A stretch of 64,000 nucleotides of DNA from Candidatus Parcubacteria bacterium (GTDB lineage: Bacteria; Patescibacteriota; Patescibacteriia; PEXW01): NCBI GenBank assembly GCA_003597955.1, contig QZJU01000020.1, forward strand, positions 13,459 through 77,458, read 5' to 3'. Of the stretch, positions 1 through 64,000 are shown piece after piece. The position numbers and the translations under genes are program-made. Below the pieces are notes generated by a model. That model did not search any database and had not been told where the DNA came from. It saw nothing but the letters and a program-made list of their open reading frames with translations. Each line of letters begins with the position of its first letter. Positions within the stretch are counted from its first letter, which is position 1.

Positions 1-954
1 TACAAAAGCATAACTAGCCGCTCTACGCCGATGCCAAAAGCAAAACCCGAATATCGATTCGGAGCGACTTTCATATTTTTTAACACTTTGGGATGAACCA
101 TGCCCGCACCCAGCATTTCCAACCAGCCGGAATACTTGCACACCGGGCAGCCTTTTCCGTGGCAAAGCAGGCAAGCCATATCCAAATCCAATCCGGGTTC
201 GACGAACGGATAATAGTGCGGTCGGAACCGAATTTTTACATTGCCAAAAAAATGTTGAAAGAAAGCGCTCAAAGTCCCAAGCAGGTCAGTCAGCTTTAAA
301 TTCTTATCAATGGCCAAGGCCTCGATTTGTGTGAAGGTAGTTTCGTGCCCGGCGTCCGTGGCTTCGTGCCGGTAGGTTCGGCCCGGCGCAATGATGAAAA
401 CCGGGGGTCGGTGCTTTTCCATATAACGAATCTGCACGGGCGAGGTTTGAGTCCTTAACAGCATTTGCGGACCGGAATTTTTCAGGTAGTAAGTATCCCA
501 CAAGTCCCGGCTCGGATGATTGGGTGGAATATTCAGCAGATCAAAGTTGTAGCGGCTGTATTCCACTTCTGGACCTTCCGCCACTTCATAACCTAAGCCG
601 GAAAAAAATTTAATGGCGCTCTCGATAAAGGCTGAAATTGGGTGGGTATGTCCGACCTCAGGCAGAATCCCCGGCCAAGTTGGATCAAAATCCGCTGAGT
701 CAGCGGCTTGGGGTTTGAATTTTAATTTCGCTTGGTCAAAGGCTTGCTGCAACTTGTTCCTGGTTTGATTCGCCAAAGTTCCCAAACCGGCTCTTTCGCC
801 GGGTGGTAAATTCGGCAAACGCGAAAGCAGTTGGGCGAATTTTCCTTTCCGGCCCAAAACCGAAAAATACAAAGCTTGCAAATCCGACGAAGTTTTGACT
901 GACTGGATTTGCCTTATGGTTTCCTGAAATAATTTTTCGATTTCGGTTCTCATC
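1..954 (-). CDS. pheS: Phenylalanyl-tRNA synthetase alpha subunit (3' end runs off the window edge)
   Basis: Manual translation of the minus strand from ATG 954 gives MRTEIEKLF...NFDLLNIPPNHPSRDLWDTYYL...GRTYRHE...FRPHYYPFVEPG...GWLEMLGAGMVHPKVL...GFAFGIGVERLVML. These are class II PheS motifs. The ORF is absent from the supplied track because it has no in-window stop. Confidence 0.88.
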
Positions 955-1345
955 GGGTTTGCCTTTCCAGAACGTTATCCTGGGCCAGGAAAAAGCCTTC
1001 AAGCAAAGTGAAAAAAAGGCCCAAGGGCACGACATTCCACCATGCCAGCCAGCGCATGGCTTGCAAGGCCAACAAGGCTTCCATAAAAACCGCGACAATA
1101 ACTCCTTGTCGAGTGGCCACCCGCAGGACGCGAAAAAGCACAGGATCCCGGCCAAACCAAGCCCGGACAGCAAAGCCCAGCAAGGATAAAGTCCCGGCAA
1201 CGGCAAAACCTAAAGACACGGCAAAAGCAGTTACCGAAACCAGACGATTGGTTTCGGGATTTAATTGGGTAAAGACAATCGCCCATGCACCCCAGGAAAT
1301 AAGCGTGGCAGAAGTAAAAATTATTAGATATTTTTTCAGACTCAT
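950..1345 (-). CDS. Small integral membrane protein of unknown function (about 4 TM helices)
   Basis: 131-aa hydrophobic ORF. Its TGA stop overlaps the pheS ATG (ATGA overlap), which suggests an operon. Confidence 0.4.
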   Translation of the reverse strand: MSLKKYLIIFTSATLISWGAWAIVFTQLNPETNRLVSVTAFAVSLGFAVAGTLSLLGFAVRAWFGRDPVLFRVLRVATRQGVIVAVFMEALLALQAMRWLAWWNVVPLGLFFTLLEGFFLAQDNVLERQTR

Positions 1346-1507
1346 AAGCCGCTAAAAAACCAATAAGTAATAAGGACCTTCCTTCATAAAATTTCTGGCG
1401 GGGGAAATAAAAAAATGGGCTTTTTCGCCCTGTAAATATAACACATTTTTCGCGTTTTTGCCAGAGGTTTTTTGATGAAAAAACCGAAGTTTTTCCGGCT
1501 TAAAACC

Positions 1508-1825
1508 CTAGGCCAAGAACCGCAAACGCTCGACTAAATTCGCCTGCATTTTTTCATTGACTGCTTGGACGATTCTTGCTTCTTTCAATTTCAATTCTTG
1601 ACCGATAATTGGGGAAACTACTGAAATGGTCAGGGTCCGGTTTTTCAAATACAAGGCCTTGGCTTTGTCCGCAAAATCTTCGCCAAAAAGGTCTTGGATA
1701 ATCAACGCAAAAAGCTCAATGACTCTGGCGCCATCGACCTGGCTTTGCAGGCCCGAGGATTGGATGTTCCGATTTAAAGTGTATTTTATCGGGGTAAAAC
1801 CCATGAGCCCGTTTCCTCCTTTCAA
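1508..1825 (-). CDS. DUF721/DciA-like small protein
   Basis: 105 aa. The C-terminal region (TLTISVVSPIIGQELKLKEARIVQAVNE) resembles the DUF721 family. Confidence 0.4.
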   Translation of the reverse strand: MKGGNGLMGFTPIKYTLNRNIQSSGLQSQVDGARVIELFALIIQDLFGEDFADKAKALYLKNRTLTISVVSPIIGQELKLKEARIVQAVNEKMQANLVERLRFLA

Positions 1826-1992
1826 CCTTAAAATAGCACGGTGTCGGTTGGGTTGTCGATTGCCGCATTGTTTAAGGGCGAAGGCTTAGGCTTGCGCGAA
1901 ACCGTATTACTACACCGATTCTGTTTCCCCCGCACTACCCTGCACCATTTCGGTACAGGATGGCGCTGGGTTTACCACAACTAAAACTAAAC

Positions 1993-2757
1993 CTAAAACA
2001 ATTTCTGCGCATCTAACCAACCGCTTAATTGGCTTTGGGTGCTGACATAACCTCTGTAATTTATTGAAGCGCCCAAGTGAATGCCCAGATGCAAATGCTT
2101 TCTTTCGCCGTCGGTTTCGGAAGAAAAACCTTTGCCCAAAATCCCGATTTTATCTCCAGCCCTGATTTGCTGACCGACTTTCAAATTTATGCTGGCCAAT
2201 TTCAAATGGCCGTATAAAATGGTCACAGCTTGATTGTTGATGGTCGCGCTTTGGATTAAAACCCCGCCATAACCTGAGACAAATTGCTTAACCAAAACTT
2301 TTCCGTTAGCGATGGCAATTATTGGAACCTCAACATCCGCTTCCGCGGCTAAGGTCTCAAAATCTACACCCGTATGGTAGCCGGAAAATTTTTCGGGCTG
2401 GACGGGCGAATTTTTGGGCGTGATGTAAATGCCAAAAGGTTTTTTGGTTATCCGGGATTTCGCATTTGAAATTGGGAGATTTATTTCAACAAACCCGAAA
2501 TTAACATTTTTATTTTGGTTGATTACGCCTTGATTTGAATTGGAATTTTGGTTTTGATTCGCGATAGACTCGTTGACAATGGTCTGGTTTAAATTGTCGG
2601 CTTGATTGATATTGCTTGTGTTCAAATTCTGAACGGCCTTAGAATTTAGATTATTGTTAACTATGTTGACATTACCAGTGCTCGATTGGTGGGTAAAAAC
2701 TAAAACCAATCCTACTGCTAAAATGATTATTATGATGATTGGCCAAAAAAATTTCAT
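1993..2757 (-). CDS. M23 family (LytM-type) metallopeptidase, membrane anchored
   Basis: Motifs HTGVDF, YGHL, GDKIGILG and HLHLG are present. An N-terminal TM follows MKFFWPIIIII. The start was chosen at the internal Met; the ORF-track start at 2844 overlaps an upstream hairpin. Confidence 0.78.
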   Translation of the reverse strand: MKFFWPIIIIIILAVGLVLVFTHQSSTGNVNIVNNNLNSKAVQNLNTSNINQADNLNQTIVNESIANQNQNSNSNQGVINQNKNVNFGFVEINLPISNAKSRITKKPFGIYITPKNSPVQPEKFSGYHTGVDFETLAAEADVEVPIIAIANGKVLVKQFVSGYGGVLIQSATINNQAVTILYGHLKLASINLKVGQQIRAGDKIGILGKGFSSETDGERKHLHLGIHLGASINYRGYVSTQSQLSGWLDAQKLF

Positions 2758-2818
2758 GTTTTTGTACTTTTTATCTGTCATTGCGAGGAATCCCGCAGCG
2801 CGGGATGACGCGGCAATC

Positions 2819-3124
2819 TCATCTCTTCTTGTCCCGATCCTCACTCAAATCTTGCCATTTAGGATTAAGACTTTCAATTAACTCGATTTTCTTTTTTCTG
2901 GAACCAGCCTTGATTTGTTTCTCTCGGGCAATAGCATCCTGAATATACTGAAATTCTTCATAGTAAACTAGCTTATTAATATTGTATTTTTTGGTAAAGC
3001 CTTCGACTTGCTTATGCTTGTGTTGAAATACCCTACTTTCAAGACCCCCGGTAACGCCCGTATACAGAGTGGTATTGTACTTATTAGTCATAATATAAAC
3101 ATAAAACCGTTTTGGTCTTGGCAT
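2819..3124 (-). CDS. GIY-YIG nuclease family protein (UPF0213-type)
   Basis: YVYIMTN...LYTGVT...QHK...LVYYEEF...AIAREKQIK is a classic GIY-YIG domain. Length is 101 aa. Confidence 0.85.
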   Translation of the reverse strand: MPRPKRFYVYIMTNKYNTTLYTGVTGGLESRVFQHKHKQVEGFTKKYNINKLVYYEEFQYIQDAIAREKQIKAGSRKKKIELIESLNPKWQDLSEDRDKKR

Positions 3125-3183
3125 AGTTGGGTAAATAAGGAGATTGCTTCGCTACGCTCGCAATGACAATATGAATGCAAAAC

Positions 3184-6100
3184 CTACCCTCGCCAACGGT
3201 CTTCACAAATCTCCCGAAAATCGCAGGCTGCGCAAGTGAATTTTGAGGGTGTGGCCGCAAAATCACTTTGTAAAATTTCTGAAATTGTCTCGGAAATTTC
3301 CGCTTTGGTTTTCTCAATGGCCTTTTTATCCACCTTATAGGAAAAAGGCTTCTCCGTAGCCAAGTAAATATAGGTGAGTTTTACCGGATTTAATTTCAAA
3401 GCCTCTCTGGCGGCAATGGCATAGATGTGTAATTGCTTCAGTTCCGCGTCTTTTTCTTCTTCCGGCGGCCTTTCCGAAGTTTTATAATCTATAATTTCAA
3501 TGCCGCCAGCCGTGGGATCAATCCGATCGATTTTACCTTTGATTTTTTGATTCCCGATGCTGATGGTGAATCCTTTTTCCAAATCCAGGGGTCTTGGCCA
3601 AGGCTTTGGTAAGTTTTCATAAAACCGTTTTAAATACTCGATCCCCCGCTTTTTGTAGTCGTTTTTCTGGCGGACATCCTCATACCAGGAGTCAATCCAG
3701 GCAGCCTGGTAAAGCTGCTGCAATTCCGCCCAGGTGACCAGAGGTTCGGAATTTTCGGTTTTTTTGCCAATCGGGTTGCCGAAAAGATCCTGCTGATTGG
3801 CATTGCTCCGCTCCCTGACTAATTTAAAGAAATTCAAAAGCGTAGTGTGGATGGTCTGCCCAAAACTAAATGTCGCCCTGCCTTGAACCGGAATTTTCAA
3901 AAGGTGCGCGTACTTGTACTGCTTGGGACATTTTTCAAATGCCTTTAACTGCGTGAAACTGAAATACGGCGGCAAGGCTTTCTTGAGTAAAGCTAGATTG
4001 TTTTCTTTTTGCAATGGCCCGGTTTCCAATTTTTTTAAAAAGCTGGATTTTAATTTATGAACTCTGGATTTTAAGTCGAGTTCGAGTATAAACCTGGACG
4101 GTTTTTTCTTCCGTGTTCCGCCATAATCTTCAGCGGCGGTGAAAAATATGCCCCGCTTCGCCCGGGTAATGCCCACATACAGCAACCGCCTTTCCTCCTG
4201 CAAATGCCAATCCCCTTCCGGCAATCTTTCTTTTACTAACTCGTCCGGCAATTCGATTGGCTCCCGTCTTTCAATGGTCGGGAACCTTTTGTCGACCAAA
4301 TTAACTATGAAGACATAAGCGAATTCCAAGCCTTTGGCTCCGTGGACAGTCATAATTTTCACGGCTTCCGGACCTTGTTCCCATTCGGGCGGGCGCAAAC
4401 TGCCGCTGTCACCGGCTTCCTGGGCAAAAGCCAACTCTCTTAAAAAATTGCCAACCGTCGGTTCAGCGTGGCGGATTTGAAAATTATGAAAAATCTGAAA
4501 AAGCTGGTTGACATAATTAACCTGTTCCAAATGCTCCGCATCGGTTTTTTTTATTACTTCCTTAAGCAAGCCCGAGTCTTCCAAAAACCTTAAAGTGACC
4601 TCCCCAACTGGGTGGATCCTGGCTAATTGCGTATGCCGGTCTAGCCAGCTCAACAACCTCTCAATCGCAATTACGGTTTCGGGCTTTAACCCGCTTAGGA
4701 CGCGGACATTTCGGAGTATTTCATAAAGCGACTTTGTCTCCCGCCGGGCAATAGACATCAAAGTCATGATATCCGGCAAGGAGATTTTTAAAAGCGGCAA
4801 GGTTAAGATCCGATAAAGGCTCGGGGTCTCGTGGTAATTATCCAGAAGTTTTAAATAATTCAAAATATCCAAAATAATCGGCTGGCGATACAAGCCGGCA
4901 GAAGCCAAAAATTGAAATGGGATTTTCAGGTTTTTTAATTTCTGAATGAAAGGCGCGGCATAGTCGTTGGCCCGGACCAAAATCGCAAAATCGTTGTAGG
5001 AAACCTTGCCCTTGCCGGCTTTTCTGACAGCTAGGATTTTCTCAATGACCGCCAAAACTTCCTGTTCCATCGCCGGCATAAGCCAATACTCGATTTCGCC
5101 ACTGGCTTTGGTTTGGGCGACTAATTTCTTGTTGATGACCGGTTTTTTTGAATTTGGCGCTTGGTTTTGGCCGTTAAGCTGAACCTCCAGTCGATTGGGA
5201 TTGTTGTTTTGTATGAATGTGTAGGCCAGATCCAGGATATTCTGGCAGCTTCGGTAATTTTCCGTCAAAACGACTTCCGTGGTTTCCGGAAAATCTTTTT
5301 TAAAGGCTAAAATGTTCGCCACGGACGCGCCTCGAAATTTATATATGCTTTGATCATCGTCGCCCACAACCGTCAAATTGTTGTTCGGCTTAGCCAAAAG
5401 TTTAACCAGTTCGTATTGGGCCCAGTTGGTGTCTTGAAATTCGTCGACTAAAATATATTCGAATTGCTGACGGAATTTATTTAGGATCTTTGGCCGGTTT
5501 TGGAAAAGATACAAAGTCTGGGTGATCAGATCGCCGAAGTCCAACGCGCCTTTTTCAAAAAGCAACTGCTGGTAGGTGTGATAGGCATTAGCGACCTCGT
5601 TAACGCGCTCGGCTTCAACTATCTGATCGGCTTCGGCTTCGGTTTTTCTTTTTCGACCATGAACTTCATCCAAATCCAATTTTAATTTTTCCGCGTACTG
5701 CAAATATTCTTCCGGCCGAATAGCCTCGTCTTTGCAGCGCGAGAAATGCTTGACCAGGCTGGCGACAAAGCGGGTCGGATTGCCTAAAGGCCGATAATAA
5801 TTCAGATCAAAACGCTCCAAATTCTCCCGCATTAAAATTGCTTGGTCGGTTTCATCCAATAGTTTAAAGTCTGGATTTAAGCCGATGTCTAAAGCATGAT
5901 CCCGCAAAATTCTTTCGCAAAAGGCATGAAATGTGGAAACCCACAAATCCACGTAGCCCATGGGTAGAAGCTTGTCCACCCGCTCTTCCATTTCGCCGGC
6001 GGCTTTGTCCGTAAAAGTTAAGGCCAAAATATGATCCGGTTGAACCTTTCGCTCGGCAATCAGCCAAGCGATGCGCTGAGTGATGACCGTGGTTTTGCCT

Positions 6101-6189
6101 GTACCGGCTCCGGCCACAATCAAGAGCGGCCCACTTTTATGGGTAATCGCCTGCTTTTGGGCAGGGTTTAGAGATGGCATAAGAGTCAT
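3184..6189 (-). CDS. UvrD/PcrA-family ATP-dependent helicase fused to a C-terminal RecB/Cas4-like PD-(D/E)XK nuclease with a Cys cluster
   Basis: Walker A (GAGTGKT) and UvrD motifs (DEFQDT, VGDDDQSIY) are present. The C-terminus shows IIDYKT...YIYL...CAACDFREIC, a nuclease with an Fe-S-like cysteine cluster. Confidence 0.88.
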   Translation of the reverse strand: MTLMPSLNPAQKQAITHKSGPLLIVAGAGTGKTTVITQRIAWLIAERKVQPDHILALTFTDKAAGEMEERVDKLLPMGYVDLWVSTFHAFCERILRDHALDIGLNPDFKLLDETDQAILMRENLERFDLNYYRPLGNPTRFVASLVKHFSRCKDEAIRPEEYLQYAEKLKLDLDEVHGRKRKTEAEADQIVEAERVNEVANAYHTYQQLLFEKGALDFGDLITQTLYLFQNRPKILNKFRQQFEYILVDEFQDTNWAQYELVKLLAKPNNNLTVVGDDDQSIYKFRGASVANILAFKKDFPETTEVVLTENYRSCQNILDLAYTFIQNNNPNRLEVQLNGQNQAPNSKKPVINKKLVAQTKASGEIEYWLMPAMEQEVLAVIEKILAVRKAGKGKVSYNDFAILVRANDYAAPFIQKLKNLKIPFQFLASAGLYRQPIILDILNYLKLLDNYHETPSLYRILTLPLLKISLPDIMTLMSIARRETKSLYEILRNVRVLSGLKPETVIAIERLLSWLDRHTQLARIHPVGEVTLRFLEDSGLLKEVIKKTDAEHLEQVNYVNQLFQIFHNFQIRHAEPTVGNFLRELAFAQEAGDSGSLRPPEWEQGPEAVKIMTVHGAKGLEFAYVFIVNLVDKRFPTIERREPIELPDELVKERLPEGDWHLQEERRLLYVGITRAKRGIFFTAAEDYGGTRKKKPSRFILELDLKSRVHKLKSSFLKKLETGPLQKENNLALLKKALPPYFSFTQLKAFEKCPKQYKYAHLLKIPVQGRATFSFGQTIHTTLLNFFKLVRERSNANQQDLFGNPIGKKTENSEPLVTWAELQQLYQAAWIDSWYEDVRQKNDYKKRGIEYLKRFYENLPKPWPRPLDLEKGFTISIGNQKIKGKIDRIDPTAGGIEIIDYKTSERPPEEEKDAELKQLHIYAIAAREALKLNPVKLTYIYLATEKPFSYKVDKKAIEKTKAEISETISEILQSDFAATPSKFTCAACDFREICEDRWRG

Positions 6190-6322
6190 GAAGGTATTTT
6201 ATAACAGATCAGAAATAAATAAAAAATCGCCACGATTATTTCCGGCTGCGTTTTTTTGCGCTTGCTCCCGCACCACCCTGTACCCGAGTGCAACGAGTGG
6301 TACGGTGCTGGTGTGGAGCTGA

Positions 6323-7066
6323 CTATTTTTCGGCTTTAAACTCGGTTATATTGATTTCGCTGGTGTGCGATACCGTGATGTAGGTCGGAGCGTGTTCGCC
6401 GGTCCAGCACCCGGCGTTGAAATAAACCACGCCATCCTGATTGAAGCTTTCGGCGATGTGCGTATGCCCGCAAAAAACCGCGTCCAAGCGGTAATTCCTC
6501 GACCGAGCGTACCTAACAATGCCTTCGGCCACGGATTTGTTTATCCGCAGCCAAGTCTTGCTTTTGTCTTTTAAAAAACGGCTTAAATGGTGGCGTTTGC
6601 CATCGAATTTTTGAATAAAGTTGTAAATGTTTGAAGGAATCTTGCTGAATTTCGGCCAATTTTGAATCCATTTGTCAAACTGATCACCATGCATGGCCAA
6701 ATACCGCTTTTCTCCGACTTGCCACTGGAATTCCTCATGCACGGCCACACCCACCAGTTGCGACATTAAGTTCACGATGGCGCTATCATGGTTGCCCCGA
6801 ATCCAAACGGCTTTGGCATTACTTTTTCGGTCGTTAATATTGCGAATCAAACCGATTATTTTCCATTCAAATTTCCGAAAACGGGAAAAATTAAGATCGT
6901 CAAAAATGTCGCCTAACAGAATTAGCTGGGTAAATTTGTATCTGAAACGATCCTGCTGCAAACTCTGCAAAAATGCAAAAAATTCTTCGGATCGGCTTAA
7001 GCGCGAGCCCAGGTGTAAGTCCGAGACCAGAATAGTGTGAAAACCATTCGGATTTTGAAAATTCAT
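6323..7066 (-). CDS. Calcineurin-like metallophosphoesterase (LpxH-like)
   Basis: The motifs DLHLG, GDIFD, GNHD, HGD and GHTH are all present. Confidence 0.82.
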   Translation of the reverse strand: MNFQNPNGFHTILVSDLHLGSRLSRSEEFFAFLQSLQQDRFRYKFTQLILLGDIFDDLNFSRFRKFEWKIIGLIRNINDRKSNAKAVWIRGNHDSAIVNLMSQLVGVAVHEEFQWQVGEKRYLAMHGDQFDKWIQNWPKFSKIPSNIYNFIQKFDGKRHHLSRFLKDKSKTWLRINKSVAEGIVRYARSRNYRLDAVFCGHTHIAESFNQDGVVYFNAGCWTGEHAPTYITVSHTSEINITEFKAEK

Positions 7067-7164
7067 ACTCGCCGGAAATTTCTAAAATCCACCCGGGTTT
7101 CTTGAGGGGTGAAAAAGCTGCTTCCAAATTTCATGTTTTAATTTTAACCCAAAAACCTCTGACA

Positions 7165-7200
7165 CGCAAAAAAATCCAGGGACTACAGTATCCCTGGATT
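7165..7200 (-). terminator. Rho-independent terminator for the 7334..7798 gene
   Basis: Hairpin atccaggga/tccctggat (9 bp) with a 7-nt loop, followed on the minus strand by a T7 run. Confidence 0.6.
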
Positions 7201-7333
7201 TGGCCATAGGCCGACTTTCCATCGAACCGTTTAGATCGTCACCTCACGCAATAACTTTTTCAAGTGACTAACCCTGCCTTTCTTTAACAGATCATCTTTT
7301 AGTTTTGCCTCATAAGCACTGGGCTTAGAGGGT

Positions 7334-7798
7334 TTAAGCGGCTGAATAAGCACGAATGGGCTTCAGGGGTAAGCGACCTTTTTCTTGATAATAAGCAAGA
7401 TCTTCACCAGTCAGAATAAGAATTGGGATGCCGTGTCGTTCACAAAGCGCGATGGACTTCCGCATAACCTTGTGTTCAATAACTCGGCGTTTAACTTCAA
7501 TACCGATGATTGCAGAGCCATTGCATGGACGCCGGCCGACCCACCACCAGGGCTGGAAAAAGATAAAATCCGGACACCAAATTTTGGGCTGGCTGAATTC
7601 TTCTTCTTGAAAAACGAACTGAAGATGATGCAGAAATGGAATATCCATCTTAACCAAAAGGTTTGCGATTATTAACTCCTCATGAGTTTCAAATTTCATT
7701 GCGCCGAGTGTATACAACGAGCGTTTGGAATTGCATTTAATCGGCTTACACAGCAAACCATTAATGGTTAAAAAGCCATTTCCGGCTTCGACCTCCAA
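7334..7798 (-). CDS. Hypothetical protein, possible PD-(D/E)XK nuclease fold
   Basis: 154 aa. A D...E-x-K-like pattern (CPDFIF ... IGIEVK) is present. Otherwise unrecognised. Confidence 0.3.
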   Translation of the reverse strand: MEVEAGNGFLTINGLLCKPIKCNSKRSLYTLGAMKFETHEELIIANLLVKMDIPFLHHLQFVFQEEEFSQPKIWCPDFIFFQPWWWVGRRPCNGSAIIGIEVKRRVIEHKVMRKSIALCERHGIPILILTGEDLAYYQEKGRLPLKPIRAYSAA

Positions 7799-7892
7799 TT
7801 GCCTTGAACTTTGATGACCTTCTGAAGGCTGGAAAGTACACCTCCTTATGTTAACAACGATTTAAATGAGCTTTTTCCCGGTTTTTCTAATT

Positions 7893-7920
7893 TTAAAAAG
7901 CCCGCGAGGAGACGCGGGCA
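7893..7920 (-). terminator. Rho-independent terminator after the FtsX-like permease gene
   Basis: Hairpin gcccgcg-aggaga-cgcgggc followed by a T-run on the minus strand. Confidence 0.55.
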
Positions 7921-8118
7921 GACTTAGTGAGGTTTTCTGAATTTCGGAGTGATGACAAGCCTTTGCATATTTTTATTTTATTCCTAAAAAAATCGACAGG
8001 CAACCAGTAAAACTGGTTTTATTTTACTTTTTTTAAAGGCTCTTGCTGAAGAAGAAAAAATTGCTTGTGGAAAACTCTCCCCAAACCGAAATCAGTCTAT
8101 GCCCAACCGTTGCGGAGA

Positions 8119-9321
8119 TTACTTACCCCAAATCGCGTCCAGAATTTTTATGCGCGTAATCATAAAAGCGGGTATCAAGCCGGAAAGCACGGCCACGACA
8201 ATGATGGCGAGTATGCGGATATTTATATCCAAAGCTTCAACCATCAGCACGGAATCGCCTATTGGTAGTTCGAACGGGTGAGCTTTGAAATACGGCGCGA
8301 CTCCACCAAAAAAAATCGCCAGGCCTAAGGCCACACCGGAAACGGAATAAATTAAGGTCTGCAAGACATAGGTGGCCCTGATGAGATAAGGTCGAATACC
8401 GATTGCCCGCAAAATGCCGATTTGCTGGCGTTTACTGGAAATATCGATGTAAATTACAATAAAAATCGTGACTGCGGCAATCAGCACGGCTACAAAAGAC
8501 ATAATAAAATTGATGCTTAAAAAGCTGGTGGTTACGCTGGACATCAGCCCGGCCGCGTCTTCCCAGGTTAGATACTGTCCGGCGATATTTTGAACCTTCA
8601 GCGCCTGGACAATTCCGGCTTCTTCGCCGGTTTTCTGCGCCCGGATGACTACGCTAGTGGCCTTTGATTTCAAGCTGGGCGCTAGCGCTTCCAAGGCTTG
8701 GGCGGTAATGAAAGCTCTTTGGTCCGTATCCAAGAATTTGGTGTAAAAAATCCCCTTTATGGTAAATTCTTTTTGAATACCATCAAAGGCCAAAACCACC
8801 TTTTCGCCAACTTGCGCACCTTTGAAAGAAAAAGCGTTCATCTCCACATCCGGCCCGCCCGCAATTTGGCGGCCGACAATAATTTTATCAAGATCGTCCT
8901 GCGCTAAATATTCGCCCGCCAACATTTTTTCCGAGACATTCGTCACTTGCTTCTCCAATTGCGGGTCGATTGCCAAAATCTGCCAATTGCCTTTTATGTT
9001 TTTGTATTTTAAACTCGCGGAAACCAGCATTTGGGCGCTCGCCGCCTTAACGCCTGGGATATTTTCAATTTGCGGAAGCAAAATGTCAGTATGGTCGAGG
9101 AAGTCCTGGCCTTCAGCCGGGGTTATAAAAACATGGCCAGTGTAGGTGTTGATAATCTGCTTGTTGCTGTTGTCGATTATGCCGTTAAAAAGCGAGGCCA
9201 CAAAAATCAAATTCACGAACGCCACAGCCATCAAGAAAATAATCAGGCCCAAAGTCCATTTATTGCCGTGCAATAAATACCGGGCGGTCAGAAAAAAAGG
9301 AATTTTACCTTCGCCTCTCAT
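8119..9321 (-). CDS. ABC transporter permease, FtsX/MacB/LolE-like
   Basis: 400 aa. An N-terminal TM is followed by a large extracytoplasmic domain and C-terminal FtsX-type TM helices. Its start overlaps the stop of the ATPase gene. Confidence 0.78.
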   Translation of the reverse strand: MRGEGKIPFFLTARYLLHGNKWTLGLIIFLMAVAFVNLIFVASLFNGIIDNSNKQIINTYTGHVFITPAEGQDFLDHTDILLPQIENIPGVKAASAQMLVSASLKYKNIKGNWQILAIDPQLEKQVTNVSEKMLAGEYLAQDDLDKIIVGRQIAGGPDVEMNAFSFKGAQVGEKVVLAFDGIQKEFTIKGIFYTKFLDTDQRAFITAQALEALAPSLKSKATSVVIRAQKTGEEAGIVQALKVQNIAGQYLTWEDAAGLMSSVTTSFLSINFIMSFVAVLIAAVTIFIVIYIDISSKRQQIGILRAIGIRPYLIRATYVLQTLIYSVSGVALGLAIFFGGVAPYFKAHPFELPIGDSVLMVEALDINIRILAIIVVAVLSGLIPAFMITRIKILDAIWGK

Positions 9322-9992
9322 ACGATTTTGCCGTCAGCTAATTTAACAAGACGGTTTGCGTATTTGGTTTCCTCGGGTTCATGAGTAATCATGACGACTG
9401 TGTGCTTTTCGCTATTAAGCTTTTTAAAAATATTCAAAATGTCTTTGGCTGCCACACTGTCAAGATTGGCAGTCGGCTCATCAGCGAACAGAATCATCGG
9501 GTCGTTAATTAAAGCGCGAGCAATGGCGACTTTTTGTTGCTCGCCACCGGAAAGCTGCCTGGGCAGATTCCGGGCTTTCTTTTCCAGTCCAACTTTAGCC
9601 AGAGTTTCTAGAGCACGTTTTTGACAAATTTTGGTTTTTTCCAGCATCATGGCGGGCAACATCACATTTTCCAGGGCAGACAACTCCGCAATCAGCGCGT
9701 ATTCCTGAAAAATATAACCCAATTTCAAGAGACGCAGGCGCGAGCGTTCAAGTTCATTCATTTTCGTGGTAGGCTGGTTTGCCAAAAAAATTTCACCTGT
9801 ATCGGGTTTGTCCAGTAAGCCCAGCTGCCTTAACAGCGTGGACTTGCCGGAGCCGTTGCGGCCGGTAATAACCAAGAAATCGCCCGGGTTTATCACCAGC
9901 GAGACCTCGCGCAAGGCTGGCACCTGGATTTCGCCTAAAGCGTAATTCTTGCAAATGTTTTTTACCTCGATCAAGCGGTTGGCAGCAGACAT
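9318..9992 (-). CDS. ABC transporter ATP-binding protein (MacB/LolD-like)
   Basis: Walker A GRNGSGKST, ABC signature LSGGEQQKVAIARAL and Walker B ILFADEPT are present. Confidence 0.9.
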   Translation of the reverse strand: MSAANRLIEVKNICKNYALGEIQVPALREVSLVINPGDFLVITGRNGSGKSTLLRQLGLLDKPDTGEIFLANQPTTKMNELERSRLRLLKLGYIFQEYALIAELSALENVMLPAMMLEKTKICQKRALETLAKVGLEKKARNLPRQLSGGEQQKVAIARALINDPMILFADEPTANLDSVAAKDILNIFKKLNSEKHTVVMITHEPEETKYANRLVKLADGKIV

Positions 9993-10346
9993 ATTTTGGT
10001 ATTAGTTTAAAAAAAATTCAAAAATTTGTCTATTTTTTCTCGATTGACAAAAACTGAAAATCTGCTAGGCTTTAAGCAAAAGCCAAAGGAGGTTTGGGGC
10101 ATGGATTCTTTTAGTCGTTCGGTTTTGGCCAGCTGCCCAAAAGAAGCTTGGTCGGAAAGGCTCATAACACCTTTCGTTCTCCTGTTCTTATTTATCCTAA
10201 TTGCGGTTGGCTTTTGCTTAAGCCCTTTCCTAACCATACTGGAAAAATTTCATGACGCCCTTTTAGGCAAAAGAGCCTAACTAAAGACTCGGCCGCCAAA
10301 AATCAAAAGCCTGGTTTATTAAAAACCCGGCTTTTTTATTTTAAAT

Positions 10347-10775
10347 TTAACTTAACTCTTCAAAGTCAATCAGATTTTCGCCCCCCTTTTCCTGAATTCT
10401 GGCAATTACTTTCTTTACGTCCAAATTTGGAAACTTTGCCTGAATTAATTCTTTGGCATAGGCCAAATCCCCAGCCTGTTTTTCGCCTTCGGCGGCTAAA
10501 CTATCAAAAGCTTTGTGGCCACCGTAAGCCCCACAATCCAGGTGGTGAATTAGCAGAACTTCCTTTATGCCGTGAAGGTTATGGGAAATATCGATCTGTT
10601 TTAAAATTATTTCCGAGCAGGCTTTATCCCCTTCCACCAGGCCTTTGGTAACGCCGGCGAGGCTGACCAAATCGTAATTATCTTTCAAACTATTGGATAC
10701 CAAAAAATCCCTTATGGCCGAATGGAAACGGAAATCAATGCAAGTAAAAACTATGGCTTGGCAGGAATGGGACAT
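10347..10775 (-). CDS. Hypothetical protein with a beta-carbonic-anhydrase-like Cys-x-Asp-x-Arg and His-x-x-Cys-Gly zinc-site pattern
   Basis: CIDFRF near the N-terminus and HHLDCGAYGG about 75 aa later. 142 aa. The assignment is tentative. Confidence 0.35.
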   Translation of the reverse strand: MSHSCQAIVFTCIDFRFHSAIRDFLVSNSLKDNYDLVSLAGVTKGLVEGDKACSEIILKQIDISHNLHGIKEVLLIHHLDCGAYGGHKAFDSLAAEGEKQAGDLAYAKELIQAKFPNLDVKKVIARIQEKGGENLIDFEELS

Positions 10776-10868
10776 ATTTTTTTCGGTTTAAAGTTAAGGA
10801 TTTAAAAATATCAAAAGTTTTATAAAAAGAAAAGCCGCTAGTCCTTTTAACTAACGGCCAAATTTTAT

Positions 10869-10970
10869 CCCGCACCACTTTCCAGCAAAACGTTGTTATA
10901 CACTTTAAGATATTCATCCGGGCAAATATCTTCAAAATTAATTCGAGATTTAAGTGAAAAGTGGTGCGGG
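10869..10970. repeat. MITE-like palindromic element A (102 bp) with 15-18 bp terminal inverted repeats cccgcaccactttccagc / gaaaagtggtgcggg
   Basis: Perfect inverted termini. It shares its terminal sequence with elements B and C but has a different interior. It lies 4 nt downstream of the stop of the 10974..11516 gene. Confidence 0.7.
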
Positions 10971-10973
10971 ATT

Positions 10974-11516
10974 TCATGGTGAAAGATTGTAGACTTCCTC
11001 CGGGGTTTTGGCGCGGATGAAATAGGTCCGCATTTTTATCTGGTAGTCAACGTGCAAAAGCGGCACAATCCGCTTTCGATCCCAGCCGGTTTTTTCGGCG
11101 ATCAACCTAGCTGTCGTAACCGCGTTGGCCACGACTTGAAAAATATCCATGTGAACTTCGCTGGCCATGCCGCACGGCCAATGAGCCAACAGAAAAATCG
11201 TCGGGATCTTTTTTAGGCCGCGAGTTTTTACCAAACCCGAAAGCAATTGTTCATGGGCCCGAAATTCCCGCGGGATCGGGATCTCCGGGTTCAAACGCAA
11301 GGGTCCGCCATTGTAGGCTTTAAGATGTATTCGAGGGTTTGGTAATTGCCGCCTGACAAAATCAAACATATCACTGGAGCGGTCACAATCACCGCACATA
11401 ACTAAAATTGTTCCGTTGTAAGCCGCCGCCTGAAGCTTGTCTGCTTTCACATTGGCAATGACGCCAGCAGTTTGCCACCAACTAATCGTTGACTTCTCAT
11501 TGTCGGAAATAACCAC
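10974..11516 (-). CDS. Hypothetical protein, second beta-carbonic-anhydrase-like paralog
   Basis: CGDCDRSSDMFDFVRR and LAHWPCGMAS motifs. 180 aa. Flanked by repeat elements A and B. Confidence 0.35.
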   Translation of the reverse strand: MVISDNEKSTISWWQTAGVIANVKADKLQAAAYNGTILVMCGDCDRSSDMFDFVRRQLPNPRIHLKAYNGGPLRLNPEIPIPREFRAHEQLLSGLVKTRGLKKIPTIFLLAHWPCGMASEVHMDIFQVVANAVTTARLIAEKTGWDRKRIVPLLHVDYQIKMRTYFIRAKTPEEVYNLSP

Positions 11517-11597
11517 GCTTTCCTCCGTGAAAAAATGATTTTTAAAAAACGATGTTGATTTTGAAAAACCAGTTTATCAGAAATCCAAAAAAAGTCA

Positions 11598-11702
11598 ACC
11601 CCGAACCACTTTCCAAATAAAACCTTAAGTTTAGTGTAAGGTTATTTGCCTAATGAACATCTTGGTACTAAGTGTTGGCGTTTTGCTGGAAAGTGGTGCG
11701 GG
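11598..11702. repeat. MITE-like element B (105 bp), homologous to element C, TIR ccccgaaccactttccaa / ctggaaagtggtgcgggg
   Basis: About 85% identical to the element at 22292..22396 over its full length (read by eye). It has inverted termini. Confidence 0.75.
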
Positions 11703-11740
11703 GTCAAGGCCAACTAAATCTGACTTGAAAATTCTTTGAC

Positions 11741-12925
11741 TTAATCCCTGAATAAAATCCCCTCTTTGGAATAAATCTTGCTGGCGGCGATTACAGCGAT
11801 GACGGCGTAAATAATCAGCGAGCCAAAAGTTATGAATATGTGAGCAGAATCAAAAGTTTTTATCAGGACTTCTTTCATGACAAAAACTGCATTGACGCCC
11901 GGGATGAAAAACATGCCCAGGCTTGGCTTCAAGCCGGGAAGCTGGGCGAAAATCGCCACCGGTAGTATAGCCAGCAAATAAAAAGGCGTGATGTAATTCT
12001 GCGCTTCTTTGTAGCTTTTGGCGAAAATCGCCACGGATAAAAGCAGGCCCGAGAACATAATGGCCATAATTACCCCAACCAAAAGCATTATGCCAATCGC
12101 GCCCAAAGTTAAATTAATTTCCACGACTTCGGTGCCGAATTTGGGCGGGAAAAACTTAAAAGCGAAATACAGGGAAAACATCGAAAGGATAATGCTGGCA
12201 CTGGCTGTCGCGGCCACGGCGGCAAATTTTCCGGCCACCAATTGTAATCTTGACGCCGGGCTTAACAACAGCGCTTCCAAAGTTTTCCTTTCTTTTTCTC
12301 CGGCGGAAACATCAATAGCGATGTACATTCCGCCGGCAATGGCGAATACCACGATGAACATCGGCAAAAGCAAGCCGATGAAAAATCCACCTCGTTCTTG
12401 AGCTGTGGCAATGTCTACGCTAACGGGCTTGAGTGCGCTCAGGGTTTCTGTAGCCAGGCCTTTTTGGCTTAATCTTATTCTGGCTTGTTCTTGATTAAAA
12501 GCTTGCAATAAATTTATGACTTTTGAATAAGCCGTGCTGGAATCCACATTTGAACTTTTTTGCACGACTCTGACTTCTGTCGGCTTTTGTGTTTTTAAAT
12601 TGGCTTCAAAGTCCGTTTCAACATTCAAATACACATTTATCGTTCCGGCTTCAATGCCCTGATCGAAATTCTCAACCTGCTTAAGCTCAACTTGCTTTTG
12701 CTTATTTAGAAAATCCAATAACGTCGGCGCGGACTGCTGATTTTCCACGGCCAAAAGCACGGGTTTTTCCGCAGCCTTGGTAATTTGCGCCTCCTGAAAT
12801 TTCACGCTGCCGATCATAATGGCCGGCATCAATACGATTGGCATGACCACGGCCGTCAGCAAAGTCCGCCGGTCGCGTAGGCTGTCTAAAATTTCTTTTT
12901 TGAAAACCGTAAAAACTTTATTCAT
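11741..12925 (-). CDS. ABC-2 family transporter permease (NatB-like)
   Basis: 394 aa. An N-terminal TM and periplasmic loop are followed by six C-terminal TM helices. It overlaps the ATPase gene. Confidence 0.7.
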   Translation of the reverse strand: MNKVFTVFKKEILDSLRDRRTLLTAVVMPIVLMPAIMIGSVKFQEAQITKAAEKPVLLAVENQQSAPTLLDFLNKQKQVELKQVENFDQGIEAGTINVYLNVETDFEANLKTQKPTEVRVVQKSSNVDSSTAYSKVINLLQAFNQEQARIRLSQKGLATETLSALKPVSVDIATAQERGGFFIGLLLPMFIVVFAIAGGMYIAIDVSAGEKERKTLEALLLSPASRLQLVAGKFAAVAATASASIILSMFSLYFAFKFFPPKFGTEVVEINLTLGAIGIMLLVGVIMAIMFSGLLLSVAIFAKSYKEAQNYITPFYLLAILPVAIFAQLPGLKPSLGMFFIPGVNAVFVMKEVLIKTFDSAHIFITFGSLIIYAVIAVIAASKIYSKEGILFRD

Positions 12926-13719
12926 AAACCAAAGCGTTTATGCTTTTTTGAAAGCCAACGCAATTCAAATGCTTCTTTGGCTTTTAAGGCAGACTTAGCC
13001 GCGTCCGCGCCGAGGATTTTCAAGAATGCGTCTTCTAAATTATCCGCCTGGGTTTGCTGATAAATCTTGGCTTGCGAATCAACCGCGATTATCTTGCCTT
13101 GGTGCATTATGGCCACGCGGTCGCAAAGTTTCTGTGCGTGCGCCATATCGTGCGTGGATAAAACCACTAATTTGCCTTCTTTTCTGGCGGTCTGCATATA
13201 ATCAATGACGGTTTGCGAGGCTAAAACGTCCAAGCCCGCCGTAGGCTCGTCAAAAATAATGACCTTAGGATCATGGATAATTGAACGGGCAATCGCCACT
13301 TTTTGCTTCATCCCCGTAGAGAATTTACCCGCGCGCCGGTCGGCAAACTTTTGCATATCTAAAATTTCAACCAGATAATCTATGCGGTCTTCCAAAGCCT
13401 GGCCGGCCAAACCGTACAAATTTCCGAAGTACCGCAAATTCTCCCGGGCCGTAAAACGGTCATAAAGGCCGATCTCCGAAGTCAACAAGCCCAGATTTTG
13501 CCTGACTTTCTCTGGCGCTTTTAAAATGTCAAAACTCGCGACTTCAGCCGTGCCACTGGTCGGCGTCAGAACCGTGGCAATAACCCGAATGGTGGTGGTT
13601 TTGCCCGCGCCGTTCGGCCCCAAAAGCCCGAAAATTTCACCGCCATTGGCTTGAAAAGAAACCTCCTTAACCGCGGCAAAACCATTAAAAAATTTCGACA
13701 ATTGCTTAACTCTAAGCAT
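12922..13719 (-). CDS. ABC transporter ATP-binding protein (NatA-like)
   Basis: [27 protein letters not shown] and [11 protein letters not shown] are present. Confidence 0.9.
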
Positions 13720-13768
13720 GCCGTAAGTTTATCAATTATTTTAGGCTAATCAAACTGACTAAATTAAC

Positions 13769-15091
13769 TTAATTGGCTAACAAATCCGTTACCGCTGCCG
13801 GAGGCGTGGTGTCGCCGGTCGGGGGCAGGTTTTCGGGCGCGCCAGGCGAAACGCTGATTCTTTGAGACATTATCGTAAACGGACTGGCGCAATTTACGCT
13901 GGCCGTCCAAACCATTGGAATAAAATCCGCCTGGGCATTAACCACGGCCGGGCCTTGGGGGAAGCGGTTACAAATGCCGTCCGAAGTCAGTGCGATGCGG
14001 TCGCTCCAGGCTTGGGTGTCTTTATTCCATTTTCGGTAATAAATGTTGTTGTTATTTCCGGTTGAGCTCTCTTGCCTGACATAAAACAAATACAAATCAT
14101 TGCCGTGCTTGGATAGCGAAGCGTGCCAGTCCAAAGGATCATAAGGTAAAACTTCGATGTCGGCGTGCTGCCATGTGCCTTGGCCATTATTGTAAGTTTT
14201 CCAGGCGTGACGCAGTTTAGTGCGGTTGTTATAAACCAAATGCAATTCGCCGTTGACATAGGTCATGCTGAATTCTCTTTCGGCGCCAGTGGCTTCATTG
14301 CTGACAGCGATTGAATCGTCATTGGGCACAAAAGCCGAACCGTTCCAAATAAAATAGCGGTAATCCAAATTTTGGCCGGGAGTCGCGGAAATGTAATGAA
14401 TAACCACGGCTGGCTGGTTACCGATCATGAATGAACCGACGCGGACATCTTCAATATTCAACTGGGCAACCCAGCCTTCCTGATCAAACGACGCCCCGCC
14501 ATTCGTGGAGCGAAAATAGCGAACATTGCCGACCGGACTGTTGCTGGTGCGGTAAAAAATCCAGATATTGTTGCTATCTTGCGCCAAGATGTTAGAACGC
14601 GTCCAGATATTTGCAGGAATGAACGAGGAAGTCAAAGTAATCGGGCTGTTTAAATCCGTCGCGGTTTCGCCGGGCGCCCGGATTTTCCTAAACCAGACAA
14701 TGCCTGCGCTGGGACCGGGATCAGTCAAATATAAATTATCTTGGCTGTCACCAGAAATGGAAGCGTGAAAATCCATATAACCTTTTACTGTCAGAGCGTC
14801 AGGCTCGGTGGCGTTCCAGGTCAAACCGCCATCATTAGACTTTTTAAAATCATTGTACCGGCTGTTAGGAAAAGCCAGCCAAAGATCATTCGGATCGTTT
14901 TGTGACATAAACAGTCGGTAGCGCGGTATGGTTAAGGTACAGCTGTAATTTGAACAAGTACTGACCTGCACGGGCGCGCTGACCGCGTCCCAAACAAAAA
15001 CCCCATACAAAAAGAATAAGCCCCCAACTAAAGCTGCTAAGCTTGAGATTTTAGAGACTAATAAAAAATAATTTTTTGTTTTAATTTTCAT
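13769..15091 (-). CDS. Secreted/membrane-anchored BNR (Asp-box) repeat beta-propeller protein, sialidase-like fold
   Basis: N-terminal TM and Asp-box motifs SNDGGLTW and STNGGASF. 440 aa. Confidence 0.5.
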   Translation of the reverse strand: MKIKTKNYFLLVSKISSLAALVGGLFFLYGVFVWDAVSAPVQVSTCSNYSCTLTIPRYRLFMSQNDPNDLWLAFPNSRYNDFKKSNDGGLTWNATEPDALTVKGYMDFHASISGDSQDNLYLTDPGPSAGIVWFRKIRAPGETATDLNSPITLTSSFIPANIWTRSNILAQDSNNIWIFYRTSNSPVGNVRYFRSTNGGASFDQEGWVAQLNIEDVRVGSFMIGNQPAVVIHYISATPGQNLDYRYFIWNGSAFVPNDDSIAVSNEATGAEREFSMTYVNGELHLVYNNRTKLRHAWKTYNNGQGTWQHADIEVLPYDPLDWHASLSKHGNDLYLFYVRQESSTGNNNNIYYRKWNKDTQAWSDRIALTSDGICNRFPQGPAVVNAQADFIPMVWTASVNCASPFTIMSQRISVSPGAPENLPPTGDTTPPAAVTDLLAN

Positions 15092-15178
15092 ACTTATTAT
15101 TATTTTAACACAAAATCACAAAAAAATCAAATCTAAAAAGCTTTTTTCAAGAGTTTTTAGATTTGATTTTTAATTTGC

Positions 15179-16282
15179 TTAAACATCTTCTTTTGGTTTT
15201 TCCAGCTCCAATGGCTCAATTTTTCCGCCCACTTCGGCGATTTTCAAAACATCTTTGTCGACTTTTTTAAATTCCTTGTAGGCCGTGTTGTATGTATTCA
15301 CCGTCGTGCCCAAATGGTTGCCCAATTTCTGCATATAAGCATCGTAATTTCCAATATGCTTGCCTAGCAATTCCACATTTTTCCGGATTTCCTTGGCTGA
15401 TTCTTCAATCTGCATGGCGCGCAAGCCTTCCAGCACGGTTTGTAAATAAGCCAGGAATGAAGTTGGCGAAACGATTATCACATGGTACTTAGAAGCGGCG
15501 CGCTGGATCAAATTCTCCGTATCATCGGTAATCGCCCCGATTTTATTGACCAGTAAATCATAATAAATTGCTTCGGAGGGGATGAACATAAACGCGAAAT
15601 CCATGGTGTCTTCGTTCGGCCGGATGTATTTGGCAGTTTCCTGAATCCGCATTTTTAGATCATTAACAAAAGCTTTCTCTAAAACTTTTCGCTCGCTCTC
15701 CACGCGCGTGGCCGCCAAGCGATTATAATTCTCCAAACTGAACTTAGAATCGACCGGCACCAACTTGCCTTTGATTTTCACCACCGCATCGACTATCTCC
15801 CCGTCTTTGAACTTATATTGCATTTGGTAGGAATTTGGGGGCAAGACATTTTTTAGGACCGTATCCAAAAAATATTCGCCTAAAATACCCCTTTGTTTGG
15901 GGTTTGTCAAAATATCCTGCAAGTTTCTTAGCTGATCGGAAAAATTCAAAACCTGCTTGTTTGTTTCATCCAGCCGGGTCAGGCGCTCGGTCACATCTTT
16001 GACAATCTTAGTCGAATGGCCGAATTGCTCTTGCATGGCCCGAGTGGATTCGCCTAATTTGGAATCCATCACCCGGGTCATTTCCGTATTTTTTTCGTTT
16101 AACTGAGCCAGTCTTTCTTCCAAACGAATCAGTTTTTCGTTACTGCCGCTATCGGTACCGCCGCGGCTTTGACGGAAAATAATAATCCCGATTCCGGTCA
16201 AGACTAAAACTATTAAAACAATCAATAGGATTTCCATAAGCTCCATTTTAAGCCAAAAACCAAGTTTCGTCCAAACCCGCAT
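15179..16282 (-). CDS. rmuC: DNA recombination protein RmuC
   Basis: N-terminal TM, a coiled-coil region and a conserved RmuC C-terminal domain (GILGEYFL...VDSKF...FMFIPSEAIYY). The true start may be an internal Met (MELMEILLI). Confidence 0.72.
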   Translation of the reverse strand: MRVWTKLGFWLKMELMEILLIVLIVLVLTGIGIIIFRQSRGGTDSGSNEKLIRLEERLAQLNEKNTEMTRVMDSKLGESTRAMQEQFGHSTKIVKDVTERLTRLDETNKQVLNFSDQLRNLQDILTNPKQRGILGEYFLDTVLKNVLPPNSYQMQYKFKDGEIVDAVVKIKGKLVPVDSKFSLENYNRLAATRVESERKVLEKAFVNDLKMRIQETAKYIRPNEDTMDFAFMFIPSEAIYYDLLVNKIGAITDDTENLIQRAASKYHVIIVSPTSFLAYLQTVLEGLRAMQIEESAKEIRKNVELLGKHIGNYDAYMQKLGNHLGTTVNTYNTAYKEFKKVDKDVLKIAEVGGKIEPLELEKPKEDV

Positions 16283-16442
16283 TATTTTTTAATAATGACC
16301 ACAACGATACTGATTCCCACAACCAAAACTAACCCTCTTTTTGAAAGTGACGGGGACAAGCTTGATTTTTTTTGGTAAGGGTGTTAATTTGGTTTTACCC
16401 TAAAAATCAATATAAAACCCGTCTTAAACCATGGAGGTTTGA

Positions 16443-16640
16443 ATGCCTGGTCAAAGTGCTTCTGGTTCAAAAACCCTCACCGACCAAAAACCACAAGACC
16501 ATCCCGAGAAGGAGCTCAACCTTGGCCCGCCAAAAAAAGGACGCGGGAAAAAAACTTCTGAAAGACGCAAACAAACCCGGGCTTGGACCACGGGCGGCGG
16601 CACTAAAATTACCCGCCACAGCGGCAATGGCCACCGGTAA
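16443..16640 (+). CDS. Small basic hypothetical protein (65 aa)
   Basis: A GGAGG RBS lies 7 nt upstream of the ATG. The protein is Lys/Arg-rich. The overlapping 94-aa ORF lacks an RBS. Confidence 0.25.
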   Translation: MPGQSASGSKTLTDQKPQDHPEKELNLGPPKKGRGKKTSERRKQTRAWTTGGGTKITRHSGNGHR

Positions 16641-16700
16641 AACCAAATTTTTTTGAACCTTTATTCATCCGCCTGCTTCTTTGGAATAAGCGGGCGCTTT

Positions 16701-17516
16701 TTATTTTGGTTCTGGATGTGACTTAAATGCTTTGACAAAATTATTATGGCACTCAACGCTTAGCTTAAAAAATTTCTCAACTTCAGTCTCATTAAAAGCC
16801 AAGCGATGGTAAGAAAAAAACCCATATTTGTTTTGTTTAAAAATCAACGAATTATACTGGAAATCATTAAACAAACAAATTAATTTTGGATCAAAAATTT
16901 CAGTTAGCATTTTACGCTCACTGCCATTTAGCCTGAATCTTTTATTGAAATATCTCGATTCTAGATCATGATCAAATTTTGATTCAAAGGCTCCTTCAGA
17001 TTCAAGCGAAAACCAATGCCGGGTTGGTTCGACTGGAAAGTGACAAAAAATTACCCCCCTTACCTTGCCGGTTTTATGATTCGAAAAATAGATGGGCAAG
17101 AAAAACACCTTGACTGGCCCCATGGCCGTCAAACCGCTTGCGATCCACGCAAACCTTATTGGCGCGCGATAGTCATCAGAATCGCTGTAGTAATAGATAA
17201 AGGTAGAAGAAAAATCTGGTTGTAAAAGTAAAGTTGATAATGATATCCAATAAATTATTCTGGGTCTTGGCTGAAAATCAACTCTTGGCGAAGATAAATT
17301 TTTAGAAAAATCATTCTTTCCTTTGGGAGTAAATAATTCAAATCTTTCAATGTTTAAATCATTTCTTTTCGCAAAATATAAAACCTGCTGATTTAAAGGC
17401 TCAAACCTCTCAATATAAATTTCAATTTGTTTTTTTCGTTCTTTTTCATAAAATTTAACGCCAAACCAAATTGCTACTGAGCCGATTAATAAAATAATCA
17501 AAACAAAAATAATCAT
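16701..17516 (-). CDS. Hypothetical membrane-anchored protein
   Basis: 271 aa with an N-terminal TM. No recognisable domain. Its stop overlaps the start of tatD. Confidence 0.4.
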   Translation of the reverse strand: MIIFVLIILLIGSVAIWFGVKFYEKERKKQIEIYIERFEPLNQQVLYFAKRNDLNIERFELFTPKGKNDFSKNLSSPRVDFQPRPRIIYWISLSTLLLQPDFSSTFIYYYSDSDDYRAPIRFAWIASGLTAMGPVKVFFLPIYFSNHKTGKVRGVIFCHFPVEPTRHWFSLESEGAFESKFDHDLESRYFNKRFRLNGSERKMLTEIFDPKLICLFNDFQYNSLIFKQNKYGFFSYHRLAFNETEVEKFFKLSVECHNNFVKAFKSHPEPK

Positions 17517-18355
17517 ATTGTTAATTTAAAAAGTTTAACGGCGTTCTCCGTCGTCTGTCTTTCCACTTCCTCGTAAGACAAATCCTTAATTATTGCAATC
17601 CGCTCCGCCACATACTTAACATTTATAGGCTCATTTCGCTGGCCCCTGACCGCCTGGGGCGCCAAATACGGGGCATCAGTCTCCACCATTAATTTATCCA
17701 AAGGGACGGATTTCACGACTTCAGCCAAGCTTTTGGTATTGGGAAAAGTTATAATGCCGGTAAAAGAAATGAAAAAACCCGCCTCTAGAAATTTTTTGGC
17801 GACTCCCAAACTGGCACTGAAACAATGGACCACTCCCCGGTTAAAATTTTCGTGTTTTAAAATTTCCAGCATCTCCAAGTAAGCGCGATCGGGTTCGGCT
17901 CTGGTCGAGCGGCAATGTAAAATTATTGGCAAATTTAATTTTTTTGCTAGGGTAATATGCTCCTCAAAAACTTCTTTCTGTTTTTTTATAAAGTCAAGCT
18001 CGGAAACGCTGGCAGGTAAATGAAAATAATCCAGGCCGCACTCCCCGATAGCCACCACGCCTTTTTCTTTGGCTAAGGCTTCGTACTTTGCGGCCGCAAA
18101 ATCCTCAGCCCGGCTTTTAAACGGAATCTCCACTTCGTCCACAAAAGTTTCGTGCAAATGAATGGGGTGTAAGCCTATGGCCGCGAACATTTGCCCAGGA
18201 TATGCCTGGGCGATTTTAACCGCCCTAAGGCTGGTGGAAAATTGCGAGCCGACATTAATTACCTTCATGCTTTCAGCCAAAGTCCGCTTAATAACCGGCT
18301 CAAGGTCGTCTTTATAAGCGTTAAAATTTAGGTGGGCATGGGTGTCTATCAACAT
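17513..18355 (-). CDS. tatD: TatD family metal-dependent DNase/hydrolase
   Basis: IDTHAHL N-terminus, GECGLDY, and the HCRS and HCFS histidine motifs. Confidence 0.9.
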   Translation of the reverse strand: MLIDTHAHLNFNAYKDDLEPVIKRTLAESMKVINVGSQFSTSLRAVKIAQAYPGQMFAAIGLHPIHLHETFVDEVEIPFKSRAEDFAAAKYEALAKEKGVVAIGECGLDYFHLPASVSELDFIKKQKEVFEEHITLAKKLNLPIILHCRSTRAEPDRAYLEMLEILKHENFNRGVVHCFSASLGVAKKFLEAGFFISFTGIITFPNTKSLAEVVKSVPLDKLMVETDAPYLAPQAVRGQRNEPINVKYVAERIAIIKDLSYEEVERQTTENAVKLFKLTI

Positions 18356-18417
18356 AAAATTTTTGGATTTGGCCTTATGCTGTTATAATACACTTAATTA
18401 ACTCGGCTTCCAAAATT

Positions 18418-18900
18418 ATGGCAAACAAGAAATTGCGCATTGGTTGGTTCACCTTCTCCTGCTGCGAAGACAGCACGATTATTTTTACGGAACTGCTGAA
18501 CGACCATTGGCAGGAATGGAAAAAACTCTTGGACATCCGCCACGCACGGGTTTTGCAGGACAAAAATGTTCTGGACGAGCTGGATGTGGCTTTCATTGAG
18601 GGCGCTTTAAATTCCCAAAAACAAGTGGACATGGCCAAGGAAATCCGTTCTAATGCCAAAAAGGTGGTGGCGATCGGCGCTTGTGCCTGCACCGGCCTGC
18701 CTTCGGTCCAAAGGAACACTTTTCCAGAAAAGGAAGCCAAAGAAATCAAACCCTTAGTGAAAAAATTCAATTTCCTGCCCAAAGGCCTGAAATTAGCCGA
18801 GGCGATCAAGGTTGATGTGAATGTCCCGGGCTGTCCCATGGACGAAAAAGTCTTTTTAAACGCCTTGGATAGTCTTCTGAAAGAATTCAAAATAATTTAA
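18418..18900 (+). CDS. [NiFe] hydrogenase small subunit (minimal, NuoB-like, proximal cluster only)
   Basis: FSCCEDS ... GACACTG ... GCP cysteine motifs. It is only 160 aa and sits immediately upstream of the large subunit. Confidence 0.72.
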   Translation: MANKKLRIGWFTFSCCEDSTIIFTELLNDHWQEWKKLLDIRHARVLQDKNVLDELDVAFIEGALNSQKQVDMAKEIRSNAKKVVAIGACACTGLPSVQRNTFPEKEAKEIKPLVKKFNFLPKGLKLAEAIKVDVNVPGCPMDEKVFLNALDSLLKEFKII

Positions 18901-18903
18901 TTT

Positions 18904-20205
18904 ATGCATACCGTTGATTTATCCCTAACCAAAGAAATCACTAAAGTCGAAGGCTCAGCCACCCTGGACGTAAAAATCAAGGGCGGGCAAGTGGAATATT
19001 GCCGATTTGGCATTACCGAATACAAGCGTTTTTACACCCAAGCTATGCGCGGTAAGCCTTATCGCGGTTTGCCTGCCTTGTTGGCGCGAATTTGCGGCAC
19101 CTGCTCAAATGCCCACCTACTCTGCAGTATTGAGGCTTGCGAGCACGCTTTAAGCGTCCAGCCCAGTAAACAGACGCAAATTCTGAAACACTTAACCATG
19201 TATGGCCTGAATCTTCGCGACCATGCTTTGCACCTATACCTTTTCGCTTTGCCAGACATGTACGGAAAAGATTCTTTTCTTTCTTTTGACGAAAATGATT
19301 CGGAGCAACATCAAATTTTACACGACGCTTTTGATATTAAAGCGGCTGGCAATTATCTTTCCATTATCGTTGCCGGACGGAGCGTGCACGCGGTGAATCC
19401 CAGCATCGGCGGTTTTTTAAAAGTTCCCTCCGAGTCCGAAGTTCAAGAAGCTATCCACAAACTCGAGCATGTTAGACCGGCTATCTTGCGCACTGTGGAA
19501 AGGTTTGAAAGGTCCGAGTTTAAGTTTGACCGCAAAACCCACTTTATGGCCTTGATAAACAATCCCTTTTCTTTTCTCGATGGCGAAATTGCCAGTGACT
19601 TGACCCCTGAACGCATCCCGGAAACAGATTTTCGGAACCATTTGGAGCGCGTCGTTATACCCTATTCCCAAGCTTCAGGCTATGAATTTAAAGCGGAAAC
19701 TTACATGGTCGGCGCTTTAGCCAGAATCAATTTAGCCAAAGACTCCTTGCACCCCAAAACCAAAGCTGCTTTGGAATCAACTTTAAGAAAATTCCCATCA
19801 ACCAACATCTTCCATAACAATCTCGCCCAAGCCGTTGAATTGCTCCATTGTGTTGACCAATCTTTGGACTATCTACAAAATACTAAGTTCACCAAAGAGC
19901 CTTTGGCTTTACCCCGGCGCAAGTCGGGCGTGGGCGTCGGTGTGATTGAGGCGCCGCGCGGGACTTTGTACCACAAAGTAGAAATTGGCGAAAACGGGCT
20001 GGTTATCAAGGGTGAAATTGTGGTACCGACCGGCCAAAACCAGATAAATATCGAGCAGGATATGGCCAGGCGCTTGCAAGAAATGCTGCCCGCCGATCCA
20101 GACAAAGAAGCCATCCAGCTGGAATTGGAAAAAATCATCCGGGCTTATGACCCGTGCATGAGTTGCGCTTCGCATTTCCTGAAAATCAAATTGCAGACAG
20201 CTTAA
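18904..20205 (+). CDS. [NiFe] hydrogenase large subunit (group 3-like)
   Basis: N-terminal RICGTCSNAH (L1) and C-terminal DPCMSCASH (L2) Ni-Fe ligand motifs. Confidence 0.9.
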   Translation: MHTVDLSLTKEITKVEGSATLDVKIKGGQVEYCRFGITEYKRFYTQAMRGKPYRGLPALLARICGTCSNAHLLCSIEACEHALSVQPSKQTQILKHLTMYGLNLRDHALHLYLFALPDMYGKDSFLSFDENDSEQHQILHDAFDIKAAGNYLSIIVAGRSVHAVNPSIGGFLKVPSESEVQEAIHKLEHVRPAILRTVERFERSEFKFDRKTHFMALINNPFSFLDGEIASDLTPERIPETDFRNHLERVVIPYSQASGYEFKAETYMVGALARINLAKDSLHPKTKAALESTLRKFPSTNIFHNNLAQAVELLHCVDQSLDYLQNTKFTKEPLALPRRKSGVGVGVIEAPRGTLYHKVEIGENGLVIKGEIVVPTGQNQINIEQDMARRLQEMLPADPDKEAIQLELEKIIRAYDPCMSCASHFLKIKLQTA

Positions 20206-20557
20206 GTTGGAGTTCGGTTAAGGCCTGGTTTAAATCCATCTCCGGCGGAACGCCGAAAATTTTGAATTTTGGCAGTTTTTTTAATTTCTGCAAAAAAGCC
20301 AGATTGGAAAATAAATCATAATCGTGCATGGTCACCCTGGGCGAGTTTTCGAATTGACCCAATGAATCAAAGACCTCGACTTTTCCCAAACCCTTGATCG
20401 TATCAATGATCAATAATTCTTTGGGCATTTCCCATTCGTCCAAAGGGTCCTTGATTAAAAACTGGTGTTGGGGAAATCTTCTTTGCAAAACCGGCAGAAG
20501 TTTTATGGGCAAACTGTCTTCCGGCAAATCCGGGTTGCCGAATATCCAAATTTCCAT
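20186..20557 (-). CDS. Hydrogenase maturation endopeptidase (HycI/HybD-like)
   Basis: 123 aa with IFGNPDLPEDS and HDYD motifs. It lies adjacent to the hydrogenase genes. Confidence 0.5.
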   Translation of the reverse strand: MEIWIFGNPDLPEDSLPIKLLPVLQRRFPQHQFLIKDPLDEWEMPKELLIIDTIKGLGKVEVFDSLGQFENSPRVTMHDYDLFSNLAFLQKLKKLPKFKIFGVPPEMDLNQALTELQLKLSAI

Positions 20558-20561
20558 AGGT

Positions 20562-21401
20562 TTATAAAGTTCGGTTGGCTAATTCAAGATGCTTGTGCGT
20601 GTAAAATTCCAGCCATTTTATGTTTTCCGGCTGCACTATTTCGCAAGCTTGGTACCAATGCAGGGTCACTAGATCCCCGGCTTTCAACTCGTCAAAAGTA
20701 TTGTCGGCCTCCAAACGCCGGTGCAGCGTAAAAGCTTCGGGTTCGGCCAAAACTAACTTTTGGTTTAGTAATTTCAGAGGCTTTCTTTTTAAAATTACTT
20801 TCGGCCCGTCAATCTTTTCCACCCTGCCCCAACTGACGCGGCAGGCGTCCATGCTTTCTAAAGTGTGCAGAACCTCAAGATGGCCCGTGCGCTTGTAGAC
20901 ATTAAAGACATGGAACGAGTGGTGCATACGGGCGCCCTGAGGTAATTTTTGGATTAGCTCATCAAAATTTTTCGGGTTGCTTTTCTTTTTCAATTCCAAA
21001 TTATCACGCAAGTGCTTATAAAAATCTTGGTTTGGCACGCTCTCCAAAAGCGAATTGCCCAACCAATAGGCTTCCACCACCCGATCATCAAAAGGATCGC
21101 GGATGTGGTTGGCCCTGGCAATCGAACGCAAATACGGAAAAAGTGTCTGGAATTTCTGCAAGATATGGGTGAGGCCCGCATCGGTCGTGCCTTCTTTAAG
21201 GTAGGCAAAAACTTCGCGGTTCGCTTCGGGTCCGCACATATGAAGCTTGTTTGGGCCAAATGCGTATTTCGCGCAACGCGCCACACCATCACGCCATGTC
21301 GGCATGACATGGGCCTGCCCAGTTTTCAAGTCAGGCTCACGCCCAGGGCTGGGTTTGGCTGACATTGACTTTGGAGAACTTGGATTTTCGATGGTTGACA
21401 A
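20562..21401 (-). CDS. Hypothetical protein (hydrogenase-neighbouring)
   Basis: 279 aa, unrecognised. The true start may be an internal Met, because the ORF overlaps the 3' end of the EamA gene by 65 nt. Confidence 0.4.
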   Translation of the reverse strand: MSTIENPSSPKSMSAKPSPGREPDLKTGQAHVMPTWRDGVARCAKYAFGPNKLHMCGPEANREVFAYLKEGTTDAGLTHILQKFQTLFPYLRSIARANHIRDPFDDRVVEAYWLGNSLLESVPNQDFYKHLRDNLELKKKSNPKNFDELIQKLPQGARMHHSFHVFNVYKRTGHLEVLHTLESMDACRVSWGRVEKIDGPKVILKRKPLKLLNQKLVLAEPEAFTLHRRLEADNTFDELKAGDLVTLHWYQACEIVQPENIKWLEFYTHKHLELANRTL

Positions 21402-22263
21402 TCAGCAAGATTATCCCGGCCGCAAATAATACTCCGCTCAAATTATTCAGATTGGTTAGGGGTGATTTTAAGAAAATCGTTGATAAGATCGTTGTCACAA
21501 ATGTCGCCGGCACCAACAAACTAGCCACTACCGAAGCGGGCGCATGTTTTAAGGCCGTGTACCATGTTAAAACATATGCCAAAAGCAGCATCGAGGGAAT
21601 CAGAGTCCAAAGCCATTGCTGGCCTGAAAGCCCGGCGACTAAACCGACATTCCCCTGCCAGGCAACGACCGCGAATAAAATTATTGAACCAAAAACCATC
21701 CGCGCCGAAGCCACGGCGACGCTGGAAACCTCCCGTAAAACTTTTTTGGCGATTATATTCTCCGCAGCCCAAAGCAGGGTCGCGGCTAAAATCATAATTT
21801 CGCCTTTGCCAAAATGAAAATTCTGAAAACCGCCCAGCAAGAAAGTGCCACCTAAAAATAAACCTAAAGCGCCGATTTGCAGCTTGGTTATTTTCTCCTT
21901 TAAAAACCAAACCGCCAAGATTGCCACCCAGATAAACAAGGTTTTATGGATAAAGCTGGCGGCCAAGGCTGAAGTCAAAGACAGGCCGGTAAAAAACAAG
22001 ATAAAAGGCGCACTCCCGCCGATTACGCCAACGGTTAAAAGTTTAAGCCAAGTTTTTCTGTTTAGGGATTTAAATTCTTTCATTTTGCCCAAAAAAAGCA
22101 CCAGGCCGATTAAGAAGACGGCGACAAGCGAATTTTTAAGGGTGGTAAAGACAACTGGATTTTTTACGGCCGTCACGCCGATTTTGGTGATGAAGTTTGC
22201 GATACCGGAAATCAAGGCGGTGGTTAAAGCCAGGCTCATGCCTAATTTTAAATTTTTATTCAT
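21337..22263 (-). CDS. EamA/DMT family transporter
   Basis: 10 TM helices in a duplicated EamA-like arrangement. 308 aa. Confidence 0.7.
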   Translation of the reverse strand: MNKNLKLGMSLALTTALISGIANFITKIGVTAVKNPVVFTTLKNSLVAVFLIGLVLFLGKMKEFKSLNRKTWLKLLTVGVIGGSAPFILFFTGLSLTSALAASFIHKTLFIWVAILAVWFLKEKITKLQIGALGLFLGGTFLLGGFQNFHFGKGEIMILAATLLWAAENIIAKKVLREVSSVAVASARMVFGSIILFAVVAWQGNVGLVAGLSGQQWLWTLIPSMLLLAYVLTWYTALKHAPASVVASLLVPATFVTTILSTIFLKSPLTNLNNLSGVLFAAGIILLIVNHRKSKFSKVNVSQTQPWA

Positions 22264-22291
22264 AATGCTGATATTTTAGCATAGACCTTGA

Positions 22292-22396
22292 CCCCGCACC
22301 ACTTTCCAAAATAAACTTTAAGTTTTTTGTAAGGCTATTTACCTAATAAACATATTAGTGATAAGTGTTGGCGTTTTGCTGGAAAGTGGTGCGGGG
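22292..22396. repeat. MITE-like element C (105 bp), homolog of element B
   Basis: TIR ccccgcaccactttccaaa / tttgctggaaagtggtgcgggg. The interior is near-identical to B. It sits in the divergent promoter region between the EamA and NUDIX genes. Confidence 0.75.
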
Positions 22397-22507
22397 TTGA
22401 CAAAAACCAAAAAATCCTTTAATATCATCAGCTAAGTCTGCTCAAAAATTCTTTTAAAATTTGAGCCTAATAAACCGATCATTACATAAACCACTGGAGG
22501 TTTTCGA

Positions 22508-23194
22508 ATGGATGTTGAGACAAAATGGGGTTTCCCAGTAGTCAATGCGGAAAACATTTTCCAATATTTGGAAAGTGTTAACATTAAGCCTTGGCCTCAA
22601 ATCGAGCCAACGGTCTCACTCGATGAATACCTAAAGCGAGACTTGACAGATGATCAAAAAGGCGAGCTCCGCTTCGCGCCCAAAGCAGAAGTAATGTTCT
22701 TAGAACAGCCGAATGGCCAACCTTACACGGCCTTTCGTTCCACCCAAAAACCTTGGGCCACGACCTTCTGCCTATTGCCCGGCGACCTAATCCCGATCGT
22801 GGCTGAATGGAAGCACGGCGCCGAATGCATCTCTTTGGCTCCGCCTTCAGGCTCGCTTGGCAAAGCAGACAATGGCTCCATGAAAAATTGCGCCAAACGG
22901 GAATTTGAAGAAGAAACCGGTATTGAGCTATCGGGGATTATTCCTTTAAGCCAGGCTGGGATCGCTGTCAACTGTCGAAGCTCCGGCCAGAGATTCTTCC
23001 CCCACCTTGGCATCGCAGCCACGCCAATTTCCCCAGGCCCAACTAAACTTGACCAAACCGAAAACATCAGCTTAGTTTTAATACCCCTGAAGGATTGGCT
23101 AATGCTGATTGAAGAGGGCGGAGTGGTTGAAAATTGCTCAATCTCAACGACCCTTATGGCTCTTCAGTACTTACAGCGCCTCGAGCTGAAGTAA
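22508..23194 (+). CDS. NUDIX hydrolase with an N-terminal extension
   Basis: Nudix box G...AKREFEEETGIEL. 228 aa. Confidence 0.6.
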   Translation: MDVETKWGFPVVNAENIFQYLESVNIKPWPQIEPTVSLDEYLKRDLTDDQKGELRFAPKAEVMFLEQPNGQPYTAFRSTQKPWATTFCLLPGDLIPIVAEWKHGAECISLAPPSGSLGKADNGSMKNCAKREFEEETGIELSGIIPLSQAGIAVNCRSSGQRFFPHLGIAATPISPGPTKLDQTENISLVLIPLKDWLMLIEEGGVVENCSISTTLMALQYLQRLELK

Positions 23195-23206
23195 TTGCTA
23201 TTTTTA

Positions 23207-23240
23207 AAAACCCTGTTCATGATACAGGGTTTTTTATTTT
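23207..23240 (+). terminator. Rho-independent terminator after the NUDIX gene
   Basis: Hairpin aaccctgt-tcatga-tacagggtt followed by a T6 run. Confidence 0.6.
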
Positions 23241-23863
23241 AACATCTTATAAACAATGGTGTTTAAATATTGATATGGAGCCCTTGAAAATTTTTCATTT
23301 AAATCAGTTGCCAGTGGGTTATTTTGAACATATTTAATGGCCATTTTCACAGATTCATCAGAATTTAAGATTTTAGCGTGAAATCGCGCTTGCCATGAAA
23401 AATTATCTATTTTATAAATAACCCTTAATTGTCTCACAAAATAGGATTTAATGCCGTGCATCAGGTCAGAAATTGTAAAAACCTTCGAGTTTATTAAATT
23501 GTCTAACCTGCTCTTCTGGAACCCAGCGCGGGCGGCTCTGCCCGCGCCTGGATGCAACAAAATTTTTCCAATCGCAGGCACAGCGGCCTGCGCTCGAGAC
23601 AAATTAATATTTGATAATTTCGTGGCCGCCCGCGCTGGGTTAGTTTTTAATGATCTTAGATCTTGCCAAACAATCAAATGAACATGATCCGGCATTATGC
23701 AATAAGCAATTAACAAGAATCCTTTTTTCATGCTAGTGCCAATAATAATTTTGCTCAATAAATCCGCATATTTATCATGAATAAAAAACGCTTTATCGCC
23801 TTTAATATTTGTGGTGATAAAGTAAGGAAATTCTCCCTGGTGGATTCGCCGTTGAGTCATCAA
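23234..23863 (-). mobile_element. REP-associated tyrosine transposase (RAYT; IS200/IS605 TnpA-like HUH enzyme) gene
   Basis: FPYFITTNIKGDKAFF, the HUH motif CIMPDHVHLIV, and a C-terminal SWQARFHAKILNSDESVKMAIKYVQNNPL that matches the RAYT WQ..YYEHII...NP signature. The ORF contains a 42-aa insertion that is GC-rich and flanked by inverted repeats. Confidence 0.72.
23520..23641. repeat. GC-rich palindromic insertion inside the RAYT ORF (17-bp perfect inverted repeats aacccagcgcgggcggc / gccgcccgcgctgggtt)
   Basis: Seen directly in the sequence. It keeps the reading frame and encodes NPARAATK...GAGRAARAGF. Confidence 0.7.
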
Positions 23864-23866
23864 TAA

Positions 23867-25213
23867 TCACTCCGTAAGTTTTTCGTCCAGATATTCCATT
23901 AAATCCCCTATTTCCACCCGGTCTTGTCCCATAGTGTCCCTATCCCTGACTGTAACTTTCTTGTCTTCCAGACTTTCAAAGTCCACGGTCACGCAATACG
24001 GCGTGCCGATTTCGTCTTGACGGCGGTAACGGCGGCCAATCGAGGAAATTTCATCATAAGCAGTCATAAAGTGCTTCTGCAGATTTTGATAGATCTCCAA
24101 AGCAGGCTTGCTTAACTGTTCTTTTTTGGACAAAGGCAGAACCGCCACTTTATATGGCGCCAAAGACTTGTGCAAGCGCAAAACAACTTCCACTTCTTTA
24201 TTACTTTCCGTCGTGGTTGTCCGGCCGCCTTTAATTTCTTCGTAAGCGTCCAGCAGGATTGCCAACATGGCTCGATCCACGCCGGCCGAAGGTTCGATGA
24301 CATATGGCACGAATTCCTGGTTATTTTCGTCTTTGTAAATAAAGTCGTGGGCTTTTAAATCAAAATCCGTACGGTTGGCAATGCCCATCAATTCCGCCCA
24401 GCCCTTTTCGCCGCCTTTGGCCGAGAAAGGAAAATTATATTCAATGTCCGTGGTGGCCTTGGAATAATGCGCCAATTCTGATTTGGGCTGTTTGTAAAGA
24501 CGCAAGTTCTCTTTTTTAATGCCCAGATCAATAAACCACTGATGACTTTCAACAACCCACTTTTCAAACCACCTTTCGTCATTTTTTGGTTCCACGAAGT
24601 ATTCAATTTCCATCTGCTCAAATTCCCGCGAGCGGAAAATGAAATTGCCGGGCGTGATTTCGTTGCGGAAAGCCTTGCCGATCTGGGCGATGCCAAAAGG
24701 CACTTTTAATCTGGTGGCTTGTCTGATATTTTCAAAATTTACAAAGATGTTTTGAGCGGTTTCGGGACGCAAATACGCCGTGGCCGAAGAATCTTCCACT
24801 GGACCGACAAAAGTCTTAAACATGGTATTAAAATCTTTTGCCTTCGTTATTTTCTCACTATGACAATACGGGCATTTCAAGGGCCCTGGTTCACTGCCGT
24901 CTAAATCGGCATCTTTAAATCTACGATTACAGTCTTTACACTCAATTAATTTATCCGAAAATCCCTGCACATGTCCACTTTTTTCCCACACTGTGGGATT
25001 GGTAATAATACTGGAATCCAAACCGACAATGTCATTCCTTTCCTGCACGAACCTTTGCCACCAGGACTTTTTTAAATTATTTTTGAGCTCCACGCCCAAA
25101 GGCCCAAAATCCCAAAAACCCTGCAAGCCGCCGTATTTTTCGGCGGATTGAAAAATAAAACCGCGCCTTTTGCACAAAGAAACCAACTTTTCCATTTTTG
25201 AATTCTGATTCAT
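23867..25213 (-). CDS. glyQS: Glycyl-tRNA synthetase (dimeric glyQS type)
   Basis: 448 aa with class II motifs and an insertion domain. It ends 3 nt upstream of the RAYT start. Confidence 0.9.
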   Translation of the reverse strand: MNQNSKMEKLVSLCKRRGFIFQSAEKYGGLQGFWDFGPLGVELKNNLKKSWWQRFVQERNDIVGLDSSIITNPTVWEKSGHVQGFSDKLIECKDCNRRFKDADLDGSEPGPLKCPYCHSEKITKAKDFNTMFKTFVGPVEDSSATAYLRPETAQNIFVNFENIRQATRLKVPFGIAQIGKAFRNEITPGNFIFRSREFEQMEIEYFVEPKNDERWFEKWVVESHQWFIDLGIKKENLRLYKQPKSELAHYSKATTDIEYNFPFSAKGGEKGWAELMGIANRTDFDLKAHDFIYKDENNQEFVPYVIEPSAGVDRAMLAILLDAYEEIKGGRTTTTESNKEVEVVLRLHKSLAPYKVAVLPLSKKEQLSKPALEIYQNLQKHFMTAYDEISSIGRRYRRQDEIGTPYCVTVDFESLEDKKVTVRDRDTMGQDRVEIGDLMEYLDEKLTE

Positions 25214-25302
25214 GGTGCTTTTAGCTTACGATTTTTTGCTCAAAAACACAAGAAAAAAGCGGACCTTAATTGATCCGCTTTTAAAAACTAAAGAACGCTT
25301 TA

Positions 25303-25376
25303 TGCGGGCAGGTGGAATTGCACCACCGACGTTCGGGTTAATAATCCCCGACATTCTACTCCTGAGTTATACCCGC
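25303..25376 (-). pseudogene. tRNA-like element (possible degenerate tRNA)
   Basis: It has a 7-bp acceptor stem GCGGGTA/TGCCCGC, a perfect T-arm GGTGG-TGCAATT-CCACC, and U8, A14, G15 and G18. The D-stem cannot pair canonically and the anticodon stem has a mismatch. The putative anticodon would be UAU. Confidence 0.25.
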
Positions 25377-25606
25377 AATTTTTATAGCCCCGGGCTGGAT
25401 TTGTCCCGCCATAGAGGCGGGATGCCGCCGACTTTTGTTGACTTCAATAGATGGCGGCAAACCAGCAACCTTCGGTAAATTCCTGCACATGCCCATTAAT
25501 ACTGAGGCTCCCTGCCTGTCGCCAGGCAGGTACCGACTAAGCTACCGGGGTGACTTTTTTGCGAATTTTCACCTTAGCATACGCGCCGTTTTCAAGTCAA
25601 AAAACT

Positions 25607-26800
25607 CTAAATCAACTTGATGGTATTGCTAAAAGTGCCGTGCGCTTTTTGGATGTCAAAAATCTCCAAACAAATGATCACCTGACGCAGGCCCGCAGTA
25701 ATCACGATTTTGTCGAAGTCCCGCATCTGGGAGGTGTCCCAGCTGTTCAAAATGGCGATATTGATTTCCAGCCTGCTTATGGTTTCTGAAAAATCAAAAT
25801 CGGTTTTGGGAAAGCGCCTTTTTCGGCTGACCGCGAACATCAGCTTTTCTAGTTCAATGCGCAAATCCCGCAATTGAAAACCGGCGTAAGTGGTTTTTAG
25901 AAGCGCATGCGCTTCGGCCACCTTGTTGGTTTTCAAAAACTCTGCCGCGTGTTTGAATTCGTCCGTCGAATACAAAAATGTCGGGCGGAAAGGCTGAATA
26001 TCAATGCCTTCAAAAACTCGCGCGTAAATTTCCAGCTGCTCCGCGACTCGAATACGGCGCAGAATCGAAACTTCATGCCAGTTGTCCAAAACTTGCTTCA
26101 AGTAATCCGCCGCGGCTTTGACTTGGAATTCTAAAATTTCTAAACACATTGAAACCACTCGTCGGCGCAAGGCCCAAACCGCATTTATGTCAACAGCATC
26201 AGCTTCCCGACGCATAGTTCTTTCTCTAATCGCCACCAGCCGTGCCAGCAAAGCCCCGTTGTTCACCCGCCCCAGACTGTCTTCGATATTACCGATGGCG
26301 GTAAACTGATTAAGAATTTCTTTTTTTAAACTATTGGTCGCGTTTGGGTTCACGTCCAATATAGCCTTTTCCACCATGCCCACGATGATCACGATTAATT
26401 CATCGACATTTCCTTTTCGCAAGCCTAAAAGCACGCCGTTTAAACGATGGCAGACTTCCAATACCTGGTTCAATCTGGGAATCTCGCCGCTTTCCTCCTG
26501 AAGGTAAAAGCTGTCGCCATGTTTTAGGGCCCGATTTAAAAAATACAAATCAGCAAAAACAATGTAACGCAAAACTTTTGCCACTCGCTTGCGATTGAAA
26601 AATCTCAAGTCTTTTTCAGTTGGTACATTTGACCAGCGCGGCACGGCTAAGCACCCCAACAGTCGTCTTTCCGGCGCCTGGGTTATGACATAAATTCGAC
26701 TTTTAAATAATGCCCGTGCCCTGACTGAATAGCAGACATCCCCTTCCCAAACGGCTAGATCTTCTTCTTGACTTCCACCAATTTTTTCCAAAACTGGCAT
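25607..26800 (-). CDS. Putative Pol-beta-superfamily nucleotidyltransferase with a long helical C-terminal domain (GlnE/GlnD-like architecture)
   Basis: N-terminal GGSQEEDLAVWEGDV fits the hG[GS]x9[DE]x[DE]h NTase motif. 397 aa. Confidence 0.35.
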   Translation of the reverse strand: MPVLEKIGGSQEEDLAVWEGDVCYSVRARALFKSRIYVITQAPERRLLGCLAVPRWSNVPTEKDLRFFNRKRVAKVLRYIVFADLYFLNRALKHGDSFYLQEESGEIPRLNQVLEVCHRLNGVLLGLRKGNVDELIVIIVGMVEKAILDVNPNATNSLKKEILNQFTAIGNIEDSLGRVNNGALLARLVAIRERTMRREADAVDINAVWALRRRVVSMCLEILEFQVKAAADYLKQVLDNWHEVSILRRIRVAEQLEIYARVFEGIDIQPFRPTFLYSTDEFKHAAEFLKTNKVAEAHALLKTTYAGFQLRDLRIELEKLMFAVSRKRRFPKTDFDFSETISRLEINIAILNSWDTSQMRDFDKIVITAGLRQVIICLEIFDIQKAHGTFSNTIKLI

Positions 26801-26956
26801 TTTACCTCCTGTTTCATTTCATTTTCAAATGGCAATTTTACTTTTCCCCTAACCCTAAATGCTTTTTTAGAAAAAGTCAACTCCGCCCTGCCGCTCGTGA
26901 CGGGTCAAGCCCCAAAAAGCCAGGGCTTACCTGGCTTTTATTTACTGTTTTGATTT

Positions 26957-27355
26957 TTACTCCGTTGTCACGCCGTCAAATTCTTCAGCATCGGCTTCGG
27001 CTTGGGCTTTGGTGGCGTGCCGAACCTTATCGCGATGGTGTGCCGGCGAATAAATCGTGTACATTTTCAAGGATTCGTTATTTGAACTGTTAATGACATT
27101 ATGCCGAGTTCCGGCCGGAATTATGACAGCCATTCCGTCACCGACTTCATGCTCAATTCCGGCAATCACGACTTTGCCCTGGCCAGCCTCAAAGCGGAAA
27201 AACTGATCGTTTTCTTCATGGACCTCTTCGCCGATCTCCTCCCTCGGCCTTAGGGCCATAAGCACTAATTGGCTGTGCGGGGCCGTGTAAAGCACCTGAC
27301 GAAAGTCTTCGTTGGCTAAGGTTAACTTTTCGATATTTTGTACAAAACCTTTCAT
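26957..27355 (-). CDS. Cupin domain protein
   Basis: 132 aa with a conserved cupin beta-barrel core (GIEHEVGDGMAVIIPAGTRH). Confidence 0.65.
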   Translation of the reverse strand: MKGFVQNIEKLTLANEDFRQVLYTAPHSQLVLMALRPREEIGEEVHEENDQFFRFEAGQGKVVIAGIEHEVGDGMAVIIPAGTRHNVINSSNNESLKMYTIYSPAHHRDKVRHATKAQAEADAEEFDGVTTE

Positions 27356-27516
27356 AAATTTAATAGTTTAAGAATGAAGCTTGCTTAGTATAGCAAACCC
27401 GTACTAAGTTTTGCGAGTTTTCGTAAAATCAGAACTGAAGCTTAGGTAAATGCGGCCGAATTGACAAATTCTGGTCGAGTGCTAGTCTGATCAGAAAATC
27501 AAAACCTAGGAGGCAA

Positions 27517-28092
27517 ATGGATAGACCTTTAATAATTCAACCCCGCGCCTTTAGTTTGGGGGGGCGAATGTATGAGTTGGGCGCAACTCCTCGTTATGAC
27601 TTTGATAGCGCTGTGCCAACGGCTCTGGTCTGCCGAAATCTGGCCGCGTGTATTTTTACTATCACTGAAGTTATTGCCAAAAATTCTGTGACACCCTATG
27701 TAAATATTGATTTTGAGGAAACCAATCCCCACATTACCCTGCTTTTGGATATTTCCCGATCTGAAGGCTGGTCATTTAATCTAGAAACCTTGGATCAGCA
27801 TTTCACAGTCGGGTGGCGGCCGAAAGATTTTCAAGAAATACAAAAACTAGATTGGCTGATCTTTGGAGGCACCCTGCCGGTGAGCCCAGAAAAATGCGAC
27901 CGATTTTTAAAACATTTCGCGTTTGCAAAGAAATTTTGTCTGACCATCGGCTATCCAGCACCAAATAACGCTGGCACCATGCTGCCCGCCCCAGATTTGG
28001 TCAAACCGATTTTGGCCGAAACCTACACCACATTAAAAACCGAGGCAATGCTCCCCTATGTAATTGCCATTCACCAAGCCGGTCAAAATTAA
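27517..28092 (+). CDS. Hypothetical protein
   Basis: 191 aa. An AGGAGG RBS precedes the ATG. No recognised domain. Confidence 0.4.
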   Translation: MDRPLIIQPRAFSLGGRMYELGATPRYDFDSAVPTALVCRNLAACIFTITEVIAKNSVTPYVNIDFEETNPHITLLLDISRSEGWSFNLETLDQHFTVGWRPKDFQEIQKLDWLIFGGTLPVSPEKCDRFLKHFAFAKKFCLTIGYPAPNNAGTMLPAPDLVKPILAETYTTLKTEAMLPYVIAIHQAGQN

Positions 28093-28105
28093 CCGGCTTT
28101 TTTAT

Positions 28106-30838
28106 TTAAATTTTCCTGGCTTTTTCCACCCGGACTATACCTCCCGGCTCAAGGATTGCCACATCCCTTCTGGCCAATTTGCCGGTCAACAAAGCGTTTG
28201 CCAGCGCATTATCAACATGCTCCTGCAAAGCTCGGCGCAAGGGCCGGGCACCAAACTGCGGATCAAAACCTTTTTCCGCCAATTCCACGATTGCTGGCTC
28301 CGTCACTCGCAAAAACACACCTTTTTCCTTTAAAATCTCACTTAGCTGTTTTAGCATCAGCTTGGCAATCGCGATAACCTGTTCAAATGTCAGAGGCTTA
28401 AAAACGATTATGGCGTCGAACCGATTTAAAAATTCTGGGCGATAGTATTGAGCCAGCTCTTTTTCAATCAATCTCTGCTTGATGTTTTCCAATGACTCTT
28501 TCGCCTGAATCCCGGCCTGAATAATTGCCGTACCGGCATTGGAGGTGGCAATCATAATGATGTTCGTAAAATCGATTGTCCGGCCAGTGCTGTCTGTCAG
28601 GCGGCCGTCATCCATAACTTGCAAGAACACGTTTAAAATATCTGGGTGGGCTTTTTCCAATTCGTCCAAAAGCAAAAGCGTAAAAGGGTTCTTCCGAATA
28701 GCTTCGGTTAAAAATCCGCTCTCCCCGGATTCGGGATTGCCGATTAGCCTGGCTAAGCTCGATTGAACTTGGTATTCGGACATATCCAAACGAATCATGC
28801 TTTTTTCGTCTCCAAAATAGACTTCGGCAACGGCTTTAGCCAATTCGGTTTTGCCCACGCCCGTGGGGCCCAAGAACAGGAAGTTGGCTATCGGCCGACG
28901 GGCGTCTCGCAATTCTGCGCGCGCCCGGCGCAAGGCCGCGGCTACGGCTTTGACGGCTTCTTCCTGGCCAATAACGCGTTCATGAATTTTTTCTTCCAGA
29001 TGCAGTAATTTTTCCGTTTCGGCTTCGGTCACTTGGGTGACGGGTATGCTGGTGCGTTCGGCTACGATCGCTGCCACATCCTCGGCCGTCACAATGCTGC
29101 CTTTGCCGTGGGTTTTGTGAACATAAACGGCGGCTTCTTCAGCCAGGCTCACGGCCTTTTCCGGCAAATAGCGATCATGGATGTAGCGCTGAGCCAAAAC
29201 CACGGCTTTTTCTAAGGCGCCATAGCTGAATAAAACCTGCTGTTTATGCTCGATGGCATTGGCTTTGCCTTCCAAAATCTGGATGCCGCCATTGGTATCG
29301 ACTTCATTCACCGGCACGCGCTGAAAAACCGAAACCAGTCCGGATTTTTCCAAATACCGATGTTCGTCAACCGGGTTGGTCGTGGCAATGGCCAAGAACG
29401 CGTGACGACCTAGGGCTTGGGCCAACATTTCCGCCAAATCCATTTTTACCGAACCTTCGGTGGAGAGACCCATCAAATTTTGAATGTTATCAATGAATAG
29501 GGCAATGTTGCCTGACCGCGCGATTTCGTTAAGGATGATATTAAAACGCTCCTCCAATTCGCCTTGGCGGCCCGAAGCACCGACCAAAGAAGCCACTGAC
29601 AGACTAACCAGTCTTTTGTCTTGCAGGACCGGCGGCACTTCGTCCGCGACCATCCGATGCGCCAAACCTTCAACAATTGCGGTCTTGCCCACGCCGGGCA
29701 AACCCACCAAAACCGGATGCTGCCGACCGCTTTCAAAAACCCGGAAAACTTCTTCAAACTCTTTTTCCCGGTCTAGACATAAATTCAAAAGCCCAGCCCG
29801 GGCTAACTGGGTCAGATCATGACTAAATTGATCGAGCATAGGCGTGGCTATGGCGGTAAAAGCCCGGTTCATGACGCCTTTAGAACGATATTTGGCTTTA
29901 CTTCGCCAATTCTGGTAGCTGCGGGAAAGTCTTTTAGTAATATGAATCCAAGCCACGACATTCCGCAATTTAATCTCATCAATCGCCAAATCCGCCAGAA
30001 TTTCATTCACCGTTTCGTCGTGTCCGACCGCGACAATAAGCTCGGTCACATCCACCACGGGCCGACTGGCAAATACCGCTTCCAAATAGGCGCGCAAAAG
30101 TGTCTCCACCGAGGCATGACTTAAAGCCGGCGGCTGCGCTTCAGTCGGTAATTTTGACAAAGCCCGGTTTACCCTTTGGCTTAAAGCCTGGCTGCTTATA
30201 CCCAGCCGGCCGAAAACCACCTGCGTATCGTTAAACGCAAAAAGCGCGGCGAATAAGTGCAGCGGTTCGACCTTGGGATTTTTTAAACGCTCGGCTAACG
30301 CCCAAGCGCCCTCCACGGCTTTTTGCGCTGATTCTAAAAACGCCGGGGCGATGTTTTCAAATCGCCCGGCCTCCCGAATGACATCTGGCCAGGCTAATTC
30401 AGGCGCGGGCACGGCTAGCAATTCGCTATCCCGATGTGCTACCAAAAGCCTTTCCTGCCGGGCTTTTAAGATTCTAGATATTACTATCAGATCGCCGACA
30501 AAAGAAATTGAGACCAATGCGTTCCAAAAATTTCTAGCGCCCAAAAATTCCAAAATGGAATTTAAGTCCAACAAGACTTTAGTCGTCAGCGCCTGCCAAA
30601 CTAAAATTGCAAGGCCGGCTAGGCCAAAAATAATCAAAAGCGCGTTAAAGCCTTTGTGTAGACCGCGCTGCAATTTTTCTTCAGCGATTTGCCAACGATC
30701 AACTTTTTTGTCCCAGACAAAATAACGGCCCATTAGCCACATGGCCGCGCGCCGATCCTGGCAAGCCGGACAAACACCTTCGGTCTGGAAGCACGCCGGG
30801 CAAACAATTATGGAAAATGGCGGTTGGGCTTTGAGCAT
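28106..30838 (-). CDS. ClpA/ClpC-family AAA+ chaperone ATPase with an N-terminal Cys4 zinc ribbon and a transmembrane anchor
   Basis: Two AAA modules (GLPGVGKTAIVEGLA and GPTGVGKTELAKAVA), with sensor and arginine-finger regions and a short middle region. The N-terminus is CPAC...CPAC followed by a TM helix. Confidence 0.85.
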   Translation of the reverse strand: MLKAQPPFSIIVCPACFQTEGVCPACQDRRAAMWLMGRYFVWDKKVDRWQIAEEKLQRGLHKGFNALLIIFGLAGLAILVWQALTTKVLLDLNSILEFLGARNFWNALVSISFVGDLIVISRILKARQERLLVAHRDSELLAVPAPELAWPDVIREAGRFENIAPAFLESAQKAVEGAWALAERLKNPKVEPLHLFAALFAFNDTQVVFGRLGISSQALSQRVNRALSKLPTEAQPPALSHASVETLLRAYLEAVFASRPVVDVTELIVAVGHDETVNEILADLAIDEIKLRNVVAWIHITKRLSRSYQNWRSKAKYRSKGVMNRAFTAIATPMLDQFSHDLTQLARAGLLNLCLDREKEFEEVFRVFESGRQHPVLVGLPGVGKTAIVEGLAHRMVADEVPPVLQDKRLVSLSVASLVGASGRQGELEERFNIILNEIARSGNIALFIDNIQNLMGLSTEGSVKMDLAEMLAQALGRHAFLAIATTNPVDEHRYLEKSGLVSVFQRVPVNEVDTNGGIQILEGKANAIEHKQQVLFSYGALEKAVVLAQRYIHDRYLPEKAVSLAEEAAVYVHKTHGKGSIVTAEDVAAIVAERTSIPVTQVTEAETEKLLHLEEKIHERVIGQEEAVKAVAAALRRARAELRDARRPIANFLFLGPTGVGKTELAKAVAEVYFGDEKSMIRLDMSEYQVQSSLARLIGNPESGESGFLTEAIRKNPFTLLLLDELEKAHPDILNVFLQVMDDGRLTDSTGRTIDFTNIIMIATSNAGTAIIQAGIQAKESLENIKQRLIEKELAQYYRPEFLNRFDAIIVFKPLTFEQVIAIAKLMLKQLSEILKEKGVFLRVTEPAIVELAEKGFDPQFGARPLRRALQEHVDNALANALLTGKLARRDVAILEPGGIVRVEKARKI

Positions 30839-30841
30839 GAA

Positions 30842-31234
30842 TTAAAAATTAGGCCACGGCAGATTAAATACTTGGTGGAGAAAATAGTACACCACGGCGA
30901 TAGGCAAAGCTAAATACCCTCCAAAGAAAATTAGAAAGCCAAACAGATACAGAATAAAGACGACTGACAAGACTAAAGCAACCACCAATCTGACAAAGAA
31001 GCTGATGGCACGGCCGCTCCGGCTGTAATCGCCGTACATGGGCACGAACAAATTTTGAAACCAGACTTTGGGGCTTAACCGACTCCGGTTGGTAAACTCA
31101 CCCACTTTGTTCAAACAAAAAGTGCTGAATCTGGCCAGGCCTTTCAGGTACCACCAAAACGGAAACAGTAAAATGTCGCCAAGGAATTCGCGTAAGATGA
31201 ATTTAGTCGCATTTTTGGTCAGACTTTCAGCCAT
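30842..31234 (-). CDS. Hypothetical membrane protein, possibly co-transcribed with the Clp ATPase
   Basis: 130 aa with two or three TM helices. Confidence 0.35.
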   Translation of the reverse strand: MAESLTKNATKFILREFLGDILLFPFWWYLKGLARFSTFCLNKVGEFTNRSRLSPKVWFQNLFVPMYGDYSRSGRAISFFVRLVVALVLSVVFILYLFGFLIFFGGYLALPIAVVYYFLHQVFNLPWPNF

Positions 31235-31290
31235 GCTTAAAGTATATCATCTGATTATTAAAAAATCCCGCCTTTTTTGAAAAGCCGGGA

Positions 31291-31530
31291 TTAGTCGTTT
31301 AAAAAATTCTCCTGGTGATTAAGTTTTAAAATTTCAATCACCTGCTCGGGCGTTAGGTGGTTACCATTGCGGTTGTCGTAAGGAAAACGCAACTCCCGCG
31401 TGGAAGCATGCACCAAGCGGTTGACCAGGCCGCCAAAAGGGTGGGCACTGATATCATAAGCCGCGCGGTAAATGCCGATCATCCCCTCCTCTTCGTAAAT
31501 ACAGCAGCCAATAACCCTGTGCATTTTCAA
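31291..31530 (-). CDS. Small hypothetical protein
   Basis: 79 aa, no recognised domain. Confidence 0.3.
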   Translation of the reverse strand: MKMHRVIGCCIYEEEGMIGIYRAAYDISAHPFGGLVNRLVHASTRELRFPYDNRNGNHLTPEQVIEILKLNHQENFLND

Positions 31531-31780
31531 AACCTCCTGTTTTAAAAAGTGCGGAATTTTTTGCTTTACTGACTTAATTTTAAAACAAGTCGGGTATAAA
31601 AAAACCGTTTGTCAACCCCGCATGCCTTTTTAGAGCGGGGTGGTTTTAGGTGTAGCGCTCAGTATTGTTGTGGTTATTGGTGGTGGTTTAAAGCTTAATT
31701 TAAAAACCACATCCCCAAAAACGATACCGATATCTATACCCAAAGCCTCTAACTACAACCATTTATCCGCTGGCAAGCCT

Positions 31781-33859
31781 TCATTGCGCTGGCGCCACCA
31801 GACCTTTGCCTTGGCCGGCAACATCATTGGTTAAATCGGTGGTTAAAATTGGTTTTTCGATGCGCAAATCCTGACTGGTGAATTCATCGCGGGCCGTTAC
31901 TGAAGTCTGATTCAATAGAACCAGCAATTTTCCCAGATCCGCCGCCGTGGGGGTTATGGAAACTTCAAACTTGGCTTCCAGACTGGCAAACAGACTGCCA
32001 GTGCCCGGCGGCACGCGGTTAATGCGCCAAACCACTTCCCGAGTTTCAGCGTTAAATACAACGGTCTGACCCGCAGTTACGCTCTGCTTGCCGGTCCAAG
32101 TGACGCCGTCAGGTAAAGTGGCGCTGACCACTATCTGTGAGGCTTCGTTGGTTGGATTGGTCAAATTCCAGCTTAGTTGGTAAAAAGTGGTCTGACCGAC
32201 CTGCGGCGGCAATGGCCCTGAACCAACTGGCAGCTGCTCTTCGCTGTAATAACGGGCTTCGGGTTCGACATTCAATTTCGTTGTGATGTTGGTCTGCAGA
32301 TTCTGCGCCTGGGTTTCAAAATTCTTGCCCTCCACATCTGCGATGCTGGCCACCGATGCCCGGGCCGAAGTGATAATGACGAAATTCCGGTCCTCTTGAG
32401 TCTTTATTTCGGGTCCGGATTTCAAAGCCACTCGCAACAAAATATCGCCGCTTTCGCCAGGTTTGACTTTGGCTAATTTCGGCACTTCCTGTTTAGTCCA
32501 AGTTATGGTCCGGCCATCCAACTTACCGGGCGTGGCGCCCGAACGGTTATCCAGATCCAAAATGCTGACATCCTGATTGCCAGCGTTCTTTTGGATAAAT
32601 TCCACGGTCAGGCTAATATCTTGCATTTCACCATCACTCTCATTTTTATAAGTCAGCATATAGTTCAAGGTTTCGCCCCAAGCCGCAACCGTGCCTTTGC
32701 CGGGATTGGTGATGGCGGCCCCCAAAGTTAAACCGGCTTTAACAATCGTGCCAATACCGCTGGCTTCGGCCTGGACCTCAAATTCTTTAAGGCCTTCGCG
32801 GCCGGCGCGGAATTTAAATTCCGGCGTTTCGCCCGGCGAACCGCCAAGGCTCCCGCTAATGACCACTTTTATTTTGCCGCCGGCCGCAAGCTCGGGAAAA
32901 AGCCAAATGTTCTCTTTTTCAGCGGGCTTGGGATCAGCCGAGGTGTATTTAAAGACTTCGGGATAATCAACAATCAACTTCACCTCGGTCAATTTATCCG
33001 CACCGGTATTCTCCAAAGTCACGGTGAATTCCGTGGGCGTGCCGGCAATGATGCGCAAAGGCACCTCAGGAGTGACTTTGAGCACCGAGCTGGAAATCTT
33101 TATTTTCAGCTCCGTGGTTTTCTGAAAATCATAGTTAAAATTCGCGGGGCGGTAACCCAAGGTGAAATTGAAAATCTTTTCTTCGTCCTGGTTGCCAACC
33201 AGCCGGCCCACAATAGTCACGGTCGCACCGGAATTTTTGTTAAGCGTGCCCAAATCCCAGGCGTTGTTAAATTCATTACTGGGCGCCGGTGTGGAAGATT
33301 TGAAAGTAAAGCCTTCGGGCGGCGTAAAAGTCAGTTCAGAATTCCGGATGGCAATTTTTTCGTTGTTTTTGATGGTAATGGCAATGTTGACTTCGTCCCC
33401 GGCCGCCGTTGCCGCGGGCGCCACTAAATTTAGATCAATCCGTTCGTTGAATTGATTGTTTTTTCGGCTAAAAACCAAAAAACCGGCAGCGCTAGCTACG
33501 GCCAGTAACAATAAGACGCCCAAAGCCCAAAAAAGTTTTTTGGTTTTGCGGTTCTTTTTAACGATCTTCTTCACGTCCTGAATCTTTGACTCTGGGCTTT
33601 CCGGATTGTAAATGGCGTCTAAAACTTCTTCCCTTAATAATTTTACCTTTTTAGACTTGAACGCCGGCTGGTTTTCGGATTTTTGGGTTGCGTTGAATTT
33701 GTCCCCCGCCTCCGCCGGGGTTTCCGCTAAATCTCCGTCCTGCTTAACCTCGGCATCAGCTTCTGGTTGCTGAACTTCTTCGGTCTCTGGCTCCGGTTCA
33801 GTTTTCCTTATGTAAATTTTTTTTGATTTTTCGTGACCGGAAGGTCTTGCTTTGGGCAT
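31781..33859 (-). CDS. Large membrane-anchored surface protein with a Lys-rich disordered N-terminus and repeated beta-sandwich (DUF11-like) domains
   Basis: 692 aa. A TM helix lies around residue 120. The extracellular portion is repetitive and T/G/S-rich. Confidence 0.5.
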   Translation of the reverse strand: MPKARPSGHEKSKKIYIRKTEPEPETEEVQQPEADAEVKQDGDLAETPAEAGDKFNATQKSENQPAFKSKKVKLLREEVLDAIYNPESPESKIQDVKKIVKKNRKTKKLFWALGVLLLLAVASAAGFLVFSRKNNQFNERIDLNLVAPAATAAGDEVNIAITIKNNEKIAIRNSELTFTPPEGFTFKSSTPAPSNEFNNAWDLGTLNKNSGATVTIVGRLVGNQDEEKIFNFTLGYRPANFNYDFQKTTELKIKISSSVLKVTPEVPLRIIAGTPTEFTVTLENTGADKLTEVKLIVDYPEVFKYTSADPKPAEKENIWLFPELAAGGKIKVVISGSLGGSPGETPEFKFRAGREGLKEFEVQAEASGIGTIVKAGLTLGAAITNPGKGTVAAWGETLNYMLTYKNESDGEMQDISLTVEFIQKNAGNQDVSILDLDNRSGATPGKLDGRTITWTKQEVPKLAKVKPGESGDILLRVALKSGPEIKTQEDRNFVIITSARASVASIADVEGKNFETQAQNLQTNITTKLNVEPEARYYSEEQLPVGSGPLPPQVGQTTFYQLSWNLTNPTNEASQIVVSATLPDGVTWTGKQSVTAGQTVVFNAETREVVWRINRVPPGTGSLFASLEAKFEVSITPTAADLGKLLVLLNQTSVTARDEFTSQDLRIEKPILTTDLTNDVAGQGKGLVAPAQ

Positions 33860-33915
33860 AAGTTATTTTAGTATACGAACTTTTCCTGATTTGGGAAAGC
33901 CTGAAATCTGTAAAC

Positions 33916-34677
33916 TTAAGCCGTTCGAATGAAATTTACGAATTTTTCCGCGGGCAACGGTCTTTCCAAAATTTGATGAAGTTGGGCCTGGGTAATACGG
34001 GCGACAACGGTTTCCGTCGCCACATCAATCTCAAAACTTTCTAGTTCCTCCCAAGTTAAGCGGTTAAGAGCGTGGATAAAACTTCGGGCTTGGGTATTAA
34101 CAATCGGCGCTTGGGCGTCAAAAGCCTGGCATTCCAAGCCCAACCATCCGCCTAAAATCGCGGAAAACCTCACGCCGCTTTCGGTTAAGGCTTTCCGACA
34201 ATGCACGCAGGTGTCCAATTCCGGACCCAGACCCAGCAGCCGAAAAATTCGCCAAGCGAACCATAGTCGAAAACGCGCCAGATTGGTTTTTCTTGCTTGC
34301 AAAATTTCCAAGCGATCAATAACTTCCTGCAAAAAAGAAGCCAGCATAGGGTCGGGCGCTTCAGTCTTGGTGGCCGAATCGATTAAGTTTAAAACAAAAC
34401 CCAGGCTGGCTAATTTCTCCAAACTTTGCATGATGTCGTTTGGGTAATGCCGGCGCTCCACAGCCGTAAGGGTTTCGCCCATTTTGCCCCGCACCAAAGT
34501 CAGTTTAACGGTTGCGCCCGGTTCCATATGACCGCCCAATTTTGCTTTTGGCTTCTTAATGCCGCGGGCAAAAACTTCCAATTTCCCGCGTTCGTGCGTA
34601 AAGACGCTGTAGATCCGGCTGTCTTCCCGCACATCACGGCGATTTAATATCACGCCAGTGACTTCATGCAAACTCAT
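33916..34677 (-). CDS. recO: DNA repair protein RecO
   Basis: N-terminal OB fold and a C-terminal zinc finger (CVHCRK). Its start overlaps the stop of ileS. Confidence 0.78.
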   Translation of the reverse strand: MSLHEVTGVILNRRDVREDSRIYSVFTHERGKLEVFARGIKKPKAKLGGHMEPGATVKLTLVRGKMGETLTAVERRHYPNDIMQSLEKLASLGFVLNLIDSATKTEAPDPMLASFLQEVIDRLEILQARKTNLARFRLWFAWRIFRLLGLGPELDTCVHCRKALTESGVRFSAILGGWLGLECQAFDAQAPIVNTQARSFIHALNRLTWEELESFEIDVATETVVARITQAQLHQILERPLPAEKFVNFIRTA

Positions 34678-37600
34678 CTTTTCACGCCAATTAACACCCG
34701 CGCCTTACCAATGATTAGATCCTTTTTGAAATCCACTTCTTCCACTCTCCCCTTTTTTATACTGCGGCACCGAGTTAAATCACGCAGAACAGGCGCGTGC
34801 TCGGTGAAAACATGATTCAGGGTTTCGTCCGCCGTCTGCCATTCGATCTCAACCAAATCTTTTATGGTCAAGCCCGCGGCTTTTCGCAGGTCGTTCACCT
34901 GTCTGGCCATTTCCCGCACCAAACCTTTATGTCTCAATTCCTCGGTAATTTCCTTGGTTAAACCAACCTTCAAACCCGTATTGTCGGTTTCCTCGCTCCA
35001 TTGAACATCCGCACCCGCCTTGGCAATTTCCTGTTCACCCGATCTGACCGTTTCGACATTCAACTCTTCGGCAATAATTTTTTCGTATTCCAAGGATAGT
35101 TTGGTTGAGACCAATGCCATTAAGAGCGGTTGTCTAACTTTTATATCCAGTAATCGCCTGAGGGCATGGCCTTTTTCAACCGCTCTTCTGACCACGGCCA
35201 TCTCGCTTAAGGATTTTTCGTTGAAACTAAAATCAGTCGGCCAGGCAGCCAAATGCACGCTCATTTCAGCGCTGGTTTCTTTGATCTCTTGATAAATTTT
35301 CTCGGCCAAAAACGGCGCGAACGGCGCCAGCAAGACGCAGGTTTTTTGCAAAACTGACTTGAGCACCGAGGCGGTGATTGGATCAAAATTTTCGCCCGGC
35401 CGTAATTTTTCACGGCTGCGGCGCAAATACCAGGTGGAAAGCTCGGTTATAAAATTTTGAAGTTCGCGAACAGCGGAAGTCGGATCAAAGGCTTCCATTT
35501 TTGCCGTGACTGATTGGGTAGCTTGCGCCAGCCTGGCCAGAATCCACTTATCCATCAAGTTCTCCGGCTGCAAATCTCTGGCGGCCGGTTTAGCCTCGGC
35601 CACATAGGTCTGATAAAAAATGAAAATGTTCCAAAAAATCAATATGGTTTTTTTAACGGTTTCCTCCACGCCCTTCAGATCAAAAAGCTTAGGTTCGCCC
35701 GGCTGGCTCATGGCGAACAAATGCAAACGTAAGGCATCCGCGCCAAATTCGTCAATCACGGCTTTGGGTTCCACGACATTGCCCTTGGACTTGGACATTT
35801 TTTGGCCAGATTTATCTAAAATCAAACCCAGAGAAATGACATTCTTGAATGGCGCGCCCTTGCCTAAAAGCGTGGAAATTGCCAACAGGGTGTAAAACCA
35901 GCCTCGAGTTTGATCAATGCCTTCGGAAATGTAATCCGCTGGAAAATTTTTGTGCTTATCAATTCGGTCGGCATTTTCAAAAGGATAATGCCACTGGGCA
36001 AACGGCATAGCGCCGGAATCAAACCAAACATCCAGAACTTCAGGCACGCGACGCATCTCGCCTGAACATTTTTCGCAAGTCAATTTAATTTCGTCCACGA
36101 AAGGACGGTGCGGATCAAACTGAATCGGCACGGTTAACTCTTCAAATTCGCCTTTTTTTGGATATGGGGTTTCAAAATAGTTTTCTTCGGGCAAACCGGA
36201 ATACGACCATTTTAAAATCCAGAGAGGATCTCCGTGGGAAACGATCAAAATGCGTTTATTTGTAAAATTCCGGATTGCGTTTTGCACTGCCCTTTGCATT
36301 CGGGTTTTAACTTGATAATAATTCTCTCCGCCGCCCAAATTTAAATCCAGGGGTGGGTATTTGGTTTTAAGCTGCGATTCCAATTCCGCCTGCACCTCTT
36401 TCACCGGCCGGCCTTCGTAATCTGGTTCGTAAATTTCCCTTAAATCCCGATCATAAACGATCTTGGCGCCCGTAATTTGACTCACAATTTCCGCCGTTTC
36501 CCGGGTCCGCTGAAAGTCAGAGCTGATAATAATATCAATTTCCCCTTTTAATTTTTCGGCTGTTTCTTTGACATTTTTTTTCCCCTCCTTGGTTAAAATA
36601 TGTTTGTGATTATCCTCAATCCGGCTTTGGACGATGGAAGGAAAATTCTTGGTTGAAACGCCGTGCCGCATTATTAAAATCTGCGCTGACCGCTTTTCCG
36701 CTTTTGAACCCCTGGCTTCTTGCAGGTCCTTAAAACTTCCAACGACTTTGACGGCTTTGCATTTTTCACAAACCCAAATGGGCAAAGGCGTCCCCCAATA
36801 TCTTTCTCTGGAAATAGCCCAATCCTTTACCTCCTTCAGCCACTCGCCAAATCGACCGGTTTTTAAATATGCCGGCACCCAATTGATATTTTGATTATTC
36901 GCTAATAATTCCGAACGCAAACTTGACATCCGAATAAACCAGCTGTCTTTGGCATAATATAGCAAGGGCGTTTCGCAACGCCAGCAAAACGGGTATTCGT
37001 GGGTGTAATTTTCCAGTTTCAGCAAAAGCCCGCGATCCTGCAAATCTTGGATTATCCCCGCTTCCACATCCTTGGCTTTCACGAATTGGCCTGCCCATTT
37101 TTTCACGCTTGGTAAAAATCTTCCAGTTTGATCAACTGTATGTTGAGTTGGCAGGCCTGCGGTTTTGCCAAGCTGATAATCTTCTTCGCCGTACATAACC
37201 GCGGTGTGAACCACGCCCGTGCCGTCAGCCGTGGTGACAAAACCCGCAGGCAAAACCGTCCAAGCGGTTTGGGAATTTCCCCGGTTAACCGCCCCGGCAA
37301 ACAACGGCTCATAGCTTAAGCCGATTAAAGCTTTGCCCGAAATCTCGCCTAAAACCTTATAATCTTCCAAGATGCTCAAACGATCTTTGGCCAAAATATA
37401 ATATTCATCTGCTTTTTTAACGACGGCGTAGTTTATGTCTTCGCCTATTGCCAGCGCCACATTGCCCGGCAAGGTCCAGGGCGTGGTCGTCCAGGACAAA
37501 ACATATACCGGCTCATCGGTTTTAATAAACTTTTTCAAAGCTGAAGAACCCTCCAGTGAGGCTTTTTCTATTTTAAATTTCAAGTAGACCGAGGTTTCGG

Positions 37601-38267
37601 TCACGGTCTTGTAGCCCTGCGCAACCTCGTGGGAAGACAGCGCGGTCTCGCAACGCGGGCAGTGCTGAACGACTTTATGGCCTTGAAACAACAAAGGCTG
37701 GCCCTGACTGTCGACATTTTGCGAAATTTGTTTTATTATCCACCAAACGCTTTCAATATATTCGGGTGTGTAAGTAATGTAAGGGTTTTCCAAATCCAGC
37801 CAAAACCCGATCCGGCTGGTTATCTGCTCCCAATCCTGGCGGTAACGCATTACGCTGGTTTTGCATTCCGAATTGAATTTGATTATGCTGGCCTTTTTGT
37901 CGCCGGAAATCAAACTCTCAATCTCTTGTTTGCCGGAAATTTTTAAAGCTTTTTCAACCTGCAATTCTACGGGCAGGCCATGCGTGTCCCAGCCGGCCTT
38001 TCTTTCCACAAAAAAACCCTGCATGGTCTTAAAACGCACGATTGCGTCTTTATAAATTCGGGCGAGGACATGGTGGATGCCGGGCTGGCCATTGGCAGTG
38101 GGCGGGCCTTCAAAAAACACAAAAGGCTTTCCGGCTTTGGTCTGCTCAAGCGTTTTTTTAAAAACTCCGGCTTTATTCCAAAAATCCAAAATTTCCTCTT
38201 CCATTCTTGGAAAGGGATTTGGTAATGTTTCTTCTGATTTTAACTTCCTGGGTTTTTTGGCACGCAT
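34674..38267 (-). CDS. ileS: Isoleucyl-tRNA synthetase with an inserted histidine-phosphatase (PGM-like) domain
   Basis: HIGH region PPTANGQPGIHHVL, WDTHGLPVE, KMSKSKGN and an IleRS C-terminal domain. An extra insert of about 190 aa carries RHG...SSDFQRTRETA...IVSHGDP. It lies between PLPIWVCEKCKAVKVVGS and DPHRPFVDEIKLTCEKCSGEMRR. Confidence 0.9.
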   Translation of the reverse strand: MRAKKPRKLKSEETLPNPFPRMEEEILDFWNKAGVFKKTLEQTKAGKPFVFFEGPPTANGQPGIHHVLARIYKDAIVRFKTMQGFFVERKAGWDTHGLPVELQVEKALKISGKQEIESLISGDKKASIIKFNSECKTSVMRYRQDWEQITSRIGFWLDLENPYITYTPEYIESVWWIIKQISQNVDSQGQPLLFQGHKVVQHCPRCETALSSHEVAQGYKTVTETSVYLKFKIEKASLEGSSALKKFIKTDEPVYVLSWTTTPWTLPGNVALAIGEDINYAVVKKADEYYILAKDRLSILEDYKVLGEISGKALIGLSYEPLFAGAVNRGNSQTAWTVLPAGFVTTADGTGVVHTAVMYGEEDYQLGKTAGLPTQHTVDQTGRFLPSVKKWAGQFVKAKDVEAGIIQDLQDRGLLLKLENYTHEYPFCWRCETPLLYYAKDSWFIRMSSLRSELLANNQNINWVPAYLKTGRFGEWLKEVKDWAISRERYWGTPLPIWVCEKCKAVKVVGSFKDLQEARGSKAEKRSAQILIMRHGVSTKNFPSIVQSRIEDNHKHILTKEGKKNVKETAEKLKGEIDIIISSDFQRTRETAEIVSQITGAKIVYDRDLREIYEPDYEGRPVKEVQAELESQLKTKYPPLDLNLGGGENYYQVKTRMQRAVQNAIRNFTNKRILIVSHGDPLWILKWSYSGLPEENYFETPYPKKGEFEELTVPIQFDPHRPFVDEIKLTCEKCSGEMRRVPEVLDVWFDSGAMPFAQWHYPFENADRIDKHKNFPADYISEGIDQTRGWFYTLLAISTLLGKGAPFKNVISLGLILDKSGQKMSKSKGNVVEPKAVIDEFGADALRLHLFAMSQPGEPKLFDLKGVEETVKKTILIFWNIFIFYQTYVAEAKPAARDLQPENLMDKWILARLAQATQSVTAKMEAFDPTSAVRELQNFITELSTWYLRRSREKLRPGENFDPITASVLKSVLQKTCVLLAPFAPFLAEKIYQEIKETSAEMSVHLAAWPTDFSFNEKSLSEMAVVRRAVEKGHALRRLLDIKVRQPLLMALVSTKLSLEYEKIIAEELNVETVRSGEQEIAKAGADVQWSEETDNTGLKVGLTKEITEELRHKGLVREMARQVNDLRKAAGLTIKDLVEIEWQTADETLNHVFTEHAPVLRDLTRCRSIKKGRVEEVDFKKDLIIGKARVLIGVKR

Positions 38268-38367
38268 AAAAAGCCTGGCATGAATGCAACCCCTACTTTA
38301 ATGTAAAATCCGATTTTTGGCAAGACTTAAGGCTTACAAAAAAATCCAAAAATTAAAATGTTATCCT

Positions 38368-39510
38368 TTATTTATTGGCGACTGTCTTTCGATAAACCTT
38401 CATGGTCTCCCGGGCGCAGACCTCCCAAGAAAAATTCTTGGCTTGCGCCTGGCCGGCGGTGGAAAGTTTTTTGGCTAAACCGGGTTTTTCCAAAATATCC
38501 CGCATGGCTTTAGCCAGGGCCTCCAGATTCAGAGGGTCCACAAAAATGGCGGCCCGACCGGCGATCTCCGGCATGGAAGAAACCGGGCTGGTAATCGTGG
38601 GCGCACCCAGGGCTAAGGCTTCTAAAACCGGCAAACCAAAACCTTCGTATAAAGAAGGAAAAACAAAAGCGGAACAATTTTTGAGCAATTCGACCTTTTC
38701 ATTATGGGAGACATAGCCTAAATACCGAATGTTACGTTTTAAGCCCAAGTCCAGAATTTTCTGCATCACCTCTTCCGAATGATAACCGACCTGGCCGGCA
38801 ATCACTAAAATTGCATCGCGGCATTCTGGATTCTTGTCTAACAACATTTTAAATGCCCGCATCAGGCTGATCACATTTTTCCGCGGTTCTAGCGTGCCAA
38901 CAAAAAGCACGTACCGTTTGGGCAATTTAAATTTGGCCAAGGTTTCCTGGTTGCTACGCTTCAATGGAATCTTCTCCACATCATAGCCGTTGTACACCAC
39001 ATCCACTTTTTGGCTTTTAATATTAAAAAGTTTTTTTAAGTCTTTGGCCGTGCTGCGGGAAACCGCAATGATCCGATCGGCTTTGCGCAAGCTTTGCGGT
39101 ACCAAAATTGAACGCGAAATGAATGACGAAGGGAACCATTCAGGATTCCGATAAATGGCCAGGTCATGAACCGTATAAACGACTTTCTTAGGGTAAGTCA
39201 GCGGTATCACGCCAGCCGGAACGTGCAAAATATCCAAGCCCTCTTTTAAAAGGTACGCGGAAATAAGCATATGCGAATAGCCAAAAGACAAAAACCGGCC
39301 GTATTGGGAGAAGGGAAAATGTTTCAGTCTGACATTTGGCTTTTTATACACATTGACATCTCGGTTTCGGTAATCGAAATACAAAACAAACTCTTCTTTA
39401 GGGTATTGCTCAAGCAAGGCCATGACCAGGCCTTCCACATAATGACCGACCCCGGCGCGTTCGCCTGATTCCGGGTTTAGAATGGTTCGGCAGTCTATGC
39501 CAATCTTCAT
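38368..39510 (-). CDS. Glycosyltransferase family 4 (GT-B fold)
   Basis: EPRKN...FVFPSLYEGFGLPVLEALALGAP signature. Confidence 0.85.
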   Translation of the reverse strand: MKIGIDCRTILNPESGERAGVGHYVEGLVMALLEQYPKEEFVLYFDYRNRDVNVYKKPNVRLKHFPFSQYGRFLSFGYSHMLISAYLLKEGLDILHVPAGVIPLTYPKKVVYTVHDLAIYRNPEWFPSSFISRSILVPQSLRKADRIIAVSRSTAKDLKKLFNIKSQKVDVVYNGYDVEKIPLKRSNQETLAKFKLPKRYVLFVGTLEPRKNVISLMRAFKMLLDKNPECRDAILVIAGQVGYHSEEVMQKILDLGLKRNIRYLGYVSHNEKVELLKNCSAFVFPSLYEGFGLPVLEALALGAPTITSPVSSMPEIAGRAAIFVDPLNLEALAKAMRDILEKPGLAKKLSTAGQAQAKNFSWEVCARETMKVYRKTVANK

Positions 39511-39644
39511 AAAGCTTTTTAGTTTATCTAACCGTCTGGTTTATTATACCTTCATTTCATTGTGCCGAGGACATTTATTGTTGCTGCGGGATGAAACTCT
39601 GCAACCAGCCAAGTCTTTATTTTAACGATAATACCAGCAGAGTT

Positions 39645-41270
39645 TCACATTTTTTCGGGTGCGGAAATTCCAAGGACATTCAGTATATCAGCTAAAACTT
39701 GTTTTGTCGCTTTAATCAATTTCAAGGGCAGTTCTTGCGTCTGATCCTCAGAAATTACCCGGACCAGAGTGTAAAATTCATGAAATGTCCGGGCCAGGCT
39801 CAAAGCATATTGCGGAATGCGATGCGCGCCGCAGTCCTGACTGACATCGGCCAAAACCTCCGGCCACTGGATCAATTTCAAAAGAAGTTTTCTTTCCGGG
39901 TCAACCAATTTCGACGATTGAATTTTCTGAATTTTCAAACCCTGCGCCTTTTTTAAAATGCTGCATATCCGAGCGTGGGCGTATTGCACATAGTAAACAG
40001 GGTTTTTCTCGTTCTGGGCTTTAGCCAGATCCAAATCAAAATCCAAGTGCGTGTCTGCGGCTCGCAAAAGAAAGAAAAACCTGGCCGCATCCAAGCCAAC
40101 TTCTTTGATGACTTCTTCGGCTTCCACATAAGTTCCGCGGCGTTTTGACATCTTTATTTCCTCGCCGGCTTTTAGCAGGCGGACAAATTGAATTAAAATC
40201 ACTTCTAAGCTGCCTTTGACCGCCAAGGACTTTAAAGCGGCCTGCAACCTGGCGACATAACCATGGTGATCGGCGCCTAATATGTTAATTGCCAAATTGG
40301 CTTTGTGTTTGGAAAATTTCAGCCAATGGTAAGCGATGTCCGGCAAGAAATATGTCATCTCCCCGTCGGCTTTAATCAGCACGCGGTCTTTGTCGTCCCC
40401 ATACCGTGTGGTGGCCAGCCAGGTTGCGCCGTCCTTTTCGTAAATCGCCTGCTGGGCTTTTAATTGAGCCAGGACTTGCGTGACAATTTTGGAATCTTCC
40501 ACCAAGGCTTTTTCCGAAAACCAATTGTCAAAATGAATTTGCATCACATTCTCAACTACTCTCTGGATTTCCTTCAACATTTTCGCCACAATTTTATCTT
40601 TTAGTTTGTCCCTAATTTCGGCAATTTTGTTGAGGTCAGAAAGCTTATAATTCGGCAAATGCAGCTTGCCGGCCAGCTCGTCAATATAAGCGCCCTGGTA
40701 GCATGTTTCGGGAAAATCAATGGTAATGCCTTGGCGTTGCCAATAGCGCCTTAAAACCGATTCGGCCAGAATCGCCACTTGGTTGCCGCGATCATTTACG
40801 TAATACTCGGAAAAAACCTTATAACCAGCGCTTTTAAAAACTCTGGCCAAAACATCACCCAAAAATCCGCCGCGGGCATTGGCCAAGGTCAAAGGCCCGG
40901 TCGGGTTGGCAGAAATGAATTCCAAATGGATTTTCTGCCCCTTACCGAAATCCGATTTTGCAAAATTTCTGGCCGAATGGCTTAATTGCTCAAGTTGTGC
41001 CAGCAGCCATTCGTCATTCAAAGTGAAATTCAAAAAACCCGGGCCAGCTAATCGGGCGCTGGCGATTATTTTGGATTGCGTTTGGGACAGGTGCGCAATC
41101 AGGCCCTCGGCGAGCTTTTTTGGATTTTGGTTGGTGGCTTTGGCTAACTTTAAAACTAAATTAGTGGAATAATCGCCAAAATTAAGATTTTCCGGTATTT
41201 CAACCTGGAAATCGATTTTGGCATCTTGGAATTTCTGCAGTAAAGCCCGAATTTCGTTTTTGACATTCAT
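39645..41270 (-). CDS. argS: Arginyl-tRNA synthetase
   Basis: EFISANPTGPLTLANARGG and a C-terminal YVQYAHARICSIL (DALR domain). Confidence 0.9.
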   Translation of the reverse strand: MNVKNEIRALLQKFQDAKIDFQVEIPENLNFGDYSTNLVLKLAKATNQNPKKLAEGLIAHLSQTQSKIIASARLAGPGFLNFTLNDEWLLAQLEQLSHSARNFAKSDFGKGQKIHLEFISANPTGPLTLANARGGFLGDVLARVFKSAGYKVFSEYYVNDRGNQVAILAESVLRRYWQRQGITIDFPETCYQGAYIDELAGKLHLPNYKLSDLNKIAEIRDKLKDKIVAKMLKEIQRVVENVMQIHFDNWFSEKALVEDSKIVTQVLAQLKAQQAIYEKDGATWLATTRYGDDKDRVLIKADGEMTYFLPDIAYHWLKFSKHKANLAINILGADHHGYVARLQAALKSLAVKGSLEVILIQFVRLLKAGEEIKMSKRRGTYVEAEEVIKEVGLDAARFFFLLRAADTHLDFDLDLAKAQNEKNPVYYVQYAHARICSILKKAQGLKIQKIQSSKLVDPERKLLLKLIQWPEVLADVSQDCGAHRIPQYALSLARTFHEFYTLVRVISEDQTQELPLKLIKATKQVLADILNVLGISAPEKM

Positions 41271-41518
41271 GGCATTAGTATATCACTTCGGCCTTTTGGA
41301 AATTTCTTGAAATCTTCAGTACTTAAAAACATTTTTATGCCTCGATGCTGGAGATGCGATGGAAAGGTCATGGCCCCACCCACGCGCCCATTGACATTTC
41401 CTCCCAAATACATTATTCTGACTTATTCTTTGACAATATCCCGAGTAATAACCTCGGGCCGAAATCTCGCCGGGACGCGAGAAAACAAACAGTAATCCTG
41501 AAAAGGAGGATGAAGACG

Positions 41519-42421
41519 ATGTCACAGAAGACATTGATCCCGTCCAGAGTCACCCGTGATTCCAAGAAGGGCCAGAGAATTCTGGACCTCGTGGGTGCCG
41601 TCATCAACAAGCTTGGCCTTGATGAAGACCAGGCCCAGCGGGTAATCGAGAATCCCGAATTCCCGCCAGCTGTCGAAGCCGTATTGCGAACCTACGCGAT
41701 TCCGAATGAGTACGCCGATGAAGAGGTCTCCTCGAATTATGGCTACTTGTCCGGCTATCGCGAGGCAGCACCGATCGCTGACCAGATGCGCATCTTGCGC
41801 GAATACTTCCCGAACCTTGGTGATCCGGATGAAAGCTTCGCCAAGCAGGAACGTCCGGCAAACAGCGAAGGGTACTTCTGTATCCCGCGCTGGAAGCTGA
41901 TCGCCCCGACCTACAACGAGGCTGTCGAGAGGGTGCTCGAAGCGCTCAACAAACAACGCAAGGGCAAGTTCGTCAACTACCACAAAGGTGAACTCGGCCC
42001 GGATCGTTTGAGGCAGGGCGAACGGAAGCGTCTCGCTTTCGAGCGGCTCACCGTAGAGCAGGGACGTGACGTCCTTGTGGTGGCTGCCCAGTTCGGCTTC
42101 CAGCATCACGGACGTTCGGTTCGCAGAGCTCGTGCAGTCATGCCTGGCATCGAGTTCGGCCTTGGTGCCTTCGAGATCGGCATCATGCTGCTGACGCATG
42201 CGATCCGTCTCCAGCATCTCGACGACCTCTGGATCGACTGCCCTGGTGATGAGTACTCACCTGACGCTGGTGGCCGCTTCGGCGACGCCCCGTACTTCTA
42301 CTTCGGCAATGGCAAGCTCGAGTTCGGCACGGACCTCGTCGGCAATGCCAGCGGCCGCTGTGGGTCGGCGTCCGGGTTTTTACCCGCCGAAGCAACTGCG
42401 AAGGCGGGCTCTCCGCAGTAG
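41519..42421 (+). CDS. Hypothetical protein encoded by a GC-rich (about 60%) foreign-looking segment
   Basis: The ORF is open from 41345. The start was chosen at the ATG 9 nt after an AGGAGG RBS. Codon third positions are G/C-rich, unlike the rest of the window. No recognised domain. Confidence 0.5.
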   Translation: MSQKTLIPSRVTRDSKKGQRILDLVGAVINKLGLDEDQAQRVIENPEFPPAVEAVLRTYAIPNEYADEEVSSNYGYLSGYREAAPIADQMRILREYFPNLGDPDESFAKQERPANSEGYFCIPRWKLIAPTYNEAVERVLEALNKQRKGKFVNYHKGELGPDRLRQGERKRLAFERLTVEQGRDVLVVAAQFGFQHHGRSVRRARAVMPGIEFGLGAFEIGIMLLTHAIRLQHLDDLWIDCPGDEYSPDAGGRFGDAPYFYFGNGKLEFGTDLVGNASGRCGSASGFLPAEATAKAGSPQ

Positions 42422-42444
42422 AGTTGAGAATTGAACATTGGTTC

Positions 42445-42473
42445 CCCGCACCAGAACGAAGTTCGGTGCGGGG
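42445..42473. repeat. REP-like hairpin ccccgcaccagaacgaagttcggtgcgggg
   Basis: Perfect 10-bp stem. It belongs to the 'ccccgcacca' palindrome family and lies right after the GC-rich gene. Confidence 0.65.
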
Positions 42474-42518
42474 CAAGCTTGAATCTCTTGATCTATTGAT
42501 TCTTGAGTTAGTTTTTTG

Positions 42519-42552
42519 GGGTTATCCTTACATGGATAACCCTCTTTTTTAT
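42519..42552 (+). terminator. Rho-independent terminator
   Basis: Hairpin ggttatcc-ttacat-ggataacc followed by a T6 run. Confidence 0.6.
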
Positions 42553-42627
42553 TAACGGCCTTGACAATGACCTAAATTTACGGTAAGCTACCGGGTAAAA
42601 ATCAAACACCAAAAAAGGAGTCTTTTT

Positions 42628-43032
42628 ATGCAGATCAACTACTTCTTTCAGGCTGTCTGGAATAATATCCGGCTCTTGACTAATGTCGTTCCGAGCACAG
42701 ATTCGGTTCCGGAAAGAATTTACAAATTGACTGACGAGGTCGATCCGATCCGGGTGGAAGAAGCCCTACTTTGGATAGCAGACGCGACCATCGGCCGGGA
42801 GGGCTTGTACATACATGACGGCGGCGATCCTGCTCAGGTCGTCGGCCAGCTAAATTTGATCGCCCAGCAATTTCGAGTTCTTTATCCCAGCAAACTTGAA
42901 TGCACTGACCTAAGGCTCTGGAGCGATCTTCTCGCCGGTCTGGCGCTGGCCTACCTGGCACCGAAAAGTTCGGTTTTTCTTGACACCGTTGCCAAAAAAC
43001 CGAATTCCATCTATGAGCTTGTGGCTGCCTAA
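42628..43032 (+). CDS. Hypothetical protein (moderately GC-elevated)
   Basis: 134 aa. An AAGGAG RBS is upstream and a terminator hairpin follows at 43038..43080. Confidence 0.4.
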   Translation: MQINYFFQAVWNNIRLLTNVVPSTDSVPERIYKLTDEVDPIRVEEALLWIADATIGREGLYIHDGGDPAQVVGQLNLIAQQFRVLYPSKLECTDLRLWSDLLAGLALAYLAPKSSVFLDTVAKKPNSIYELVAA

Positions 43033-43095
43033 GACTTTGCCCGCGTCGAATTGAATTAACGACGCGGGTTTACTTTTTCTATATACTGACTGTAT

Positions 43096-43548
43096 ATGCC
43101 GCAATTGACCAAAAACCGCAAAGCCAATTTTAATTACGATGTCCTGGAAAAGTACGAAGCCGGCATTGTTTTAACCGGACCTGAAGTCAAATCGGTAAAA
43201 GCCGGAAATTTAAGCCTCCAAGGCGCTTATGTTAGTTTGCGGGAAAATTCCTTGTGGCTGGTGCACGCCTTTATCGCGCCTTACAAGCCTGCTAGGACTT
43301 TTCAAACCAATTACAATCCCGAAAGGGAAAGAAGGCTTCTGCTAACGAAAAATGAAATTTCCGGACTGGTCGGCAAAATGCACAGCGCCGGGTTGACTTT
43401 AATCCCTCTAAGCTTCTATACTCAGCGGGGTTTGGTGAAAGTTGCTTTAGGCTTAGCCCGGGGCAAAAAAGCCCACGATAAAAGAGCCAGCATTAAAAAA
43501 CGCGAAATTGCCCGGGATATTGGGAGAGCCTTAAGAAATAAGATTTAG
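43096..43548 (+). CDS. smpB: SsrA-binding protein SmpB
   Basis: GIVLTGPEVKS and a C-terminal basic tail. 150 aa. Confidence 0.9.
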   Translation: MPQLTKNRKANFNYDVLEKYEAGIVLTGPEVKSVKAGNLSLQGAYVSLRENSLWLVHAFIAPYKPARTFQTNYNPERERRLLLTKNEISGLVGKMHSAGLTLIPLSFYTQRGLVKVALGLARGKKAHDKRASIKKREIARDIGRALRNKI

Positions 43549-43662
43549 CTGTAGTTGATTGCAATAGCGTGATTATTAGTTTTGTTTCCAAGCCCAAAGC
43601 CACAAAAACTTTTTAAATCCTAAAGAACGTCAACATAAGAAAATTTCAAACACTTTTCTCAT

Positions 43663-44069
43663 GGGGATGTTCATAAGTTGATAGTTTGCTTTGACAATTA
43701 GCCTGCGGACCGCCTTTTTCGGGAATGGCGTAAAACTTTCTGAAAATTAGACAAATGCCAATTCATTTGTCAGCAAAGTGAAGACTGCATTGGCCAAAAC
43801 CTTTGCCGTCCCAGCTTTCGCTCCGGTTGTTGCTTAAAAACCAATAACCCATTCGCCCCGCAGCCTGATGCGGGATTCGCGAGTGTTAAATTTCAGGCTG
43901 GATATTTTTCACCGCGCGCTGAAAAATATTGAGAAACTTGCGCGCTTTGGCGTTTTGCGATCTTGGTTGTTCCCTGCGCAAAATGTCGAAAACCCTTGAA
44001 CAACCTATGTCCGAAGAAAGTTAATTGCCGGTAAACTAGACAGGGGTGCAAGACCCCTCATCTCCACCA
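43663..44069 (+). ncRNA. ssrA: tmRNA (ssrA)
   Basis: The 5' GGGGATG pairs with the 3' CATCTCC-A-CCA, giving a 7-bp acceptor stem with a G3·U70 wobble (the alanine identity element). A T-arm AGGGG-TGCAAGA-CCCCT directly precedes it. A D-analog UUCAUAAGUUGAUA follows the 5' strand. It sits immediately downstream of smpB. A candidate tag ORF ends ...FAPVVA-TAA. Confidence 0.72.
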
Positions 44070-44156
44070 TGAACCATTCGCTTCGCTCATGTTCATGGCA
44101 AGCCATAAATATGTCAGATTGAAAAAGTATTTGTCGTAGAGTCAAGTCTTGCGAAT

Positions 44157-44200
44157 GGTTCATGCCCTGTACCCGAGCTTCGCGGGTGGTACAGGGAAAG
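44157..44200. repeat. Palindromic hairpin ccctgtacccgagcttcgcgggtggtacaggg (family 2, related to 6270..6312)
   Basis: Seen directly. It has nested inverted repeats. It lies between the tmRNA 3' end and the GIY-YIG gene. Confidence 0.6.
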
Positions 44201-44218
44201 AGTAAAAAGGGACAAACT

Positions 44219-44485
44219 ATGAACTTCAAATTTGTTTACATTTTGCAAAGCTTAAAAGACCACCGGCTCTATATTGGATTTACCGAAAAGCTCAAAACTC
44301 GGATGAAGGCACATGCAGCCGGTCAAAATCAATCTACCAAAAACCGAAGACCATTGAAATTAATTTATTTCGAAGGCTTTTTATCCGAAATTGATGCTCG
44401 AAGACGAGAAAAGTACTTCAAGTCCACCAAGGGGAAAACCACTCTCAAAATAATGCTTAAAGATCATTTTAGAACCCAAGAGTAA
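44219..44485 (+). CDS. GIY-YIG nuclease family protein (second copy)
   Basis: FKFVYILQS...RLYIGFTEKLKTRMKAHAAG...LIYFEGF...ARRREKYFKS. An AAGGGA RBS precedes the ATG at 44219. Confidence 0.8.
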   Translation: MNFKFVYILQSLKDHRLYIGFTEKLKTRMKAHAAGQNQSTKNRRPLKLIYFEGFLSEIDARRREKYFKSTKGKTTLKIMLKDHFRTQE

Positions 44486-44577
44486 AACATCTGATTTAAA
44501 AAACATTAATGCTTTTGCATTCAACTTTACTTGGCTACTCAATATTTAAGAATAAACGAATTTTTCCGGGTAGGTTT

Positions 44578-44600
44578 TTGATGTGATATAATATCCCTAT
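44578..44600 (+). promoter_or_regulatory. Candidate sigma70 promoter with extended -10 (TGaTATAAT) for infC-rpmI-rplT
   Basis: tttttgatgtgatataat, with TGnTATAAT about 25 nt upstream of the infC start. Confidence 0.4.
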
Positions 44601-44623
44601 CTCGCCCTTAAAAACTCAAGATC

Positions 44624-45136
44624 ATTAGCACAAAAAGATTCCGCATAAATGAGCAAATCCGGCTGCCGGAAGTTCAAGTTATTGGCCCGGACGGCAAGTT
44701 CCTGGGGCAGATGCCCACTTCGCACGCCCTGGACCTGGCCCGAGACCAGGAATTAGACCTGGTGGAAGTGAATCCTGTCGCCCGCCCCCCGATCTGTAAA
44801 ATCATCAATTGGGGTTCCTACCTGTACCAGCAGGAAAAGGCCGAGCGCAAACAAAAAGCCAAACAAAAGAGCGCTGAAGTAAAGGGTTTAAGACTTTCGC
44901 TTAAAATCGGGACGCACGATTTGGAATTGCGTAAAAATCAGGCTTTAAAATTTTTCGAACAGGGTGACCGGGTCAAAGTGGAAATGATTTTGCGAGGTCG
45001 GGAAAGAGCGAGAATGGATCTAGCGAAAAAAATCATCAGCGATTTTATCGCGAGTTTAGGCGACGGCGTTATGGTCGACTCCCCGATCAGCGCCATGGGC
45101 GGCCGCTTGACCGTTCTGCTAAGGCAGAAAAAGTGA
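44624..45136 (+). CDS. infC: Translation initiation factor IF-3, non-ATG (ATT or ATC) start
   Basis: In-frame N-terminus ...IISTKRFRINEQIRLPEVQVIGPDGKFLG precedes the first ATG. The C-terminal domain is ELRKNQALKFFEQGDRVKVEMILRGRE. No ATG lies upstream in frame, as in the canonical AUU-start infC. Confidence 0.82.
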   Translation: MSTKRFRINEQIRLPEVQVIGPDGKFLGQMPTSHALDLARDQELDLVEVNPVARPPICKIINWGSYLYQQEKAERKQKAKQKSAEVKGLRLSLKIGTHDLELRKNQALKFFEQGDRVKVEMILRGRERARMDLAKKIISDFIASLGDGVMVDSPISAMGGRLTVLLRQKK

Positions 45137-45196
45137 AGCGCTCCCCGGGCTAACTATCTGGAGTTTCAACTCTTGTCGGCTTTCGGGGCGCGGAAC

Positions 45197-45234
45197 CCCG
45201 CACCATCACACAAAATTCGGGACTGGTGCGTGGG
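45197..45234. repeat. REP-like hairpin ccccgcaccatcacacaaaattcgggactggtgcgtggg
   Basis: 'ccccgcacca' family. It lies between infC and rpmI. Confidence 0.55.
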
Positions 45235-45308
45235 TAAGCCCAACCTTATCCAGACACTTGACGCATCGGCAAAAAGCCGATAGAGTTTAACTCACCTTTA
45301 ACGATTTT

Positions 45309-45506
45309 ATGCCAAAACTCAAGACCCACAAAGCCACTCTTAAGCGCTTTCGCCGTTCAGGCAAAGGCAAAATTTTGCGGCGGAGGGCCGGGCAGGATCA
45401 CTTTAACGCGCGGGAATCAGGCAAAATCACCCGCAATAAAAGACGGGATGTTTTAGCGCACGAAACCAATTTAAAAGCCATCCGAAAACTTACTCCTTAT
45501 TCCTAA
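45309..45506 (+). CDS. rpmI: 50S ribosomal protein L35
   Basis: MPKLKTHKATLKRF..., 65 aa. Confidence 0.9.
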   Translation: MPKLKTHKATLKRFRRSGKGKILRRRAGQDHFNARESGKITRNKRRDVLAHETNLKAIRKLTPYS

Positions 45507-45519
45507 TTCCTAAAAAACC

Positions 45520-45861
45520 ATGCGGGTCAAGCGCGGCACCAGCCACATCAAGCATCGGAAGAATTTGCTTCAAAGAGCCAAGGGTTTTCGTTGGAAAAGA
45601 AAGTCCAGCGTTAAACTGGCCAAAGTCGCTGTGCGGAAGGCCGGCCGCTATGCCTACATCCACCGGCGTTTGAAAAAGCGAGAGAATCGCCGGCTTTGGC
45701 AAATCAAAATCAACGCGGCCGCTCGGGCAAATGACCTGAACTACAGCAAATTAATAAGCAACCTCAAAAAAGCCAAGATTGATCTTGACCGAAAAATCCT
45801 AGCCCAATTGGCTGAATTTCATCCGGAAGCTTTCCAAAAAATCCTGAACCAGGCTAAATAA
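45520..45861 (+). CDS. rplT: 50S ribosomal protein L20
   Basis: MRVKRGTSHIKHRKNLLQRAKGF..., 113 aa. Confidence 0.9.
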   Translation: MRVKRGTSHIKHRKNLLQRAKGFRWKRKSSVKLAKVAVRKAGRYAYIHRRLKKRENRRLWQIKINAAARANDLNYSKLISNLKKAKIDLDRKILAQLAEFHPEAFQKILNQAK

Positions 45862-45942
45862 ACAACCGAATTCCGAATGCAAACACCCGGGCGGAAAAAC
45901 CGCCCCGCTTTTTTAATGCCGAAATTCTGTTAAAATTATTTT

Positions 45943-47538
45943 ATGCCCGAATCAAAAAAACTGCTTTTTAGCTTCTTGGCCGTTGGGCTTTTGGCCGGCG
46001 GTTTCTTCTTTTGGCAGCTAGGCAAAAACCCTCTGGAAAAATGGGATGAGGCCATACACGCCCAAGTCACACACGAAATGCTGACTTCGGGTAACTGGCT
46101 GGAGCTGACCTGGAATCACGAGCCGTATTACCGAAAACCGCCTTTAAGATTCTGGCTGCAAGGCGCGGTTTCCGGACTTGTTGGTGAAAATGAATTTACC
46201 ATCCGCTTTTGGTCGGCAACGGCTGGAGTCTTAACAACTTTGCTGATTGCCCTCTGGGCCTGGCAGGCACTTAGAAAATTGCCCGCAGTCTGGTTTTCGG
46301 TTTTGGGATTTTTATCGGGCAAATACCTTTTCTACCACGCTTTCCGTACGGGTGAGACTGACGGCCTCTTGGCTTTTTTTACGCTTTTGGCTTTGTGGCT
46401 GTATTGGCAAAGCTGGAAAAAGCCTAAATATATTTACTGGCTAGCGCTGATTTTGGGTCTGACTTTTTTAACCAAATTTTCCGCGGCGGCTTTTGCCGGC
46501 CTGGCCATTCTGCTCCATCTGATTTTTACAAAAAAATTCAAAAGTTATTCTGGAAGAAATTGGCTCATCGCTGCCGGCGTTGGCCTATTATCAATTGCGC
46601 CGTGGGTAATCATCCAGCTGATTTTCCGAGGCCAGGCTTTTATCCAGGAATACTTCCAGGCCGACATTATTGAAAGAGCCACGACGAATTTGTACGGTTT
46701 TGTGGCTGGACCGGATTTTTACTGGGAAGTGTTTATTAAAAGATTCTTTCCGCTCGCCTGCTTTGCTGTGCCGGCGATACTATGGTCGGCTTGGCGTGGT
46801 TGGAAAGAAAAAAATCAACTACTGTTTTTATGGCTGATTTTTTTGGTCACCACCGCCGCGATTCTAACGCTCAATGCCAGCAAGACAAATTGGTATCTTT
46901 TGCCGCTTTATCCGATCATTGCCCTCGTGCTTGGAAACTGGCTGTCCAGTTGGCCCAGCTTGACCAAGCGGGCTTGGGAACTGCTGTTAATCGCACTGGG
47001 CTTAAGTTTTTTTGCCTATCGCCTACCCAGCATGATTGATGCCACCAGCTCGCTAAGATATTTTGTTCCGCAAAATTATCTGCCACAATTTCTTCCCAAG
47101 CCGGGCCGGTGGCTCTGGGCGATTTTCTTGGCTGGGTTATTTTTGGCGATTTACTGGCTGGCCAAAAAACACCATTTTAAAAAACTCTGGCAAGCCGCAA
47201 TCGCTCTTGTTCTGCTTTGGCTTTTTGGCTTGGGTTTAGGCGGCCAAATCGCCGAACTTAGGCTGAAACGCAGTGAAACGCTTTTGCCGGAAATCCGCGC
47301 TTACCTTCGACACAACAATGTTTCCGAGCTTTATTTTTACAATATTTACTTACCGCACGAGCCCAGTGTTGTTTACTACTTGGGCAATGAAAAAAATTCG
47401 CGACTTATTCCCCTCGATGCCCCGGCTTCAGCCAAGCCTGACAGCCTGGTTTTGGAAAAAATCCTGAATAAAGAAAAAATTATTGCGGGAAAAGCCGTTA
47501 TGGAGTCGCCGGATTTCCAGTTGGTGGAAATAAAGTGA
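45943..47538 (+). CDS. GT-C family glycosyltransferase (ArnT/PMT-like, GT39/GT83)
   Basis: An N-terminal DE-containing loop (WDEAIHAQVTHEM), about 12 TM helices and a C-terminal periplasmic domain. Confidence 0.72.
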   Translation: MPESKKLLFSFLAVGLLAGGFFFWQLGKNPLEKWDEAIHAQVTHEMLTSGNWLELTWNHEPYYRKPPLRFWLQGAVSGLVGENEFTIRFWSATAGVLTTLLIALWAWQALRKLPAVWFSVLGFLSGKYLFYHAFRTGETDGLLAFFTLLALWLYWQSWKKPKYIYWLALILGLTFLTKFSAAAFAGLAILLHLIFTKKFKSYSGRNWLIAAGVGLLSIAPWVIIQLIFRGQAFIQEYFQADIIERATTNLYGFVAGPDFYWEVFIKRFFPLACFAVPAILWSAWRGWKEKNQLLFLWLIFLVTTAAILTLNASKTNWYLLPLYPIIALVLGNWLSSWPSLTKRAWELLLIALGLSFFAYRLPSMIDATSSLRYFVPQNYLPQFLPKPGRWLWAIFLAGLFLAIYWLAKKHHFKKLWQAAIALVLLWLFGLGLGGQIAELRLKRSETLLPEIRAYLRHNNVSELYFYNIYLPHEPSVVYYLGNEKNSRLIPLDAPASAKPDSLVLEKILNKEKIIAGKAVMESPDFQLVEIK

Positions 47539-47651
47539 GCTTGGCATAAAATAAAACCCGTGATACAATCGCCTGTGCATTTAACAAATGGACCCGTAGT
47601 GCCTGCCCGCCACTACTAATTATTAGGCGATGGCAGGCGGGTAGCGGTTAA

Positions 47652-47690
47652 CCCCGCACCATTCCTCGCTAACGCTCGGATGGTACGGGG
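47652..47690. repeat. REP-like imperfect hairpin ccccgcaccattcc...ggatggtacgggg
   Basis: 'ccccgcacca' family. It lies just upstream of tRNA-Asp. Confidence 0.5.
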
Positions 47691-47708
47691 CAAGCACGCC
47701 AAGTTTTT

Positions 47709-47787
47709 GGGCTCGTGGTGTAGCCCGGTCTAACACGTCTCCCTGTCACGGAGAAGATCGCCGGTTCAAATCCGGTCGAGCCCGCCA
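47709..47787 (+). tRNA. tRNA-Asp (anticodon GUC), CCA encoded
   Basis: Acceptor GGGCTCG/CGAGCCC, D-stem GTGT/ACAC, anticodon stem TCTCC/GGAGA with loop CTGTCAC, T-arm GCCGG-TTCAAAT-CCGGT, discriminator G, then CCA. Confidence 0.9.
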
Positions 47788-47841
47788 GAAGTAAGCCTTC
47801 CTGCCTGCCCCGCAAACACGAACGAAGTGAGTGTTGTGTGG

Positions 47842-47888
47842 GGTCACGGAGAAGATCGTCCCGCCGAATGGCGGGGTCAGGTCCGCCA
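47842..47888 (+). repeat. Degenerate direct repeat of the tRNA-Asp 3' half (att-like scar)
   Basis: ggtcacggagaagatcg matches 16 of 17 nt of the tRNA anticodon-arm 3' side. It ends ...ccgcca like the tRNA 3' end. It lies 55 nt downstream of the tRNA. Confidence 0.55.
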
Positions 47889-48025
47889 AGAAAATTAAGT
47901 ATCAAATAGACTCGATAGCCTTAACATAACTCAAGTGTAGAATATGGTTAGATAATAGCCAATATTCGTATAAAAACGAGTTGTGCGAAATTTGGCCTCA
48001 AACTTAACGATTAAACCTTTAAAAT

Positions 48026-48202
48026 ATGAGCAATGATAACAACAATTCTTTGGAAGTGTTTTGTACTAACTGTGATTTCAAAGGGGCTATTACCCTTCTG
48101 GAACTTATGCTACTAGAGGACTTCGAGTGCCCAAAATGTAGACACAAAGAACTTAGAAAAAGGTCGAGGGCGGGAAGAATACTTCCTGGTTCCGGAGAAT
48201 AA
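48026..48202 (+). CDS. Zinc-ribbon miniprotein (58 aa, CxxC-x17-CxxC)
   Basis: MSNDNNNSLEVFCTNCDFKGAITLLELMLLEDFECPKCRHKELRKRSRAGRILPGSGE. Absent from the ORF track, presumably because it falls below the length cut-off. It lies in the AT-rich islet. Confidence 0.4.
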   Translation: MSNDNNNSLEVFCTNCDFKGAITLLELMLLEDFECPKCRHKELRKRSRAGRILPGSGE

Positions 48203-48276
48203 TCACATTTGAGATGTTCGGCCAAAAATCGCACAACACGGGCTAGCCGGTTCGTAAAGTTACTAATAATATTTTT

Positions 48277-48471
48277 ATGAAAAAATATCTTCACATTATT
48301 GTGATTTTTATACTCCTGATCGTAACAATAGTATTCTGGGAAGAATACTCTTTTCGTAAAAAAATTCAGGCAATAAACTACGAAAAGTGTCTTGCTAGTG
48401 TCCCAGATGACGCTAACTGGTCGATGTTACAAGAGGTTACCTTTCCACACTGTCTTCAAATTACAAAGTAA
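48277..48471 (+). CDS. Small membrane protein (64 aa, one TM)
   Basis: MKKYLHIIVIFILLIVTIVFW.... No clear RBS. Confidence 0.3.
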   Translation: MKKYLHIIVIFILLIVTIVFWEEYSFRKKIQAINYEKCLASVPDDANWSMLQEVTFPHCLQITK

Positions 48472-48652
48472 CTCACCCAAATTGCTCGCTCTCTTACGCG
48501 GTCGGCTCCGCCGCAATGATACCGCGACGTTCGCTCGCAACTTCGGCTAGCCCGAAACGTTAACGAACCGCAGTTCCTCAACTTTGTTCAATTCTCATTT
48601 CCCAACCCCTACCCACCTGCCTCAAGTCCCACAAAAAATTTTTATACACTAA

Positions 48653-48683
48653 AACTCCCATCTGCGAAGATGGGAGTTTTTTA
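48653..48683 (+). terminator. Rho-independent terminator
   Basis: Hairpin ctcccatc-tgcgaa-gatgggag followed by a T6 run. Confidence 0.65.
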
Positions 48684-48880
48684 AATAAACTTTAGAAATA
48701 CTTTCTGGGTTTACCCGCAACTAATTGCTTATCCGGAAATAGGTTTTGGGGATATTGCCTTTGCTGTCAGTGATGGCAAAATTCCAATATCATTTATAGA
48801 AATTTGCTTGACTTATACAAGAATTTAACCTAAGGTCAAGAAAATCAAAAAATAAAGTACTTTAAAAAGAAGGAGATAAA

Positions 48881-49813
48881 ATGCTAAATAGTCAAATCGC
48901 TTTAGGTAGCGTAATTCATACAAGCGATGATGCGTTTTGGTATTGTGCTGGGCACTGGAAAATTAACAATATCCAAGATGCATGCCCTTGTATTTTGGCA
49001 TACATTCCATTAGAAGAGGCAAGAAGCAATTCTCTTAAGGTAGAGAAAACTCTCGAATTTAATGGCCGTATATATGTTAAAGTTTTTGGCCGCTATGGGC
49101 AAACTCTTGAAATATATAGAAAGGTATTAATTGCCACACGGCATAAGCTTATTTGGCCTTTACACCTAGGAAGATCGGCATTTGTAAAATATTCAGCAAT
49201 AGTGGAAGTCCGCGATCCAAGGAGTTTTCTCCACGTCTTTACGGCAAATTTGGATGATGCAGAAGAAATATTTTCAGAGTTATCAAAAATATTACAAGTC
49301 CCTTTAAATCAAATGGGACTCAGTGGAAGCAACTTAGTCATTAATGTGCCTATGTGGAGACATGAGAATGATTTTGTTATTTACGGTACCTCTACGAGTC
49401 GAAACGCTTTTAATCTAATTGAAGCCAACCGTGATGAAAAAACATTTTCTCGAAGTGCATTACCGCCATTCCACACCCAATTTAAATTTAAAAACATGTG
49501 GTTTGACCCAATATTTAGCCCAGAAGTAGAAACTAGGCATTTCTTTGATGGATGTTTATTGGAAGTTGGGGAATCAATCGGAGAAGTGACCTCCATTATA
49601 AGTGAGGATAAAGATGGAATTTTCTTTCCGGCGGTATATACATTACAAAACGGGATTAGGCTATTTTCTTTTCGAATTAGCCATAGAGGATTATTTACAA
49701 AAAATAGGCCGGTCTCCTTTTCTTCTTTATCACGAATAATACTGACATACCCCGACGGTCACAAAGAAGACGCTTATGGTATACTTGACGATGAATGGGC
49801 CACACCCGGATAA
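48881..49813 (+). CDS. Hypothetical protein (310 aa) of the AT-rich islet, co-transcribed with a NUDIX hydrolase
   Basis: A strong AAGGAGA RBS is upstream. Codon usage is AT-rich. No recognisable domain. Its 3' end overlaps the NUDIX start by 19 nt. Confidence 0.5.
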   Translation: MLNSQIALGSVIHTSDDAFWYCAGHWKINNIQDACPCILAYIPLEEARSNSLKVEKTLEFNGRIYVKVFGRYGQTLEIYRKVLIATRHKLIWPLHLGRSAFVKYSAIVEVRDPRSFLHVFTANLDDAEEIFSELSKILQVPLNQMGLSGSNLVINVPMWRHENDFVIYGTSTSRNAFNLIEANRDEKTFSRSALPPFHTQFKFKNMWFDPIFSPEVETRHFFDGCLLEVGESIGEVTSIISEDKDGIFFPAVYTLQNGIRLFSFRISHRGLFTKNRPVSFSSLSRIILTYPDGHKEDAYGILDDEWATPG

Positions 49814-50301
49814 GTCCACAAGTTGTCGTACTTCGTCATAACCAACAAGGCTATGAAGAGGTATTGTTAATCCAACGAGCTGATACGGGAATTTGGACAA
49901 TACCCGGCGGCACTGTTGAAACTGGAGAATCTTTGGAACAAGCTGCGATTCGGGAGACCAAAGAAGAAACTGGGTATGATGTAAGTTTAATTCACCAAGT
50001 CGGAAAATATAGCCTCCCCCATATGCAATTCTTGGGAGAGGCTATTGTTTTTGTTGGAAAAATTAACGGCGGCGAATCTAAAATTGGCCTTGAATCCACT
50101 CAGGTTGTTTGGTTCAATGTTAACCGCTTGCCATATAAATTACTGCCTTTCCAAAAACCAAAAATTAAAGACGCCCTGGCGGGTAAAACCAAAATAAACA
50201 AAGAATTACCAACCACGACTTGGCAGGTTTTAAGGCATTACCTTATTTTCCCGCGAATTTTCTTCAGGCTCTTAAAGTTTTACCGGAAATACAAAAAGTA
50301 A
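49795..50301 (+). CDS. NUDIX hydrolase
   Basis: Nudix box GGTVETGESLEQAAIRETKEETG. 168 aa. Confidence 0.75.
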   Translation: MGHTRISPQVVVLRHNQQGYEEVLLIQRADTGIWTIPGGTVETGESLEQAAIRETKEETGYDVSLIHQVGKYSLPHMQFLGEAIVFVGKINGGESKIGLESTQVVWFNVNRLPYKLLPFQKPKIKDALAGKTKINKELPTTTWQVLRHYLIFPRIFFRLLKFYRKYKK

Positions 50302-50318
50302 AACTTGTGAATGCTGAA

Positions 50319-52679
50319 TTACTCACTAATCCGGAAAAATTTTCGGGGTATGTTTCCCTTGCTATCGGTAATGGCAAACGCGCCTTTTTTGATTACTTGC
50401 TGGGTGTCGCGATTGACGATTTTCACATCATAAAGACCCGGCTGCATTTTGCCGTATGGGATCAACATATTTATGTTCGTGCTGCTTTTAACAAAAGTTT
50501 TCAAACGGTAAGGTCCAATTGTTACTTGGGTGCCGTTTCGGAAATTTTTGCCAAAAATATCCAGATACGCTTTTTGCGTGGCAGAACTTACCTGCTTTAG
50601 CCGCGCCACCAAGAAGCGGGAATAAACCGGGCCAGGCTGGCCGAATTTCGGGCCGCCCACCAAATCCACAGTTCGAATCAAGTCGTTGGTACTATCCGCA
50701 ACATATAAAGTGTTGCCGTCGCGGCTGACGGCCAGGCTGGCCAGACCGTTAAACTTGGCTTGGAAGCGCGTGCCATTCCGATAGCCGGTTTCGCCGGCGC
50801 CGGAAACCAAGGTCATTATGCCGGTTTGGGTATTAACCACGGTAATCCGGCTCGAACCAGCATTACTAATATACAAAAGGTTATTCTGGCCCATGGCCAA
50901 GCCGACTGGCACAGAAAGGGCCGCGTTTACGCCTTTGCCTTCGGCGTAGCCGACGCGGTTACCCACCAAGGTGGTTACGGTTTGAGTTGCCAGGTCGATC
51001 ACCCGGATCCGATGGCTGCCTTGCTCGGCAACATACAAAGTCAGGCCGTCTTCGGAAATCGCCAAACGCCTGGGTTGATTAAAGCTGGCCAAATCCCCAA
51101 CGCCGTTTGTCGAGCCAGCTGCACCCGAGCCCGCGATTAAAGTAGTCAGGCCGTCGGAAATCCTGACGCTACGAATCCGGTTATTGCCCGTGTCGGCTAT
51201 GTATAAAATTTGGCCGTCAGGCGAAATTTCAATGCCTTGGGGTCCGCGGAAATAAGCACAACCCGCAACGCTAAGATCTTGGGTTTCGCATTTCGTACCT
51301 TCTTGGTAGCCGTTATTCATCGCGCCCGTGGAATTTATCAGACCCGCTCCGGTAATCAGCGAGGATGTTGGCGTGCCGGCCAAGGTGACTTTGCGAACTC
51401 TATTGTTCCAACGATCGACTAAATACAAAGTGGCGTCATCAGAACTTAGTACAATCGAGGAGATGGTGCTAAATCTCACCCGAGTAGTTTCTTGATTTGC
51501 CGGCCCTTCCCCGTAATCGTCGACCATGTCGCCAATAACCGTGGTGGTTTCGCCGGTGGCTAAAATAATTTTCTTAATCTGGTTATTAACCGCGGCGTAC
51601 ATAATTGAACCGTCTGTAGTCATGGCAAAGGCCGCGGGTCGGCCGAGTAAAACCCCGCCTTTGATGTCGTCTACATTCCCAAACCGAGTTGAGCCAATGA
51701 AACCTTCTTCATCCGTAGGTAAAGATTTGCTGTAACGGTGAATTGTGCCTATGCCGGAATTCGCCACATAGACATTGTTGCCATAAACCCTTAAGCCGCA
51801 AGGAAAATTCAAATCTTGCATGCGAAAATCTGTGGCAAATAACGAAGTTTGTTTGGTGGTTAAATCAATGGCCCGCACATAATCAGTCAGGCCATTGCCG
51901 TCGCTGACATACAAAGTGTTGCCGTCGCGGGTAATGCCCCAGACATTCTGGAATATTGCCTCTTCACCCACTCCTTCCCAATACCCTGAAATGCCTGAGC
52001 CAGCAATAACACTTGCTTGGCCAGTGGCAATGTTAACGCTTAAAACTCGGTGTGAGCCGCTGTCGGCCACATATAATTCAAGCCCATCAGCTGACAAGGC
52101 CAGTTTTTTCGGCGCCTTAACCTGCGTGGAAACCGTTAGTAGCCGACCGCCGGTTATGCTGATTTTCCGAATGGCATTATTGTCTGTATCCGCTATGAAT
52201 AGGGTTGACCCATTAACTAAAACGCCCTGGGGGTTCTTTAGGCCAGTTCTAACCAAGGTTGAAACTGTACCATTGGTTTTAACGACCCGAATGCGATTAT
52301 TGGCTGAATCCGCTACATATAAATTGCCATTTGTGTCTCTGGCCAAACCCCGCGGCAAGGCAAAATTTGCACCACGCGCCACGCCGTCACGGTTTCCGTA
52401 CCCACCGTTTCCGGCATAAGTTGAAACTGTGCCATCCGGTGAAACTTTTCTAATGACATTGTTGTATGTGTCGGCGATAAAAAAAGTGCCGTCAGCCGTT
52501 ATTTCCAAATCTTCGGGAAAATCTAAAAGCGCTTGGGTTCGACCCAAACCGTCACCCGCGTAGATCTTCCCCAAAAATGTCGTGGTGTCGCCATAGGCCG
52601 CTAATGACATTTTTGGCAAAACCAAAGCTCCCGCGCTTAAAACCAGAGCGGAAATCAGAAGTTTTAAATAAAGCTTCAT
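50319..52679 (-). CDS. Secreted NHL-repeat beta-propeller protein with a C-terminal IPT/TIG-like domain
   Basis: Signal peptide, many NHL-like repeats (YVAD/YIAD...NNRI motifs) and a C-terminal Ig-like domain. 786 aa. Confidence 0.68.
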   Translation of the reverse strand: MKLYLKLLISALVLSAGALVLPKMSLAAYGDTTTFLGKIYAGDGLGRTQALLDFPEDLEITADGTFFIADTYNNVIRKVSPDGTVSTYAGNGGYGNRDGVARGANFALPRGLARDTNGNLYVADSANNRIRVVKTNGTVSTLVRTGLKNPQGVLVNGSTLFIADTDNNAIRKISITGGRLLTVSTQVKAPKKLALSADGLELYVADSGSHRVLSVNIATGQASVIAGSGISGYWEGVGEEAIFQNVWGITRDGNTLYVSDGNGLTDYVRAIDLTTKQTSLFATDFRMQDLNFPCGLRVYGNNVYVANSGIGTIHRYSKSLPTDEEGFIGSTRFGNVDDIKGGVLLGRPAAFAMTTDGSIMYAAVNNQIKKIILATGETTTVIGDMVDDYGEGPANQETTRVRFSTISSIVLSSDDATLYLVDRWNNRVRKVTLAGTPTSSLITGAGLINSTGAMNNGYQEGTKCETQDLSVAGCAYFRGPQGIEISPDGQILYIADTGNNRIRSVRISDGLTTLIAGSGAAGSTNGVGDLASFNQPRRLAISEDGLTLYVAEQGSHRIRVIDLATQTVTTLVGNRVGYAEGKGVNAALSVPVGLAMGQNNLLYISNAGSSRITVVNTQTGIMTLVSGAGETGYRNGTRFQAKFNGLASLAVSRDGNTLYVADSTNDLIRTVDLVGGPKFGQPGPVYSRFLVARLKQVSSATQKAYLDIFGKNFRNGTQVTIGPYRLKTFVKSSTNINMLIPYGKMQPGLYDVKIVNRDTQQVIKKGAFAITDSKGNIPRKFFRISE

Positions 52680-52788
52680 AAATTTTTAATAGTTTAAATT
52701 TTTATTTTTTTGCTAATATTATTATAGCATATTTTAAATAAAAAATAAAGGGGCGAACTTTTAAGTTCGTCCCTTTGAAAAAACAATG

Positions 52789-53808
52789 TTATTTTAACGC
52801 TAAATCCGGAATAAACCGGATCTCGCGCTTAATGCGAACCACGCCCTGATTCCCGTCAAAGCCGTTCTGAACATCATTGATGGTCAGTTCGACTTCTTTG
52901 GGATTAGGACTGTCGTTCACCACGGCAACATTGGCGCCCATTCTTAAAGGCTGCCAATCGCCGTCGAATTCCCGATAAATCAAAGCGTACCGATTCAGGT
53001 TAGCCGCGATATAATCCCCAACCCTATTCGATTCAGTGAATTTGGCACTGGCTTCCAGGCCGTTGCCGTCGCACCAGAATTCCTGACTCGTGCCATACGT
53101 AAAGCTCAAAAAGACATCGGGCATATACCAGGCTGAATCGATTTCTAAGGTTAGTATTGAACTTGGCGGAACCGTTATTGTCTCCGGGTTGTTATTCGTG
53201 ACATCAAGCTCAATAACCACGGTATCCTGGGTTTGCGCTTGAGCTTGCCTGGTTTTGCCTGGCAGTGTAATGCCAGCGCTATCCATAACAGCCTCAATAC
53301 TTCTTTTGGCTTTCTGAATATCGGTGCCGACTTTAAGAAAGTCAGCTTCAACCACCGAATCCATGACAATGGAATCAGCCGATTGCTTGACCAATGCCGC
53401 TCGCACGCGTTTCTCGGTGGCTTGGGCGGATTTTTGGACAAAAACCTGTAATCCGCCGATAACCACGCTCTGTTGAGCCGCGACCGGATTAAATAATTTG
53501 GCGGCTTCGGTGTTTTGATCAGACAATACATCAAGCATTTTGGAATACTCAATGGTCGGCTGCAAAGATCGGTACCATTTAACGCCTTGATAGACAATCA
53601 CTATGGCGCAGAAAGCCGCCACGACCACGCCCGCCCAGCGATGAATGGTAAAGCCAATGGCCAGTAAGGAAACAATCACGATTGCTTCCAATGCCTTACT
53701 GTTATACTCACCAATAAAAAATTTAGTGAGTATGGCCAAGATAAGCATAACTGCTAAAAAGGCCGAGAGCTTGGGATACCGTTTAATATATTCCCTCAAG
53801 GTTTTCAT
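52789..53808 (-). CDS. Hypothetical membrane protein (3 TM helices plus an extracytoplasmic beta-rich domain)
   Basis: 339 aa. It is the last gene of a three-gene minus-strand operon. Confidence 0.45.
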   Translation of the reverse strand: MKTLREYIKRYPKLSAFLAVMLILAILTKFFIGEYNSKALEAIVIVSLLAIGFTIHRWAGVVVAAFCAIVIVYQGVKWYRSLQPTIEYSKMLDVLSDQNTEAAKLFNPVAAQQSVVIGGLQVFVQKSAQATEKRVRAALVKQSADSIVMDSVVEADFLKVGTDIQKAKRSIEAVMDSAGITLPGKTRQAQAQTQDTVVIELDVTNNNPETITVPPSSILTLEIDSAWYMPDVFLSFTYGTSQEFWCDGNGLEASAKFTESNRVGDYIAANLNRYALIYREFDGDWQPLRMGANVAVVNDSPNPKEVELTINDVQNGFDGNQGVVRIKREIRFIPDLALK

Positions 53809-53817
53809 GTTTTTCTC

Positions 53818-54663
53818 CTATGCTTGCCCTTTCTTGCTTTTTCGAAGCTCAAATATCTCATCAATTACAAACAGTGAGGCAATGATTTCCCCCGCGTTCT
53901 TCTTAATGAATTTTAAAAACTTAATCCAGGGAATTGGTTTTTCGGCCTCTGTGGCTGCGGCAGTTTGTCCACCTGAGCCGGCCACAACGAAAGTAGGTGC
54001 TGGCCAATTAATCACGCTAGTTGTGCCAGAGCTCTCCTTGCCCTCGGTTTTACCCCGTTCCGCAAAATTGCTAATGCCTTCGCGGATTGAAGCAAACATA
54101 TTCTGGATAAATTCCCAGCTTTCCTCCCTTAAAGAAATCAAGCCGTAGGCCAAGGTAATTAGCCAACCTAAAGGCAGAGCAACAAACCACCAAACTAACC
54201 AGAAAATTATCCAACCCCAGGAAGTTTGCCGATTAGCCACATCTTGGGTGTCGGCAGAATCCTGTTTAGCCTGTGCATAGCCGAAAAATTTCTCCGCATC
54301 GGGTAAATACCCAGTGTGGATTACTGATCGGTCCATGGAAGGAATTGGGTCATTGGCCTGGATCGGCGGAGAATCATGGGTTATAACCAGCGCGGCAACC
54401 GTAATGACTGAAGCCAAAGTCAGGACAAACATGAAAATCAATAAAACACGAGCGCGGGCATTGTTAGTGCTCATTTGCCTGGCAAACCATCGACCTAACC
54501 AGGTCGAAAAACTTTCTTTGGGCGTTTCGATTGGCGTCCCCATATCGCCTTCTCTAACTCGACTTGCAACTCGCATGGCAGACTTAAATATTAGTTTTAA
54601 TATTGCTATTAAAACGATTATTGCTGCCAAGATTAAACCTAAAAACAATAATACATATCCCAT
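53818..54663 (-). CDS. Hypothetical polytopic membrane protein
   Basis: 281 aa with four TM helices, including a Trp-rich segment WGWIIFWLVWWFVALPLGWLI. Confidence 0.45.
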   Translation of the reverse strand: MGYVLLFLGLILAAIIVLIAILKLIFKSAMRVASRVREGDMGTPIETPKESFSTWLGRWFARQMSTNNARARVLLIFMFVLTLASVITVAALVITHDSPPIQANDPIPSMDRSVIHTGYLPDAEKFFGYAQAKQDSADTQDVANRQTSWGWIIFWLVWWFVALPLGWLITLAYGLISLREESWEFIQNMFASIREGISNFAERGKTEGKESSGTTSVINWPAPTFVVAGSGGQTAAATEAEKPIPWIKFLKFIKKNAGEIIASLFVIDEIFELRKSKKGQA

Positions 54664-54664
54664 A

Positions 54665-55639
54665 TCAACCTCTTATTCTATTCCGTTCATCCTGAAAGCC
54701 AGCCCAAAAACCTTGAACCGGTTTTTTTGCCGAGCTTTCAGTTACGGCTTTGGCCGCAGCGGGTTTTTTGATGTTTCCGACTTTCGGCGCAAAACCTTCC
54801 ACATACATTGTGTATTTGGTCAACCTGCCCTTTGGCTCAAAGTTGAAGGGTCCCAGAGAAACTTGGCCAGTTGCATCAGTTTTGTCCTCTTTTGGTTTTT
54901 GTGAACCGCAGCGGACAACCACTTTACAATTTGGCACTGGCTCACCGGTTTTAGTTTGCCAGACCGTGCAGGTAACTCGGAAGGTGCCCTCGTCAATAAC
55001 CGAATCCAGAATTTTAAATTCCCTCGCCGGCCAAGACTTAGACACTCGAATCACCTGACGTCGTTCGCCAGTCTGCAAAGTGGACGCGACAATTTCGTAA
55101 TCTCTATCCTCTTCAATCGGGCCAAAATACGCTTCACACCGACCATTGGCATCCGTCAGCAAATTTTGTTCAGCAAAACCTTTTACCCGCAGTTTTACTG
55201 AACAACCCACAACCGGCCGGCTTGCGCTGGTAACCTGCGTCCCTACCGCTAATTTCTTGACTTTCATGTCATCGATCTTAGCGTCAAAAACATTTGTTAC
55301 TAAAGTAAGCGCAACCGCATTTGTCGGCGCGGTAAACGGGACATCTCGGGTAAGTTCCCAAGTCTCCCCGCCAATCTCCAAAGTTGCCTGAACGCGGGGC
55401 TGTTGGCTTAAATCCGAAATCGGAACCGAAACAACGGTCTGGCCTTCTTTGGCCAAATCCGCCTCAAAAGTCTGGCCATAAGCCGTGCCTTTGATGGTCC
55501 CGCTTTCGCCCTTCAGGTGATTGGGAATTTTCGGGCTGAACTTAAGAACTAAAGCAAGGTTGCCCCCGCGCATTTCCCAAGTCTGCCCAACCAAAGCCAA
55601 TGACAACTTATTCGCGTTGTCTTTGTCTGGTTTTGCCAT
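54665..55639 (-). CDS. Hypothetical protein with carboxypeptidase-regulatory-like (Cna-B type) beta-sandwich domains
   Basis: VVGCSVKLRVKG...TDANGRCEAYFGP and a second TDATGQVSLGPF repeat. 324 aa. No signal peptide is evident. Confidence 0.45.
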   Translation of the reverse strand: MAKPDKDNANKLSLALVGQTWEMRGGNLALVLKFSPKIPNHLKGESGTIKGTAYGQTFEADLAKEGQTVVSVPISDLSQQPRVQATLEIGGETWELTRDVPFTAPTNAVALTLVTNVFDAKIDDMKVKKLAVGTQVTSASRPVVGCSVKLRVKGFAEQNLLTDANGRCEAYFGPIEEDRDYEIVASTLQTGERRQVIRVSKSWPAREFKILDSVIDEGTFRVTCTVWQTKTGEPVPNCKVVVRCGSQKPKEDKTDATGQVSLGPFNFEPKGRLTKYTMYVEGFAPKVGNIKKPAAAKAVTESSAKKPVQGFWAGFQDERNRIRG

Positions 55640-55848
55640 GACTAACTCCTTTCGTTTATAGTATTGTTTATGTTCTTAATTGTTGATTAAATTTTCAACG
55701 AACTTCCAACCTCATCGGCTGGAGCTATAACCTGGAAAGCCATGGCTATAACAATCCAAGCTAACATTTATTTGCGAATTTGTCAAGGTTTTTTGGAGGG
55801 GTAAATATTTTACACATTCACTTGATTAAAAACACAGTCTACACTCTT

Positions 55849-55967
55849 CTTATTTGTATTTCGTATATTCCCGCCCGTTTCGCCTTGTGAAGCGACCCGC
55901 CCGACTGAACGACTTCAGTCGTTCGGGCGGGTGGCGAGCAGACGTACTTTTATTTGTAATTCGTAGA
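55849..55967. repeat. Small GC-rich palindromic insertion (about 80 bp core) flanked by about 18-bp imperfect direct repeats ttatttgta(t/a)ttcgta
   Basis: The core contains cccgcccg three times and a long hairpin cccgcccgactgaacgac/gtcgttcgggcggg. The flanks are ttatttgtatttcgtata and tttatttgtaattcgtaga. It lies in the AT-rich divergent promoter region. Confidence 0.6.
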
Positions 55968-56042
55968 CAATTCCATAACCGGTAACTTGACATTTATACA
56001 ATTTCCTGCTAGTCTCACGAGAATAAATCAAAAACAAAACGC

Positions 56043-56990
56043 ATGAATTCAAAGGAGGAAATCATGCCGCTAATACTGTTCTTACTATTTGGATTGCTCG
56101 TGGCTTGGGGCATAAGGTTCGTGCCCAGTCAAAAACAGTGGCTGCCTATCTTTTTGGGCAAAAGATTGCATATTCGTCTGCTTGAAGGACCGGTTTGGCT
56201 GCCAAGATGGCTTTATACATACACGGAAGTTCCCATAACCGAAAACGAACTCGTAGTTTTGCGTGACGATCAAGAACCCGGGCGACAGTCGGAAACTATT
56301 ATGACTACGAATGGCGTAATGGTGGAAATCAGGAATGTTTCGGTTTTTTGGAGCATCAAGCGCCAAGACGATCAGCCTTTTAAAGGCTGGCGAAAAATTT
56401 TGAGCTTGCTCGGTTGGCATCCAGGTAACCAACTCTTTGATTTTACCCAGATTGGGGACAAAATCTTCACTGAACGGATAAAAACGATAACCCTGCAAGA
56501 GCAGCGAAAGCATGTCCAAGTTTATTCTTTCCAAGAACTGCTGGGTATAACTTTGGAAGGTTTGGATATGCCGGCGGCTGACCGTGATAAAGTCATTGCC
56601 ACTCGCAGCGAGTTGCATTTAAAAATCGCGGTGGCTGTTAACCAGGAAACGAACCGCTGGGGCGCCGAGATCTATCGGGTTAGTATCGGCGATATTGATC
56701 CGGATCCGGTGATTAAAAAAGCCTTGGAAGAAAAAACGCAGGCGCTGGGGCATAAAATGCAGGTTATGGTCCGCTTGAGCGCTGACCTGGAACGGGTAAA
56801 ACAGTTACTCGAACTTGCCAATCAGCCAGCCACGTCTGAAAACATCATGAAAGCCTATGAGCTTATCCGGTCTTTGGATAACAACCGCATAGGCAACGAA
56901 CAGCTCGGACTGCTCGCGGATGTCTTCAAGCGCTTGGCAGGCCGACCTGTAGCCGAGATTATTCCCAAAATTGCCGAGGCTATGAGCTGA
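56043..56990 (+). CDS. SPFH/Band-7 (stomatin/prohibitin-like) domain protein
   Basis: N-terminal TM followed by an SPFH-like core (VVLRDDQ...TTNGVMVEIRNVSVFWSI) and a C-terminal coiled-coil. Confidence 0.55.
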   Translation: MNSKEEIMPLILFLLFGLLVAWGIRFVPSQKQWLPIFLGKRLHIRLLEGPVWLPRWLYTYTEVPITENELVVLRDDQEPGRQSETIMTTNGVMVEIRNVSVFWSIKRQDDQPFKGWRKILSLLGWHPGNQLFDFTQIGDKIFTERIKTITLQEQRKHVQVYSFQELLGITLEGLDMPAADRDKVIATRSELHLKIAVAVNQETNRWGAEIYRVSIGDIDPDPVIKKALEEKTQALGHKMQVMVRLSADLERVKQLLELANQPATSENIMKAYELIRSLDNNRIGNEQLGLLADVFKRLAGRPVAEIIPKIAEAMS

Positions 56991-57025
56991 TCCACAAGCC
57001 TTTGTCTTTATAGACAAAGGCTTTT

Positions 57026-57892
57026 TTATTTATGAGAAATAATTATTAAACGCTCCTTCGTGCTTTGCGCCAGTATCTCGCCCTCCAAATCCGTCCGGTG
57101 GATTTCTGCATTGCTTTTCTGTAAACGCTCTAAAACGCTTGGCGCCGGATGGCCATATCGGTTTTTGGCGCCAACTGAAAGAATCGTATATTGCGGCTTG
57201 GTTGCATTTAGGAATTCTTCACTGGTTGAGGATTTACTGCCGTGATGTCCGACTTTTAACACTTCAACTGGGCGAAGCTGATTGGCGTCAACCAGCCGAC
57301 TTTCGACTTTGTCTGGCGCGTCTCCGGTAAATAAAAAATCTACTTCGCCATACGAAAGCTCCAAAACAATCGAGCCGAGATTCAAATTCTTAGGGTCAAA
57401 AGAAAAATCTTTCGGCGGCCAGAGAATCTTCGCCCGGACCTGGCCGAAAAAAATTTCCAGGCCTTGCGCGCCGTTAATTACCGGCAGGTTTTTCGCGGCG
57501 ATTTCAGCCAAAAAATTTTTTGACAATGCAGAATCGCTAAACGCTTCAGTCATCAACACGCGTTTAACCCGGCCAGTTTTTAAAAGCGCCAGCAAGCCCG
57601 TAATATGATCAGCGTCCAAGTGCGTGGCAACCAGCAAATCAACATTCCGGTCAGTCAAGGGCAATTTCGCGTCGACTTGCTCCACGAATTTCTGGCTTGG
57701 GCCACCGTCAATAATAATGGTTTCCTGGCTGGGCGTGCGGATAATTATGCCGTCACCTTGGCCGACATCGGCAAACCAAACTCTTAAAGTCTGGTCTGCA
57801 CGGCTTTGCCAAAACCAAATTCCAAGGCTCAAAACCAAGAAACCAATCAGGCTTAAGGCGAATTTTTTACTAATCAAAAAGCGGTTTGACAT
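57026..57892 (-). CDS. comEC: ComEC C-terminal metallo-beta-lactamase domain (separate ORF)
   Basis: DVGQGD, ATHLDADH and VGHHGS motifs. It overlaps the upstream membrane ORF by 23 nt in a different frame. Confidence 0.8.
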   Translation of the reverse strand: MSNRFLISKKFALSLIGFLVLSLGIWFWQSRADQTLRVWFADVGQGDGIIIRTPSQETIIIDGGPSQKFVEQVDAKLPLTDRNVDLLVATHLDADHITGLLALLKTGRVKRVLMTEAFSDSALSKNFLAEIAAKNLPVINGAQGLEIFFGQVRAKILWPPKDFSFDPKNLNLGSIVLELSYGEVDFLFTGDAPDKVESRLVDANQLRPVEVLKVGHHGSKSSTSEEFLNATKPQYTILSVGAKNRYGHPAPSVLERLQKSNAEIHRTDLEGEILAQSTKERLIIISHK

Positions 57893-59318
57893 ATTTACCG
57901 AATAAAATTCGCAAAACCAAGACGATTGCGAAAACCAAAGTGACTGCCAGCCAGAGCGGCATTATCAAGCTAGCACCGGGCAAACGCGATCCGAAGACCG
58001 AAACCAGCTCGACAAATTTTAAAAAACCCCAAGTCGCTAGACCGACCAATTGGGCTGTGGGCGGCCAAACCAAATTTGCCAGGCCGACAAAGCTTACCAA
58101 GCCCATAATCCATGGCACCAGCGGTACGACAATTAGGTTGGTAATGGGACTGATGATGGAAATTTGCTGAAAATTTATCAAAACCACTGGCAGGGTTCCG
58201 CAAGTCGCGGCCAAAGTCGCGCTTAAAACTTCACGCACAAATTTCGGCAACCTGGCCAACCAAATTTGAAACGGCTGGCTAAAAGCAATTAGCCCGAAAG
58301 TCGCGCCAAAGGAAAGCTGGAAGCCGAGATTATCCCAAAGCAAAGTTGGGTTTATTATCAACAAAACCGCGGCCGCGGCGAATAAAACATTCAGGCCGGA
58401 AACCGGCCGGCCGATATTCTGTATCGCTAAAGCCAAAATCGCCATTACCGCCGCGCGTAAAATTGAAGCTTCACCCCCGGTCAGGATTACAAAACTAAAA
58501 GCCAGAACCGAGATTAGGCCGATTCTGATAATTTTTGGAAAGTATTTGTTGAAAACAAAAATAAACAAAATCAATATCAGGGAAAGGTTTTGGCCAGAAA
58601 CCGCAATTAAATGACTAAGCCCGGTCCGTCTGAATTCGTCAAGGCTGGTCTGGGAAAAAAATGACGTTTCACCGATGGTCATGCCCGCAGCCAGACTGGC
58701 CTCTTGGAACGGTAAAACCTTTTGCAGGCTTTTAATAAATTTCATCCGACCTTGCCAGATAAGATCCCGGTAATTAAAACTGGCCGCCGCAATTACTTTT
58801 ACGCGCGGGTTTGCGCAAAATCCGGAAATTCGCTCACGCCGGATCTGCGCAGGGGTTAATTTTGGTTCGGAAATCTCCCGGCAAAAAACTTCAAGCGTAT
58901 CATTAATTTTTATCTCCCGATCTTGAATTGTCGCCAAAACCCGGAATCCTTTTTCCAGTTCAATGATGAGTTGCTGCCGGTTTGTGCTTTTTAAAGTGAT
59001 GTTTTTAACCGACCCCCGGCCGGTAAAATCGCTTTTTACCAGCTTAGGAAAATTTAAAGCCTGCTGGGTTCGCAAAAAAATTAAACCTATCAAAAGTAGG
59101 CTGCAAAATATGCCGCGCAAACCCGCGCGCCAGATAATAACCCAAACTAGTAAAAAAATCAGCCAAGCCGCTTTTAACCAAATCGAAACCCCCGGATACC
59201 CAAGAGTGATTCCGGCGCAGACGGCGAAGGTTGAAATAAAAAGCCAGCGAGAGGGCGTCATATTGCCTGCTCGTCCGCTTGTCTTTTTTAATTTAATAGA
59301 AACATTTAAAGATGTCAA
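57870..59318 (-). CDS. comEC: ComEC/Rec2 membrane channel portion (DUF4131 plus Competence domain)
   Basis: 482 aa, polytopic, with the conserved GLSHLIAVSGQNLS region. It was either split from the MBL domain by a frameshift or is genuinely bipartite. Confidence 0.8.
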   Translation of the reverse strand: MTSLNVSIKLKKTSGRAGNMTPSRWLFISTFAVCAGITLGYPGVSIWLKAAWLIFLLVWVIIWRAGLRGIFCSLLLIGLIFLRTQQALNFPKLVKSDFTGRGSVKNITLKSTNRQQLIIELEKGFRVLATIQDREIKINDTLEVFCREISEPKLTPAQIRRERISGFCANPRVKVIAAASFNYRDLIWQGRMKFIKSLQKVLPFQEASLAAGMTIGETSFFSQTSLDEFRRTGLSHLIAVSGQNLSLILILFIFVFNKYFPKIIRIGLISVLAFSFVILTGGEASILRAAVMAILALAIQNIGRPVSGLNVLFAAAAVLLIINPTLLWDNLGFQLSFGATFGLIAFSQPFQIWLARLPKFVREVLSATLAATCGTLPVVLINFQQISIISPITNLIVVPLVPWIMGLVSFVGLANLVWPPTAQLVGLATWGFLKFVELVSVFGSRLPGASLIMPLWLAVTLVFAIVLVLRILFGKYVKPLFD

Positions 59319-59361
59319 AACACCCTAACTTCTTTAAGTTAGGGTGTAATAAATGTTCAAA

Positions 59362-61215
59362 TCACTTAACCGTCACGCTCTTAGCCAGGTTGCGCGGTTT
59401 ATCCGGGTTCAGGCCGCGGAGCCGGGCAATGTGGTAGGCAAAGAGCTGCAGAGGCACGACCGCAAGGATCGGCGTTAGGTAATAATCAATCTGCGGAATC
59501 CAGATAACATCATCCACGCAATTTTTAATTTCATCGTCGCCATCGGTGGCCACGGCGATGATCCTGCCTCGGCGGGAACGAATCTGCTGGATGTTTGTGG
59601 TTATCTGGGAATAATAATCGTCTTGTTTTGGTGCGATGACCAAAGTCGGAAAACCGCCGTCGATCAAAGCGATCGGCCCGTGTTTCATTTCGCCGGCGGA
59701 ATAACCAATGGCATTCACATAGGCAATCTCTTTGAGTTTTAAAGCGCCTTCCAAGGCCACGGGATAATTCACGCCCCGGCCTAAATACAGAAAATTGGGA
59801 TAACCGGCATACCGCTTGGCCGCGTCTATTATTTCGTTTTCACGATTTAAGACTTCGGTCACCAGCAAAGGCAGTTTGCGCAAATCGGCGAGAAGCCGAT
59901 CATGCCAATTGATTTTTGGCAAACCGCGAATTTGGCGCAAATACATCGCAATAAGGAAGAGTGTCACGAGCTGATTGGTAAACGCCTTAGTGGAGGCCAC
60001 GGCGATTTCCATGCCAGCGTGAATGTAAACGCCTTTACCGGTAAGCCTGGCGATTTCACTGCCGACCTTGTTGACAATGCCAAAGCAAGGCAGATCCTGC
60101 TGCTTGAGGGTTTTTAGCGCGTCCAGCAGGTCTTTAGTTTCACCAGACTGGCTAATCGCCCAAAACGCGGTTTGGACAGGGAATATCGGTCGCTTTTGGT
60201 TGGCCAATTCCGAAGCGCTTTCCCAATCGGCCGACAACTCGGCAAGCTCTTGGAAAAAAATCTTCGATATCATACCGGCGTTTAAGGAAGTTCCGGCGCC
60301 CACAAAGACATGGTTTTGCATCATACGTAAAAGTTCTTGGTGCGAGTCTAGTCCGCCGAGTTTAACTGTACCGTCATCCAACAGTCGACCGCGCAGAGCT
60401 TGCGTAAGCACTTGAGGCTGCTCCTTAATCTCCTTGCTCATAAAATGGTCATGTTCGCCTTTTTCCGCGGTTTCTAATGACCAAGGAATTGTTTCGACCT
60501 CGTTTTCCACTTTATCGGCGTTCATATTCACCACTTGATAGTCTGAACCTGAAATCCAGCCTAAGTTCCCATCTTCCAGATTGACCATGCGGTCAGTGTA
60601 GAACCGAAACGCCAACGGATCCGAGGCGATAAAATTACCCTTGAGGCTCAAGCCTAATGCCAGGGGCGCGCCATTTCGCGCAAAAAAAATCCTATCGGAA
60701 AAACCCGCCATCAGCACGGCCAGGCCAAAAGTGCCTTGCACTTGCTGCAGCGCGGTCCGCAGAGCCAGCACAGGATCATCTTTGTAAACTTCAGCGATCA
60801 GGTGAACCAGCAATTCCGTGTCCGTTTCGGAACGCAGAACGTGTCCGCGCTTGAGAACGAGGCTTTTTAAAGTCTCAAAATTATCCAGAGTACCGTTGTG
60901 AACCAGCGCTATCTGGATTTTACACGCTTGGCCGTTTCCACACCCCCGGTGCGGGTGCGCGTTTGTTTCATTCGGCTCGCCGTGCGTCGCCCAACGGGTG
61001 TGGGCAATGCCGGCGGTAATGTTTGGACGGCATAATTTTTGCGTGGTGGTTTCTAAACCGTTAACCGATCCAGCCTGCTTGATTACGCAAAGCTCTTTGT
61101 CGTCAAAGACGGCAAGGCCGGCTGAATCATAACCTCGATATTCCAGCTTTTTCAGCCCAGAAATCAATCTGGGGAGGGCTGGCTCTTTGCCGACATAACC
61201 AACAATTCCACACAT
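59362..61215 (-). CDS. glmS: Glutamine--fructose-6-phosphate aminotransferase
   Basis: N-terminal MCGIVGY (Ntn amidotransferase) and two SIS domains. 617 aa. Confidence 0.95.
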   Translation of the reverse strand: MCGIVGYVGKEPALPRLISGLKKLEYRGYDSAGLAVFDDKELCVIKQAGSVNGLETTTQKLCRPNITAGIAHTRWATHGEPNETNAHPHRGCGNGQACKIQIALVHNGTLDNFETLKSLVLKRGHVLRSETDTELLVHLIAEVYKDDPVLALRTALQQVQGTFGLAVLMAGFSDRIFFARNGAPLALGLSLKGNFIASDPLAFRFYTDRMVNLEDGNLGWISGSDYQVVNMNADKVENEVETIPWSLETAEKGEHDHFMSKEIKEQPQVLTQALRGRLLDDGTVKLGGLDSHQELLRMMQNHVFVGAGTSLNAGMISKIFFQELAELSADWESASELANQKRPIFPVQTAFWAISQSGETKDLLDALKTLKQQDLPCFGIVNKVGSEIARLTGKGVYIHAGMEIAVASTKAFTNQLVTLFLIAMYLRQIRGLPKINWHDRLLADLRKLPLLVTEVLNRENEIIDAAKRYAGYPNFLYLGRGVNYPVALEGALKLKEIAYVNAIGYSAGEMKHGPIALIDGGFPTLVIAPKQDDYYSQITTNIQQIRSRRGRIIAVATDGDDEIKNCVDDVIWIPQIDYYLTPILAVVPLQLFAYHIARLRGLNPDKPRNLAKSVTVK

Positions 61216-61273
61216 AAGCGTTTCCGCCTTTCTTATTTAGTTGTCAAAGCAATTCTCTATTTTTTGGTTTAAG

Positions 61274-61307
61274 TCAAAAACACCTTAGCGCATTCCCCTG
61301 CTAAGGT
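61274..61307 (-). terminator. Rho-independent terminator after prfB
   Basis: Hairpin ccttagc-aggggaatgcg-ctaagg followed by a T-run on the minus strand. Confidence 0.55.
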
Positions 61308-61319
61308 CAAAAATATGGT

Positions 61320-62415
61320 TTATTTTTTGCCGGCTGACCAACGCAGATACCCTTCAATAAACTTGTCCAAATCCCCGTTTAAAACCTCGTCGGGCTGGTG
61401 GCTTTCAACCTCGGTTCGATGATCTTTGACTAATTTGTACGGCTGTAAAACATAGCTTCGGATTTGGTTGCCCCAGGCGGCTTCACTGTATGCTCCGCGC
61501 AATTCTTGTTTTTCAGCTTGCTGTTTGTTAAAGGAAATTCGGTGAAGCTTGGCCCTCAAGATTTTCATAGCCGTTTCCTTGTTTTGTTTTTGCGACCTTT
61601 CGTTCTGGCAGGTTACGACGATATTCGTTGGAATATGCACAATTCTCACGGCCGAGTAAGTCGTCTGTACGCTTTGACCGCCGTGGCCTGATGACAAAAA
61701 AGTGTCTATCCGCAAATCTTTTTCCTCAATAGGAATCTCTTCCACTTCATTAAATTCCGGCAAAACCTCCACTAAAGCAAATGAAGTATGCCGCATTTTT
61801 TCCGCATCATAAGGAGAAATCCTGACCAAGCGGTGAACGCCGGCTTCTGATTTTAAATAGCCATAAGCATATCGACCTTCCACGATCACGGTAGCGCTTT
61901 TTATGCCGGCTTCCTGGCCGCGGGATTCATCGACAATCTTTGCAGCCCAGCCCTTCTTTTCGCAAAACCTGATCAGCATGCGCAAAAGCATTTCGGCCCA
62001 ATCCTGGGCGTCAACGCCGCCAGTGCCCGCATGTATCGCAAAAATCGCATTTTTTTCATCATGCTGGCCAGCCAGTAAAACTTGGAATTCCAATTTTTCA
62101 TATTGGTTCTTCAGCTCAAAATATTTTTTTTCAATCTCCGCTTGTAAATCCGCCTCCGCTTTCGCTTCTTCCGAAAATTTTAGCAATTCATCCAGATTTT
62201 TACGCAGATCCGTCCAGGCTTTTATTTCCTGACGCATTTCTTCCGCATGGCGGCTGACGGCTTTAGCATTAACCGTGTCCGCCCAAAAATCCGGCTGACT
62301 CATTTGGTCATCCAGTTCTTGAATTTTTTGTTTTCTTTGGTCTAAGTCAAAGCAACCTCCAAGTCGAAGTCAGCTTCGCCTGGAGGTCTTGAATCTGATT
62401 AAGAATTGCGGGCAT
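61320..62415 (-). CDS. prfB: Peptide chain release factor 2 with a programmed +1 ribosomal frameshift
   Basis: The downstream frame carries SPY (the RF2 SPF-variant) and GGQ (SGHGGQSVQTT). A short upstream ORF, MPAILNQIQDLQAKLTSTWRLL, ends at CTT TGA C. That site is preceded by GGAGG at the canonical spacing. A +1 shift continues ...DLDQRKQKIQELDDQMSQPDFW into the main ORF. Confidence 0.88.
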
Positions 62416-62438
62416 ACTTAAATCTTAACAATTCTGCG

Positions 62439-63707
62439 CTACTGCTTCAATTCCGCCAAAGTGACTTCGATTGTTTTTTCTTTACCGCCGCTTAAAATTT
62501 TCAGGGTGACCGAATCGCCTGGGGCGTGTTTTTGGATTTCCGAAGCCAAAGAATGGTCGTCGTCAATCTTCACACCATCAAGTTCCAAAATAATGTCGTC
62601 GGCCTGCAGACCGGCTTTTTCTGCTGGGCTGCCTGGCACGATTGCGGGCTCATTGACCCCGGAACCTTTCTGAATCAAGGCCCCGTAGTCCACGCTTAAT
62701 TTTTCTTGTGCTTGAATTTCTTGGGTGACTTGGACGTACCTAACTCCCAAATACGGCCTAACTACCTTGCCGGTTTTTCTTACGCTTTCAAACACCTTGC
62801 TGGCTTCGTTGGAAGGTATGGCAAACCCAATCAGCTGGCCTTCCTGGCTGACTGCCGTATTCACTCCGATCACGGCACCGCTTAAATCCACCAAAGGTCC
62901 GCCTGAATTTCCCGGGTTTATAGCGGCATCAGTTTGGATGACATCCGAAAGGTTTTCCGAGCTATTGCCGTCACCGGCCGTCACTTCCCGCGCTAAACCC
63001 GAAACAATGCCTTTAGTGACTGTATTTTCATACTGACCTAAAGCGTTCCCAATAGCAATGACCGTCTGGCCGATCTGCAAGGCATCGGAATTTCCCAATT
63101 GCAAAGACTTGAGGTTGTTTGCCTCGATCTTAACCACGGCCAGATCATTAAATGGATCTGTGGCTACGACTTTGGCCGCGTAAGTTTTACCGTCATTGGT
63201 GACTACGGAATATTCAGCTTGATCATCGTTAACCACATGCTTGTTGGTCATGATGTAACCATCGGCCGTCAAAATAAAACCTGACCCACCGCCAACTTGT
63301 TGCAAGCCTTGCCTTGGTTGGGGACCAAAAAAGAAACTGTAGGGGCCGGACTGGCTGTAAATTTTACTTAAATCTTTGCTGATGATGATGCTGACGACAG
63401 ATGGCTGGACTTTTTTTACTACTTCCACGGTTTCCGACTCTTCTTTCACGCTTAGGGTCTGCGTCGTGTCAGACGGGGCACTGGTCTTATTGGAAAAAGT
63501 TTTATTAAACCATTTGTCGAATTGCCCCGTGGCAAAAAGCCCGGCTACGGCCCCGCCGAGCGTGCCTAAAACCAAACTCAAAATCACGGCCACGACCAAG
63601 GTTTGATATGTGATCGCAGGCTGGCGCGGGGACTTTTGCGTTTTAGCCAAGTCAGCTGGCCGATTTTCCGGATTCCCCGGTTCGGGATTTGGGTTTTGGA
63701 TAAACAT
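62439..63707 (-). CDS. htrA: HtrA/DegP family serine protease with a PDZ domain
   Basis: The catalytic triad context is HVV...D...GNSGGPL. A C-terminal PDZ domain and an N-terminal TM anchor are present. Confidence 0.9.
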   Translation of the reverse strand: MFIQNPNPEPGNPENRPADLAKTQKSPRQPAITYQTLVVAVILSLVLGTLGGAVAGLFATGQFDKWFNKTFSNKTSAPSDTTQTLSVKEESETVEVVKKVQPSVVSIIISKDLSKIYSQSGPYSFFFGPQPRQGLQQVGGGSGFILTADGYIMTNKHVVNDDQAEYSVVTNDGKTYAAKVVATDPFNDLAVVKIEANNLKSLQLGNSDALQIGQTVIAIGNALGQYENTVTKGIVSGLAREVTAGDGNSSENLSDVIQTDAAINPGNSGGPLVDLSGAVIGVNTAVSQEGQLIGFAIPSNEASKVFESVRKTGKVVRPYLGVRYVQVTQEIQAQEKLSVDYGALIQKGSGVNEPAIVPGSPAEKAGLQADDIILELDGVKIDDDHSLASEIQKHAPGDSVTLKILSGGKEKTIEVTLAELKQ

Positions 63708-63735
63708 AATTTAAGGGTAATTTATTAAGCTTAGA

Positions 63736-63765
63736 AAAACCTGAAAAAACGGGGATAAAGAAAAG
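63736..63765 (-). promoter_or_regulatory. Candidate promoter with an extended -10 (TGtGGTATAAT) for htrA
   Basis: The minus strand reads ctgtggtataatatcc about 40-60 nt upstream of the htrA ATG. Confidence 0.4.
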
Positions 63766-63808
63766 CCTGGATATTATACCACAGCCCGTAGTAAGGGCTT
63801 AAAAAAAT

Positions 63809-64000
63809 TTAGGCTGGCAAAATCTTTTCGGGGGCAACTTGAGTCGGACTTTGGTTTAGATTTTGATTTGTTTCCTGGGAATTCACATTAGCCGGAGTAT
63901 TTACATTACTGCTGGTATTGTTTATTTTTGCCAGGTTGAATAATTCAGTCAAGCTGACAAAACGATAGCCCATAGCTTGCAAATCGCTGACGATTTTAGG
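63809..64000 (-). CDS. Polysaccharide deacetylase family protein, C-terminal fragment (5' part lies beyond the window)
   Basis: Translation ...PKIVSDLQAMGYRFVSLTELFNLAKINNTSSN...* has a typical NodB-domain C-terminus. Confidence 0.5.
   Translation of the reverse strand, partial: PKIVSDLQAMGYRFVSLTELFNLAKINNTSSNVNTPANVNSQETNQNLNQSPTQVAPEKILPA

Follow-up and report, generated by a model that had tools for sequence, protein, structure and literature searches.

The window (the whole 64,000-nucleotide stretch of Candidatus Parcubacteria DNA analysed here) carries two neighbouring minus-strand genes whose products, of 142 and 180 amino acids, are both beta-carbonic-anhydrase-like, the activity of the 180-aa protein being only putative. 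Both open reading frames, which had been proposed in an earlier note on this DNA, are real. The 142-aa protein matches Pfam family Pro_CA_2 (PF20393; E 1.6e-16, 61 bits, gathering threshold 30) and has the motifs C12-x-D14-x-R16 and H78-x-x-C81-G. The earlier note ascribed a shared CxDxR...HxxCG pattern to both proteins; this holds for the 142-aa protein and, in the 180-aa protein, for the HxxCG portion (H112-x-x-C115-G), but not for CxDxR, which is replaced by CxDxD (C41-x-D43-x-D45). Within the 180-aa family the predicted zinc-ligand positions C41, H112, and C115 are invariant across 85 sequences, D43 is also invariant, and the position two residues beyond it is Asp (D45) in at least 90%; the catalytic Asp-Arg dyad of CxDxR was not found. 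(The residue after D45 is Arg in the window protein and Gln in the family consensus, placing the CxDxR arginine out of register.) Because neither the 180-aa protein nor its 84 relatives match any Pfam model, Pro_CA_2 included, membership in Pro_CA_2 is limited to the 142-aa protein. Thus, the 180-aa family differs from the beta-class carbonic anhydrases and Pro_CA_2 both in its CxDxD motif and in the absence of a Pfam match. As the earlier note had anticipated, the two proteins are otherwise divergent: sequence comparison places them as remote homologues only (BLASTP E 0.55; profile comparison 84% probability, E 7.7e-6). The comparison of both proteins with the beta-carbonic-anhydrase fold came out in favour of the resemblance, with the 142-aa protein assigned to Pro_CA_2 and the 180-aa protein predicted by an AF2 model to have the beta-carbonic-anhydrase alpha/beta fold. 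(The model used was built from 85 sequences; a 4-sequence version was mediocre, with a pLDDT of 69.) A literature search on PF20393 yielded no papers other than unrelated ones on ProcA2. Together with its relatives, the 180-aa protein makes up an unnamed family of 656 cluster representatives, with a predicted beta-carbonic-anhydrase fold and an altered active-site motif, that is conserved beside a Pro_CA_2 gene.

The 180-aa gene is bracketed by two repeats, and the claim that these share inverted termini is borne out. When up to two mismatches are allowed, the window contains six occurrences of the 15-mer CCGCACCACTTTCCA, where 0.24 would be expected; none of 100 shuffles reached six. The six occurrences form three inverted pairs with at most one mismatch per arm pair, which define elements A and B and a third copy, C, that the earlier note had missed. 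All three are palindromes of about 105 bp that share the same 17-bp termini, and each has a folding energy of -40 to -46 kcal/mol (z -5.6 to -7.6); no Rfam family matches them at either gathering or permissive thresholds. Elements A and B belong to different sub-lineages, with different interiors and in mutually inverted orientation. The interior of A is likewise inverted relative to C; C is about 85% identical to B and has the same interior strand, but the opposite orientation relative to its TTGAC target. A fourth copy lies just outside the window, at TTGACA-16-TATGCT (promoters throughout are sequence predictions).

Element A occupies the 3' UTR of the 180-aa gene, between the stop codon and the terminator, and is separated from the stop codon by 2 nt rather than the 4 nt first given. 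Element B, which lies 37 nt past the stop codon of an ABC-2 permease gene, had been placed in the 5' leader of the 180-aa gene; instead, it sits directly against the upstream side of the -35 hexamer TTGACT (11598-11593), whose first four bases constitute one copy of the flanking duplication.

Table 1. Positions of genes, predicted signals, palindromic elements, and flanking repeats within the window
Feature	Position	Strand	Description	Basis
142-aa protein gene	10347-10775	-	Pro_CA_2 family, putative beta-type carbonic anhydrase	ORF and Pfam
Terminator of 180-aa gene	10833-10859	-	intrinsic; 11-pair stem, then TTTCTTTTT; downstream of element A	terminator scan
Flanking repeat of A	10864-10867; 10972-10975		TTTA (left); TTTC (right, overlapping stop codon); 3 of 4 bases match, read from sequence	
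Element A	10868-10971	.	104-bp palindrome; termini TCCCGCACCACTTTCCA...TGAAAAGTGGTGCGGGA	nhmmer E 9.5e-18
180-aa protein gene	10974-11516	-	stop codon 10974-10976; unnamed family, predicted beta-carbonic-anhydrase fold; invariant C41, D43, G70, H112, C115	
Promoter of 180-aa gene	11571-11598	-	predicted sigma-70; TTGACT-16 nt-TG-TAAACT	promoter scan
Direct repeat of B	11595-11598; 11704-11707		TCAA (left and right)	read from sequence
Element B	11599-11703	.	105-bp palindrome in -35 box of 180-aa gene's promoter	nhmmer E 3.4e-19
Direct repeat of C	22288-22291; 22397-22400		TTGA (left and right)	read from sequence
Element C	22292-22396	.	105-bp palindrome	nhmmer E 2.5e-20
Promoter abutting C	22397-22425	+	predicted; TTGACA-17 nt-TAATAT	promoter scan, 10/12 matches
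NUDIX-like gene	22508-23194			
RayT-like gene	23234-23863	-	Y1 (HUH) transposase, 209 aa; HVHLIV and KYVQNNP motifs; candidate trans-acting enzyme	

Empty sites at the gene pair

Comparison with related genomes, which the earlier note had suggested as a way to find the 180-aa gene free of flanking elements, did find it in that state. In loci L043 and L091 the order is ABC_tran, ABC-2 permease, a 177- or 176-aa counterpart of the 180-aa gene, and the 142-aa Pro_CA_2 gene, and no element is present; the Pro_CA_2 neighbour is also present in relatives L043-L048 and L091. In two related species neither A nor B is found at the orthologous positions. Since relatives keep this order in the absence of the elements, the gene pair is ancestral at the locus rather than cargo, with A and B as later, independent insertions.

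The idea that A and B together mobilised the 180-aa gene as a composite or cargo unit is therefore left with almost no chance of being correct. Two inverted copies do bracket the gene, and a comparable bracket surrounds a small GIY-YIG remnant in three other loci (L026, L058, and L081). However, two element-free species have the gene in the same neighbourhood, A (TTTA/TTTC) and B (TCAA/TCAA) each have their own repeat with no shared outer duplication, the interiors of A and B differ, and, as would not be expected of a composite transposon, the elements encode no transposase.

The proposal that the repeats donated a promoter and a terminator fails in the same relatives. L043 and L091 have the equivalent promoter (TTGACT...TAGACT) with no element; the empty sites contain a single 'ggggcTTGACT' -35 box together with a -10 box, while the window counterpart reads 'ggccTTGA[B]TTGACT'. 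Both boxes of the promoter thus pre-exist at the empty sites, and the duplication of TTGA regenerated the -35 box. Termination of the 180-aa gene is likewise assigned to a separate, classical intrinsic terminator (10859-10833, minus strand) that is conserved in relatives, L043 and L091 having equivalents directly after the stop codon.

A palindrome family at TTNA sites

The elements belong to a previously undescribed family that lands on TTNA, mostly in promoter -35 boxes. Its 25-38 copies were found in Kerfeldbacteria PEXW01 and CAINXF01, in Patescibacteria JBAZBR01, and in JGI metagenomes, and the family is confined to a small, Kerfeldbacteria-related clade of Patescibacteria. Copies are non-coding and 99-106 bp long, with 17-bp conserved termini (YCCNGCACCACTTTYCA) and a variable interior. 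At every one of the 17 stem positions, at least 29 of 33 copies have a Watson-Crick pair, with symmetric covariation at position 1 (C-G in 23, T-A in 7), position 4 (A-T in 16, C-G in 15), and position 15 (T-A in 15, C-G in 14); such covariation is more characteristic of REPIN-like elements that depend on a hairpin than of MITEs of the DDE type.

Target sites were counted at 37 distinct positions in at least five genomes. The tetranucleotide that flanks the elements is a direct repeat outside the palindrome; it is perfect (TTGA, TTTA, TTCA, or TTAA) at 27 of the 37 sites and matches at three of four bases at 5 more. The repeat of element A is imperfect (TTTA/TTTC), and copies within a 23S rRNA gene (that of the L054 organism) have no flanking repeat, observations that sit less easily with target duplication. 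The prevailing context of the surviving copies is GG-N-TTNA-C. At 17 sites the element abuts TTGA(C), and at 14 of these a TAnnnT -10 box follows 16-18 nt downstream; the same search on the opposite flank gave 0/17, and shuffles gave a mean of 2.0 and a maximum of 8. Both orientations of the interior relative to the target occur, in ratios of 8:7 and 8:6.

A second class of site, seen in relatives, lies within type IV prepilin genes: 12 of the 37 insertions are at Gly-Phe-Thr codons, and there a new leader, (M)KSGAG/FTLIE, is encoded by the end of the element itself in place of the old one. In four pilin insertions the element and its repeat together come to 108 nt and are read through in frame, and locus L064 has paralogous pilin genes, some with and some without the element. 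A profile search with the element-encoded leader gave at least 8000 candidates, and the matches listed were dominated by generic prepilin N-termini.

It might be argued that these palindromes are immobile, that is, fixed cis-regulatory or structural modules of promoters and pilin genes such as operator-like palindromes, insulators, terminators, or RNase III sites. Copies do lie directly beside promoters and at the starts of pilin genes, and they form strong hairpins whose stems are maintained by covariation. This explanation is nevertheless very improbable given that close relatives differ in whether a copy is present, the empty sites having just one tetranucleotide, that the same element occurs in contexts as unrelated as a promoter, a 3' UTR, a coding sequence, and 23S rRNA, and that both orientations as well as tandem and truncated copies are found. 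(The tandem case is an insertion into a regenerated site.) In addition, one orthologous promoter is occupied in two genomes by different sub-families.

Several other assignments were tried and rejected. An integron attC site does not apply, since it would have RYYYAAC/GTTRRRY cores where these elements have direct TTNA repeats, and no integrase lies nearby. IS3-type TG...CA ends reaching into the flanks were ruled out as well, because such flanks would be inverted and these are direct. Matches to an 11-mer pattern in Marinobacter, Microscillaceae, Melainabacteria, Aminicenantes, and others share only ACCACTTTYCA, in palindromes that are otherwise different, and with nhmmer E values of 1e-3 or worse they were treated as unrelated families; chance matches to ACCACTTTYCA are expected because 185,000 genomes were searched. 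A scan of viral contigs for the element gave no match, and the literature searched on MITEs in CPR, on Kerfeldbacteria, on MITEs that target TTGACA, and on palindromic elements associated with pilins yielded no relevant report.

Movement of the elements and the candidate enzyme

Taken together, these comparisons make it probable that A, B, and C are copies of a non-autonomous palindromic transposon of about 100-105 bp (MITE/REPIN-like) and that its 4-bp duplication rebuilds the -35 box. The suggestion that the repeats are MITE-like mobile elements thus gains support from the target-derived direct repeats and from the empty sites in relatives. The elements have the attributes of a MITE: they are shorter than 300 bp and non-coding, and they have terminal inverted repeats, a fixed 4-bp target duplication, and insertion polymorphism between relatives. 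Since the -35 hexamer has TTGAC as its core, an insertion there duplicates TTGA, and an intact TTGACa-16/17 nt-TAnnnT promoter stays on one side. Element B inserted into the -35 box of the 180-aa gene, the TTGA duplication restoring the box; element C did likewise at the promoter of the gene at 22508, and the target of element A was TTTA at the stop codon, ahead of the 180-aa gene's own terminator.

By classical MITE logic, a trans-acting enzyme would move the elements through 4-bp staggered cuts in the target. The asymmetric GG...C context probably combines a preference of this enzyme with survivorship in a compact genome, and the tolerated insertions may be only those by which a promoter, a prepilin leader, or a stop codon is restored. 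Once inserted, an element would form a hairpin of about -40 kcal/mol, which in the case of A would lie in the 3' UTR. The hairpin of B is found just upstream of the promoter, and in RNA reading through from the ABC operon it precedes UUGACUUUUUUU, so that it may have a role as insulator or terminator. A search for an autonomous element, in which a transposase gene lies within the same termini, found none, either in the loci retrieved for comparison or in about 75 kb of the contig, and no DDE transposase is annotated in those 75 kb.

The absence of a DDE transposase from view could also be accommodated if the hairpins were copied as single-stranded DNA by the resident RayT-like Y1/HUH transposase, cleaving beside TTNA at the hairpin foot as in a REPIN-RAYT system. 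We consider this unlikely, although several observations point toward it. The RayT-like gene is about 840 nt from element C, its nearest copy, with another gene between them, and its product matches Pfam Y1_Tnp (E 5.1e-10, 40 bits, cutoff 23). A syntenic orthologue (52% identity) is present in JBAZBR01, the genome richest in elements; this synteny suggests that RayT may be vertically inherited and single-copy-like, although JBAZBR01 has two paralogues. (The same arms have survived in genomes whose RayT orthologues share only 52% identity, an unusually long life for a MITE.) The architecture also fits the description of REPINs, which are about 100 nt long and have two conserved ends in inverted orientation, a spacer that varies, and a hairpin maintained by compensatory changes (PMC3116915; bioRxiv 10.1101/2021.07.10.451892); like the REPINs of Pseudomonas, Enterobacteria, and Neisseria, the elements form a single long hairpin, are present in dozens of mostly intergenic copies, and share their genome with a RayT-like gene.

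However, the tetranucleotide is target-derived on both sides, being TCAA/TCAA at B and TTGA/TTGA at C on the same interior strand, and the orientation of the interior is random with respect to the target, which is not predicted by a strand-specific Y1 peel-and-paste reaction, where the right-end cleavage site would be part of the element. Each arm of a REPIN is itself a short palindrome of about 14 bp with a GTAG or CGTC tag, whereas the arm YCCNGCACCACTTTYCA contains neither such a palindrome nor such a tag. The RayT-like protein scores below the cutoff for the NCBIfam REP-associated tyrosine transposase (68 bits, cutoff 80) and matches TnpA_REP in the PDB only at E 0.042. No elements are found within 10 kb on either side of the RayT homologues in eight loci (L087-L090 and L095-L098), and in a tblastn search of the fetched loci with RayT the window was the sole match. 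The link between RayT and the elements is circumstantial, RayT being the only candidate enzyme in view. The Patescibacteria host and the sharp association with -35 boxes and prepilin codons also set the elements apart from REPINs.

Relation to other small elements and significance

The non-autonomous transposon proposed here can be compared with other small elements. IS200/IS605 elements and PATEs resemble it in their tetranucleotide-specific insertion beside a hairpin, and a Y1 transposase is present in the genome; however, their insertion is strand-specific and leaves no target duplication, and their left hairpin is distinct from the right one, whereas the present elements have one symmetric hairpin, occur in both orientations, and have the same target-derived tetranucleotide on either side. 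The Correia elements of Neisseria (CREE/NEMIS) are about 100-150 bp long, have terminal inverted repeats, duplicate a short stretch of their target, and lie beside genes; they can influence promoters, and their transcribed hairpins can be RNase III substrates. No cognate transposase is known for them or for the elements described here. Correia elements duplicate TA and carry promoter hexamers within their own ends, while here the -35 box pre-exists and is regenerated by the TTGA duplication. Rickettsia palindromic elements (RPE, about 100-150 bp) are tolerated inside protein-coding genes, sometimes in frame, as are the four in-frame pilin insertions in relatives; unlike RPE, the coding insertions here are confined to prepilin Gly-Phe-Thr codons, and the element end encodes a replacement leader ending in Gly.

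We tentatively suggest that the element ends may be adapted to a 'self-healing' insertion, in which integration at GG-N-TTNA-C restores what it cuts, in promoters and prepilins alike, although the odds are against so specific an adaptation. At promoters, the TTGA duplication would recreate the -35 box. In prepilin genes, the element would split the gene at the Gly/Phe-Thr processing site, and its arm and interior would supply a ribosome-binding site, a start codon, and the conserved 22-residue leader MNFxxKxINNQxxRPFLKSGAG/FTLIE; expression of the prepilin would be coupled to the original leader ORF, now stranded, which continues into the left arm and ends at the new ATG or close to it. Other prepilin copies would simply be read through in frame as 108-nt insertions, and the copies in the 23S rRNA gene may sit as helix extensions.

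These findings extend REPIN/MITE-like biology to a phylum where the searched literature showed none. The elements provide a ready-made marker of real promoters in an uncultivated clade, and they touch the type IV pili on which Patescibacteria depend. Patescibacteria genomes are about 1 Mb and have little space for selfish DNA; landing only where the duplication or the termini repair the damage, whether to -35 boxes, prepilin leaders, a stop codon, or rRNA helices, would explain how mobile DNA survives in such streamlined genomes. If this is true, the elements would represent a long-lived, host-tolerated, and possibly domesticated replicator of ultra-small genomes, which may be maintained by the resident RayT and by which pilin leaders would have been rewired and promoters insulated.

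Palindromic elements and their flanks

Elements A, B and C are palindromes of about 105 bp that share the 15-mer CCGCACCACTTTCCA, which occurs six times in the 64 kb as three inverted pairs (0.24 expected; none of 100 shuffles reaches six). What the earlier note had described at the locus is borne out: the two inverted palindromic repeats that flank the 180-aa gene are real, as judged by this excess over shuffled sequence and by their folding; element C was absent from its list. Each element folds into one long hairpin (-40 to -46 kcal/mol, z -5.6 to -7.6), and none of the three matches an Rfam family. B and C have about 85% identity on the same strand; A, whose interior is different, aligns better with them as its reverse complement.

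When GTDB species genomes and JGI metagenomes are scanned by pattern, the same termini come up in Candidatus Kerfeldbacteria (PEXW01, CAINXF01), in JBAZBR01, a Patescibacteria genome syntenic with the window, and in several metagenome contigs. Searching with a profile of 25 copies gives 65 placements at 37 distinct sites. Each of the 17 terminal base pairs keeps Watson-Crick pairing in no fewer than 29 of 33 copies, and positions 1 (C-G 23, T-A 7), 4 (A-T 16, C-G 15) and 15 (T-A 15, C-G 14) co-vary on both sides; past position 17 the pairing decays, and the interiors form several sub-families. Outside the stem, the next four bases do not extend the palindrome but form a direct repeat. This repeat is perfect at 27 of the 37 sites (15 TTGA, 9 TTTA, 2 TTCA, 1 TTAA) and matches at three of four bases at 5 others. 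Oriented by the tetranucleotide, the sites read G(-7) G(-6) S(-5) TTNA / element / TTNA C, with C at +5 in 25 of 31. The fourth copy in the genome abuts a TTGACA-16-TATGCT promoter amid a row of small minus-strand ORFs.

Palindromic repeats of about 90-105 nt from other phyla were considered as family members and rejected; they have only the 11-mer ACCACTTTYCA in common, the rest of each stem differs, and the match is probably coincidence. They occur in Marinobacter (L006, L027, L028, L030), Microscillaceae/Chitinophagales (L004, L005, L029, L033, L037), Melainabacteria (L009, L034, L035) and two further loci (L002, L021).

Coordinates of elements and genes in the window and in comparison loci (L numbers)
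Feature	Locus	Position	Strand	Remarks
142-aa gene	window	10347-10775	-	Pfam PF20393 Pro_CA_2
Element A	window	10868-10971		3' UTR of 180-aa gene
180-aa gene	window	10974-11516	-	ORF
Element B	window	11599-11703		in -35 hexamer upstream of 180-aa gene
NiFe-hydrogenase small (Oxidored_q6) and large (NiFeSe_Hases) subunit genes	window	18418-20205	+	kept in syntenic JBAZBR01 locus
Element C	window	22292-22396		third inverted pair
RayT-like Y1 transposase	window	23234-23863	-	Pfam Y1_Tnp E 5e-10; HUH motif HVHLIV; Tyr motif KYVQNNP
tRNA-Ile, anticodon UAU (ARAGORN)	window	25302-25377	-	Rfam tRNA score only 38.9 bits
tmRNA	window	43663-44069	+	Rfam 81.8 bits; SmpB just upstream
88-aa GIY-YIG protein gene	window	~44219-44485	+	~150 nt after tmRNA
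Fourth copy, same genome	L100 (same contig, just past window end)	2676-2780		flanks TCAA/TTAA
Prepilin insertions	L023	2642-2790, 3800-3955
Prepilin insertion	L064	960-1100
Prepilin insertions	L012, L016, L026, L056, L081, L001
In-frame pilin copies	L016	3538-3641, 4592-4695
In-frame pilin copy	L001	6258-6361
In-frame pilin copy	L081	2416-2519
Bracketed GIY-YIG ORF	L026 (= L058 3168-3700)	3434-3972		apparently frameshifted in L026
Bracketed GIY-YIG ORF	L081	2033-2519
Copies in 23S rRNA gene	L054	13882-13980 (full), ~14079-14131 (53-nt mini)	- (gene)	near 5' end

The gene between A and B

The earlier note had read A, the 180-aa gene and B as a possible composite or cargo-like unit, and had proposed looking in relatives for the gene without the elements. 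It is found so in L043 and L091, two related-species loci in which the order is ABC ATPase, ABC-2 permease, a homologue of the 180-aa gene (177 aa, 46% identity in L043; 176 aa, 48% in L091), 142-aa Pro_CA_2 gene, ABC ATPase and FtsX permease, with one extra gene after the ABC-2 permease in L091. Neither locus contains an element, and in both the intergenic spacers fall short of those of the window by about 100 nt. Judged by this gene order, the same in both element-free relatives, the 180-aa gene is not cargo. A composite unit is also excluded because A and B have separate flanking repeats, belong to different sub-lineages and are mutually inverted.

The proposal that the repeats donated promoter and terminator modules fares no better. 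Upstream of the gene, L043 and L091 read ggggcTTGACTttt...TAGACTggtttttcaaaacc, where the reverse strand of the window has ggccTTGA(element B)TTGACTttttttggatttctgaTAAACTggtttttcaaaatc; B therefore lies within a -35 hexamer that was already there, and TTGA stands on either side of it. Downstream, an intrinsic terminator directly follows the stop codon in both relatives; in the window A, flanked by TTTA and TTTC, lies between the stop codon (10974-10976) and this conserved terminator (10859-10833).

The 142-aa protein is a Pro_CA_2 member (E 1.6e-16) in which CxDxR and HxxC take their canonical form; nothing in Pfam or NCBIfam matches the 180-aa protein. A word-indexed search yields only four relatives of the latter; a full profile search brings the family to 656 cluster representatives (about 180 aa), and no CA family in Pfam is matched by any of 85 members sampled from it. 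C41, D43, G70, H112 and C115 are invariant, and the motif is CxDxD, with the dyad arginine replaced. In a profile-to-sequence comparison, the Cys and His-x-x-Cys motifs of one protein align with those of the other (84% probability, E 7.7e-6) but plain BLASTP gives E 0.55, so they are distant homologues and not recent paralogues; the "adjacent paralog" of the earlier note is thus kin only remotely. Its beta-CA-like reading is supported at the fold level only, not as catalytic equivalence, and within that fold the 180-aa family forms a branch that has no name. The two genes stand side by side in three species; in a fourth (L093 925-1734) the neighbour of the 178-aa homologue is a protein of 269 aa that weakly matches CDCA (cadmium carbonic anhydrase repeat). 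An ATP synthase epsilon gene is also found beside this homologue.

Landing sites in promoters and prepilin genes

At 17 sites the right flank is TTGA(C), and at 14 of these TAnnnT follows at 16-18 nt, compared with 0/17 on the opposite flank (2000 shuffles: mean 2.0, maximum 8). In the window, predicted sigma-70-like promoters directly adjoin B and C. The orientation of the interior relative to the target is random (8:7), of which B and C are a direct example. One orthologous promoter site holds different sub-families in two genomes, within flanks that are about 90% identical, which indicates that this site was used more than once. The sequence GGNTTGAC occurs 14 times in the window versus 6.7 expected, an excess of about two-fold (0/100 shuffles reach 14); two of the 14 are at element junctions, and others lie, for example, at 26904, 31611, 34867, 43390 and 52202. 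It may be both an extended -35 motif of the clade and a pool of unoccupied targets.

A second class, seen in relatives but not in the window, which lacks a pilin gene, comprises 12 type IV prepilin sites at the Gly-Phe-Thr codons GGN TTY ACN of the N_methyl motif. Every one of these sites has a stranded original leader on its upstream side (e.g. MKQGLKRGF or MRKTFQKSKSGF), which enters the left arm and stops; the stop of this ORF is at or beside the new start codon. The right arm always reads (ATG/GTG/TTG) AAA AGT GGT GCT GGG / TTY ACN, or (M)KSGAG/FTLIE, with the start codon present at 11 of the 12 sites; in one sub-family, the interior encodes a conserved 22-residue leader, MNFxxKxINNQxxRPFLKSGAG. 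In particular, L064 has two tandem pilin paralogues with 75 identical nucleotides after TTTAC: the one without an element has the plain leader MTKRKG/FTLIEL, and the other reads MIFKRRGF-element-TTTACT, the stop of the stranded ORF overlapping the new ATG (TAATG). In four pilin copies, the element and its repeat total 108 nt and the whole element is open in the pilin frame, an in-frame 36-codon leader insertion reminiscent of the Rickettsia palindromic elements.

Other contexts include the 3' UTR site of A, a tandem arrangement of a full copy and a 41-nt mini copy, and the 23S rRNA gene of L054 (Rfam LSU match 2051 bits), whose two copies are helix extensions with no flanking TTNA repeat and may be intervening sequences. 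In relatives (L026, L058, L081) two elements also bracket a small GIY-YIG nuclease ORF, after which comes a 41-nt arms-only mini element that inserted into the regenerated TTTA, ahead of a pilin gene.

A proposed mode of movement

At the level of sequence, the sites demonstrate insertion with a target-derived 4-bp repeat and in both orientations, precise empty sites, and strong restriction to GG-N-TTNA-C contexts. Most likely the element is a non-autonomous transposon whose movement depends on an enzyme acting in trans, with staggered cuts 4 bp apart. Since TTGA, once duplicated, makes up the -35 core together with the C(A) after it, the promoter would outlive the insertion; with C as its first base and GGG as its last, the element would also remake the context of the target at each junction. 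The asymmetric GG...C context may be partly survivorship, since GGNTTGAC is itself enriched in the window and the pilin GG is a Gly codon. B would move all sequence upstream of the -35 box 109 bp off, and the ABC operon would end in the B hairpin (-41 kcal/mol) and the UUGACUUUUUUU behind it, which could have an insulator role; A would give the 3' UTR a stable hairpin.

In about 75 kb of the contig, annotation shows no mobile-DNA enzyme genes other than a small GIY-YIG gene and the RayT-like Y1 transposase gene, whose product scores 68 bits against the NCBIfam REP-associated tyrosine transposase, below the cutoff of 80. This protein has a low-complexity insertion of about 60 residues between its HUH and catalytic Tyr motifs, and its gene directly follows a class II aminoacyl-tRNA synthetase gene in an apparent operon. 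That the elements are REPINs moved by this transposase is kept alive by their symmetric covariation and long persistence, by a palindromic architecture with compensatory changes like that of REPINs (PMC3116915; bioRxiv 10.1101/2021.07.10.451892), and by a RayT orthologue (52% identity) at the same syntenic locus in JBAZBR01. However, the RayT genes have no flanking elements, the element arms are not themselves palindromes, and a tetranucleotide that is target-derived on both sides, with random orientation, is unpredicted by a strand-specific Y1 mechanism with its own right-end cleavage site. We therefore rank this reading second, below a MITE moved by some staggered-cut transposase. On another Patescibacteria contig, a RayT homologue is immediately followed by a heliorhodopsin gene (L097 4472-5269).

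The elements are MITE/REPIN-like in kind, and the searched literature holds no account of the family or of such elements in Patescibacteria. What is new is the sharp definition of the landing sites, -35 hexamers and prepilin processing codons, together with termini that rebuild them.

What the first reader, a model, noticed from the sequence alone, without database searches (positions are those of the whole stretch)
22292..23863. RAYT gene co-resident with a family of 'ccccgcacca' REP-like palindromes and 105-bp MITE-like derivatives
The ORF at 23234..23863 has the hallmarks of a REP-associated tyrosine transposase (HUH motif HVHLIV, WQ...NP C-terminal signature). The same window contains at least ten copies of a palindromic motif built on ccccgcacca/tggtgcgggg. 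Short hairpins lie at 1938..1959, 31616..31640, 42445..42473, 45197..45234 and 47652..47690, and a hybrid copy lies at 6270..6312. Three 102-105 bp elements (10869..10970, 11598..11702, 22292..22396) use the same sequence as 18-22 bp terminal inverted repeats. All copies are intergenic and often sit exactly at gene ends. This matches the RAYT-REP/BIME relationship known from Proteobacteria. I do not recall a described REP/RAYT system in a CPR-like genome, and this repeat family looks lineage-specific.
Basis: partly seen in the sequence, partly recalled or inferred. Interest (0 to 1): 0.75.

Follow-up and report, generated by a model that had tools for sequence, protein, structure and literature searches.

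The report
GIY-YIG-linked mini-transposon repeats, not RAYT-REP
The repeats are real, but they are not the partners of the neighbouring RAYT-like gene; they are gene-less copies of a tiny mobile element widespread in CPR/Patescibacteria, whose full form carries only a GIY-YIG nuclease gene and inserts at promoter -35 boxes, pilin leader codons and rRNA helices.

Summary
The window has a RAYT-like Y1 gene (23234-23863, minus strand), three ~105-bp elements with terminal inverted repeats (TIRs), and about six short hairpins built on CCCCGCACCA (7 exact half-sites against 0.1 expected).

The RAYT-REP reading does not hold:
- The RAYT gene has no flanking REPs or TIRs.
- It sits in conserved synteny (GlyRS-RAYT-EamA) with a 52%-identical ortholog whose 20-kb surroundings contain no repeat.
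- RAYT homologs occur in only 3 of 120 repeat-bearing loci.

The repeat is not lineage-specific. An exact-pattern scan hit its 120-contig limit across many metagenomes. Only the termini (A)CCCCGCACCACTTT are conserved.

Evidence for insertion:
- 65 of 130 copies have 4-nt direct repeats (TTGA or TTTA), against 11.9 expected.
- One filled/empty paralog pair proves insertion with a target-site duplication (TSD).
- The target consensus is GGs|TTKA|C. In practice this means -35 boxes (both TTGA-flanked window copies), the G|FTLIE codons of type IV pilins, and rRNA helices.

In about 22 independent cases the same co-varying TIRs tightly bound a 283-359 bp unit encoding an 81-96 aa Slx1/UPF0213-type GIY-YIG nuclease. 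This ORF is often fused in frame, through the TIR (K-S-G-A-G), to a pilin.

Best reading: these are MITE-like derivatives of GIY-YIG TIR elements. That the nuclease is the mobilising enzyme is inferred, not shown.

The parts
22292..22396 (.). Full MITE-like copy (105 bp). TIR CCCCGCACCACTTTCCA / TGGAAAGTGGTGCGGGG. Flanked by the direct repeat TTGA (22288-22291 and 22397-22400).
   Evidence: (z -6.1)
22397..22425 (+). Sigma-70-like promoter TTGACA-17-TAATAT abutting the element end, upstream of the NUDIX-like gene. Its TTGA is the duplicated target.
   Evidence: 10/12 match. Family-wide, 25 of 32 TTGAC flanks have a -10 box against 10.7% of controls.
11599..11703 (.). Full MITE-like copy (105 bp, 88% identical to 22292-22396). 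Flanked by the direct repeat TCAA (11595-11598 and 11704-11707).
   Evidence: (z -4.9)
11571..11598 (-). Promoter-like TTGACT-16-TAAACT (with TG) abutting the element, reading towards ORF 10974-11516(-).
10868..10971 (.). Third full copy, diverged and inverted relative to the other two. Flanks TTTA / TTTC (a decayed duplication). It ends 2 nt from the stop codon of ORF 10974-11516.
   Evidence: (z -5.6)
42444..42473 (.). Short hairpin CCCCGCACC-N12-GGTGCGGGG, probably a collapsed or decayed copy. Intergenic, after the ORF that ends at 42421.
   Evidence: z -5.5. Short TIR-TIR forms also occur in L023 and L088.
45196..45234 (.). Short imperfect hairpin of the same motif, between infC and rpmI/rplT.
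   Evidence: (z -1.65)
47652..47690 (.). Short imperfect hairpin of the same motif, 19 nt upstream of tRNA-Asp.
   Evidence: z -1.76
31616..31640 (.). Short hairpin CCCCGC-N13-GCGGGG, preceded by TCAA as in the family.
   Evidence: z -3.1
6266..6318 (.). Nested/hybrid hairpin. Outer arms are of the CCCGCACCA type. The inner hairpin is CCCTGTACC...GGTAC, the type also found upstream of the GIY-YIG gene at 44165.
   Evidence: (z -1.1)
1928..1970 (.). Degenerate nested hairpin (CCCCGCACTA + CCCTGCACC...GGTACAGG), just downstream of the M23 peptidase gene.
   Evidence: (z -1.05)
23234..23863 (-). RAYT-like Y1 HUH protein (209 aa; HVH at residues 60-62, Tyr178 in KYVQNNP). A syntenic chromosomal gene that is not part of the repeat system.
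23520..23641 (.). In-frame, GC-rich, 122-bp palindromic insert inside the RAYT gene (AACCCAGCGCGGGCGGC ... GCCGCCCGCGCTGGGTT). Its arms are conserved at DNA level in the ortholog.
   Evidence: (z -5.2)
22508..23194 (+). NUDIX-like gene lying between the RAYT and EamA genes. Both it and the element are absent at this position in the orthologous locus L121.
44165..44485 (+). Hairpin CCCTGTACCCGAGCTTCGCGGGTGGTACAGGG (44165-44196) followed by a stand-alone 88-aa GIY-YIG gene (44219-44485). The protein is 49% identical to a TIR-bounded GIY-YIG (the L066 unit).
2776..3168 (-). Second GIY-YIG gene (2819-3124, 101 aa), bounded by a different 12-bp TIR: TGTCATTGCGAG / CTCGCAATGACA.

Best explanation
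The CCCCGCACCA repeats are MITE-like, ORF-less copies, some decayed to short hairpins. They belong to a family of very small TIR-bounded mobile elements spread across CPR/Patescibacteria.

Shown:
- Only the ~14-17 bp termini (A)CCCCGCACCACTTT are conserved. The AT-rich interior differs between lineages.
- Copies are flanked by 4-bp direct repeats, and one filled/empty pair proves insertion with duplication.
- The pre-insertion site is GGs|TTKA|C. This explains why copies abut real -35 boxes (TTGACA, as at 22397 and 11598 here), the GGN-TTT-ACN codons of the pilin G|FTLIE junction, and rRNA helix tips.
- The only coding partner that is repeatedly and tightly bounded by the same, co-varying TIRs is an 81-96 aa GIY-YIG nuclease of the Slx1/UPF0213 branch, giving 283-359 bp units.
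- These units show the same insertion signature as the short copies. They also show a deletion series down towards MITE size.

Inferred:
- The GIY-YIG nuclease recognises the TIR hairpin or cruciform, or the GGG|TTKA junction, and makes the staggered breaks that move both the full units and, in trans, the ORF-less copies.
- The GC-rich stem makes insertions tolerable at RNA level. In rRNA it would behave like an intervening sequence (IVS). In pilin genes the TIR supplies a K-S-G-A-G leader end.

The neighbouring RAYT-like gene is an unrelated, vertically inherited chromosomal gene.
For: Distribution:
- The family is widespread, and only its termini are conserved.

Evidence for insertion:
- 65 of 130 elements have identical 4-nt flanks, against 11.9 +/- 3.0 after shuffling partners (maximum 25 in 5000). 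Inverted matches are not enriched.
- L026 3380-3620 carries the element plus a second TAAA. Its paralog L026 1850-2040 is uninterrupted.
- rRNA insertions in L063 have empty counterparts in L141, L147 and L085.
- The target logo is G-G-S|T-T-K-A|C.

Target contexts:
- 25 of 32 TTGAC flanks have a -10 box at 16-18 nt, against 10.7% of 2427 control TTGAC sites.
- 19 termini abut FTLIE codons.

Link to the GIY-YIG gene:
- GIY-YIG ORFs are bounded by the TIRs in L023, L052, L063, L066, L085 and L113. L052 shows TTGA|...|TTGACT-17-TATAAT.
- In an independent GTDB scan, about 16 of 25 GIY genes are TIR-bounded with spans of 284-359 bp. The TIR in L134 and L085 is identical over 14 nt to the window TIR.
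- GIY protein identity correlates with TIR identity (Mantel r = 0.53, p = 2e-4).
- The proteins match Pfam GIY-YIG at E 1e-16 to 1e-19. The nearest solved structures are UPF0213 1zg2/1ywl and SLX1. The Tyr, Tyr/Gly, Arg, His and Glu columns expected of the GIY-YIG motifs are invariant; calling them catalytic rests on my knowledge of I-TevI.
- GIY genes occur in 13 of 120 repeat loci, against 3 for RAYT.
- Truncated GIY remnants serve as pilin leaders in P0085, P0092, P0113 and P0116.

Published context:
Against: - No nuclease activity or transposition has been shown. A stand-alone 85-aa GIY-YIG domain has no precedent as a transposase.
- Neither GIY-YIG gene in this window is bounded by the CCCCGCACCA TIR. 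The cognate full unit of this genome was not seen in the ~81 kb available.
- MITE interiors show no detectable similarity to GIY units beyond the TIR, so derivation rests on the shared TIR, TSD and target, and on the deletion series seen in pilin fusions.
- The two near-identical window copies lie in opposite orientation relative to TTGAC. This argues against a simple cohesive-end cut-and-ligate model.
- Half of the copies lack a perfect TSD.
- Whole-genome co-occurrence of the TIR family with GIY or with RAYT could not be computed.
Confidence: 0.62

Rival explanations
1. RAYT-REP/REPIN system. The RAYT-like Y1 transposase at 23234-23863 recognises the CCCCGCACCA hairpins as single-stranded DNA and disseminates them. 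The 105-bp units would be REPIN-like doublets.
For: - A RAYT-like gene is present, with HUH and Tyr intact.
- It behaves like a domesticated single-copy gene in conserved synteny, as RAYTs do.
- The repeats are GC-rich, hairpin-forming and intergenic, with doublets of about 100 bp.
- 3 RAYT-like ORFs in 752 kb of repeat loci is slightly above my rough expectation of about 0.75, which assumes one RAYT per ~1 Mb CPR genome.
Against: - The gene is not flanked by REPs or TIRs.
- There is no GTAG or CGTC tag (definition from PMC3733652).
- 4-bp TSDs and an empty/filled pair are present. IS200/IS605-type Y1 transposition does not make TSDs (established knowledge).
- There are no copies within 20 kb of the ortholog P0002 or of P0013.
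- The RAYT subfamily is small: 83 representatives at E<=1e-10 among 1.84 billion. The repeat, in contrast, saturates a 120-row scan.
- There is no RAYT in the 25 GIY loci.
- The single arms are not themselves palindromes.
Confidence: 0.06
2. Ordinary MITEs mobilised in trans by an unseen conventional transposase (for example a DDE enzyme giving 4-bp duplications). The GIY-YIG genes would be passengers, or homing-endonuclease genes that invaded the loop of pre-existing hairpin elements.
For: - TIR plus a 4-bp TSD plus both orientations is the classical signature of DDE cut-and-paste.
- Homing endonuclease genes commonly colonise other selfish elements.
- GIY genes also occur between elements or next to single hairpins (L111, window 44165).
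Against: - No TIR pair at IS-like spacing and no transposase ORF was seen in about 1 Mb of repeat-rich loci. This sample is biased towards short contigs.
- The GIY ORFs fill the TIR-bounded unit almost completely. The ATG lies 11-47 nt from the element end, and the stop is at or inside the TIR.
- GIY and TIR sequences co-vary.
- Units with quite different TIRs all carry the same kind of ORF.
Confidence: 0.2
3. Non-mobile host elements: conserved regulatory or processing hairpins (terminators, insulators, RNase III sites or protein-binding sites) maintained next to promoters and pilin genes.
For: - The elements are regularly placed at -35 boxes and gene ends.
- They form strong stems.
- The TIR is translated as a functional-looking K-S-G-A-G prepilin leader end.
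Against: - A filled/empty paralog pair shows target duplication.
- TSD enrichment is strong.
- Copies occur inside 16S and 23S rRNA genes at several sites, with empty counterparts.
- The orthologous site in L121 lacks the element.
- Multi-copy families with near-identical interiors occur within single metagenomes.
Confidence: 0.05

Closest known systems
REP/REPIN-RAYT systems (REPtrons) of Proteobacteria
   Same: Short, GC-rich, hairpin-forming intergenic repeats, with doublets of about 100 bp. A RAYT-like HUH/Tyr gene is present as a syntenic single-copy gene.
   Different: There is no GTAG or CGTC tag. The RAYT gene is not flanked by the repeats. 4-bp target duplications are present. The single arms are not palindromes. 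The repeat spans many CPR lineages rather than one. The recurrent coding partner is a GIY-YIG nuclease.
Bacterial MITEs such as Neisseria Correia elements
   Same: Elements of about 100-150 bp with TIRs and short TSDs. They are multi-copy and intergenic, sit at promoters, and fold into long hairpins when transcribed.
   Different: The TSD is TTKA, inside a GGsTTKAC target. No DDE parent was found. The TIR-bounded parent-like units encode only a minimal GIY-YIG domain.
CPR rRNA insertion sequences encoding GIY-YIG proteins (Brown 2015, from my own knowledge, not read here; Tsurumaki 2024, PMC11270868) and classical 23S rRNA intervening sequences
   Same: Relatives of the window repeats, with and without the GIY ORF, sit inside 16S and 23S genes (L063, L085, L140, L141, L031). 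They are neither group I nor group II introns. One sits at a helix tip, like an IVS.
   Different: In text searches of the paper, 'inverted repeat', 'palindrom' and 'hairpin' each gave no match. The window copies are not in rRNA at all.
GIY-YIG homing endonucleases (I-TevI, Seg proteins)
   Same: A selfish GIY-YIG nuclease gene that inserts into conserved sequences, with insertions that are phenotypically tolerated.
   Different: The nuclease belongs to the Slx1/UPF0213 minimal-domain branch and has no DNA-binding extension. The unit is bounded by TIRs with TSDs. It is found at many unrelated sites and spawns ORF-less copies.
Rickettsia palindromic elements (RPEs)
   Same: Palindromic repeats that can sit in frame inside protein-coding genes.
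   Different: Here the in-frame use is specific. The TIR encodes the end of a prepilin leader, and the GIY-YIG domain can replace the leader.

Membership tests
REP-RAYT (REPtron) | The protein is a RAYT: HUH motif, catalytic Tyr, and a score above the RAYT model cut-off. | tested here: inconclusive
   HVH and Tyr178 are present. NCBIfam REP_Tyr_transpos gives 68.4 bits, or 73.4 without the insert, against a cut-off of 80, over model positions 3-142 of 146. Relatives P0014 (88.3) and P0017 (115) pass. IS200 gives 16-18 bits against a cut-off of 55.
REP-RAYT (REPtron) | The RAYT gene is flanked by its REPs (or by long TIRs). | tested here: not met
   The gene starts 4-7 bp after the glyS stop. 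Downstream there is only a bidirectional terminator at 23206-23234. The nearest repeat is 838 bp away, beyond another gene. No flanking palindromes occur in L121 or L124. The definition is taken from PMC3733652.
REP-RAYT (REPtron) | The REP carries a conserved GTAG (or CGTC) tetranucleotide at one end. | tested here: not met
   The flanks are TCAA/TTGA/TTTA-type direct repeats, with no consistent GTAG or CGTC.
REP-RAYT (REPtron) | Y1 (IS200/IS605-type) insertion leaves no target-site duplication. | tested here: not met
   65 of 130 copies have 4-nt direct repeats against 11.9 expected. An empty/filled pair shows a TAAA duplication.
REP-RAYT (REPtron) | The repeat family co-occurs with its cognate RAYT lineage. 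| tested here: not met
   RAYT-like ORFs occur in 3 of 120 repeat loci and in none of the 25 GIY loci. No repeats occur around P0002 or P0013. A whole-genome test was not possible.
MITE | Small, ORF-less and multi-copy, with terminal inverted repeats. | tested here: met
   Units are 97-120 bp with 14-17 bp TIRs. There are four full copies in about 81 kb of this genome and at least 120 contigs elsewhere.
MITE | Target-site duplication and an empty-site counterpart. | tested here: met
   Window copies: TTGA/TTGA, TCAA/TCAA and TTTA/TTTC.
MITE | A longer coding element shares the same TIRs (the parent element). | tested here: met
   283-359 bp units share the same TIRs and encode a GIY-YIG nuclease. 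That this protein mobilises them is not tested.
GIY-YIG nuclease, Slx1/UPF0213 branch | The GIY-YIG domain scores above the Pfam cut-off with catalytic residues conserved. | tested here: met
   PF01541 gives 48-68 bits against a cut-off of 22.6. Invariant columns are Y5, Y16, G18, R26, H30 and E62. The best PDB matches are 1zg2, 1ywl and SLX1.
rRNA intervening sequence (IVS) | A hairpin insert at an rRNA helix tip, removed by RNase III. | not testable with these tools
   Relatives lie inside 23S and 16S genes, one at a helix tip. The window copies are not in rRNA, and processing cannot be assessed from sequence.
Homing endonuclease gene | Spread by cleavage of the cognate empty allele and recombinational repair, giving the same site in different genomes and no TSD. 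| tested here: inconclusive
   An identical 23S site is occupied in L141 and L145-147. However, many unrelated sites and TSDs are seen elsewhere. Tsurumaki 2024 also judged the GIY-YIG insertions to lie outside homing.

The most novel reading that the evidence does not exclude
These repeats and their 283-359 bp parents would be a previously undescribed class of prokaryotic transposable element. Its only enzyme would be a minimal Slx1/UPF0213-type GIY-YIG nuclease acting on its own TIR hairpin or junction. It would insert with a 4-bp duplication at GGsTTKAC. It would make itself harmless, and get itself expressed, in three ways: by regenerating -35 boxes, by serving as the cleavable leader of type IV prepilins (GIY-YIG-KSGAG|FTLIE), and by forming excisable stems in rRNA.
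Probability: 0.4. Interest if true: 0.9.

Novelty: new variant of a known kind. Interest (0 to 1): 0.78.

Why it matters
- **Annotation.** A gene labelled 'REP element-mobilizing transposase RayT' in Patescibacteria is not evidence of a REP system.
- **CPR rRNA insertions.** The work ties three things to one TIR-defined element family with a definable target: the unexplained short non-intron insertions, the GIY-YIG ORFs in CPR rRNA genes, and abundant intergenic repeats in these tiny genomes.
- **Transposon classification.** If the GIY-YIG domain is the mobilising enzyme, this would add a new enzyme class to prokaryotic DNA transposons.
- **A new way for selfish genes to be tolerated.** The element would replace a cleavable prepilin leader and duplicate -35 boxes. 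Both ideas are directly testable in vitro with an 85-aa protein and short oligonucleotides.

Tried and rejected
- **RAYT linkage.** I ran tblastn of the RAYT family against all repeat loci. I also made motif and inverted-repeat scans around two RAYT homologs. Neither gave an association.
- **Conventional autonomous element.** I looked for TIR pairs at 0.5-3 kb in about 1 Mb of loci. Only ~300-bp GIY units turned up.
- **tRNA origin.** CCCCGCACCA resembles an acceptor 3' end plus ACCA. ARAGORN and Rfam found only two tRNAs and the tmRNA, and none coincides with a repeat, so I dropped the idea.
- **Known RNA family.** No Rfam hit lies at any repeat.
- **Other GC-rich REP families in the window.** Only 11 perfect GC-rich 8-bp hairpins exist, and they form no family.
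- **Is the RAYT-internal palindrome a dispersed repeat?** There is no other copy in the window or the loci except in the ortholog.
- **Cohesive-end 'cut and religate' model.** It fits the TSD, but the two near-identical window copies lie in opposite orientation relative to TTGAC.
- **Technical failures.** The 10-sequence GIY alignment was too divergent for the locus scan. ORF 736-1206 is not on record.
- **Literature.** Searches for GIY-YIG with TIR/MITE/CPR/pilin terms found no description of this element. The exception is the rRNA-insertion survey.
Full report
**1. Observation**

The window comes from a Candidatus Parcubacteria MAG. The RAYT-like protein equals P0001, locus tag C4546_, on a 126-kb contig.

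The motif CCCCGCACCA occurs 7 times exactly against 0.10 expected. At one mismatch or fewer it occurs 18 times against 4.05 expected.

Three units are homologous end to end: 10868-10971, 11599-11703 and 22292-22396. The last two are 88% identical, and the first is inverted and more diverged. They fold as long hairpins with z = -4.9 to -6.1.

Six shorter hairpins share only the outer ~10 nt. Two of them (1928, 6266) are nested with a second hairpin type, CCCTGYACC...GGTAC. A fourth full copy lies just beyond the window end (L151 5168-5272).

The paired copies are intergenic. Two unpaired half-sites (34487, 34912) lie inside ORFs.

**2. The RAYT-like gene**

- ORF 23234-23863(-) matches Pfam Y1_Tnp at 40 bits (cut-off 23).
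- Its best NCBIfam model is REP_Tyr_transpos, at 68.4 bits. With the insert removed the score is 73.4 bits over model positions 3-142 of 146. The cut-off is 80.
- IS200 scores only 16-18 bits against a cut-off of 55.
- HVH and a Tyr in KYVQNNP align with E. coli TnpA-REP, PDB 4er8.
- The subfamily is small: 83 representatives at E<=1e-10 among 1.84 billion.
- Members have a variable insert after the HUH strand.
- A 52%-identical ortholog (P0002) lies in the same neighbourhood (GlyRS, RAYT, EamA, DUF6390, NiFe hydrogenase, ABC transporter) on 494-618 kb contigs. The gene is therefore vertically inherited and not part of an IS.
- It is not flanked by REPs or TIRs. It abuts glyS upstream and an ordinary terminator downstream.
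- In the ortholog, EamA follows the RAYT gene directly. The NUDIX-like gene and the repeat between RAYT and EamA in the window are absent there.

**3. The repeat is not lineage-specific**

I scanned for ACCACTTT-N62-92-AAAGTGGTGCGGG, a pattern that matches all three window copies.

The elements are 97-120 bp. Only the termini (A)[C/T]CCCGCACCACTTT are shared, and the interiors fall into unrelated subfamilies. Arms change together, for example CCCAGCACC/GGTGCTGGG and CCCCCACC/GGTGGGGG. MITE-size copies also occur in named Saccharibacteria, Buchananbacteria, Terrybacteria and other Patescibacteria genomes.

**4. Insertion signature**

- Of 130 distinct elements, 65 have identical 4-nt flanks. 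These are TTGA/TCAA, TAAA/TTTA and a few TATA.
- After shuffling partners the expectation is 11.9 +/- 3.0 (maximum 25 in 5000). Inverted matches are not enriched.
- A filled/empty pair of pilin paralogs in L026 shows the element plus a second TAAA.
- Insertions in the 23S rRNA region of L063 have uninterrupted counterparts in L141, L147 and L085.
- The reconstructed target is G-G-S|T-T-K-A|C.

**5. Where the elements land**

*Promoters.* 25 of 32 distinct TTGAC flanks have a -10 box at 16-18 nt, against 10.7% of 2427 control TTGAC sites. In the window, 22396|TTGACA-17-TAATAT precedes the NUDIX-like gene. On the minus strand, 11599|TTGACT-16-TAAACT precedes ORF 10974-11516. Because TTGA is duplicated, the host -35 box survives the insertion.

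*Pilins.* 19 termini abut codons for F-T-L-I-E, the mature N-terminus of type IV pilins. The TIR reads K-S-G-A-G in frame and supplies the Gly at -1.

*rRNA.* Copies lie inside 16S and 23S genes (L031, L063, L085, L140, L141). One sits at a helix tip like a classical IVS.

**6. The coding partner**

In L063, L066 and L085 the same TIRs bound 289-317 bp units encoding 86-87 aa GIY-YIG proteins. L023, L052 and L113 add co-varying TIR variants. L052 has the full signature ggccTTGA|...|TTGACT-17-TATAAT.

An independent scan of GTDB genomes with a GIY alignment gave 25 loci, nearly all Patescibacteria. About 16 of these GIY genes are tightly bounded by 14-22 bp TIRs, with spans of 284-359 bp. L134 (Saccharibacteria) and L085 share 14 nt of TIR with the window copies.

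The ORF almost fills the unit. The ATG lies 11-47 nt from the element end, and the stop is at or within the TIR.

GIY identity and TIR identity correlate (Mantel r = 0.53, p = 2e-4).

The proteins belong to the Slx1/UPF0213 branch; the best PDB matches are 1zg2, 1ywl and SLX1. The Tyr, Tyr/Gly, Arg, His and Glu columns expected of the GIY-YIG motifs are invariant; that these are the catalytic residues is from my knowledge of I-TevI.

GIY genes occur in 13 of 120 repeat loci, against 3 for RAYT. The window has two GIY-YIG genes. One (44219-44485) lies behind a CCCTGTACC hairpin. The other (2819-3124) sits within a different 12-bp TIR. Neither is bounded by the CCCCGCACCA TIR.

**7. GIY-YIG::pilin fusions and decay**

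In seven genomes the GIY ORF has no stop before the right TIR. It continues through K-S-G-A-G into FTL(I/V)E... pilins.

A protein search found at least 15 distinct 190-254 aa fusion proteins, several of them annotated with both PF01541 and the N_methyl or T2SSG pilin domains. It also found about 70 stand-alone GIY proteins. P0085, P0092, P0113 and P0116 are pilins whose leaders are truncated GIY remnants. Together they form a deletion series towards MITE size.

**8. Literature**

A survey of CPR rRNA insertions reports GIY-YIG ORFs in inserts that are neither group I nor group II introns. [quoted passage not shown] In my text search of that paper, 'inverted repeat', 'palindrom' and 'hairpin' each gave no match (PMC11270868).

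The 2006 GIY-YIG phylogenomics paper treats the prokaryotic Slx1-like branch as vertically inherited (PMC1564403).

REPs are defined by GTAG or CGTC tags, and RAYT genes by flanking REPs or TIRs (PMC3733652).

I found no paper joining GIY-YIG with pilins, or with TIR/MITE elements in CPR.

**9. Interpretation**

Shown: the window repeats are members of a widespread TIR+TSD element family with a defined target. The family's only recurrent, TIR-bounded ORF is a GIY-YIG nuclease.

Inferred: this nuclease mobilises the full and ORF-less copies, and the stem makes insertions tolerable at the RNA and protein-leader level.

The RAYT-REP reading fails four defining tests. A conventional transposase acting in trans remains the main rival.

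Caveats:
- There are no functional data.
- The cognate GIY unit of this genome was not seen.
- No whole-genome census was possible.
- The two near-identical window copies lie in opposite orientation relative to TTGAC, which constrains mechanistic models.

Noticed in passing
window 23520-23641; L121 10220-10341: The RAYT gene carries an in-frame 122-bp GC-rich palindrome just after the HUH strand. A 27-nt stretch of one arm differs at only 1 position between the window and the ortholog, whose protein is only 52% identical. Other homologs carry different palindromic inserts at the same loop (for example P0013, L124 10310-10341).
   Followed up: partly
L132 3001-3819, L134 3001-3633, L135 3001-3600, L136 72-1250, L129 1586-2260, L127 2861-5809, L023 838-1701; proteins P0018-P0069: GIY-YIG nuclease ORFs are fused in frame, through the TIR-encoded K-S-G-A-G, to type IV pilin-like proteins. 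An 80-aa nuclease domain therefore stands where the prepilin leader should be, with Gly at -1. Truncated GIY remnants serve as leaders in P0085, P0092, P0113 and P0116.
   Followed up: partly
L063 2848-6503; L085 4747-5828; L141 1825-5117; L140 2838-5489; L031 5270-8236: Relatives of the window repeat, with and without the GIY-YIG ORF, interrupt 16S and 23S rRNA genes. L063 holds three such inserts plus a group I intron (5482-5711).
   Followed up: partly
window 2776-3168: A second GIY-YIG gene (2819-3124, minus strand) is bounded by a different TIR: TGTCATTGCGAG...CTCGCAATGACA, with a second partial inverted repeat GCGGCAATCTC / GAGATTGC. This suggests that TIR-bounded GIY-YIG units exist in more than one TIR family.
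   Followed up: no
window 10868-11703: Two repeat copies in inverted orientation bracket ORF 10974-11516(-) (180 aa, no Pfam or NCBIfam hit), giving a composite-transposon-like arrangement. The same layout is present in a second assembly (L153, GCA_020061045.1).
   Followed up: partly
L124 10001-11097: In another Patescibacteria contig, a RAYT homolog (P0013) is followed within about 220 bp by a GIY-YIG gene (10855-11097). No TIR was found around that GIY gene.
   Followed up: no
window 25302-25377: ARAGORN calls a tRNA-Ile with anticodon TAT. Its Rfam tRNA score is low (38.9 bits).
   Followed up: no
window 43663-44069 and 44165-44485: The tmRNA gene is followed directly by the hairpin and the stand-alone GIY-YIG gene.
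   Followed up: no
window 22288-22317: The left TTGA duplicate plus the first two element bases give TTGACC-18-TAAACT. This is a promoter-like site reading into the element.
   Followed up: no
L151 2242-5550: Just beyond the window end lies a run of eight small same-strand ORFs (65-137 aa, no Pfam hit on record). The fourth repeat copy sits between two of them.
   Followed up: no

Follow-up and report, generated by a model that had tools for sequence, protein, structure and literature searches.

Probable REP-type hairpins inside the reading frame of a RAYT-like nuclease gene from Candidatus Parcubacteria

Introduction

What is a GC-rich palindrome doing in the middle of a nuclease gene, and is the gene still intact around it? 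The locus that raises these questions lies in a 64,000-nt stretch of a Candidatus Parcubacteria contig (hereafter, the window). An earlier note on this DNA described a segment of about 122 bp within a RAYT reading frame; it proposed that the catalytic tyrosine may have been lost and the gene inactivated, and it offered a nested MITE, an intein-like insert or a structured RNA as identities for the segment. We favour a different reading: the segment is probably a small cluster of REP-type hairpins, housed in the beta3-alphaC surface loop of an otherwise intact RAYT of the Parcubacteria, members of the Candidate Phyla Radiation (CPR).

There is a published context for such an arrangement. TnpA-Y1 proteins have been classified by Quentin, Siguier, Chandler and Fichant (BMC Genomics 2018; PMC6006769). 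[quoted passage not shown]

The gene encodes a RAYT-type nuclease with an intact core

The gene and its three conserved motifs are as follows.

23234-23863, minus strand: RAYT/TnpAREP-like Y1 HUH nuclease gene (ORF list, Pfam PF01797, NCBIfam NF047646, PDB fold match)
23678-23686, minus strand: HUH motif H60-V61-H62, in 'MPDHVHLIV' (H60 and H62 are invariant in alignment A1, and align with H59-M-H61 of 4er8)
23378-23395, minus strand: W motif 'WQARFH' (W157-H162), aligning with W94-Q95-P-R-F-W99 of 4er8
23315-23332, minus strand: Y motif 'YVQNNP' (Y178-P183), in which Y178 corresponds to Y115, and N182 to N119, of 4er8

Read from the TTG at 23863, the ORF at 23234-23863 encodes 209 aa. The ATG at 23860 is the more likely start; the resulting 208-aa form is, by exact protein look-up, identical to NCBI RJO59005.1, a protein from a Candidatus Parcubacteria metagenome-assembled genome (MAG). 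The Pfam family Y1_Tnp (PF01797) matches the ORF with an E-value of 5e-10, in a match that is broken into two stretches by the GC-rich segment. By far the best family for the protein is NCBIfam NF047646 (REP_Tyr_transpos), at 68.4 bits for the full protein and 70.0 bits with the insert removed, values that fall short of the curated cut-off of 80 bits; IS200 scores only 16.5 bits. The gene is tightly packed among its neighbours: a glycyl-tRNA synthetase gene lies upstream across a gap of 3 nt, the end of the RAYT gene is ~40 nt from a convergent gene with which it shares a terminator hairpin, and the window leaves no intergenic room around it.

The proposed loss of the catalytic tyrosine was based on the sequence WQARFH, which lacks a tyrosine. 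When the protein was compared with the PDB (phmmer), residues 156-198 aligned with E. coli TnpAREP (4er8), and 'IKYVQNNP' was paired with 'VDYIYINP'. In the E. coli enzyme, the catalytic tyrosine is Y115, and N119 serves as a metal ligand (PMC3479197). Y178 and N182 are thus the predicted catalytic tyrosine and the predicted metal ligand, respectively, and WQARFH is the W motif, whose 'WQ' is listed for TnpAREP subclasses in Table 1 of Quentin et al. (PMC6006769). All four key residues (H60, H62, Y178 and N182) are invariant across alignment A1, which comprises 16 family homologs. The claim of a lost tyrosine therefore fails. Both hallmarks of Y1 HUH enzymes can be assigned from the alignment: a His-hydrophobic-His motif on a beta strand (H60-V-H62), and a putative single tyrosine on helix alphaD together with the asparagine of 'Y...NP' (Y178 and N182).

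The predicted structure agrees. An AlphaFold (AF2) model has a core with pLDDT >90, while the insert (residues 78-125) falls below 50. The best PDB match of the model is 4er8_A (E-value 1e-7; TM 0.67 on target), followed by IS200/IS605 transposases, and the model as a whole has a TnpAREP-like fold. Judged by the HUH motif, Y178, N182 and this predicted fold, the enzyme core is intact. The notion of an inactive gene finds no support, and the annotation reading is corrected to that of a RAYT-type nuclease that is probably active, rather than decayed.

A 122-nt inverted-repeat unit lies within the gene

The palindromic segment falls within a longer variable region of the protein.

23477-23674, minus strand: hypervariable beta3-alphaC linker, residues 64-129, 66 aa (alignment A1, linker table, pLDDT <50 for residues 78-125)
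23520-23641, no strand: inverted repeat (IR)-bounded 122-nt unit (inverted-repeat search; flipped relative to the gene in a syntenic ortholog, L001 3220-3341)

The sequence-level observation is real, and far beyond chance. The unit is bounded by a perfect 17-nt inverted repeat (AACCCAGCGCGGGCGGC at 23520-23536, GCCGCCCGCGCTGGGTT at 23625-23641), with 88 nt between the arms, and it lies inside the ORF between the HUH motif (H60/H62) and the C-terminal motif, just as the earlier note had described. Its GC content is 57.4%; the remainder of the gene has 31.5%, and the window as a whole 45.8%. Folded as RNA, the unit reaches -66.5 kcal/mol (z -5.8 against shuffles); folded as DNA, its z is -5.4. 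The segment is not an assembly artefact, because an independent JGI assembly (L135) has the identical sequence, with 0 mismatches over 2.6 kb. A palindromic sequence of mobile type is, as had been proposed, tolerated within the RAYT ORF and translated as an Ala/Arg/Gly-rich stretch, the low-confidence part of the AF2 model, where the loop is predicted to be disordered.

The earlier statement that the segment keeps the reading frame holds in one sense only. The ORF does run continuously through the unit. As an insertion, however, the unit does not preserve the frame: 122 nt equals 40 codons plus 2 nt, and the frame shifts when precisely 23520-23641 is removed. An in-frame insertion therefore cannot have consisted of the IR-bounded unit as such. 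The plus strand also has an open frame across the unit.

The unit is a hairpin doublet with a spare half-copy

Within the 122 nt, the following parts can be distinguished.

23520-23536: left IR arm, which on the plus strand comprises hairpin B's 5' arm together with the 3 nt at the start of its loop
23523-23551: REP-like hairpin B, GCGCGGGC-GGCTCT-GCCCGCGC, with 8 perfect bp at 23526-23547, extended with one bulge
23568-23597: REP-like hairpin A, on the gene strand tcgaGCGCAGGC-CGCTGT-GCCTGCGAttgg, encoding 'RAQAAVPAIG'
23598-23624: AT-rich spacer that separates hairpin A from the spare half-copy of hairpin B and shows no conservation in the ortholog
23625-23641: right IR arm, in inverted orientation: the spare half-copy of hairpin B, with one arm and 3 loop nt but no local partner

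On the gene strand, the order is (i) the half-copy of B, (ii) the AT-rich spacer, (iii) hairpin A, (iv) a short spacer, and (v) the complete hairpin B, which in this direction reads ccagGCGCGGGC-AGAGCC-GCCCGCGCtggg. The spare arm pairs with the distal arm of hairpin B, and this alone accounts for the long 'terminal' repeat. The two complete hairpins have opposite polarity, as seen in their gene-strand loops (CGCTGT in A, AGAGCC in B), and so form two inverted REP-like units with a short spacer, the arrangement of a REPIN. The core and loop of hairpin A are shared with hairpins in other family loci (L004, L089, L106 and others). Two further identities were rejected: a CRISPR-like mini-array (the units are inverted, not direct) and an intrinsic terminator inside the gene (no T-run follows the hairpins).

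This anatomy bears directly on the suggestion of a nested MITE, that is, an element moved by a DDE transposase and ending in 17-bp inverted repeats. The size of ~120 bp, the perfect terminal repeats and a composition unlike that of the host gene all fit such an element. Yet there is no direct target duplication at the ends of the unit, and within the 64-kb window the 17-mer occurs only as this pair, even with up to 3 mismatches allowed. Nor can 122 nt go in in frame. The supposed terminal repeats are two inverted copies of the hairpin B arm, and belong to a family of hairpins that occur singly or as doublets throughout the gene family; one relative (L004) lacks the outer repeat altogether and still has hairpins A and B at the same place. 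We regard a nested MITE as extremely unlikely. The intein-like insert is likewise rejected: the segment contains no such domain, amounts to only ~40 aa and is predicted to be disordered.

A cluster of REP-type hairpins remains our preferred reading, with one reservation regarding terms. Generic scans of the 64-kb window and of the 20.6-kb L135 locus found no related GC-rich hairpins outside the gene, and hence none of the many dispersed copies that characterise REPINs. Because there is no further copy in the 64-kb window, the hairpins are not demonstrably 'repetitive' or 'extragenic' in this genome.

A syntenic ortholog carries the unit in the opposite orientation

One homolog, P0002, shares 52% aa identity with the window protein and lies in a conserved gene order (GlyRS...RAYT-EamA-DUF6390-NiFeSe hydrogenase). 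Its gene holds a 122-nt unit (L001 3220-3341) at the same codon ('TNPARAA...'), bounded by perfect 13-nt repeats; the counterpart of the right-arm half-copy is 13 nt long and sits at the unit's other end. Comparison of the inner 88 nt of the two units gives a score of 60 when one is flipped, and of 19 when both are read in the same orientation; shuffled sequences average 10 and reach 37 at most. In hairpin B, 31/32 nt (97%) are identical, compared with 65% identity for the 5' coding DNA. A further hairpin of 22 nt, C (L001 3382-3403), is present in the ortholog and missing from the window, which suggests continuing gain or loss of single units.

The simplest reading is that the segment between the arms was inverted in situ once the lineages had separated. 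Independent, target-specific insertions at the same site could in principle also produce the flipped orientation.

Opposite orientations fixed in two syntenic orthologs raise the possibility of an active intragenic inverton, a segment that switches between the 17-bp repeats within a population to give two protein isoforms. Intragenic invertons are known from other bacteria (bioRxiv 10.1101/2023.03.11.532203); perfect 17-bp repeats surround 88 nt here, and flipping the unit in silico leaves both the window gene and its ortholog open. The flipped forms themselves are missing, however. Neither flipped protein was found by exact look-up among ~15 billion proteins, nor by homology search. The window's protein occurs in two assemblies, of which the one that was read, L135, has the same orientation as the window, and the three P0002 loci listed, from three samples, all code for one protein and hence have a single orientation. 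Both orientations in one population were thus not encountered in the protein collections and assemblies examined. Furthermore, what would be flipped is a loop predicted to be disordered, and the two isoforms would have no obvious functional difference. An active inverton is, in our estimation, very unlikely.

Hairpins occupy the same loop across the family

The hairpin cluster can be followed well beyond the ortholog. Homolog DNA was gathered by exact look-up, by a scan of GTDB genomes, and by a metagenome scan. The generic HUH peptide used in the GTDB scan found mostly distant families (only L006-L011 are close), and the metagenome query was therefore rebuilt from the family-specific N-terminus. 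In all, 41 distinct family ORFs were obtained, every one on a Patescibacteria-type contig.

The linker between the HUH motif and the 'ISDLMHGIKS' helix is ~4 aa long in P0014, and 31-75 aa long in most relatives. The peptides encoded there fall into two sets of recurring words: RAQAAVPAIG, APTAGCAGF and SAGTAARAR in one subfamily, and RTLEKVR and RTFSNVR in another. These two sets are two reading directions of the same palindromes. Across 33 linkers, 45 hairpins with 9 bp or more were counted, where dinucleotide shuffles give 1.0 +/- 1.0, and 22/33 linkers contain at least two (expected, 0.11).

The two hairpins within a gene are inverted relative to each other. Their loops are reverse complements (94/121 nt agree, versus 41/121 in direct comparison), polarity is opposite in 21/22 pairs, and a conserved G.A mismatch in the stem tracks loop polarity in 14/15 cases. 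Complementary loops might also indicate a kissing-loop RNA; this was rejected, inverted copies being the simpler account and the stem mismatch sharing the polarity of the loop in those same 14/15 cases. Once oriented, all units yield the consensus ccgAGCGCAnnn-loop-nnnTGCG(C/A)Tcgg. The GT[AG]G foot of canonical REPs is absent from the oriented family hairpins (ccgAGCGC...GCG(C/A)Tcgg).

The stems appear to be conserved as stems. Three inner positions are paired in 23/23 hairpins with six-nt loops, with 7-11 double changes; the covariation score is 0.40, compared with 0.14 for shuffled data (exceeded in 0/500 shuffles) and with at most 0.15 for slid controls. This signal is supportive rather than independent evidence, and partly circular, since the hairpins were picked by pairing. 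Persistence of the palindromes could also reflect a copying mechanism instead of selection.

Strong predicted folds on both strands, covarying stems and the open plus-strand frame are what one would expect if the segment were a structured RNA (sense or antisense), or if an Ala/Arg/Gly-rich peptide were selected with the DNA symmetry incidental. An Rfam search of positions 23100-24000, with E-values up to 10, gave only chance matches of miRNA/sRNA level and no family matching the segment; at the gathering threshold, the whole window likewise gave no family for it. With respect to the gene, units are found in either orientation, and some lie outside genes, which fits a DNA-level element better than a strand-specific RNA. 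As for the peptide, it is wholly different between orientations and subfamilies (RAQAAVPAIG, APTAGCAGF, RTLEKVR, RTFSNVR), and belongs to a region predicted to be disordered. We give this explanation, in either form, next to no credence. An untranslated intervening sequence was also rejected: 30/41 distinct family ORFs remain open through very different inserts.

The other 11/41 ORFs are broken or short, and several of these break in, or just after, the hairpin region. Some may be contig ends, or genes using code 25.

A segment that is part of homologous proteins was, along with a tyrosine at the catalytic position, what the earlier note had named as speaking against its reading. In part, this is what was found: the alignment places a tyrosine at the catalytic position, and palindrome-encoding inserts at this loop are family-wide.

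In some relatives the hairpins lie outside the gene

Not all hairpins of this type are found in the loop. Three hairpins follow directly after the stop codon in L118; a gene with a short linker (L119) has hairpins on both flanks; and L009 and L092 each have one hairpin copy within ~1 kb of the gene. The 143-aa 'empty' form of the protein (P0014, at L134) is flanked on both sides by a ~50-nt repeat with two small hairpins. In L123 and L133, hairpins occupy another loop of the protein. As flanking elements in these relatives, the hairpins show the RAYT-REP association in its classical form, whereas the palindromes of most members have relocated into the ORF.

These placements are informative as to whether the hairpins serve the gene. 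They could be the only, or master, REPIN copy, or an autoregulatory structure in mRNA or ssDNA—possibly bound by the protein—that throttles expression. Several observations would be explained in this way: nearly all members have hairpins in this one loop, although their proteins are 30-50% identical, and the stems covary; hairpin B is far better conserved between the orthologs than the coding DNA; the 64-kb window holds no other copies; and the predicted mRNA structure, at -66.5 kcal/mol, is strong. Against this, P0014/L134 and L119 do without internal hairpins and have outside ones instead, L123 and L133 use a different loop, and the 11/41 broken or short ORFs, several interrupted at the hairpin region, resemble collateral damage rather than function. 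We regard a role in the service of the gene as possible, though unlikely.

A proposed origin for the hairpin cluster

We return to the preferred reading, in which the cluster consists of the two complete hairpins, A and B, plus an extra half of B in inverted orientation, whose pairing with B gives the 17-bp repeat. The hairpins would be the cognate palindromes, and ssDNA substrates, of the enzyme. We infer that the enzyme's own ssDNA cut-and-join activity may seed palindromes in or near its own gene, and that, in such tightly packed genomes, only copies that were in frame, free of stops and placed in a permissive loop would survive; the 11 ORFs that are broken or short would then be failed insertions. 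The hairpin form may be kept either because the enzyme requires it, or because the copying process does. Once inverted arms were in place, recombination or template switching could have led to the in-situ inversion that distinguishes the two orthologs.

A bolder version of this scheme, which we rate as rather improbable, is that the RAYT and its palindromes may, in streamlined CPR genomes, constitute one self-contained unit. The only REPIN-like doublet would lie inside its own ORF and be selected as a cis substrate or autoregulator, and the segment could be flipped by the enzyme or by recombination, thereby recoding the loop. If true, this would amount to a RAYT-REPIN system in minimal form, its population size being about one, and would offer a natural test-bed for the role of RAYTs.

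Comparison with known systems

REPINs and BIMEs (Bertels & Rainey 2011; PMC3116915, PMC3337134) resemble the doublet in having two inverted REP units, a short spacer and an association with a RAYT gene. They differ in that classical REPINs lie outside genes, with copy numbers in the tens to hundreds, whereas the doublet described here lies inside the RAYT ORF, is translated, and is single in 64 kb. In the BIMEs of E. coli, the stems of the Y and Z REPs are slightly different, and so are those of the two units here.

A second parallel is provided by the Rickettsia palindromic elements (RPEs), reportedly described by Ogata and colleagues in 2000 and said to be selfish palindromic repeats that lie in frame in protein-coding genes. 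As in the present case, an RPE is a palindromic repeat of ~100-150 bp that is tolerated in frame in a small genome and adds a peptide segment. RPEs are, however, AT-rich and occur in many unrelated genes. RPEs are not known to have a dedicated transposase, while here the host gene encodes the presumed mobilising enzyme.

Intragenic invertons (bioRxiv 10.1101/2023.03.11.532203) share with our unit a short, IR-bounded segment in coding sequence that is open in both orientations. They differ in that the flip reported here is seen only between species, and not within one population.

The closest known system is subclass 2.4 of Quentin et al. (PMC6006769), as characterised in the portions of that paper used here. 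The likenesses are (i) a class 2 Y1 HUH nuclease with 'WQ' and 'Y..NNP' motifs, (ii) a beta3-alphaC insertion, variable in length and sequence and derived from REP-type palindromes, that leaves the frame unbroken, as it does in this family, and (iii) REPs that may also flank the gene. There are differences, too. Firstly, the hosts here are Patescibacteria/CPR, as opposed to Cyanobacteria, Bacteroidetes and 'various phyla' for subclass 2.4. Secondly, the motifs are DHVH / WQ / YVQNNP in the window protein, against NH[IFV]H / WQ / YIxNNP in that subclass; in the family consensus, [DN]H[VLI]H / WQ / YI(K)xNP, the W and Y motifs fit subclass 2.4 as given there, and the first residue of the HuH motif mostly does not. 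Thirdly, the REPs of subclass 2.4 have a 5' GT[AG]G foot, in canonical long or 'double foot' form, whereas those described here have an AGCGC...GCG(C/A)T core without it. Fourthly, in comparison with subclass 2.4 as described in those portions, the hairpins here almost always form an inverted doublet, with no extragenic copies in the 64-kb window. Lastly, a unit is inverted between orthologs here, and inversion finds no mention in those portions of Quentin et al. (PMC6006769).

The phenomenon is already published for TnpAREP subclass 2.4. This is not a new kind of system; what is new is a CPR member with variant traits, the inversion being a small extra. A literature search for TnpAREP together with CPR or Parcubacteria returned no paper containing both. 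A little-noticed phenomenon, in which a transposase-like gene carries what are probably its own cognate palindromes in frame, is extended to the Candidate Phyla Radiation. The extension comes with a compact comparative set—~40 genes, two hairpin subfamilies, empty forms, flanking forms and one ortholog inversion—that could help to distinguish REPs being kept for the enzyme from REPs being kept by it. Outside the family proper, GTAG 'double-foot' hairpins are found inside three distant relatives (L015, L045 and L083).

Palindromes within genes of the RAYT family

One difference between the RAYT gene (23234–23863, minus strand) and its syntenic ortholog (locus L001) is a single REP-type hairpin. 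The ortholog carries an extra hairpin, C (L001 3382–3403; gcccaggc-GGCCCT-gcctgggc), which lies inside the peptide 'TPAQAALPGR' and is flanked by 'NSK' and 'VQTISDLMHG', whereas the window RAYT gene lacks hairpin C and reads 'NSKVFTISDLMHG' at this position. Judged from the two sequences, the difference looks like a clean, in-frame gain or loss of 30 nt, corresponding to one REP unit.

Palindromes also occur at a second intragenic site. In two homolog loci, L123 (267–833) and L133 (267–902), the palindromes are found not in the beta3-alphaC linker, which is short, but in another loop, between helix alphaC and the WQ motif; in L133, cacagcggattgc-GGA-gcggtccggtgtg is present as two tandem copies. 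Since these palindromes occupy a different loop, insertion into the gene happened more than once. Repetition is also seen in the linker of L122 (568–1197), where a tandem peptide repeat, 'QPRT(S/P)(F/I)F', occurs four times directly before an 'RTLENV'-encoding hairpin; this repeat looks like half a hairpin duplicated in tandem.

Among distant TnpAREP relatives, L015 (from a Gammaproteobacteria MAG), L045 and L083 contain GTAG...CTAC 'double-foot' hairpins within the ORF, matching subclass 2.4 as published (Quentin et al. 2018, PMC6006769). In L015, gtagagacacgc-CATG-gcatgtctctac is found in three copies; the HuH–Y distance is 298 aa, with a run of N within the locus.

Hairpins flanking short-linker relatives

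In two family members, hairpins flank the gene. The linker of the L119 gene (2501–2956) is very short, and both flanks (2367–2450 and 2958–3039) carry REP-like hairpins. Its ORF contains an in-frame TGA after codon 21, beyond which the reading frame continues; the host of L119 may recode TGA (code 25-type), or the gene may be a pseudogene. At L134, a direct repeat of ~50 nt is present both upstream and downstream (1430–1500 and 1960–2020) of the gene for P0014, the 143-aa 'empty-linker' homolog. Each copy contains two 6-bp hairpins (gcggag..ctccgc and gcagag..ctctgc), an arrangement that is IS200-like or REPtron-like.

Broken and multicopy family members

Truncations or frameshifts affect about one in four of the distinct ORFs in the family; in several cases the break falls within the hairpin region or shortly behind it. 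The loci concerned are:
L093, L096, L097 (3757–3996), L100, L103, L108, L109, L112 and L115

In L108, the ORF extends into a 368-aa fusion. Several contigs hold two or three family copies (e.g., Ga0180007_10000452, Ga0315289_10002120 and Ga0265297_10000093).

Surroundings and composition of the RAYT gene

The glycyl-tRNA synthetase gene (23867–25213) ends only 3 nt from the RAYT start. Rfam places three RNA genes in the window:
25303–25376, minus strand, tRNA gene immediately upstream of the paired GlyRS and RAYT genes
43663–44069, plus strand, tmRNA
47709–47784, plus strand, tRNA gene

A perfect 11-bp hairpin (AAAAACCCTGT / ACAGGGTTTTT; 23206–23234), with A/T runs on either side, lies between the RAYT gene (end 23234) and a convergent 228-aa ORF (end 23194), and is probably a bidirectional intrinsic terminator.

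GC content is 31.5% for the RAYT gene without its insert, compared with 45.8% for the window; for the ortholog gene without its linker it is 29%. The RAYT gene is compositionally atypical despite its conserved synteny.
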